DNA of 63,827 bases, filler included, from Collodictyon triciliatum (Eukaryota): the NCBI GenBank assembly GCA_043381765.1. It is 4 parts of 4 records of this genome, joined end to end, with 100 filler letters (N's around TTAATTAATTAA, not from the genome) between each part and the next. Parts side by side here need not be neighbours in the genome. Positions count along the whole stretch, not along the records: positions 24,476 to 48,841 come from JBHJMP010001087.1; 3 more parts are not named here. One strand, given 5' to 3'. Below the pieces are notes generated by a model. The model saw only the letters and a list, made by a program, of their open reading frames with translations. It did not search any database and had not been told where the DNA came from. The position numbers were made by a program, and so were the translations under genes. Numbering within the stretch: position 1 is the first letter of the stretch; each line of letters opens with the position of its first letter. Shown here in pieces: positions 1 to 63,827 of the stretch.

Positions 1-24992: not shown

Positions 24993-27287
24993 TTACAAGT
25001 CCAGGTTAGACCAGTCCGAAGTTTCTGGAAAGCTGACGATGGCTGGTCCTGCGAGCGCACCGTCGCGCCATGTCCCGGTCATCATGACACCATTCGCAAG
25101 TGTAAGAACCCCTTTCCCATCTTTGCGGTCTCCAAGCCATTCTCCCTCATACCGCGACCCATCAACGTGGAAGAATATACCCCTGCCTTGGCGCTGTGTA
25201 TGCAGAAAACAAGAGCGATTAGCATGCTTTTACAAGGAGCTTGGAAATGAGCAGGCATGAAGGTATTTTTCAATAGGCGATGCACGAAAAGCTTTCCTTC
25301 ATTATGGTTGCTTAGGAAATGGTGAATGTATGGCAACAATTGCATAGCATCTGAGTTACTGAGCTACTATATATATTCCCTTACCATATCATCTCTCCAG
25401 TCACCTTCGTATCGATGCCCTTTGGCCTGAATCATCACTGCGAAGCCGTTCAGTTTGTCATTCACCCACTCTCCTTTGATTACGTCCCCGTGGCTGTATG
25501 TGAGCTCACCCTGCAAGAATGCATTTTTTTTTTATCTAAAGAAAGACAGTAGTGCTGGCTCGCACACTTAAAGATTTTGATTCACCAAACCTTTCCATGC
25601 TTCTTTCCTGATGCCCATTCCCCGGTGTACTTATCTCCGCGCTTGTACAAAAGATAGCCACGGCCGTGTGCTTTGTCATTTTGCCAATCGCCTTCGTACC
25701 TTAACAGGTATGGCGTTTGGAGATATCATATTTATTCCATATGGCAGATATGTACGTGACATAAGAAAATAAAACTATCATAGAAGGATTCAATCATCTT
25801 GCAACATCATGAATTACTGGTCTCCATTAGCAAAGGACATGATGCCGTATCCAAATTTTTGGTCGCGAATCCAATCCCCCTCATATCGATTACCATTCGC
25901 GTATATGTATAATCCTTTCCCGTGCATCTGTAATAAATAATAGGGTTACCATCTGGACAAATACTAATTTTTGGTGTGCATCGAATAAAGGGAGGAAAAC
26001 AAAACTGATTATTGGTATCTAAATTCATCCTATGATAGCCACCTTGCCATCCACCCAATCACCCTGGTACGTGGCACCGTCTGGATAGTTATATGTTCCA
26101 TATCCGTGCATTTTGCCTGGGAGGGAATGTAAAATCAACATATATGCTCGCATGAACCATGAATGAATCGATTGACTGTCCACGGTGGGTGCATACCCTC
26201 TCTCCATTCGCCCTCATACTGCTCAATAGCCACAGCACCATCTCGCGGTGCATACCGAAGGGTCCCGTTCCCTACATTTTGAGCAATCTGAATGAATTTA
26301 TCATGCGAGTGTCACGAATATATGTTTCTATGAAGTAGCACACATAGTAGCGCAGATATAGCTCATAAACAGTAGAGTATCGATAAGAATTGCAAAAGTC
26401 AGTACCATGTCTTCTGTCATCTTTCCAGTCTCCTTCGTAAGTATCACCATCCCTGGTTCGGTAAACGCCTGAACCAACGCAATCAGGCGCATACAAGGCA
26501 ATCGAAAAATTGATATTTATATATACACATTCATAAAAAAAAAAAAAAGGCACATTCGCTTTGGGTGCTCTCTTTTCAAGGCAATATCAAGGTTTGTGTG
26601 TGAAACTGATACCTCTTCCCTGCATCTTCCCATTCTTGAATTCGCCTGTGTATTGGTCACCGTCTGAGAACTTAAGTGTGCCTGTTCCAGTAATCCGTCC
26701 TTGGAACCAATCGCCCTCAAAGCGGTTGCCCGAGGCATATATGCACATTCCTTTGCCATGTGCCTTCCCCAGTGATTTGTCCAGAGTAAGAATAAGATGA
26801 AGGATAAACTAATAATTCATTATCATGCATACTATCTCTGTATACCTTATCCTCTGCCCATTCTCCCTCGTAGCGACTTCCGTCTCGATAGACAAAGGTG
26901 CCATATCCGTGGCGCTTACTCATGACCCAGTCACCCTAAACAAAAAAAAACACCATTTAATTAAGCCTGTCGTCTATTCCTCAATATCTTAAGTGGGGTT
27001 TCCATTCATTCAAAACAAAAGATAAAGAAATTCATATGACTTTGCACTGAGGAGAAAGTGCCACAGAGTGCATTAAATTGTAAGAAAAAACCGCCCCAAA
27101 CCTCATACTTTTCACCATTTGGATACAGGAACGAGCCTTTCCCGTGCATCATCCCGTTTTCCAGGGATCCACGGTATGTTCCGCTCATGGCTGAAGTTAA
27201 CTGAAGCCGATCGGAGTCGTTTGACAGGCGGCCTTGGGAACCCTGACGGAGAGACTTATCCATGGACGACTGCAGATAAACGCTCAT
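24993..27287 (-). CDS. MORN-repeat protein, multi-exon
   Basis: Many repeats of Y.G.W..(D)K.HG.G...Y.DG..: [89 protein letters not shown]. Stop TAA at 24993-24995. Confidence 0.93.
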
Positions 27288-28308
27288 TTCGTATGGCGGG
27301 CGGAAGTCTGTTGAACCTGCTGTTATATTTCACTCGGGTGAGCGCAAGAGTTTATCTCTTTGTAATTGTTTGCTCGCTGATTTCTCTTCCTTCCATTTTT
27401 TCTTTTTTCAGGTTCTGAAAACGGAGTGTGCGTTGGTAGGGTATATATATCTAGTGGCAAAGTTCACCCTCCTGCACAAAATTGAAAGGAAGAATAAAAA
27501 AAAAAAATCGAGTGGCAAAGTGTGTAGATTCAGTGCTGGAGAAGATCGATTATAACAAAGTTTTTTTATCTATTTTTTTCTATTTTCTTTTTCTATTTAT
27601 TTTTTTCTATTTTCTTTTACTTATTTTTCTTCTTTTCTTCTTTTCTTATTTTCTTCTTCAATTCTTTTCTCTACGCAGCTGCCCAGAAGCCTCCGAAGCG
27701 AGCAACCCCACGATTCCGATTTGCCTGCGATTGAGCGGTTTGGCCCTGAGCGATCAAAATTGATGGTACGGTAACACGGCCTTTTATTGGAAAAATCGAA
27801 TGTGGAAAATCCGCCAATGTATGATTTACGCTTCAAGACCGTAATTGGAATCAACCCGTTGTAATTTTTATATTTCTGGAATTTCGTTGCACACCATCAT
27901 TTGATTAATTTGTAATCCATTTATGGATTTTTATTGCCCCGAAAATGGTGTGTCTTTGTCAGCCGGTGTGTCATGCGACAAAAGCAAACAGATTGCTCGT
28001 TTCCAACAGCCAACACAGAAGTCAAATCTGATGCAAAGCAGGCAGCGATCTGATTCCCCCGGTCGAAGCGTTCTGCAGAGAGTGGGGTGAGGTATTGGGT
28101 TCCTTGGAGAAGAAATGAAGAAACTAACTTTGTTTCATCGAACAGTTTCAACTCTGAAAAATTTTTTTTCAATCTCTTGTATTATTCATTCTTTGTTCTT
28201 TTTCTTTTCGCCCGGCAGAAATTGAGCGAGGCCCGGCTGACAACGCTTTCTTGGTTGGGTTATGCCTTTTAGTTAAATTATATTGTATGTTCAGTTCACA
28301 GTCGCATC

Positions 28309-31300
28309 ATGAGCGATACTATCGAATCCGAGCCAGACTCTGCACGGCGTTATGAATCTCTCAAAGTTCTTGGTAAAGGCTCGTTTGGAGTTGTCTCTCT
28401 AGTTCGTCAGAAGGTTACGCACATCCCATATCACTTTCCTCTGTGTGACTTCTTATATTATAATGATTAGGTGATTTGTCATTCCTTTTTTTTTTTCTTG
28501 TCAAGGTTCACGTATATTTAGTCGTCAAATAAAAAAAGGAAGGGAAATGTAATTTATTTTATTTTTTGTTTAAAGAAACCTCCCCCCTTTTTTTTCTTGT
28601 ACCTTTGTTTGGCGTGTCCTTTACCATAGAAAATCAACAAGTTGTGCGTCATAAAGAGGATATACACTGGTAAAGGGAGCAGCAGTGAAATTGAAAGTGT
28701 GAAGCAAGAGGTTTGTTCGATTTTTATAACATCCAGAAAAATCTATTTGAAAGCATCCCTCAACTGAGCGGATCGATTCACCATAATTTTGTATATGGAG
28801 AAACAGCAAATTCAGGCCGAAGAGCGAGAATCTCACCTTTTTCATTATTATTTTTTTTACGAAAAAAAAAAGATTCATCTGCTTTCAACCGTTAAGCATC
28901 CATGCATCGTCAGTTACTTTGAGTCTTTCATTGATTTGGCAGACTTTGGTGCTGTTTGTTTGGTCATGGAATATTGTGGAGGGGGTGATTTAGATAAACG
29001 AATCAAACATGCAATAACACACAATTACCGTTTCCAAGAAGAAGTTTGTTTTTTGTTTGTTTGTTTGGATTTAACGCACCGTCCACATCATGATATGTCC
29101 ATAAGATTGATTTTATTTTTATTGAATGAAATGTTTCCCATTATTATGGATCAATAACAATTAATGAATTGCCCAGGTGATAATGAAGTGGTTTGTACAG
29201 ATTGCGATGGCCTTGGAATATCTCCACAAGCATAAAATTATTCAGTAAATTAAATGCATATCCACATAGAATAATAATTCAATTCTCCACCATGTAATTC
29301 ACATACTTGATATATTTATTATTTTATTACGATTACTATCTATATTTCTATTTCTATTTCTATTTCTATTTCTATTTCTATTTCTATTTCTATTTCTATT
29401 TCTATTTCTATTTCTATTTCTATTTCTATTTCTATTTCTATTTCTATTATTTCACTCTTACTTATCAACGATCCTTATTACATTCCCATTTATTTATAGC
29501 CGAGATATTAAAAGTCAAAATGTGTTTCTGCTCTCAAATAGTCTTGTCAAACTTGGTTTGGAGTGTTAATTCATCAACCAATCGATAAGTGCTGCCCATA
29601 TTAAAATACCTTATTATTTTGCTATTTGCCACTTACCATTCATTACTGATTCACAGGTGACTTCGGAGTCTCCAAAATCCTAGATTCTGCAGAGGCTTAT
29701 GCGGTCAGTCTCGTTGGAACACCATACTATCTAAGCCCCGAGCTCGCATCAGGAAATAAGTGAGGACCACTATAACTTCGCCCCCCGGTATCCAACGTCA
29801 AGCTTTTGTGTACAGAAAAGTCCAAATATAATCCATATAACCGTGCATGAAACTCGCAATAGAATAATCATAATCATAATCATAATCATAATCATAATCA
29901 TAATCATAATCATAATCATAATCATAATCATAATCATAATCATAATCATAATCATTCAGGTACACATACAAATCAGACATATGGGCACTTGGTTGTATCC
30001 TGTATGAGTTATGCACACTTAATAAGCCGTTTGATGCCAACGTAAGAGAAATCTCATCGTATGAAAACCTCCATGCTATTAATTCAGGTCTTTATTGCGA
30101 ATTTTTTTGAGATAAGCATGAATTCTATCACTCATTTCTTACCTCTTTTTCAGGACTTTCCATCCCTCATCCCAGTCATTTTGTCAGGCGCATACAAGCC
30201 CCTTGACGACACAATCTTTAGAAAGGAAATTGTTGAACTTGTAGAAAAATGCCTTGTGGTGGATCAATCCAAAAGAGCGAGCGCATTGGAATTGATTGAG
30301 TCTAATTATGCAAAGGCCTATATGGATGCCCTTGGGATTGACTTGACCCAAAACTCTCAGAAAGAGTAAAATACCAACATCTATCACATTTATAATCATT
30401 TTCGGCAAAGTTATTTTGATTTTAAATTCCAAGATTTAACTTATATGATAGCGGTTTTCATTTTTCCCGACCTATTCTATGTTGCATCATTAACATTTTT
30501 TTTTCACAATTTAAACCAGGGCATCTCTGAGCGCCTCTATGAAGTCCAAAAAGGTTTTCTTTTTATACGTTGTTTATACATTTCAAATTAATATTGACGG
30601 ATGACAATCTTACGTACCTTATTGTATGGTATTTCATTTTATATTATACCATTTTGGTTTGGTATGGCTTGGTTTGTTTTGTTTCTTTACAGAAAGGAGA
30701 ATCCATGGGAGGAAAGGGCCGAGATGCAGAAGGAAAGGAACTCATCAGCGATAATCGAGCCCAGAGCCCGAACAGCGGTAGTCCTCTAGGCGGAGAAGGA
30801 TTTTCCAGCAGATTTTCTTACATCTTATTCCGAGGGAGACTTCCAACTGCCAAGGGAGCCCGAAATATGATTCCAGATGGCCAGACACCAAACTCTGACG
30901 AAAACTACACGGAGCCTGAGTACGAACCAGATTTACGTCAAGGTGAACCTGAAAGCAAAGTGCCATCCACATCAAATCAACAACAACGGCAGAGTGTTAT
31001 CCCAAAAATTTTTCGACGCTCGTCTGTGTCACCGCCAAAACAACTTCCACAACAAATATGCACGGTGCGTATACACTCCTCTTAACATTCACATAATTTC
31101 CAGTGTATGGTAGCATCAATTTATGGTGTACAAAACAATTCCTCGTTCTGGTGTCTGTGTTGACATAAGTATACCATCGCAGAATCAACAAGAAGACGAC
31201 TGGAACGATGAGATGTTTTCTCAGATGGCCGAAGACCAGATTGACGAACTGTAAGCACTTACTCCTCTATCACATTTATGATACTTTGCTTGATACGCCA

Positions 31301-32204
31301 TGTAACACATGAACACCACCCTAGAAACGAAAATCGCGAGAAAGCCGTGGTCGGCCTGTTGGACCTCATCCGACAAAGACTCTTTCGCAAGCATCGGTCT
31401 CGCACCCCAAGCCCAAACCCAACCGCAAAGCAGGAGGAAGTGCGCAAGAAAAGCACGGAGGCTGAGCCGCACCCACACCCGCACCCGCACCCGAAGCCCA
31501 ACCCCAGGCCGAAAAGTAGAGGAAGTCCCGGCCGCAAAGCACCTGTCAGCCCACCACGCGACGCAGGTATCGACGACACAATAGACAGCGTCCTCGGCGC
31601 TGCACCCACGGTGATTGTCCACGACGACGAGGACCACGCCGGCCGCCGCACTCGACAGCCTTCCGTCCCGACGCGCACGCAGACTCCGGACGACGCCGCC
31701 CTGCACCCTGCAAGCGCCCCGGCCGCCCCGAAGATATCCCCGCGCCCGGCCTCGGGACGCTCACGCCACCATCCCGACCTGCCGCCGCCCGCGCCTTCAT
31801 CTGCATCTGCATCAGGACATCGCGAGTCTGACGCAGGGCAGCCGGTGCCGTCGCTGGCGTCGCATCCAAACTGGGACCATGTCGTGGGCCGGCCGGCGTC
31901 TGCTGCGGGCTCTCATCGGCAAAGGTCGTCCCGCAGCCCGTCGCCGCTGCCGTCCAATGCCGGCTCGTCCGGTCGACGCTCGCCACTGCCTTCTCCGAAT
32001 GCGCAGCTCCATCCGCTTCCTGCTGCCCACGGCGCCCAGGTCCTCCCGCCCGTCGTCCGTCGCTCCTCCAGTCCCTTCTCGTCTCCGTCCGAGCCGCCTC
32101 TTGCGCCGCCCTTTGCCGTCGTGGCCTGGTCGAATTCTGGCGATGTCCCAAAGACCGATGGCCGGAAGCGTTTGCCTTCTCTTGAATCTCTCTTCTCCAA
32201 CTAG
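28309..32204 (+). CDS. NIMA-related (NEK) Ser/Thr kinase with long disordered Pro/Ser-rich C-terminus
   Basis: [29 protein letters not shown]...[41 protein letters not shown] and [17 protein letters not shown]. Confidence 0.95.
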
Positions 32205-33162
32205 CGCCATCTGCCCTTGCTGGCGCAGAAAAGATGTCTCACCCGCGATGCACCCTGACGTTCTGTTGCCTTGCCAAACACATAAGTCTTAGCACATTCC
32301 AAAAAAACAAAAAACAAAAAACGCCAAACCAAATCCTCGTCGACCCTCGTGCGCTTCTGTAGATCGAATAAATTGCACCACCGTTTGTTTGTTTTGTTCG
32401 TTAGATTATTTGTTTGTTTGTTTGTTTGTTTTGTTTGTTTTGTTTGTTTGATCTATTCTATACCTCGCAATGTGAATAAATGTGGTGATCACGCTGAGAG
32501 CCGCACATGAGAGGAACAAACAAAAAAAAACACCATGAACAAGAAAAATAAAAGTATCTTATGCTGAGAAAATGATAAACACACTGGCAGAGAGAAAAGA
32601 ACACATTCTCCAGAAAATAACATTATTAAACTGGCGTTCTTTCCTTCTTCTTCCAACCCGCTACATTATGAAGCGGAAAAAAAGCAAGTAAGCAGGGAAG
32701 CAAGCGATTGGAAAGAGCGATTCTGAGAAGGCCGACTCAGTCAATCCAGAGAGCGAAAAAGGTCACTTGACCACGTCCCGTACAACACAGGTTATGCACC
32801 GAGACACACCGACGATCAAGACGCCAGCTACCACCGACCTGTGAGTACAACAACCTACTAATAAGACGGAGCGAGCTCTTTGAAACGAATAAAAATTAAT
32901 AATAATGATAATAATAATAATACTAATAATAATAACAACAATAATATTAATATTAATAATATTAATATTAATAGTAATAAAAGGTAATAAAAAAGGCTTC
33001 GGGCTCAAGATCAGTATGAATATAATGCTCAGTATTGGTTGCTCTGATTCATTAATCCGTTTCTTTTTTCTTTTTCATTTTTCGTTTTCTTTTCGGTCTC
33101 ATTTAGCCTGTAAATGGATAAACTTCATTGCAAAGGTTGTGACGAACGTGGTTTTATCCCTT

Positions 33163-33690
33163 TCAAGGCACAATACTATTTATACAACGAAAGTGCACTC
33201 ATATATACAGCTTTATTGCACAGACAACCATCAAATTAAATCTGAGTTGACGAAAGCAGGAGCTTAGATGAATCCAAGAAGCAATCTGAATAATATAATA
33301 GTATGATTAGTATGTATAGAAAGGTTAAATTACTTAATAATCTAATTCTATTCATATAATCAATTTGTTTTTTAATTTTCATTAATGTAATATTATCACT
33401 AAAATTCAAAAAATGCAAACAAAACCCTTGCGTTGATACAGACAGAAATCACCCTATAAACCTGCCACCAAACATGCATTTCAAAAAAGCATACCATCCA
33501 CACTTGTAGCGGTAATCATGTTGTTTGGAGGCGATATGTTGACTTTCAGTCGCAATGGCTATAAGGCTGCCCTTTCGAACTCGCCGAATGAGCTCTCAGC
33601 GTTATGTCTCAAATCACTTATAAAAAACTTTGTGTGTCTGTTTGCCACAAAGCGCACATTTCGAGGGTCTCGGTAGATGCTTAATTATAC
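33163..33690 (-). pseudogene. Degenerate 2-exon cargo gene inside element copy 1 (CxxC-containing, unknown family)
   Basis: KCALCGKQTHKVF...HDYRYKCGWYAFLKCMFGGRF..TQG|LLLGF, joined in frame by a 140-nt GT-AG intron (33286-33425). Several stops. Confidence 0.5.
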
Positions 33691-33808
33691 ATAAATTGAT
33701 TTTGTGCAGTTTTTATATATATTTATTAGATTGACTGATTGACTTAAGTTTTATTAAATTGAAAACTCGGTAGTTTTCTAAAGGAAAAAGTAAAACAAAG
33801 ACTTTCAG

Positions 33809-35758
33809 ATGAAGAAAAGAAAAAGTCTTGAGTCTGAGAAACTAAAGTCTGTAAAATCAGACTATCGAAGTATGAAAACATATCTAAAGTCGATTGTAAA
33901 GAATGCGGATGACTATTAAAAAATCAATGATACGGTTTTGTTGTGTCATAATTTGGTTACCGACACTTATCTGTTTGCAACATGTTACATATTGAAATCA
34001 CAGCAGCTCCCAACAATCGATGAAATGTTTTTTTTTGTACGCTTTAAAGACAATCGGAGTAGTTTCACAAGATAGACCCGCAAGTTTTAAAAAAATCCAG
34101 AAATGAGTAAAGACATGACTTTTTATCTTCATGATTTTCTATTCCTTTTGACCCGAGAAGAACGCTTTCTGTTGGTTGGACTATCTCATGTGTTATCGTA
34201 CTTGGCAAAGCAAATATAACAGCTTATCATAATAACATTAAGGAGCATTTTGTCAAGAGGTTACTGCGCTTTATAAATCAAACAGCTCCTAAAGATGAAG
34301 GATACCACGGGAGTTTTTAAAAAGGCAGAGTTACGAGGTTAAAAAAAAAGCCATATTCAAGAAACTCGAAATACCAGAACAAGACAAAGAAAGGGTTATA
34401 ATACATATGCATCATATCATTCCCAGCGATATTGTAAAAGGTGTCGAATATGACGTCAAAGTGAATCCAAGTAAGTACACTTCATGCCTGATTTACATGA
34501 ATCGTATTTTTGAGGACAGTGGAACCAAACTGTTTCAACCAATCTCTATAAGAGCCAACAATATACCTTGTCATATTAATCTAGATACTGCATGTTTGAT
34601 AGGTCTACTAATATCATCTGGAAAAAAAAATTTATAAAAGACGAATATATCAGGATGCAAAGAGACCCTATGGGATGACTTCTTTGAAATGAAAAAGAGT
34701 GTCTTTAATCAATGAGAATACAATTTTAAATGCATGATACAAACAAACAGCTTGGCGGTGTCATTATTGTTCGAAAAGAAAGTCATTTCAAATTCGAAAT
34801 TCAAAAATAATAATAAAAAAAAAAACCAAGAATATCTTTATATAGATGAACTTTCCGAAGGGCAGTTACCTTTATTAGCGAAAAAAAATAAATAGTTGGA
34901 GTGGACGCAAGCAAGTTTAATTTGGTTTGCATAGTGGGTGAGACAGGTAAGAAATTACGTTACACGGCTCACCAAAGAAGACATGATAGCAAATCTCTTA
35001 AAAATCACCAACTACTCATGCGCAAGAAAAAAAAAGAAAAGTACAATAATTCAGGGATATACATGACAACATGTTTACAAAGCGCAGTTTCTTTTGGTCA
35101 AATGACTTTTGAAGAGAATCGGCAGTTTGAGACATCAAGAGTATCTTTAATCGATTTAGAGACAGAACTGAGTAAACATAATTCACGCGCGGTCGATTAT
35201 GAAAAATTTCGAAAATATGTATCTATGAAATCAAGATTCCAGATAGAATTTCCAGATTTTATGAATAAGTAGCTTTTCGAAAGATGAGATGGGGACAGTA
35301 TGTTAATAGAAAAAGAAGTGAACAATTGTTTATGGACCGAATCGAAAAGACATTTGGCAAGGATGTTGTACTGGCGTATGTAGACTGTAGCAGAAAATCT
35401 CGGATGAACCATTTAATACCAACAATCGGAGGAGGATTACGAAAAATACTACCCAAACGTTTTGAACCAGTTAGTGTAGATGAATTTAGAACCTCCAAGA
35501 TGTGCTGCAACTGCGAAAAATAATTGGAATGTATGAAACTGAAAGGAAATTCAAAAAAAAAGTGCATAGATATCTCATATTTAAAGAATGCAATCGCTCA
35601 GAAAGCAAACTGCATTCTTGATAAGGGACTTTAACAGCGCTAAAGATATACTCAACAAAGTTCTTTTAATCCTTCAAAAAAAAAAACATACACCTCTCTC
35701 TAAAAAACAGGCTGTTGGGTCTTTCCTGGCAGCCTTCGCCACTGCACGGCCTTTGTGA
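33809..35758 (+). pseudogene. Fanzor1 (eukaryotic TnpB/Cas12-related RNA-guided endonuclease) pseudogene, copy 1
   Basis: N-terminal MKTYLKSIVKN..INDTVLLCHNLVTDTYLF, RuvC-I IVGVDASKFNLV (~34892-34930), KLRYTAHQRRHDS, RuvC-II/Zn VDEFRTSKMCCNCEK (~35476-35520) and RuvC-III IRDFNSAKDIL (35621-35653). Intronless, with multiple stops and frameshifts. Confidence 0.9.
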
Positions 35759-35845
35759 AAAAAGTGGCGAGACCTTGGATACTAACGCACCAGGTTTACC
35801 AAACTTTCGATGGTATAACCCTTCTAGCATATTACAAACTTAAAC
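35705..35845 (+). ncRNA. Putative Fanzor omegaRNA scaffold plus flank-derived guide, copy 1
   Basis: Stems 35710-19/35725-34, 35736-43/35763-70 (inner 35745-49/35753-57), ~35770-78/35790-97 and 35797-801/35811-15. They overlap the Fanzor 3' end and abut the element end. Boundaries approximate. Confidence 0.7.
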
Positions 35846-36251
35846 CCAACCCTCTTCCCCTGTTGTCATATCGTCGCCTGCACTTTTATTTTCCAGATAA
35901 GGAAAACTCGTCACAATGTGTCATCATTTTATTGACTGAATTCTTTGAATCACGCAGAACATGTGCCGAGCCACACACAAAGCATCAGTTCGATGCTGTA
36001 AGCGATTCCCTCGAACTCGCAAACACTCTGTCCACTGCCAGACACATGCTGACTCAAAGACCCACAAAGCCCAGTTCTCCCTCTTTTTTTCTTTCCTTTT
36101 TTTTTTTTTTTTTTTTTTAAAAAAAAAACTCTCTTTCCTTTTCTTCACTCTCATTCCATTCCTTTTTTTTTTTTTTTTTTTTTTAAAAAAAAAACACTAT
36201 ATTATTGTTTCGTTATCTTGAAACTGATCAAAGTGCGACAGGTCTCAACCC

Positions 36252-39200
36252 ATGGGCGACTTCAGCGTGCTTCTCTCACTGAAGCCACAGACCTTGAATG
36301 AAAACTTCTTTGTGTGCGCAACCGCAGAGCAGTTGATCGAAGCCACGTACCTGGACTTTCAGTGGAAAAAGATTTCTCTGCTGCACGCCTCCATCGGAAT
36401 GCTATCGAACTTGAGAGAGCTAAACCTCTCAAAGAACGAAGTTTATATTGTTATTTCTAATAACTTTGCAGTATATGTGTCACCCAGCTTCCCAGTCTCT
36501 CCCTCTCCTTCTCTGCTTTTTTTTGATTCCTTTTTTTCTTATCGTAAAACAACTCCTCTCTTCAAGTTAATCACAGTCCCAGACTCTGTTTCTGCACTGC
36601 AAAACCTAATCTGCTGGATCTTGGACACAAACAAAGTATTCATATCTTCAATCACCGGATATAATATGCTATATTCAATTACTTTTACCCTATCGATAGC
36701 CGTCTATACAAGTCGACTAATTTTTTTTATTGATTTTTCTCCTAATTCTTTACATAGACTAATCTATTGCTACTTTGATACCCCTAGCTCACTGGACTGC
36801 CTATCACAATTTCGAAGCTAGTTCATCTGACTTATCTCTCCTTGCATGACAATCACGTACCATTTTCTATTTTATAAAGTCGCTTATTTACCCCCCTTCT
36901 CTTCATGAGGGTCATTGAAACTCATTCATAGAATTTTCCACAAACACTATGGTGTATATACTTATTAAAATCGAAACTGTGCAGCTGTCAGCCCTTCCGG
37001 ATGCTTTCCAAGACATGACGAATCTGAATGTGCTGAACGTGTCTCGCAATCAAGTATTTCTCCAAAGAGATCATCCCTGCTAGATTTCCCACAACACCTA
37101 TTCCCTTCAATCCGTCTTGGTGGATGTGTGCGTCCCTTACCCTCATGCCTATTTCCAAACATCTTTGCAGATTGTCAGTTTGCCTCAGACCATATCTTGC
37201 CTAGTTGCACTCCGCGATTTACTCCTGTCAAACAACAAGGTGTCTCATCAATAACACAATTCAATTCCTGCCTATTTTGAAAGGGTCTTTGGTTTACTTT
37301 CAAATCACTCTAACATGTGTCTTGCCTATCCTCGATGATTTCTTTAGTTGACTCTGCTGCCGTTTGCTATAAGCTGCCTCACCAACCTATCTGGGTTCAG
37401 TGCACAGCACAACCAAGTTTGTCCATTATTTTCTTGCCTTATTCGACACCATGAATATATTTTGATTTCAAACTATCACCAGTTCATGCACATCCTTATA
37501 TAATGGAATTTTAACAATTTTTCTTTTAAAAAAATATAATCAAGTTATCCGTCCTACCCTATACCATCGGGCAACTGACTTCCCTTCGTGAATTCATTCT
37601 GGGTTCTCCATCATCACCAAACGAGCCGCCATCAAACTATGTACTCTTATCCATGAAATCCAAACTTGTGTACAATACGAAAGCATACAGTCAGAAATAT
37701 ATTGACATACTAATCTTTTCCTCTTTTCCCTTTTTTTTTTCTATTTTCCCTCGTACCCCCTCCCTCATGTATATTTATATTTCCTCTCCCATGGCGGTAG
37801 ATTATTAAGCTACCTCTGTCAATTGCAAACCTAAGTAAACTGGAGCGGCTTGAAATATCAGGTTTACCGCTTGAGTTTCCAAAGAGCGATATAGTCCAAT
37901 TAGGGACAAAGGGTATGATGAATTACATAGCCAACTTCTCCAAGGAAGAAAAACACCTCAATTACATCCGCCTGATTTTCATTGGCGACGAGGCGACGGG
38001 GAAGACTACCATCATCAACAACCTTGTTCTCAACACAATTCGCTTCGAAAGCCAATGTAGACCGGAATACATCCCAACCAACTCCATCGAAATATGCCGC
38101 GAATCGTACTACTTCCATCACGATGGCGATCACATATCCGCTTTCATTTGGGACTTCCCCGGAGACCCGGTCAACCGCGTCTACTACCCTTATTTCTTCT
38201 CCTCGGAGTCTCTAATAGTCTTCACTTGGGATGCCAGTAAAGACCCCGACTCATCTAACTTGCATGCCTGGGCATCGATGTTTTCAATGTTTGCGGTGGG
38301 CGCCCCAATCATTGTGGCGGGTACAAAGCTCGACCTTGTGTCGCGTGAGGACAGTCACCAATTGGAAGCTCGCCTTGAGACTGTAAAGAACACGTTCTCT
38401 TCCTTCCAATACTCTCTGAACATTATTGATTACATTTTCTTGAGCAATCTCACTGGAGAGCACCTCTTTAAGCTTCGCATGATGATGTCCAAATATGCCT
38501 TCCATTCTGTAACATCGGGAAGACTTTATCCAAACTACTTTCTTCAATACTCGCGCATAGCCGACGGCTTCACCAGATTTCAGCCCTCCCCTATCGCCTC
38601 CATTCAAGAGATGGAGCGCAACCTCGCGATGTTCCATCCCAGCATGAGCCTTACTGATTGCCTGGAAAAGCTTCACGACCTGGGCATGCTTTTCTGGGTC
38701 GACATGGAGCATCTGCGCGAGACTGTCTATTGCCACGCACCCTATTTAATCCGTATCTTTTCTCAGATATTCTACTCTGGTCGCAGCAAATCAGACATGG
38801 GCTTCTATCCCACAGACGAGCTGCTGTCCAAGTTAGAAGACACCTTCCCGGGATATTCCGAGCTTGTCGTTTCAATCCTTCGCCGATTCCAACTCTCATT
38901 CCCAAACGTCCTAGGACAGTATGAAATATTCCCGTATCTCCTGGCTGAAGGAAACCCGCACCCGTCGATTTGGTCGTGGAGCCCCTTACCATCAGATCAT
39001 TCGTACTGCACGTGCGAATTGGAGTTTAATATGATGCCCGAGATTGCATACGCCTCCCTGCTATGTCGGCTCTACCCTGTTCTTCATCGTGACTATTCGT
39101 CCCTGACTGGAGTCACACACGAGTACCTGTCATCAAACATGTTTGTGTTCACGATCTCGGCAAATCGCAGAGCCCCGAACGAACCCACTTATCACGCCTG

Positions 39201-40694
39201 CCTTGTCCGAGGCGGGGCACAAAACAGGCTCTACATCTCGGTGCGCTCCACCAACGCAAAATATCCTTCCTTCGAGTGCATGAAACATCTCACGAACTTA
39301 ATCACCCGCTCGCTCTCTTACTTTAAGAACGTCTTGCTGCAAAGCCGTCGCCTGGTGTGTCCTTCATGCTCCTTGGTGGAACCAAACTTTGAGGCGTGTG
39401 GCAGAGTCACGCTGGATGGAATCAATGTAGGAGATGAGGGCACAATCATGTGTGCCAAAGAGACCCGTTCCTTTAAGGTGGAGGAGTGGATGGAAGGACT
39501 CCGTAATCGCCACAGTCTATCTGCACCGGTGGCCAAGCCAGTTCGTGCGCGGTCTCTTAGCGAGGGCTCTGTTTTGCCGCAGGATGAGGAGACTGAGAAT
39601 TCGCATCTTTTCGTGCCCTCCGTCCTTCAGATAGAGCGTTCACCAACACCAGAAAATCCTCGTGATTTCGCGGTCACTTTCCACATCCTGTGCGACCGCC
39701 CAGAAGGCCCGCATCGATGCGCTGCGTCCGCCACCGGTATTCGCGTCTCTTGCTCGAGGATTCTGGCACAACCGAAGGTATTGGACTACTTCCTGCGCCT
39801 ATGGAAGCCAAAGGTTTCTGAGATGAAACTGGACGAGTACCGAAATGTGAGTGAGGCCGACTTGGCCACATGGCTTGTGCAGAAGGGCTCGGACCCGTTT
39901 CGTGTCCCGCTGACTCCGTCGTATGCGCAAGTCCTTGCCTTGATTGACCCGCAGGCAGAATGGCGGCTCCATTTGCAGTCGAGTCCCTTGCACGACAATC
40001 ATCCACGGTATCTCTGCAAACACTGCAACTATCTTGCGCAGCAAGGCTGGAGCAGCTACACGGCTCACACATCGACGTCCTTGTCTGGGTACATGCTCTA
40101 TCGCCACGAGGCCTTCTATAAGTTGTGGGAGCGCCGCTATTTTGTCCTGGACCACGAAAAGAAGGCCCTTGTTCGCTATCATGATGCCACAAAAACGTAT
40201 CAGAGCGGGGTCATTCGCCTGAATGGCCATTTCGAGGTTTTTGGCTGATATCTTTATTTTTATCTGTTTTTGTGATATTATTTTTATTTTTCATTATTTA
40301 TTTATTTCCAGCGATAACAGTAAAAGAAAGAAAGAAAGAAAGGTGAATACTTGCTCAGGCTCTGACTCATCACGATTCAATATATTTCCCTTATTAGATT
40401 GGCTCTCAGTCCTTCGGAGACGACATGGCTGGTTTTTACATACACGTTGGCAGAACAAAGTATCAGTTCAAGGTTTGAGTGCATCCTTGTTTCTTTGTTT
40501 CTTTTGTTTTATTTACACCCACTATCCATTTGATTATGCAGATGATAGGAGGGGAATGTGCACAGTCTAATCTATTCAACTCCAAAGCGATTCGGCAAAC
40601 CACTCACATCAAAAGTTTTTTTTATAATGCAACACAGGCTAAAACCGCGACAGAGCGCGACGCGTGGCTGGTGAACATCCAAAAGTGCCGATAA
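36252..40694 (+). CDS. Roco-family protein: LRR - ROC GTPase - COR - PH, no kinase domain seen
   Basis: One-repeat-per-exon LRRs (LSNLRELNLSKNE, MTNLNVLNVSRNQ, LVALRDLLLSNNK). ROC LIFIGDEATGKTTII, IWDFPG and IIVAGTKLDL. COR-like LHDLGMLFW, RFQLSF and FPYLL. PH SGYMLYR..FYKLWERRYFVLD...AKTATERDAWLVNI. Confidence 0.88.
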
Positions 40695-40993
40695 TCGAAG
40701 GCGGAAATGCATCGCCCTTGTTCTCTCTTTCCCTATGTTCCCTTATCCCATATTCCCGCTCGTACAGATTCGACGACACACCCAAATAAATGTTTATTAT
40801 ACATATACGTGTACCCACATCACATATTCAAAACAGAAAAAGACACGACACTCGACCGGCCTTACCCTCTCACAAAACCGCTGGATTCACCCATTCAGCA
40901 CCACCAACCATCTCTTTCTCTTCATGCTCGCTCTCACCCAAGCCAAAGAGAACATCGAACATCGAACCAGAAAAAATGAAGCCGATTCATGCT

Positions 40994-43739
40994 TTAGTTC
41001 TCTGGCTGGTGGGTCGTCTCACCGCGCCCGAAGCGCACGCCAAAGTCGGATGCACACAGATTCTGAGACGCAAAGTAGGCGATGTGCGCGTGGACAAAGT
41101 TGTCGTTGGCCTTCGGCAGGGGCAGAGCCAGTTCGTTGTCTGCATCCGGGAGAGTGGGTGTCGGCGCTTGAGTCGGCGCCTGAGTTGGCGCCTGAGTTGG
41201 CGTTTGTGTCTGAGTCTGAGGCTGAGGCTGAGGCTGGACTGGCGTCTGTGCGGGCGGGTGATACTGAGGCTGTTGCATCTGCGTCTGGTACTGCGGCTGT
41301 TGCACCTGCGACTGATACTGCGGCTGCGCGTATTGCGCAGTGTATCCGCCATAAGGAGACTGGGTCTGCGCTTGCTGGTTGTACATCTGCTGGTTGTACA
41401 TCTGCTGGTACTGGCTCGGGTCCGTGTATGCGGCAGTCTGCGCCGTGGATCCGTAGCCGTAGCCGTATGCGCTGCCTGCGGCGGCCGTGTTCTGGTCGTA
41501 GTAGCCTTGCATCGACTGGTAGTATGCGGCGTAGTATCTGAAGCAAAGGGAGGGAGGAGCACGGGTCAGTTGTCTTGTGCGGGAAACATCGTTGTTTTAA
41601 TTGCTACTGCTTCGTCTCTATTCCTTTCTTGTGTATGTGTGTGTGTGTGTTTCTTTTGGGCTTCAGTGTGAGTCATACTGTGCCATAGTGTTTGCTGCGG
41701 TGTTTTGGCCCGGAGGGACGTGTTGCTGGCGACCCCAAGAAACACGGAGCTTGCTATTGCCTGCACATAGCGAGTTGATATGTACAAAGAATCAAATCAA
41801 CTGGAGTTGAAAATTTGCAATCATTCACAATAATAACAATAACAATAACAATAACAATAACAATAACAATAACAATAACAATAACAATAACATCAATACC
41901 AATTTGAACTCCATTGAGAGCTAAGGCGGATTTGGCTGATGCTTTGTAGAGGAACGTCACAAACGCACAGGTGCGTGCCTGAGTCATTTTCACGTATGTG
42001 ATATCACCGTATGGTGTGCATAATCTACAGTGTTTGCATGGTCAAAAGGATGTGGGTGTAAACAACTCCTCAGGACTTTGAATCATTTGGAAACATAAAT
42101 GATGGGTGTATCAGGTAAATTACGAGCGTAGATAGTCTTCTGTGATTTGTTCGTCAATGTTTCCGATGAAAATAGTTGTGTTGGTGGGGTCAGATTCGGG
42201 GCCAGGAACTCCCTTCGGTGAGATCGATTGAGTTTAGCAGGATTCCAGTAAAAGTCATATGAAAATAAGTCTCTGATTGAATCCATCGAAAGCACCGTCG
42301 TGCAAACTTACCGGTGTCTCCACTTTGGCCTCTGTGGCGATGATTTGCGCAGGAACGTTGTCACTTTTCTTCTGCACAGCGGATGACACGCGGATTGCAC
42401 GACTTCCACAGTATTTCCCTTTTTTTGTATGCAAAAATTTAGTCGAGAGCATCATTTGCTCAAACATATTTTAAAAGTATTATCGTTTGTGTTCCTCGGG
42501 CAGTAATAGGAGAGTCAACCTTGCATCTCCATGATAGCTTGGTTACATTCAGCCTCATCAGCAAATCGGACAAACCCGTAGCCTATATTATTAAAAAAAA
42601 ATTGAAGGGAAAATTCCTTAAGTATCATGCAGATAATTCAAAGCGTACACGTGGTGAAGTTCTCATAAATATCACAGTATCTCGCAATGGATTTCGTGTT
42701 TTCTTTTTTTAAAATACGATGGAATACCTTTGGAGGCGTTTGTAGATGGATCCATAATCACTTTTGCACTGACCACAGCCTTATAGTTCGTGGCGAAAAA
42801 GTCCTATGCAAAGTTTTATTCAGTTAAAGCTCATTTATATTTGTGGCATGCAACAGGTGTTGGTGTCTTTTGAAAAAGATTATTCATTCTAGCAATAAAA
42901 TTATTGATGAACGATATTCGAGAGAAACATAGGCAAAACGCTGATTAACTCACCAGTAGCATGACATCGTTGACTTCGGGTGACAGATCACCGACAAAAA
43001 TTGCGAATGTGGCTCCACTGATATCACGTTAGGCAAAAAATATGTGCATTAGAATATAGTGCTTTTTTTTATGCATATATATGATACGAGAGTGCAATTT
43101 ATATCACAAATGAAGATGAAGACTCACGTGTGCCTAAAGTGTAATGGTCGATTCATCGGTTACAATGAATTAGAAAATTAAAAGAAATAGCCAAGCATAA
43201 TATTTATGAAGGGAACTTGACAAGGCTCGCATCAAAATGATAGTTACTTGATGTTTGTGTTTGTAGCAGTTGCCCAGTTTAATCTGTAGCGTTTTTTGGT
43301 TCCCGGTACGCTGAGGCCTTGGAAGCATTGCAAGGCGCGAGAAGCATCGTCGTATGTCAGAAACTCAACAAAGCCGTAGCCGATGGGTGACAGGTCAGTC
43401 TACATTAATGTGTATTTTAAATATAAACATACATACATACATACATACATACATACATACATACATACATACATACATACATACATACATACATACATAC
43501 ATACATACATACATACATACATACATACACCAATCAACATTTGCACAAGCACTACGATCCAACAGTAATGTGACCACAAGAGTGAGAGAGGAAGAGGAAA
43601 ACTTGATAGTCTGAGTTGTGCTCACCTTTGAACGAATGATCTTTGCGGAGATTGCATTAGAGTTTGGAAACATGGAAAGGAGAAAGTTCTCGTCCATGGA
43701 GTCGTCTATGTCTCCAACCCAAAGTGTCTTTGACTCCAT
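40994..43739 (-). CDS. Three-RRM RNA-binding protein, Nam8/Ngr1/RBP45-47/SECp43-like, with Q/Y/P-rich tail
   Basis: KTLWVGDID..MDENFL, GYGFVEF, YRLNWA, IFVGDLSPEV, SAKVIMDPSTNASKG|YGFVRF, KYCGSRAIRVSSA and a third RRM CAFVTF. Confidence 0.9.
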
Positions 43740-44389
43740 CCCAGCACAGGATTAGCGAAGGCAGGTATGCGCGGTACTGGAGTAACATATTGAGTTTGAA
43801 GAAAAAAAAAAAAGGCTGAAGACGATTCTCTCACTTCACAAGTACTAAGATTCATTCGTGAACAGAACTGAACAGGGGCCACGGCACAATCGCTATTGCT
43901 GCTTCGTTTCGGCCGAGTGGCTCATGCACGAGGATTCTGTCTCTGTTGTGGTTTTCTTCAGATTATTGTGATCACATCGGCCGGCTCCCAAATTGATCAA
44001 CGCCCAAATTAAAAAATCATTTGATTATCTATATGCGGAATTTATAGCAGTTGTGTTATAGTTCACCCCTGCCGCTTGGTAAACAGCGATTTGGCCAACA
44101 GATATCCCTCCAGCCAAGAAATAAAAAAAGATAGCAGTCTAATTCCTATCTGCAGCCTATTATCTATCCCACTTCCAACTTATTTGGTTATTTGGGGTAC
44201 GAGAGTAAACAGAGTCTCTCGTGCTATCGAAACAAGAAGAGAGCTAAGGTGGTTTATAATTGCCAAGTGGGTGAGAATAAAGAAAAAAAGAGGAGAAAAA
44301 ACAGAGGCAAATCGATGGAATGAGAATATCGTTCTGTCGCCACAACTGTGGACGGAGCAGAGGAGAAAGTGAAGCCGCGCAAGGGCACC

Positions 44390-47300
44390 TCATTCATCTG
44401 TGTATTCTGACTCGATGTCTTCATCAACCTCAACGGTCGATTCTGTTGATTCGGTGAGCACATCTAGAGAAGAAGAAAAAATAAAACGGATATTGTTTCT
44501 CATTAGAAGCCACAAAGGTGTATCATATGAAGTAAGTCTATGGAGGAAAAACATTACAATCTCCAGCATACCAAGTTTCTTTCTCCCACGAGAGTCGACA
44601 GAGTCCGAGCTATTGTCCAGTTTGCTGGTATTTGACGACTGTGGGGCTCGGTTATGCACACTTCGATGTGCTTGAATATGACCGACAGGAGACTGATTAT
44701 CATCGTCTGACTCTAAACCTGCCAATCGATCTTTCACTTCCTTTTTCTTGGATAGCGCAGTTGCCTGCAACTCTGGGGCATTATCATCATCACTATCATT
44801 GTACGCAAAGTGGTCTGCAGACCTTCCAAGGGTCCCTTCATCTTCATCATCCCATTCTTCTTCATCATACTCTGATCCTTGAGTAGGAGTGTGAATTGTA
44901 TCAGTTTTGAGGGGTGAGGATGCCTTCATCTTGGAAGGGTCAAGTGCGGGAGCAGGTTTGGCCCCAAGAAAAGCAGTTGTCGAAGGCTGGATGGAAGTTA
45001 GAGGCTTCTCTGTATTCGATGCTGCTCCGCCCACATCAACCTTCAGCCCACCCAACTTGCCGATAGCCGGGAGAGATGCTGAGTTTAACGGACTTGGCGT
45101 TTGGATAGCCGGAAGAGATTTTGAGTTGGAGAGCGGAGGTGGTGGGTTTCGCACCGAAGGGTTCACAGGGTTGAGATTTGATGATGTGCGATTTAATGGC
45201 GTTCGGGAGGCCACTGCTGACGGATTAAACATGTCCAATCCTGAAACGTTAGCATCTTCTGTTTCTTGACTGGATTCTTCGTATGCAGACGAAGTCTCTT
45301 CAGTCCTGCTTGCCGTTTTTGTTGGGGATGAGTCAAACTCATCAGAAAACTCATCATCCTCAGGTAAGTTGTGTTTTCCTGTTTGTGAGGGAATCGTGTG
45401 TGCATTTTGCCTCGACAAACTTCTTAATTGGCTCATTCTCGAACTCGGCTGGTAAGAGTAAGGTGCTGGATTAGTGGTTTGCGATGGGGCAATTTGCTTT
45501 CCCTTTGCAAATGGGGATGACGATTCTGTTTCCTGTGACATAGTGTCTTCAGTCATCATATCATCTTCACCTTCATCGCCGTCTTCTTCGTCTTCGTCAA
45601 CAGAAAATTCTTCATCTGCAGTCGTGTTTTTATGGAATGAGCCGCTGGTCTGTGGGATGGATGAAGGTTGAGACGAATTGGGTGGATTGCTTGAAAGGCT
45701 CTTTGATTGCATACTTTGAACTGACAGGCTAGGCAATTGTCTGGATGATGACCCTATTGGAGCAAGTTGAGGTGGTGCGAGAGATATCCCCTTCTGAGGG
45801 TTATAATCTCCTAAACTCCATTGTAAAGGGTTAGATTTATTAATTGGTTGATTTGATGCAAAGTTTAGGTGGTTAGTTCCATCTTCATCATCAAAGCTCA
45901 CATCTTCCTCTTCTCCGTCTTCTCCGTCTTCTCCGTCTTCTCCCTCTTCATCAACAAATTCTTCCTCATCTTCATCCTCGTATCGAGTGTGCGCATTTGG
46001 ATAGGTAGATTTTTTCGTTGAAGAGGATATGTCTGGTTTACTAGATGAAGGTTGATAAGAGGCTTGGAAGCTGTTTCTACTTGGATTGCTATATGAATTG
46101 ATCTCATGTTTTGATAGATGCCCGCTAGTATCGAAGCGACTGGATTGATGAACAAGCACAGGGTTGATGGTGTCTTCCTCGTCATCTGTGAGCCCAATTT
46201 CTTCTTCCTCAGAGAAGGTTCCTTCATCAGGTTCTTCTTCATCATCTTCTTCCGTAAGACTCTCGTACATCGACTTCGGTGTGTTTACAACTGCCGTTGA
46301 ATCAGGTCTTGCCTCGGTGCTATTGTTCTTTACATATAGGTTGTATATTAGCTCCTGGAAGATGTTGCTGAATATTTTTTAAGCTCAATTCACATAACAG
46401 TGTCTTACTTTCACTCTGATATGATTTATTCATTAATTATTATCAATATCTTCAGAGGAAAAAAGAGCACATTTCTATAAAAATAACACGAAGAAAAAAG
46501 AATATGAATACCTTATTAATTGACGGTTGTAGCTTTTCGTGCATGTTCGGCGATTTCAGCGGGTTTGGCAATGTGATTGTGTTTTGCTGTTTCTCAGCCG
46601 CGGTTTTCTCTATTTTAGAATCTGATTTGGACTGAAGAGAGGAGGGAGGAACAGGAGACGTAAGAGGGTCTAATTTTACACACGAATATGGAGATTCGGG
46701 TGGACTTGTGCAAACTGATGATTGGAGCGAAGAACTGGACGGAGTTGGTGGAGATGGTTGTATGGACTGTGGTGGTGCTGCTTTTGAGATGGGCACATCA
46801 TTAGAGACATCAGTAGAAGGCGTATTTGATTGGGAGGCGGAGTTATTGGTTACTGTCGGAGTTGCCTTGGTACTAGCAATTACATTAGTATTTGTTGTCG
46901 TGGGAACTAGAGATGCTGATGCTGTTTCAGATTTTAGGGCTGCAACTGCTGGTGTAGTTGATGTTATTGTCGTTACTGTTGCTGAAACCGCAGGGTTTGG
47001 AGCTATGTTGGCGGTGTTTGCTGTTGTAGCTGCTGGTGTGGATGTTGTTGCTGGAGCTGCAGGTTTCGTTGCCGGATTAGTGGTACTTGCTGTTGTAGCT
47101 GCTGGTGTGGATGTTGTTGCTGGAGCTGCAGGTTTCGTTGCCGGATTAGTGGTACTTGTTGTTGTAGCTGCTGGTGTGGATGTTGTTGCTGGAACCGCAG
47201 GTTTTGGGGCTGTGGATGATGTTGGAGTTGTTGGCGGTGTGGATTTTGTTGCTGGAACCGCAGGTTTTGGAGCTGTACTGGCAGTGGTTGCTGTTGTAGC

Positions 47301-48950
47301 TGCTGGTGTGGGTGTTGTTGCTGGAACCGCAGGTTTTGGGGCTGTGGATGATGTTGGAGTTGTTGGCGGTGTGGATTTTGTTGCTGGAACCGCAGGTTTT
47401 GGAGCTGGATTAGTAGAGCTCACTGTTGTGGACGCTGGTGTGGATGTTGTTGCTGGAGCTGCAGGTTTTGGAGCCGAATTAGTGGTGCTCGCCGTTGTGG
47501 ACGCTGGTGTGGATGTTGTTGCTGGAGCCGCAGGTTTTGGAGCAGCAGACGAGCTGGGAGATGATGGAGGTTGCGTTACTGTCGCTACAGGAGCCCCGTG
47601 TTTTGGAGCTGTACTGGCAGTGCTCACTGTTGTAGTTGCTGGTGTGGTTGTTGTTGCTGGAGCCACAGGTTTTGGAGCTGTATTAGTGATGCCCGCTGTT
47701 GTAGCTGCAGGTGTGGGTGCTGTTGCTGAGGCCGCAGGTTTTGGGGCTGTGGATGATGTTGGGATTGTTGGTGGTGTGGATGTTGTTGCTAGAGCCACAG
47801 GTTTTGGAGCTGTACTAGTGATACCCGCTGTTGTAGTTGCTGGTGTGGGTGTTGTTGCTGGAACCGCAGGTTTTGGAGTTGTACTGACAGTGGTCGATGT
47901 TACAGTTGCTGATGTGGATGCTGTTGCTGGAACCGCAGGTTTTGGAGCTGTATTAGTGATGCCCGCTGTTGTAGTTGCTACTGTGGGTGCTGATGCTGGA
48001 ACCACAGGTTTTGGAGCTGTGTTGGCGGTGGTCGATGTTACAGTTGCTGATGTGGATGCTGTTGCTGGAACCGCAGGTTTTGGAGCTGTGTTGGCGGTGC
48101 TCGCTGCCGCAGCCCCTGGCGAAGACGTCACAGTCGCTGGTGTTGTTGGTTTGGGTGCAGGGTTTGATAGATGTGTTGGTGCTGCGGCTGGAACAGCAGG
48201 CTTCAGTGGAGTTGCCGTTGAAGAGCTTACTGGGACAGACTGTGATGTTGTCGTAGTTACTGGAGTCCCAGTGGGTGCAGTTTTAGGAAGCGTATTGGTT
48301 GGGTTAGAAGTGGTGGGAATAGCAGAAGCAGGTTTTGCTGTGCTTGTATTTGATGCTTGTATTGAGCTGGGTTGTGTTAGTGGCATGGTTGATTTTTGAG
48401 AAACAAGTGTCGATGGCTGTTGCGGGTTGGTGGTTGGCTGTGCATTTAATACTGCAGGGTTTGAAGGTATGGAACCAGTAGAATTCGTGGATGAAAATGG
48501 ACCAGAGTTTGCAGTGAGCTTAGTTGCAGTAGCGACAGGGCTTGGAGAATCCTGTTGTTTATCAGGAGAGACTGGTAAAGATACTCCTTTCGGTGCTAAA
48601 TGGGTGCAATAGAAAGTTCATCAGATATCTGTAATTTTTTATACATATTTCTCATAAAATCGCTTAAAAATTGAGTGTACCATTCTGTCATCATGGTAAA
48701 AAAAAATATTAAAGGGTATCGTGCAGAGTTTTGTTTGTTTTGTTATGTTTTTGTTTGTTTGTTTGTTTGTTTGTTTGTTTGTTTGTTTGTTTGTTTGTTT
48801 GTTTGTTTGTTTGTTTGTTTGTTTGTTTGTTTGTTTGTTTGNNNNNNNNNNNNNNNNNNNNNNNNNNNNNNNNNNNNNNNNNNNNTTAATTAATTAANNN
48901 NNNNNNNNNNNNNNNNNNNNNNNNNNNNNNNNNNNNNNNNNAAAAAAAAA

Positions 48951-49030
<80 letters not shown>

Positions 49031-49090
49031 ACTCTTGCCCCTGATCAACAATCTCACCCAAGAATTGCGTCAACCCAAGTTCGCTCCATA
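44390..49090 (-). CDS. Large intrinsically disordered hypothetical protein: T/A/P-rich repeats followed by acidic D/E-rich blocks; 5' end uncertain (gap)
   Basis: ORFs 46452-48386 (644 aa) and 44390-46270 (626 aa) on the same strand, separated by an intron-like AT-rich stretch. A small intron is likely at ~44466-44568. Confidence 0.7.
46980..48200 (-). repeat. Coding minisatellite, ~60-69 bp units (APKPAVPATTSTPAATTASTTN-like)
   Basis: Recurrent GTTGCTGGAACCGCAGGTTTTGGAGCTG on +. Confidence 0.9.
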
Positions 49091-50353
49091 ACACGAGGGA
49101 GAAAGAAACAAAACTTGTGTGTAATGTGGATTTTTTTGAAATGAAAAAAAAAACGTGAGTGAATTAGGAGTGTGCACGAGCGACTTTGGCGAGGAAGGAA
49201 GGAGGGGAAAAAATTGCGCGTGCGACGTTTTCAGAGGTGGAAAAGAAAGGACTTTGTTTTGGCTGTCACAACACAAAAGAAAAGGCGTTGCTCTGAGAGG
49301 CTGCGCAATTGTGCGAAGCAAGGCGGGTTTGTGCAGGGCGAGCGCCTGATTGTGTTTTCTTTTTTCGCTCCACCTTCATCCGGCACAAGACAACCAAGGC
49401 CCTGGCGTTGGGTTGTAGTTGCACGGTCAAGCGAAAGGAGTTCGTCAGGTGTTTGCTGTTTATTGGCTTGCTTCTTGTAAAACTATATGTCCATTTCACC
49501 CAAACGCCCAATATATATTTCCCAAGCGCCCACGTATATATAATTATTCTTTGCGCAACTCAGTTTCCAATGGGTAATTTTCTTGCAGACGAGAAAGTGT
49601 ATTTGTATTTCGATGTGAATGAGGAGGAAAAAATTGAATTTTCATGGATGCTTTACATATATGTCCAAATGTTTTACCCATAGTTGTCTATAACGGAAGT
49701 AACGGAAGTTGTGCAAAAATGGTCCAACCAACAGGCGCCACGACACCAAAAACCCTCTCGAATTTGGAATTAGGTTTTTTCGGCTCGAGTGGTTGAAGGA
49801 TATTTCTGCGGTTATTTTCCCTTTAGTTTTTAATATTTTTTTTAGAAACTGTTGTGATAGGGTTTTGATAAGGCTCATTTTCAGTGAAAAATATCCTTTA
49901 ATAGAAATGTTCAAAAATACAAGAAATGCCCAATCTTGGAAAAATTGCACGGCTAGTTATGAGGAATACGGTGTGCCGCACTAAATTCCTTATTCTATAA
50001 GTATATGTGGAAAATATATATAATTATATAACTGTGTGGAGAAATTTCATTAAATGTTATATATGGAGTGCCAACGGTGTATAAAAAATGCAATTTGCGG
50101 CTTAATAGTTAGTTAATGTGATAAATTGTGAGTGTAATGCTCATGGTGGGGGTTGTGACTTCATGTGTTGCCTGGCGAGCAGGGTGGCCGTTACGAACCG
50201 CCAAGGATGGAAACTTCTTTAGTGAGGGTCGAGGGCGCAGGGTGGGAGGAGCAAGTTCGCTTTATTCGTTCCTGGCTCCTGTTTTAGTCCCAAAAGACAA
50301 GGCGCGAGAGTTGTCGAAGGGCAGACAAATTATGGAGACGGGCTTATGAACCC

Positions 50354-63827: not shown

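What the first reader, a model, noticed from the sequence alone, without database searches (positions are those of the whole stretch)
32452..35827. Compact Helitron-like element carrying a Fanzor1 RNA-guided nuclease, present twice in the window
Seen: 32452-35827 and 58266-61635 are colinear ~3.4 kb direct copies 26 kb apart with unrelated flanks. Each holds an intronless ~1.9 kb degenerate ORF with RuvC-I (IVGVD), LRYT..QRR, RuvC-II/Zn ribbon (DEFRTSKMCCNC...CKEC) and RuvC-III (RDFNSA.DI). Established: this motif order is diagnostic of TnpB-derived Fanzor1, which is known to ride in eukaryotic transposons including Helitrons. Inference: this is a family of non-autonomous rolling-circle elements with the layout cargo gene (-), Fanzor (+), omegaRNA. 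It may be undescribed in this host, and intact copies may exist elsewhere in the genome.
Basis: partly seen in the sequence, partly recalled or inferred. Interest (0 to 1): 0.92.

Follow-up and report, generated by a model that had tools for sequence, protein, structure and literature searches.

The report
Two dead Fanzor1 transposon copies
The window holds two decayed copies of a repeated 3.4 kb mobile element that once encoded a Fanzor1 RNA-guided nuclease and its guide-RNA scaffold; this is a known kind of element, both copies are broken, and the proposed Helitron identity is not shown.

Summary
32452-35827 and 58266-61635 are colinear direct copies, 85% identical over aligned bases, with unrelated flanks.

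Each copy carries an intronless Fanzor1 pseudogene of about 640 codons.
- Pieces hit solved Fanzor1 structures.
- A profile of the pieces finds 1468 relatives.
- The nearest intact relative, P0180, aligns over residues 1-642 of 648 at about 60% identity. Copy 1 shows 8 frameshifts and 5 stops; copy 2 shows 12 and 6.
- Two nonsense codons are shared, and substitutions show no codon-position bias. Both copies therefore descend from an already dead gene.

A covariance model of the relatives' 3' guide-RNA scaffold gives its best whole-window hit at copy 1's tail.

- **"Cargo gene (-)":** no homologue by any search.
- **Helitron:** the ends read TC...CTAG and there are no inverted repeats or target duplications. 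However, similarity runs about 10 nt past CTAG, the hairpin is weak, and no RepHel gene or whole genome was available.

The closest relatives ride in Tc1/mariner elements on giant-virus-like contigs.

Verdict: new member of a known kind; modest interest.

The parts
32452..35837 (+). Element copy 1. The left end is at TC 32452. The right end lies between CTAG 35827 and 35837.
58266..61647 (+). Element copy 2. The left end is at TC 58266. The right end lies between CTAG 61635 and 61647.
33809..35758 (+). Fanzor1 pseudogene, copy 1. It runs from the ATG at 33809 to the TGA at 35756, with 8 frameshifts and 5 in-frame stops against P0180.
   Evidence: PDB hits.
59631..61564 (+). Fanzor1 pseudogene, copy 2. 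The start codon is lost to a 4-nt insertion. It has 12 frameshifts and 6 in-frame stops against P0180.
   Evidence: PDB hits.
34904..34906 (+). RuvC-I aspartate of copy 1 (IVGVDASK). The copy 2 equivalent is at 60713-60715 (RGDTSK).
   Evidence: It aligns with the invariant D372 of 16 relatives.
35482..35514 (+). RuvC-II glutamate and first CxxC of the zinc ribbon in copy 1 (DEFRTSKMCCNC). In copy 2 the glutamate has become aspartate (VDDFRTSK).
   Evidence: It aligns with the invariant E530.
35521..35523 (+). In-frame TAA shared by both copies (61322-61324 in copy 2). Relatives have E or Q at this position.
34088..34090 (+). Second TAA shared by both copies (59913-59915 in copy 2). Other family members read A at 34088, which gives AAA.
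   Evidence: table 3.
35627..35629 (+). RuvC-III aspartate of copy 1 (IRDFNSA). Copy 2 has lost it (KRQFTST).
   Evidence: It aligns with the invariant D581.
35704..35817 (+). OmegaRNA-scaffold remnant of copy 1. Two adjacent hairpins (35709-35735 and 35736-35770) and a linker overlap the last codons and the stop.
61510..61625 (+). OmegaRNA-scaffold remnant of copy 2, more decayed than copy 1's.
32452..33808 (.). Left arm of copy 1 (58266-59630 in copy 2). It is 1.36 kb of unidentified sequence with microsatellites. One minus-strand frame at 33230-33715 is poor in stops but has no homologue.

Best explanation
These are two old, dead insertions of one multi-copy, transposase-less DNA transposon family of about 3.38 kb in a eukaryotic nuclear genome.

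Layout: a 1.36 kb unidentified left arm; then an intronless Fanzor1 gene of about 640 codons on the + strand; then the Fanzor guide-RNA (omegaRNA) scaffold, which overlaps the last codons and runs to the right end.

When intact (inferred from TnpB and Fanzor work, not shown here), the element would express Fanzor1 and an omegaRNA whose guide is the DNA just beyond the right end. The RNP would cut matching sites and so favour retention or spread of the element. Movement itself would depend on a transposase supplied in trans.

The two window copies share nonsense codons and have drifted neutrally since their split. They were therefore copied from an already broken gene, which means mobility did not need Fanzor in cis.

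The carrier superfamily is unresolved. My odds: rolling-circle (Helitron-like) about 0.35; a derivative of the Tc1/mariner carriers of the nearest relatives about 0.2; something else for the rest.
For: Fanzor1 identity:
- Copy 1 35269-35523 hits Parasitella Fanzor1 9cf0 (E 4.7e-7) and Spizellomyces Fanzor1 8gkh (E 0.016).
- Copy 2 59916-60218 hits Guillardia Fanzor1 9cer (E 5.8e-5) and 9cf0 (E 0.0064).
- A 259-position profile of five window pieces finds 1468 proteins at E<=1e-3. The best are P0001 (5e-68) and the full-length P0002 (2e-55).
- P0002 and P0180 hit only the three solved Fanzor1 proteins at E<=0.01 (9e-37 to 7e-16, and 2e-28 to 4e-23). No Fanzor2 or TnpB chain appears.
- Frameshift-aware alignment to P0180: copy 1 covers residues 1-642 of 648 with 377/633 identical; copy 2 has 374/630 identical.

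Dead since before the split:
- TAA at 35521/61322 and at 34088/59913 are shared.
- Third codon positions take 49 of 156 substitutions in three frame-constant segments.

OmegaRNA:
- In relatives L001 and L003-L006 the last 100 nt of the gene plus 50-55 nt downstream fold into 43 pairs, 7 of them with compensatory changes.
- Model R1 finds this at the Fanzor 3' end in 54 of 80 loci at E<=1e-3.
- With filters off over the whole window, the best of 5 hits is 35704-35844 (+), 17.9 bits, E 0.0089. Copy 2's tail ranks third.
- The broader model R2 again ranks copy 1's tail first of 10 and copy 2's tail third.
- RNA folding z-scores are -2.26 and -1.80.

Family and ends:
- 318 and 570 contigs of two runs lie on the element at 80-99% likeness.
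- No TIR: 88/500 and 234/500 shuffles reach the observed score.
- No transposase trace.
Against: - Pfam scans of the window's own pieces gave no Fanzor or TnpB family.
- The 126-aa RuvC-I piece hit no relevant solved structure.
- The first word-indexed search found nothing.
- The omegaRNA match is weak. With R2 the whole-window E-value is only 0.16, copy 2 scores 5.9-12 bits, and the 3' third of the model does not fit.
- The one 'compensatory' pair between the copies is two CpG transitions, so it is not evidence of selection.
- Nothing here shows expression. Both laid runs are contigs, and the RNA label of X2 is a guess.
- The left arm, 40% of the element, is unexplained.
Confidence: 0.85

Rival explanations
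1. The element is a non-autonomous Helitron, a rolling-circle element moved in trans by a RepHel protein, that captured a Fanzor1-omegaRNA module.
For: - Both copies begin with TC and carry CTAG (CTRR) where the strong similarity ends.
- There are no terminal inverted repeats, no target-site duplication, and no internal transposase.
- Copy 2 sits between T and T, an accepted Helitron target according to a passage of PMC10288648.
- A hairpin, GGTTTACC...GGTATAACC, ends 7 nt before CTAG in copy 1.
- Fanzor1 on non-autonomous Helitrons is documented, in passages of PMC3627910 and PMC10530073.
- Dead copies were still copied, as expected for mobilisation in trans.
Against: - Beyond CTAG, 8 of 10 bases still match between the copies. 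By my own estimate this has a chance of about 0.004, so CTAG may not be the terminus.
- Copy 1 is flanked by A...C, not A/T...T.
- The hairpin is AT-rich, reduced to 5 bp in copy 2, and no better than shuffles (z -1.0 and -0.6).
- The hairpins of the tail match the Fanzor omegaRNA model instead.
- TC plus CTRR within a few bases of a boundary carries little information.
- No RepHel is seen among window ORFs of 130 aa or more (not an exhaustive test).
- The nearest Fanzor1 relatives are on Tc1/mariner elements.
Confidence: 0.35
2. The element is a derivative of the Tc1/mariner-type carrier seen in the nearest relatives (transposase (-), small ORF, Fanzor1 (+), omegaRNA, 32-38 nt TIRs). Its transposase has been replaced or lost and its TIRs have eroded.
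For: - Relatives L003 and L001 are 3316 and 3330 bp from TIR to TIR. The Fanzor ATG lies 1377 nt from the left end in L001, against 1357 nt in copy 1.
- A DDE_3 ORF lies directly upstream on the opposite strand in 2 of 2 loci examined with Pfam.
- tblastn finds that transposase in 31 of 80 loci.
Against: - The left arm shows no trace of the transposase: tblastn to E 50, an HMM of 15 transposases with all scores negative, hhalign probability 0.24%, and Pfam on 9 read-through frames.
- The Fanzor gene beside it is still 60% identical to P0180, so equal decay cannot explain the loss.
- There is no TIR and no TA duplication.
- The 3' third of the omegaRNA model, which holds the right TIR in relatives, does not fit.
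Confidence: 0.2
3. The pair is a local segmental duplication of single-copy DNA rather than two transposition events.
For: The two copies are in direct orientation, only 25.8 kb apart, and share lesions.
Against: - The flanks are unrelated on both sides, right up to the same boundaries.
- Hundreds of contigs in two runs carry the sequence at 80-99% likeness, and cover stops at the element's right end.
Confidence: 0.03
4. The genes are alive: the stops are read through (TAA as sense) and the frameshifts are introns or assembly errors.
For: - Both shared stops are TAA.
- Many frameshifts sit in A or T runs, where assemblies err.
Against: - Copy 1 also has TGA and TAG in frame, and copy 2 has TAG.
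- There are 8 and 12 frameshifts, most of them private to one copy.
- Copy 2 has lost two of the three catalytic residues.
- Substitutions show no third-position excess.
- Host ORFs of 662-815 codons are open under the standard code.
Confidence: 0.02

Closest known systems
[quoted passage not shown] They are represented here by metagenome loci L001 and L003-L006.
   Same: - The same Fanzor1 clade: P0002 is the Fanzor of L001, and window copy 1 aligns over its residues 1-616.
- The gene is intronless.
- The total size is the same (3.3 against 3.4 kb), and the gene sits in the same position.
- The omegaRNA scaffold overlaps the gene's 3' end.
   Different: The window element has no DDE_3 transposase, no TIRs and no TA duplication. 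Its left arm is unrelated. It lies in a eukaryotic chromosome next to histone H1, kinesin and Roc-GTPase genes. Both copies are pseudogenes.
CRe-1, CRe-2 and CRe-3: non-autonomous Helitron2 elements carrying Fanzor1 in Chlamydomonas reinhardtii (Bao & Jurka 2013; Jiang et al. 2023, PMC10530073).
   Same: They are transposase-less carriers of a Fanzor1 gene with a conserved non-coding RNA at the 3' end. They are multi-copy and moved in trans.
   Different: - CRe genes have 5-10 exons, whereas this gene is intronless.
- CRe ends are Helitron2-type, with asymmetric TIRs and a 5' hairpin, and are matched to verified RepHel elements.
- Here no such features or partner were found, and the ends resemble Helitron1 (TC...CTAG) at best.
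Spu-1 / SpuFz1 of Spizellomyces punctatus (Saito et al. 2023, PMC10432273; PDB 8gkh).
   Same: - It is a Fanzor1 with the same domain order.
- It has no transposase inside the element.
[quoted passage not shown]
- It is multi-copy, with partial copies.
   Different: Spu-1 is about 2.1 kb with 30-nt inverted repeats and a conserved CA upstream. The window element is 3.4 kb with a 1.36 kb extra arm and no inverted repeats. Identity to SpuFz1 is low (window piece E 0.016).

Membership tests
Fanzor1 (eukaryotic TnpB-like RNA-guided nuclease) | The motif order D ... [TS][TS]xx-C4 zinc finger ... RD in the C-terminal half (RuvC-I D, RuvC-II E, zinc ribbon, RuvC-III D). | tested here: met
   - Copy 1: GVD(34904)ASK ... 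DE(35482)FRTSKMCCNC ... RD(35627)FNSA.
- Copy 2 keeps D, has E changed to D and D changed to Q, and keeps the second CxxC (CLICKEC).
- These positions align with the invariant D372, E530 and D581 of 16 relatives.
- The motif definition is from the abstract of PMC3627910.
Fanzor1 (eukaryotic TnpB-like RNA-guided nuclease) | Colinear full-length similarity to characterised Fanzor1 proteins rather than to Fanzor2 or TnpB. | tested here: met
   - Window pieces hit 9cf0, 8gkh and 9cer.
- The nearest full-length relatives, P0002 and P0180, hit only these three Fanzor1 proteins at E<=0.01.
- The window aligns to P0180 over residues 1-642 of 648.
Fanzor1 (eukaryotic TnpB-like RNA-guided nuclease) | A structured omegaRNA that overlaps the 3' end of the gene and reaches the element's right end. 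| tested here: met
   The support is weak and points to a remnant only.
- The models' best whole-window hit is at 35704-35844/35817 (+): R1 17.9 bits, E 0.0089; R2 17.3 bits, E 0.16.
- Copy 2's tail ranks third in both scans.
- The last third of the model does not fit.
Fanzor1 (eukaryotic TnpB-like RNA-guided nuclease) | An open reading frame able to give an active protein. | tested here: not met
   There are 8 frameshifts and 5 stops in copy 1, and 12 frameshifts and 6 stops in copy 2. These are pseudogene members of the family.
Fanzor1 (eukaryotic TnpB-like RNA-guided nuclease) | RNA-guided DNA cleavage. | not testable with these tools
   This needs biochemistry on an intact family member.
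Helitron (Helitron1 type) | 5'-TC and CTRR-3' termini. | tested here: inconclusive
However, 8 of 10 bases beyond CTAG still match between the copies. The feature definition is from passages of PMC3627910.
Helitron (Helitron1 type) | A stable hairpin just upstream of the 3' end. | tested here: inconclusive
   A 9-bp bulged, AT-rich stem is present in copy 1 and a 5-bp stem in copy 2. ssDNA folds give z -1.02 and -0.64, with 31/200 and 44/200 shuffles folding at least as well.
Helitron (Helitron1 type) | Insertion between A/T and T without target-site duplication. | tested here: inconclusive
   Copy 2 reads T|...|T, which fits. Copy 1 reads A|...|C, which does not fit at the 3' side. Neither copy has a TSD. 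The target rule is from a passage of PMC10288648.
Helitron (Helitron1 type) | An autonomous RepHel-encoding partner with the same termini. | not testable with these tools
   No genome is held. None of the 80 window ORFs of 130 aa or more looks like one (not scanned with profiles).
Tc1/mariner (IS630-Tc1-mariner, DDE_3) | A DDE transposase gene or its remains. | tested here: not met
   tblastn, a 15-sequence HMM, hhalign and Pfam all found no trace in either left arm.
Tc1/mariner (IS630-Tc1-mariner, DDE_3) | Terminal inverted repeats flanked by a TA duplication. | tested here: not met
   The best inverted match of the ends is reached by 88/500 shuffles for copy 1 and 234/500 for copy 2. There is no TA duplication at the boundaries.

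The most novel reading that the evidence does not exclude
The family is a canonical (TC...CTRR) non-autonomous Helitron of a freshwater eukaryote. It captured a whole intronless Fanzor1-omegaRNA module from the Tc1/mariner lineage that circulates in giant viruses. It keeps live, expressed copies elsewhere in the genome. That would be a documented hand-over of an RNA-guided nuclease module between transposon superfamilies, and from virus to host.
Probability: 0.15. Interest if true: 0.55.

Novelty: new member of a known kind. Interest (0 to 1): 0.3.

Why it matters
Fanzor1 nucleases on transposase-less eukaryotic elements, Helitrons included, have been in print since 2013 and were shown to be RNA-guided in 2023. 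Two dead copies therefore add little by themselves.

Three points have modest value:
- The shared nonsense codons show directly that the element was still being copied after its nuclease gene was broken. Spread did not need Fanzor in cis.
- This chromosomal Fanzor1 belongs to a clade otherwise found here on mariner-type elements in giant-virus-like contigs, but it sits in a different, TIR-less carrier. This hints at module exchange between carriers.
- The guide-RNA covariance model built here recognises the scaffold in 54 of 80 related loci and could be reused to annotate such elements.

If intact copies exist in the source organism, they would be candidates for a compact eukaryotic genome editor, like other Fanzor1 proteins.

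Tried and rejected
- **Whole genome of the window:** none is held. Copy counts, a family consensus and a RepHel partner could not be sought.
- **Sequencing runs:** only two small-share holders were listed, and no RNA holder was listed. Both were laid. They are contigs, so they say nothing about expression, starts or ends.
- **Pfam on the window's own Fanzor pieces:** no relevant family.
- **PDB with the 126-aa RuvC-I piece:** nothing relevant.
- **Word-indexed search with the 84-aa piece, longer lengths:** none.
- **Tiling all 13 pseudogene pieces into one alignment:** MAFFT stacked unrelated pieces on each other. Only the five C-half pieces that tiled correctly were used.
- **Rfam at gathering thresholds over the whole window:** 0 matches.
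- **The search for related loci with the 16-sequence alignment:** A 7-sequence alignment was used instead.
- **Viral contigs with P0001:** no relative.
- **Left arm:**
  - Pfam on ORF pieces and on 9 read-through frames.
  - tblastn of 106 left-arm and tail pieces against 80 loci.
  - Relatives' transposases by tblastn, HMM and hhalign.
  - PDB profile search, best E 1.1.
  - Atlas, recognition 1663 and no usable hit.
  - Word-indexed search of proteins of 89-286 aa. Longer proteins were not searched for this query.
  - The stop-poor minus frame is matched by 442/2000 shuffles in copy 1 and 32/2000 in copy 2, for a region picked after the fact.
- **The 'compensatory' G-C to A-U change in hairpin 2 between the copies:** rejected as evidence of selection, because both changes are CpG transitions.
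- **Host identity:** the Atlas only placed the Roc-COR ORF in the ROCO/MFHAS1-like group. The organism remains unknown.
- **Earlier findings of this scan:** none for this genome or sequence.
- **Supplementary files:** those of the four papers were not seen. Tables listing Fanzor-transposon associations by species (Jiang et al. 2023, table S1) may already include this family.
Full report
**1. The observation**

The window is eukaryotic nuclear DNA of 63,827 bases with 1,262 N. It is rich in microsatellites and carries a linker-histone H1 ORF (57128-57676), a kinesin motor exon, a Roc GTPase ORF and a UBA domain.

BLASTN joins 32445-35837 to 58259-61647 in one plus/plus alignment of 3490 columns, 81.1% identical. 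Everything else shared by the two neighbourhoods is low-complexity sequence. That is 84.9% identity, with 41 indels and a transition-to-transversion count of 297:197. No third copy or fragment lies in the window.

The left end at TC is sharp. After CTAG at the right end, 8 of the next 10 bases still match once a 2-nt indel is allowed. By my own estimate the chance of that is about 0.004, so the right end lies somewhere in 35827-35837.

**2. The gene is Fanzor1**

Pfam saw nothing in the window's own fragments. One fragment found no relevant solved structure, and a word-indexed search found nothing.

Two separate fragments do hit solved Fanzor1 proteins, in the right order:
- 35269-35523 hits Parasitella Fz1 (E 4.7e-7) and Spizellomyces Fz1 (E 0.016) in their RuvC-II region.
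- 59916-60218 hits Guillardia Fz1 (E 5.8e-5) and Parasitella Fz1 (E 0.0064) in the REC region.

A profile of five tiled window pieces (A1, 259 positions) searched against 1.84 billion representatives gave 1468 proteins at E<=1e-3 and 20 at E<=1e-30.
- The full-length P0002 (634 aa) hits SpuFz1 over its whole length (9e-37), then PpFz1 and GtFz1, and nothing else at E<=0.01.
- Of 7 relatives scanned, 2 reach Pfam's Cas12f1-like_TNB cutoff, 4 fall below it and 1 has no hit.
- A search seeded with P0001 found P0180, an intact 648-aa protein much closer to the window. It also hits only the three Fanzor1 structures.

Frameshift-aware alignment to P0180 covers residues 1-642 in both copies.
- Copy 1: 377/633 identical, 8 frameshifts, 5 stops.
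- Copy 2: 374/630 identical, 12 frameshifts, 6 stops. With P0002 as guide the counts are 9 and 5 for copy 1, and 8 and 8 for copy 2.

The homology is continuous, so the gene is intronless. Copy 1 keeps the D/E/D triad. Copy 2 has E changed to D and D changed to Q.

**3. Both copies were dead before they separated**

- The TAA at 35521/61322 (E or Q in relatives) and the TAA at 34088/59913 are shared.
- Both copies are also shifted by +1 at the same T-run, near 34025/59853. A homopolymer could slip twice, so this is weaker evidence.
- Other family members read A at 34088, giving AAA. One contig lacks the three bases at 35522. These lesions are therefore not ancestral to the whole family.
- Substitutions between the copies are even across codon positions everywhere (all p>0.2). 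Third positions take 49 of 156 in three frame-constant Fanzor segments.

**4. Relatives and the guide RNA**

A pattern scan of metagenome contigs returned 80 loci, out of 151 confirmed.

In L001 and L003-L006 the end of the gene plus 50-55 nt downstream is conserved and then stops abruptly at ...GGGTGTAAA. RNAalifold gives 43 pairs, 7 of them with compensatory changes.

A covariance model of this region (R1) matches the 3' end of the Fanzor gene in 54 of 80 loci at E<=1e-3. The six loci behind the model, or identical to them, match by construction.

The default-filter scan did not report the window. With filters off:
- The best of 5 hits in the whole window is 35704-35844 (+), 17.9 bits, E 0.0089. 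The next hit scores 7.2 bits. The third is copy 2's tail at 61510-61625.
- A model built from all 58 matches (R2) again puts copy 1's tail first of 10 hits (17.3 bits, E 0.16) and copy 2's tail third.

The fit is two adjacent hairpins plus a linker overlapping the last codons. The last third of the model, which holds the right inverted repeat in relatives, does not fit. RNA folds of the tails give z -2.26 and -1.80. I read this as a decayed omegaRNA scaffold. The placement of the hits is stronger evidence than the E-values. The single double change that keeps a pair between the copies is two CpG transitions and proves nothing.

**5. What carries it**

In the relatives the carrier is Tc1/mariner.
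- A DDE_3 (plus HTH) ORF lies just upstream on the other strand in both loci examined, on contigs that also hold a viral-type mRNA capping enzyme and a ribonucleotide reductase.
- tblastn finds this transposase in 31 of 80 loci, many of which are too short to show it.
- An exact-seed search found inverted repeats of about 32 nt in 2 of 5 loci, giving elements of 3316 and 3330 bp.

The window element has the same size and gene position, but it lacks the mariner features.
- No trace of that transposase.
- No inverted repeats.
- No TA or other duplication.

The left 1.36 kb matches nothing. One minus-strand frame (33230-33715 / 59024-59512) has fewer stops than the others and keeps its register in both copies. 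Its 65% amino-acid identity is what neutral drift predicts, and its stop count is unremarkable in copy 1. The 'cargo gene' is therefore unsupported.

For Helitron, the evidence in favour is TC...CTAG, the absence of TIRs and TSDs, a T|T site for copy 2, and trans-mobilisation of dead copies. Against it are the match beyond CTAG, the A|C site of copy 1, and a weak AT-rich hairpin no better than shuffles. There is also no way to look for a RepHel partner. I put Helitron at about 0.35.

**6. Family size**

Contigs of two coded runs cover 29 of 30 bins of the stretch.
- X1, labelled a freshwater metagenome: 318 contigs, 14 of them at 99% or better.
- X2, 'organism A': 570 contigs, 52 at 99% or better and 213 below 90%.

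Nothing is laid beyond 35896. This shows a diverged multi-copy family. Depth across contigs cannot be read as copy number or expression.

**7. Comparison with the literature**

I read passages found by term search, and for PMC3627910 also the abstract.
- Fanzor associations include non-autonomous Helitron, hAT and EnSpm ends and autonomous Mariner/Tc1 (PMC10530073).
- Spu-1 elements have 30-nt inverted repeats, no transposase, and an omegaRNA in the roughly 80 nt after the stop codon (PMC10432273).

The window element is thus a new, dead member of a known kind. Supplementary tables that might already list it were not available.

**8. Verdict**

Fanzor1 and the omegaRNA remnant are supported. 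The Helitron identity is unproven and the cargo gene is unsupported. Interest is modest.

Noticed in passing
L001 3347-3503; L003 7797-7952; models R1 and R2: The Fanzor1 clade nearest the window has a well-supported 3' structured RNA: 43 pairs, 7 with compensatory changes in only 5 sequences. The covariance model finds it in 54 of 80 metagenome loci. It also gives extra hits away from any Fanzor gene (L061 13151-13246, E 4.6e-4; L059 5417-5532, E 0.047), which may be gene-less 'ghost' guide loci.
   Followed up: partly
L001 about 1250-1550 and the same region of L003-L006: Relatives carry a conserved small ORF of about 70 codons between the transposase and Fanzor. A repeated motif, TAGTAAGNNAACTAC, lies just before the start of both this ORF and Fanzor and looks like a shared promoter.
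   Followed up: no
window 32452-33808 compared with L001 174-1550: The distance from the left end to the Fanzor start is nearly the same in the window element (1357 nt) and in the mariner-type relatives (1377 nt), although the sequences are unrelated. This is unexplained.
   Followed up: partly
window 33044-33291: This part of the left arm has the highest summed contig depth in both laid runs (X1 170, X2 971, against roughly 100-400 over the Fanzor gene in X2). It may also occur in a shorter, more abundant repeat. Depth from contigs is a poor measure.
   Followed up: no
window 36228-40248 (+): An LRR-like ORF followed by an 815-codon open frame with a Roc GTPase domain (ROCO/MFHAS1-like by Atlas features) starts about 400 nt downstream of copy 1's right end, in the same orientation.
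   Followed up: partly
window 57128-57676 (+): A linker histone H1 ORF (Pfam Linker_histone, E 2.6e-21) ends about 590 nt upstream of copy 2.
   Followed up: partly
window 46825-48132: About 15 tandem units of 63-72 nt lie inside a 721-codon minus-strand ORF rich in T, P and A. It looks like a mucin-like repeat protein.
   Followed up: no
window 62600-63500; 32384-32451: A T-rich tract of nearly 1 kb lies about 1 kb downstream of copy 2. A (GTTT)n microsatellite abuts the left end of copy 1. Whether the element targets or seeds such tracts is unknown.
   Followed up: no
window 52200-53990: A 67% G+C island in a window of about 40% G+C holds long open frames on both strands, between two assembly gaps (N runs near 51.6-52.1 kb and 54.1-54.7 kb).
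   Followed up: no

Follow-up and report, generated by a model that had tools for sequence, protein, structure and literature searches.

At the 3' end of a broken nuclease gene in Collodictyon triciliatum (assembly GCA_043381765.1), the final 123 nt of a ~3.4 kb repeat can be drawn as a row of stem-loops, and the repeat occurs twice in the window, i.e. in the whole analysed stretch of DNA of 63,827 nt. This locus raises the question of whether the tail is the guide scaffold of a Fanzor nuclease and whether the differences between the two copies are a record of selection for RNA structure, both of which had been proposed in a sequence-only reading. The two parts of that proposal fared differently. 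The tail is probably the decaying omegaRNA coding end of a Fanzor1 transposon that is dead and non-autonomous, as judged from its sequence and position, so that the guide-scaffold identity stands as plausible, whereas the base changes between the two copies carry no report of selection. The coordinates of all features are collected in Table 1.

Table 1. Features of the two element copies in the window
Feature	Position	Strand	Remarks
Element copy 1, ~3.4 kb	32445..35827	+	Left end near TCTATTC (+/- few bases); right end CTAG
Element copy 2	58259..61635	+	From blastn and end alignments
Broken Fanzor1 gene, copy 1	33809..35758	+	tblastn with P0004, ORF lists
Broken Fanzor1 gene, copy 2	59652..61480	+	tblastn with P0004, ORF lists
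RuvC-I, copy 1	34904-34906 (D)		VGVDASKFNLV
RuvC-II, copy 1	35482-35484 (E)		VDEFRTSK
RuvC-III, copy 1	35624-35653		RDFNSAKDIL
In-frame TAA in zinc finger	35521..35523 (copy 1), 61322-61324 (copy 2)	+	Common to both copies
Candidate omegaRNA scaffold, copy 1	35705..35827	+	Four stem-loops; sequence and RNAfold
Counterpart tail, copy 2	61511..61635	+	Breaks five pairs of the copy-1 fold
Terminal hairpin TACCA-N9-TGGTA	35797..35815	+	12 nt short of the 3' end
Flank, putative guide source if the tail was transcribed as omegaRNA	35828..35847	+	Unrelated between copies

In blastn, positions 32445-35837 aligned with 58259-61647 at 81% identity, and end alignments showed that the similarity of the copies stops at CTAG. 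Related contig pieces were present in three public runs (100, 171 and 154 pieces), and these placed the right end at the same site: depth in the three runs was 18-47 in the bin 35784-35824, below 1 in the next bin and 0 further on, contig cover ended at 35825-35827, and one contig went into unrelated DNA right after 35827. Three contigs from the runs X3 and X5 lacked 176-245 nt of the 3' part of the ORF and resumed at 35702-35711, indicating that the tail had been kept in these deletion derivatives.

The ORF in front of the tail could be assigned through an intact relative, P0004 (634 aa), which shares 49% identity with the window fragment across 98 residues. In tblastn (E 2e-87), residues 1-558 of P0004 aligned with copy 1, split into five frame pieces, and P0004 matched the solved SpuFz1 (8gkh; E 9e-37, residues 14-607), PpFz1 (E 7e-34) and GtFz1 (E 7e-16). 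By sequence similarity, the adjoining ORF is a Fanzor1, linked to the solved structures indirectly via P0004. A protein search with a 111-aa read-through fragment yielded 949 proteins at E <= 1e-3, 128 of them at E <= 1e-10. PF07282 was the sole Pfam match of the gene (E 0.03-0.05), and the uninterrupted ORF fragments gave nothing relevant in Pfam and nothing in NCBIfam. An 84-aa window fragment retrieved no homologous proteins of greater length, and none in prokaryote genome contigs. In viral contigs, no further copies were obtained with P0156 and P0003 as queries, and a 22-nt pattern from a conserved coding stretch had 0 matches.

Both Fanzor1 genes in the window are pseudogenes. Copy 1 kept the D, E and D of its three RuvC motifs, but its reading frame changes at least four times and is also interrupted by the in-frame TAA; its zinc finger showed CCNC, with one cysteine pair lost (YLIFKEC). 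In copy 2, the E of RuvC-II is replaced by D (VDDFRTSK) and the D of RuvC-III by Q (RQFTSTKNIL). Since the TAA codon is common to both copies and intact relatives have E or V at this codon (P0003 ...CCNCEKELQ; P0005 ...CNCEKVLQ), both copies derive from a gene that was already dead. A contig of depth 55 lacked 3 nt at the site of the shared TAA, with one such contig in X3 and one in X5. An alternative genetic code as explanation of the TAA was rejected on account of the long host ORFs, which are open under the standard code, the E or V of the relatives and the frameshifts.

The stems described in the sequence-only reading and the base changes it listed were all found by sequence comparison. 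In copy 1, stem 1 is formed by GGCTGTTGGG pairing with CCTGGCAGCC, and stem 2 by TCGCCACT and AGTGGCGA with CACGG/TTGTG nested inside; a weaker third stem and the terminal stem TACCA/TGGTA complete the four stem-loops. RNAfold recovered these stems at -39.2 kcal/mol (z -2.61), a value equalled by 4 of 200 shuffles, while flanks of equal length showed no advantage over shuffles (z +0.55 and +0.60). The fold was kept when the five family-majority letters were introduced into copy 1 (z -2.6; 6/300 shuffles). The tail of copy 2, by itself, gave z -0.73 and was matched by 40 of 200 shuffles, so that its fold is not above shuffles, a result that the sequence-only reading had omitted. For the minus strands of the tail, folding was similar to that of the plus strand (z -1.36 and -1.29). 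In Rfam, no match at the gathering score was obtained for the entire window. A 21-nt pattern from the scaffold had 0 matches in viral contigs, and its five matches in metagenome contigs (L001-L005) proved on inspection and by blastn to be unrelated chance matches.

The candidate omegaRNA identity of the tail is plausible because the adjoining broken ORF is a Fanzor1, because the tail runs from behind RuvC-III (its start lies ~50 nt behind this motif) to the defined right end of the element at CTAG, and because it has four stem-loops and a size as in known Fanzor1 omegaRNAs. The final ~17 codons of the frame with RuvC-III lie within the tail (ORF 35585..35758, with the stop codon TGA at 35756-35758). 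Fanzor1 omegaRNAs are located in the segment that separates the end of the ORF from the right end of the element, may overlap the last 17 codons and may reach 14-15 nt into the flank, the SpuFz1 guide extending 14-15 nt past the scaffold (PMC10432273, in excerpt), and they comprise 75-150 nt with 2-4 stem-loops (PMC11423790, in excerpt). The tail is most likely an ordinary new example of this known design.

Among the systems compared, Spu-1 and ghost Spu-1 of Spizellomyces punctatus are Fanzor1-only, as is the window element; a structured tail between the ORF end and the right end is common to both, with the guide taken from the flank in Spu-1, and ORF-less or ORF-damaged copies retain the tail in both families. 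Spu-1 differs in its 30-nt inverted repeats within the scaffold, whereas the window element has none and is bounded by 5'-TC...CTAG-3'. The SpuFz1 scaffold is 75 nt long, compared with ~123 nt in the window, and its expression and binding have been demonstrated (all from parts of PMC10432273), whereas the window tail is a candidate scaffold. The GtFz1 omegaRNA of Guillardia theta resembles the tail in its ~four stem-loops and ~150 nt and in its overlap with the last 17 codons, compared with ~17 codons of the RuvC-III frame in the window (PMC10432273 and PMC11423790, each in part). The two RNAs were compared by description only, and the GtFz1 protein is distant from the window family, as its E-value against P0004 indicates.

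Judging from the published family, the transcript of an active ancestor would have contained the last Fanzor1 codons, the non-coding tail and 15-20 nt of host flank, and would have folded into about four stem-loops and been bound by Fanzor1. With the flank as guide, the nuclease would have been led to the empty insertion site, and the element would have been copied back through repair. The carrier transposon, too, is probably served by the last hairpin and the CTAG terminus. Both window copies come from an already broken gene and have drifted neutrally, tail included, and the structure would be a relic.

A different reading of the stems is that they are merely DNA-level end signals of a Helitron-type (HUH, rolling-circle) carrier, in which the 3' subterminal hairpin and the CTAG terminus would act as the stop signal for the transposase, the remainder of the tail being a 3' UTR with no guide role. 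Several properties of the ends agree with this. Both copies start with TCTATTC and end with CTAG, matching the 5'-TC and 3'-CTRR termini of Helitrons, and the terminal hairpin, with its stem of 5 bp, is located as in Helitrons, where a hairpin precedes the 3' end by about 10-12 nt. No terminal inverted repeat was found among the 25 longest of 172 inverted pairs, and no target-site duplication was seen at the ends of either copy in the end alignments. The right flanks begin with T, T, T and C, the T being observed in copy 2 and two metagenome variants, and the left flanks end with A and T, so that four of six flanks follow the Helitron A/T insertion rule. In the terminal hairpin, the copy-1 loop corresponds to that of a metagenome variant in exactly inverted form (loose contig end at 35802), which points to hairpin formation at the DNA level. 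The near-equal folding of the minus strand also fits an end signal, as does the capture of Fanzor1 genes by Helitrons, which has already been published (PMC3627910 and PMC10530073, in part).

Against this reading, the terminal hairpin is short and, folded as DNA, gave -4.8 kcal/mol with a z of -1.94 for copy 1 and -0.86 for copy 2. Stems of greater strength, the best two of the tail, are situated at 60-120 nt from the end, outside the zone expected for Helitron signals. No Helitron or PIF1 domain, and thus no RepHel gene, was detected by Pfam in the ten long ORFs of the window, and the left end of the element is defined by two copies only. Furthermore, the Helitron-borne Fanzor1 protein of Chlamydomonas is stabilised by a conserved guide RNA at the 3' end (PMC10530073, in part), indicating that the two roles are compatible. 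That end signals are the whole explanation is considered unlikely.

In Chlamydomonas reinhardtii, CrFNuc-1 (Fanzor1c) is carried by a Helitron2, so that, as proposed here, a Fanzor1 resides in a Helitron-type carrier without classical inverted repeats (PMC3627910, in part), and it likewise has a conserved structured RNA at the 3' end (3'-UTR fRNA) and non-autonomous copies (PMC10530073, in part). Chlamydomonas Helitron2 elements have asymmetric terminal repeats, a hairpin at each end and target duplications that vary (both sources, in part). The window ends, in contrast, look like those of a canonical Helitron1 (TC...CTRR), and only a weak asymmetric repeat could be recognised by eye (9/10; TATACC-TCG / TATACCATCG).

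A combined reading, in which a freshwater eukaryote would have a canonical Helitron-type element (TC...CTAG, HUH-driven) with a 3' region that is both the transposase stop signal and the Fanzor1 guide-RNA scaffold, is regarded as distinctly unlikely. Copies with a dead nuclease would then still be transcribed and be served in trans by intact members, and a rolling-circle transposon would gain RNA-guided homing. On this reading, the stem-1 loop UCUUUC could make a loop-loop contact with GAAAGA in the loop of the last hairpin and so help to fold the scaffold; GAAAGA was observed in copy 2 and in the metagenome variant, and was lost from copy 1 through the inversion of the loop. That Fanzors aid the homing of single-strand (HUH) transposons, as TnpB does for IS200/IS605, is an open idea in the literature (PMC10432273, in part); the window copies are no test of it, because both are dead and drifting. 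The prokaryotic counterpart is the reRNA/omegaRNA of ISDra2 TnpB (IS200/IS605), a guide RNA that covers the 3' end of the nuclease gene and the right end of an HUH-moved element and whose end hairpins are doubly used (PMC10432273 and PMC10711439, in part). Its pseudoknot, formed between the five nucleotides before the guide and the loop of stem-loop 1 (PMC10711439, in part), has no counterpart in the window tail: when compared by eye, UCUAG in front of the putative guide was not complementary to UCUUU of the stem-1 loop.

The fold might also be incidental, the tail being a somewhat G+C-richer 3' end of a dead element with no RNA or DNA function. The modest z value of copy 1 and the poor fold of copy 2 are in line with this, and so are the neutral divergence of the copies, the lack of excess conservation in the tail and the chance-level covariation reported below. 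Giant-virus contigs bear on this reading in both directions. Distant intact relatives in such contigs (L006-L014) have a structured RNA at the corresponding place, comprising the 3' end of the ORF and the right end, in which double changes occurred in 9 of 12 pairs, and 4 of 500 shuffles matched this number; the covariation score was 0.651, whereas shuffles gave 0.271 and slid controls no more than 0.167. These mariner-type elements, grouped with the PGv-1-type elements of Bao and Jurka (2013), belong to the same broad Fanzor1 family as the window element, but have ~30-bp inverted repeats ending GGTGTAAA, which the window element does not have, and their covarying 3' RNA was not linked to the window tail by models in either direction. 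A covariance model of the two window copies found nothing at the 3' ends of L006-L014 (best hit 10.1 bits, E 0.54, at an unrelated place), and a model of the relatives' RNA gave no match at either window copy (E <= 10, filters off). Homology of the tail to the giant-virus RNA, which had been suggested by a similar layout seen by eye (CCTTC-ACC stem ... GG-GA-A...TTGG), is not proposed, given these two negative searches.

What speaks against an incidental fold is that the tail occupies exactly the place where Fanzor1 guide RNAs are encoded (PMC10432273, in part), that a covarying RNA is found at the same place in the giant-virus relatives, that the fold is preserved in the family-majority version, that the tail is retained in deletion derivatives, and that copy 1, copy 2 and a metagenome variant share the same terminal stem although the loop differs. 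An incidental fold is held to be improbable, and a decaying omegaRNA end is preferred.

The sequence-only reading had gone further and taken the differences between the copies as the trace of purifying selection acting on RNA structure through compensatory evolution. It had listed a G-C to A-U double change in copy 2 at 35738/35768 (copy-1 coordinates), two G-U to A-U changes, one change from U-G to C-G and, in stem 1, two mismatches; it had left out three further broken pairs of copy 2, two of them in stem 3 and the third at the base of stem 2. The copy-1 fold comprises 35 pairs, of which 26 were unchanged in copy 2, four were changed yet still paired (one of them by the double change) and five were broken. 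When all 24 substitutions were placed at random, at least one compensated double change occurred in 41% of 20,000 trials; the energy of copy 2 threaded onto the fold was better than expected (P 0.021), and the five broken pairs compared with a mean of 8.5 (P 0.067). This marginal signal vanished when the 6-nt loop block, the product of one inversion, was given the weight of one event; the probabilities were then 0.50 for at most five broken pairs, 0.30 for at least one double change and 0.15 for the energy. The observed counts of structure pairs were also reached by 252 of 500 shuffles. Covariation between the copies was accordingly not significant (chance P 0.30-0.41), in a test that rests on only two full copies and has little power. 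The five best-supported family-majority letters broke no pair, but five random transitions did likewise in 25% of trials.

The double change itself consists of two transitions, each at a CpG site, and the two sites are paired in the fold. Across the element, 82 of 472 substitutions were in CpG context, and CpG observed/expected was 0.85-0.93, which supports CpG hypermutation only in part, and it was rejected as the complete cause of the double change. In run X5, position 35738 was A at full depth, yet T at 35768 reached only 43.8 of 95.5. The path between the copies was neutral, since differences in the ORF were distributed over the codon positions as 65:59:62 and the ratio of synonymous to nonsynonymous changes was 36:106. 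Identity between the copies was 72-80% in the tail, compared with 82-95% for most ORF remnants, so that the tail was not conserved above the dead ORF. With compensation at chance level, neutral divergence of the copies and no excess conservation, the claim that the copy differences record selection on RNA structure is very unlikely to hold. The lesson is mainly negative: one compensated pair between two pseudogene copies of 81% identity is to be expected by chance and does not indicate selection for RNA structure.

If the identification of the tail and its gene is true, a large, uncharacterised Fanzor1 family is added, the carrier of which looks Helitron-like rather than mariner-like, a feature with bearing on the homing idea named above. 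Related contig pieces, at 80-99% identity, number in the hundreds and come from a freshwater metagenome and from the runs of two organisms, in addition to the related proteins mentioned above.

The candidate omegaRNA scaffold forms the last 123 nt of copy 1 of a repeated element, and remains of a TnpB-like gene lie upstream of it on the same strand. Pfam gave a sole, sub-threshold match to this gene (PF07282, E 0.03-0.05), and a 111-aa read-through fragment, used as query in a full HMMER scan, retrieved 949 proteins with E <= 1e-3, 128 of them with E <= 1e-10. In tblastn, residues 1-558 of P0004, an intact 634-aa Fanzor1 relative, matched copy 1 (33809-35568, E 2e-87), the match being split into five pieces that lie in different frames. 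P0004 also matched the solved Fanzor1 structures SpuFz1 (8gkh, residues 14-607, E 9e-37), PpFz1 (E 7e-34) and GtFz1 (E 7e-16); these matches identify the gene as a Fanzor1, and neither copy of it is intact. An in-frame TAA within the zinc finger, at a codon that is E or V in intact relatives, is common to both, indicating that they stem from an already dead gene; the 58 nt that include it are identical between the copies. The Fanzor1 system in the window is dead. In each of the public sequencing runs X3 and X5, one depth-55 contig had 3 nt missing at the TAA site, which hints at intact versions elsewhere.

Features of the element, its tail and the surrounding window
Feature	Position	Strand	Detail
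Element, copy 1 / copy 2	32445-35837 / 58259-61647		~3.4 kb, 81% identical
Tail, copy 1	35705-35827	+
Tail, copy 2	61511-61635	+
RuvC-I, Fanzor1 remnant		+	VGVDASKFNLV
RuvC-II, Fanzor1 remnant		+	VDEFRTSK
Zinc finger, Fanzor1 remnant		+	CCNC
RuvC-III	35624-35653	+	RDFNSAKDIL
Common TAA, copy 1 / copy 2	35521-35523 / 61322-61324
Stem 1, copy 1 tail			11 bp, RNAfold
Stem 2, copy 1 tail			8 bp, around 4-5 bp inner stem, RNAfold
Stem 3, copy 1 tail			7 bp, interrupted, RNAfold
Terminal stem, copy 1 tail			5 bp, RNAfold
(GTTT)n microsatellite	32380-32447		copy 1 follows directly
Upstream of Fanzor1 homology, copy 1 / copy 2	32445-33808 / 58259-59650		~1.36 kb, no recognised gene
AT-rich low-complexity stretch	32890-32990		within the preceding region
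Roc/Ras GTPase frame	37801-40248		815 aa, ~2 kb downstream of copy 1
G+C-rich region	52001-54000		67% G+C vs 31-52% elsewhere in window

Both tail sequences, when re-read, were as the sequence-only reading had described them, and their alignment was unambiguous (125 columns, two single-base gaps). The stems proposed for copy 1 were likewise those of the RNAfold structure, with 35 pairs in total and an energy of -39.2 kcal/mol (z -2.61) equalled by 4 of 200 shuffles. Copy 2 alone adopted a partly different fold that did not outperform shuffles (z -0.73; 40 of 200 were as good), and the plus strand of the tail did not consistently fold better than the minus strand.

Four public runs were compared with 34800-36000 at 80% likeness. 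Related contig pieces numbered 100 in X1 (a freshwater metagenome), 3 in X2, 171 in X3 and 154 in X5, indicating that the element family is large. Similarity between the copies stops at CTAG. Depth in the bin 35784-35824 was 24.7, 0, 17.9 and 46.8 in X1, X2, X3 and X5, respectively, falling one bin later to 0.7, 0, 0.71 and 0.34, and then to 0. Unrelated DNA started immediately after 35827 in one X1 contig, and two contigs of a second variant read ...GATGGTACAATCCTTCTAG and then other DNA. Judged from these sequences, a right end at CTAG can be regarded as well established. Three contigs from X3 and X5 represented deletion derivatives, joining 35465, 35466 or 35525 to 35702-35711 across 4-11 intervening letters; these lose the 3′ part of the ORF and keep the tail. 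A scan of metagenome contigs for further copies yielded only chance matches.

In an active ancestor, a transcript of the gene's 3′ end, continuing through the tail into 15-20 nt of flank, would have folded, bound Fanzor1 and guided it to the empty site, a scheme demonstrated for SpuFz1 and others (PMC10432273). Known Fanzor1 omegaRNAs measure 75-150 nt and have two to four stem-loops (PMC11423790). The tail itself was observed to have its position, the fold of copy 1, a family-wide right end and retention in deletion derivatives; its RNA may once have been transcribed, bound and used as a guide. That it is a new Fanzor1 omegaRNA of known type is moderately probable. The guide-scaffold identity put forward by the sequence-only reading is plausible from the adjoining Fanzor1 gene, the position and the copy 1 fold; the covariation offered with it was at chance level and is unsupported.

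The tail of copy 2 differs from that of copy 1 at 24 substituted positions and by two insertions. Of the 35 pairs in the copy 1 fold, 26 are unchanged in copy 2, four are changed yet still paired (one double, three one-sided) and five are broken: stems 1 and 3 lose two each, and stem 2 loses one at its base. The reported G-C to A-U double change is present at pair 35738/35768 and consists of transitions on both sides, at CpG sites pairing with each other. Across the element, 82 of 472 substitutions had CpG context, and CpG was not depleted (observed/expected 0.85-0.93). Among the 40 best-supported differences in the runs (250 more lay beyond these), five (35738 G>A, 35744 G>A, 35749 G>A, 35768 C>T and 35785 A>G) lay within the tail. 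The letters at these sites are those of copy 2, indicating that A-U is the usual family state and the G-C of copy 1 the minority. Placed in copy 1, they broke no pair and kept the fold (-38.3 kcal/mol, z -2.6); five random transitions left all pairs intact in 25% of trials.

When copy 1 was given 24 randomly placed substitutions, the number of transitions being held (20,000 trials), at least one compensated double change arose by chance in 41% of trials. Broken pairs numbered 5 against a mean of 8.5 (P 0.067), and threaded energy gave P 0.021. The marginal signal comes from six neighbouring differences in the last-hairpin loop, which count as one event because the copy 1 loop (CTTTCGA, 35803-35809) is the exact reverse complement of TCGAAAG in the X1 variant; copy 2 has TAGAAAG. 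From its sequence, the copy 1 loop was inverted between the hairpin arms by a small inversion. Once this block was removed, the 18 remaining point changes could not be told from random ones: P was 0.50 for broken <= 5, 0.61 for kept >= 4, 0.30 for double >= 1 and 0.15 for energy. In a shuffle test of the structure pairs, the observed values were reached by 252 of 500 shuffles. The copies diverge neutrally: 186 differences in five ORF pieces were distributed 65:59:62 over codon positions (chi-square P 0.86), and codons with a single difference between the copies comprised 36 synonymous and 106 nonsynonymous cases. Tail identity was 72-80% in 60-column windows vs 82-95% for most ORF remnants, so the tail has no extra conservation relative to the dead ORF. 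By random placement, neutral divergence and conservation, the proposed selection on RNA structure is not visible between the two copies, two full copies being all that covariation within the window rests on and the main limit of the analysis.

UCUUUC in the stem-1 loop complements GAAAGA in the loop of the last hairpin, both in copy 2 (61526-61531 with 61612-61617) and in the X1 variant; in copy 1, where the stem-1 loop site is 35720-35725, the loop inversion abolishes the match. This complementarity, spotted after the fact, could be a loop-loop contact; the chance of such a match was roughly estimated at a few per cent before correction for many loop pairs.

Nine loci in giant-virus contigs (L006-L014; L007-L009 alike at this end), are relatives of P0004 and two other proteins. 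Their genes are intact, and they have inverted repeats of ~30 bp as well as a structured RNA that covers the 3′ end of the ORF. Seven RNA sequences showed double changes in 9 of 12 predicted pairs, reached by 4 of 500 shuffles, and a covariation score of 0.651 vs 0.271 for shuffles and <= 0.167 for slid controls. This shows that this branch of Fanzor1 keeps a selected RNA at the ORF 3′ end; it does not prove that the window tail is such an RNA. A model from the window copies had no match in the relatives' 3′ ends, a model from the relatives had none in either window copy (E <= 10, filters off), and Rfam had none in the window. A likeness of layout seen by eye is not claimed, since these searches were negative. 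Among L006 (4798-4952), L007-L009 and L011-L014, the outer helix of the RNA is GACC/GGTC or GATT/AATC, the inner helix differs in length and sequence, and the inverted repeats end in GGTGTAAA.

No terminal inverted repeat was found for the window's element, and no target duplication was seen at either copy. The element starts with TC and finishes with CTAG, it has a hairpin whose end lies 12 nt short of the terminus, and insertion between A and T fits 4 of 6 flanks. These are canonical Helitron marks according to Bao and Jurka 2013 (PMC3627910), where Fanzor1 genes captured by Helitrons are also reported; Jiang et al. 2023 (PMC10530073) describe a conserved 3′ RNA of Helitron-borne Fanzor1. 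Either the transposase or the guide RNA, or both, may therefore make use of the terminal hairpin. TTG lies one base ahead of the TC start in both copies (TTGA/TC and TTGT/TC); it may have arisen by chance or represent a target or TAM-like motif.

The region upstream of the Fanzor1 homology contains blocks 82-92% identical between the copies and could be a promoter/5′ UTR, an N-terminal extension or captured DNA. Long open frames occur on each strand of the G+C-rich region, and Pfam gave no match for its 590-aa frame. The 815-aa frame carries a Roc/Ras GTPase domain (PF08477, E 3.9e-14) and is a ROCO-type host gene.
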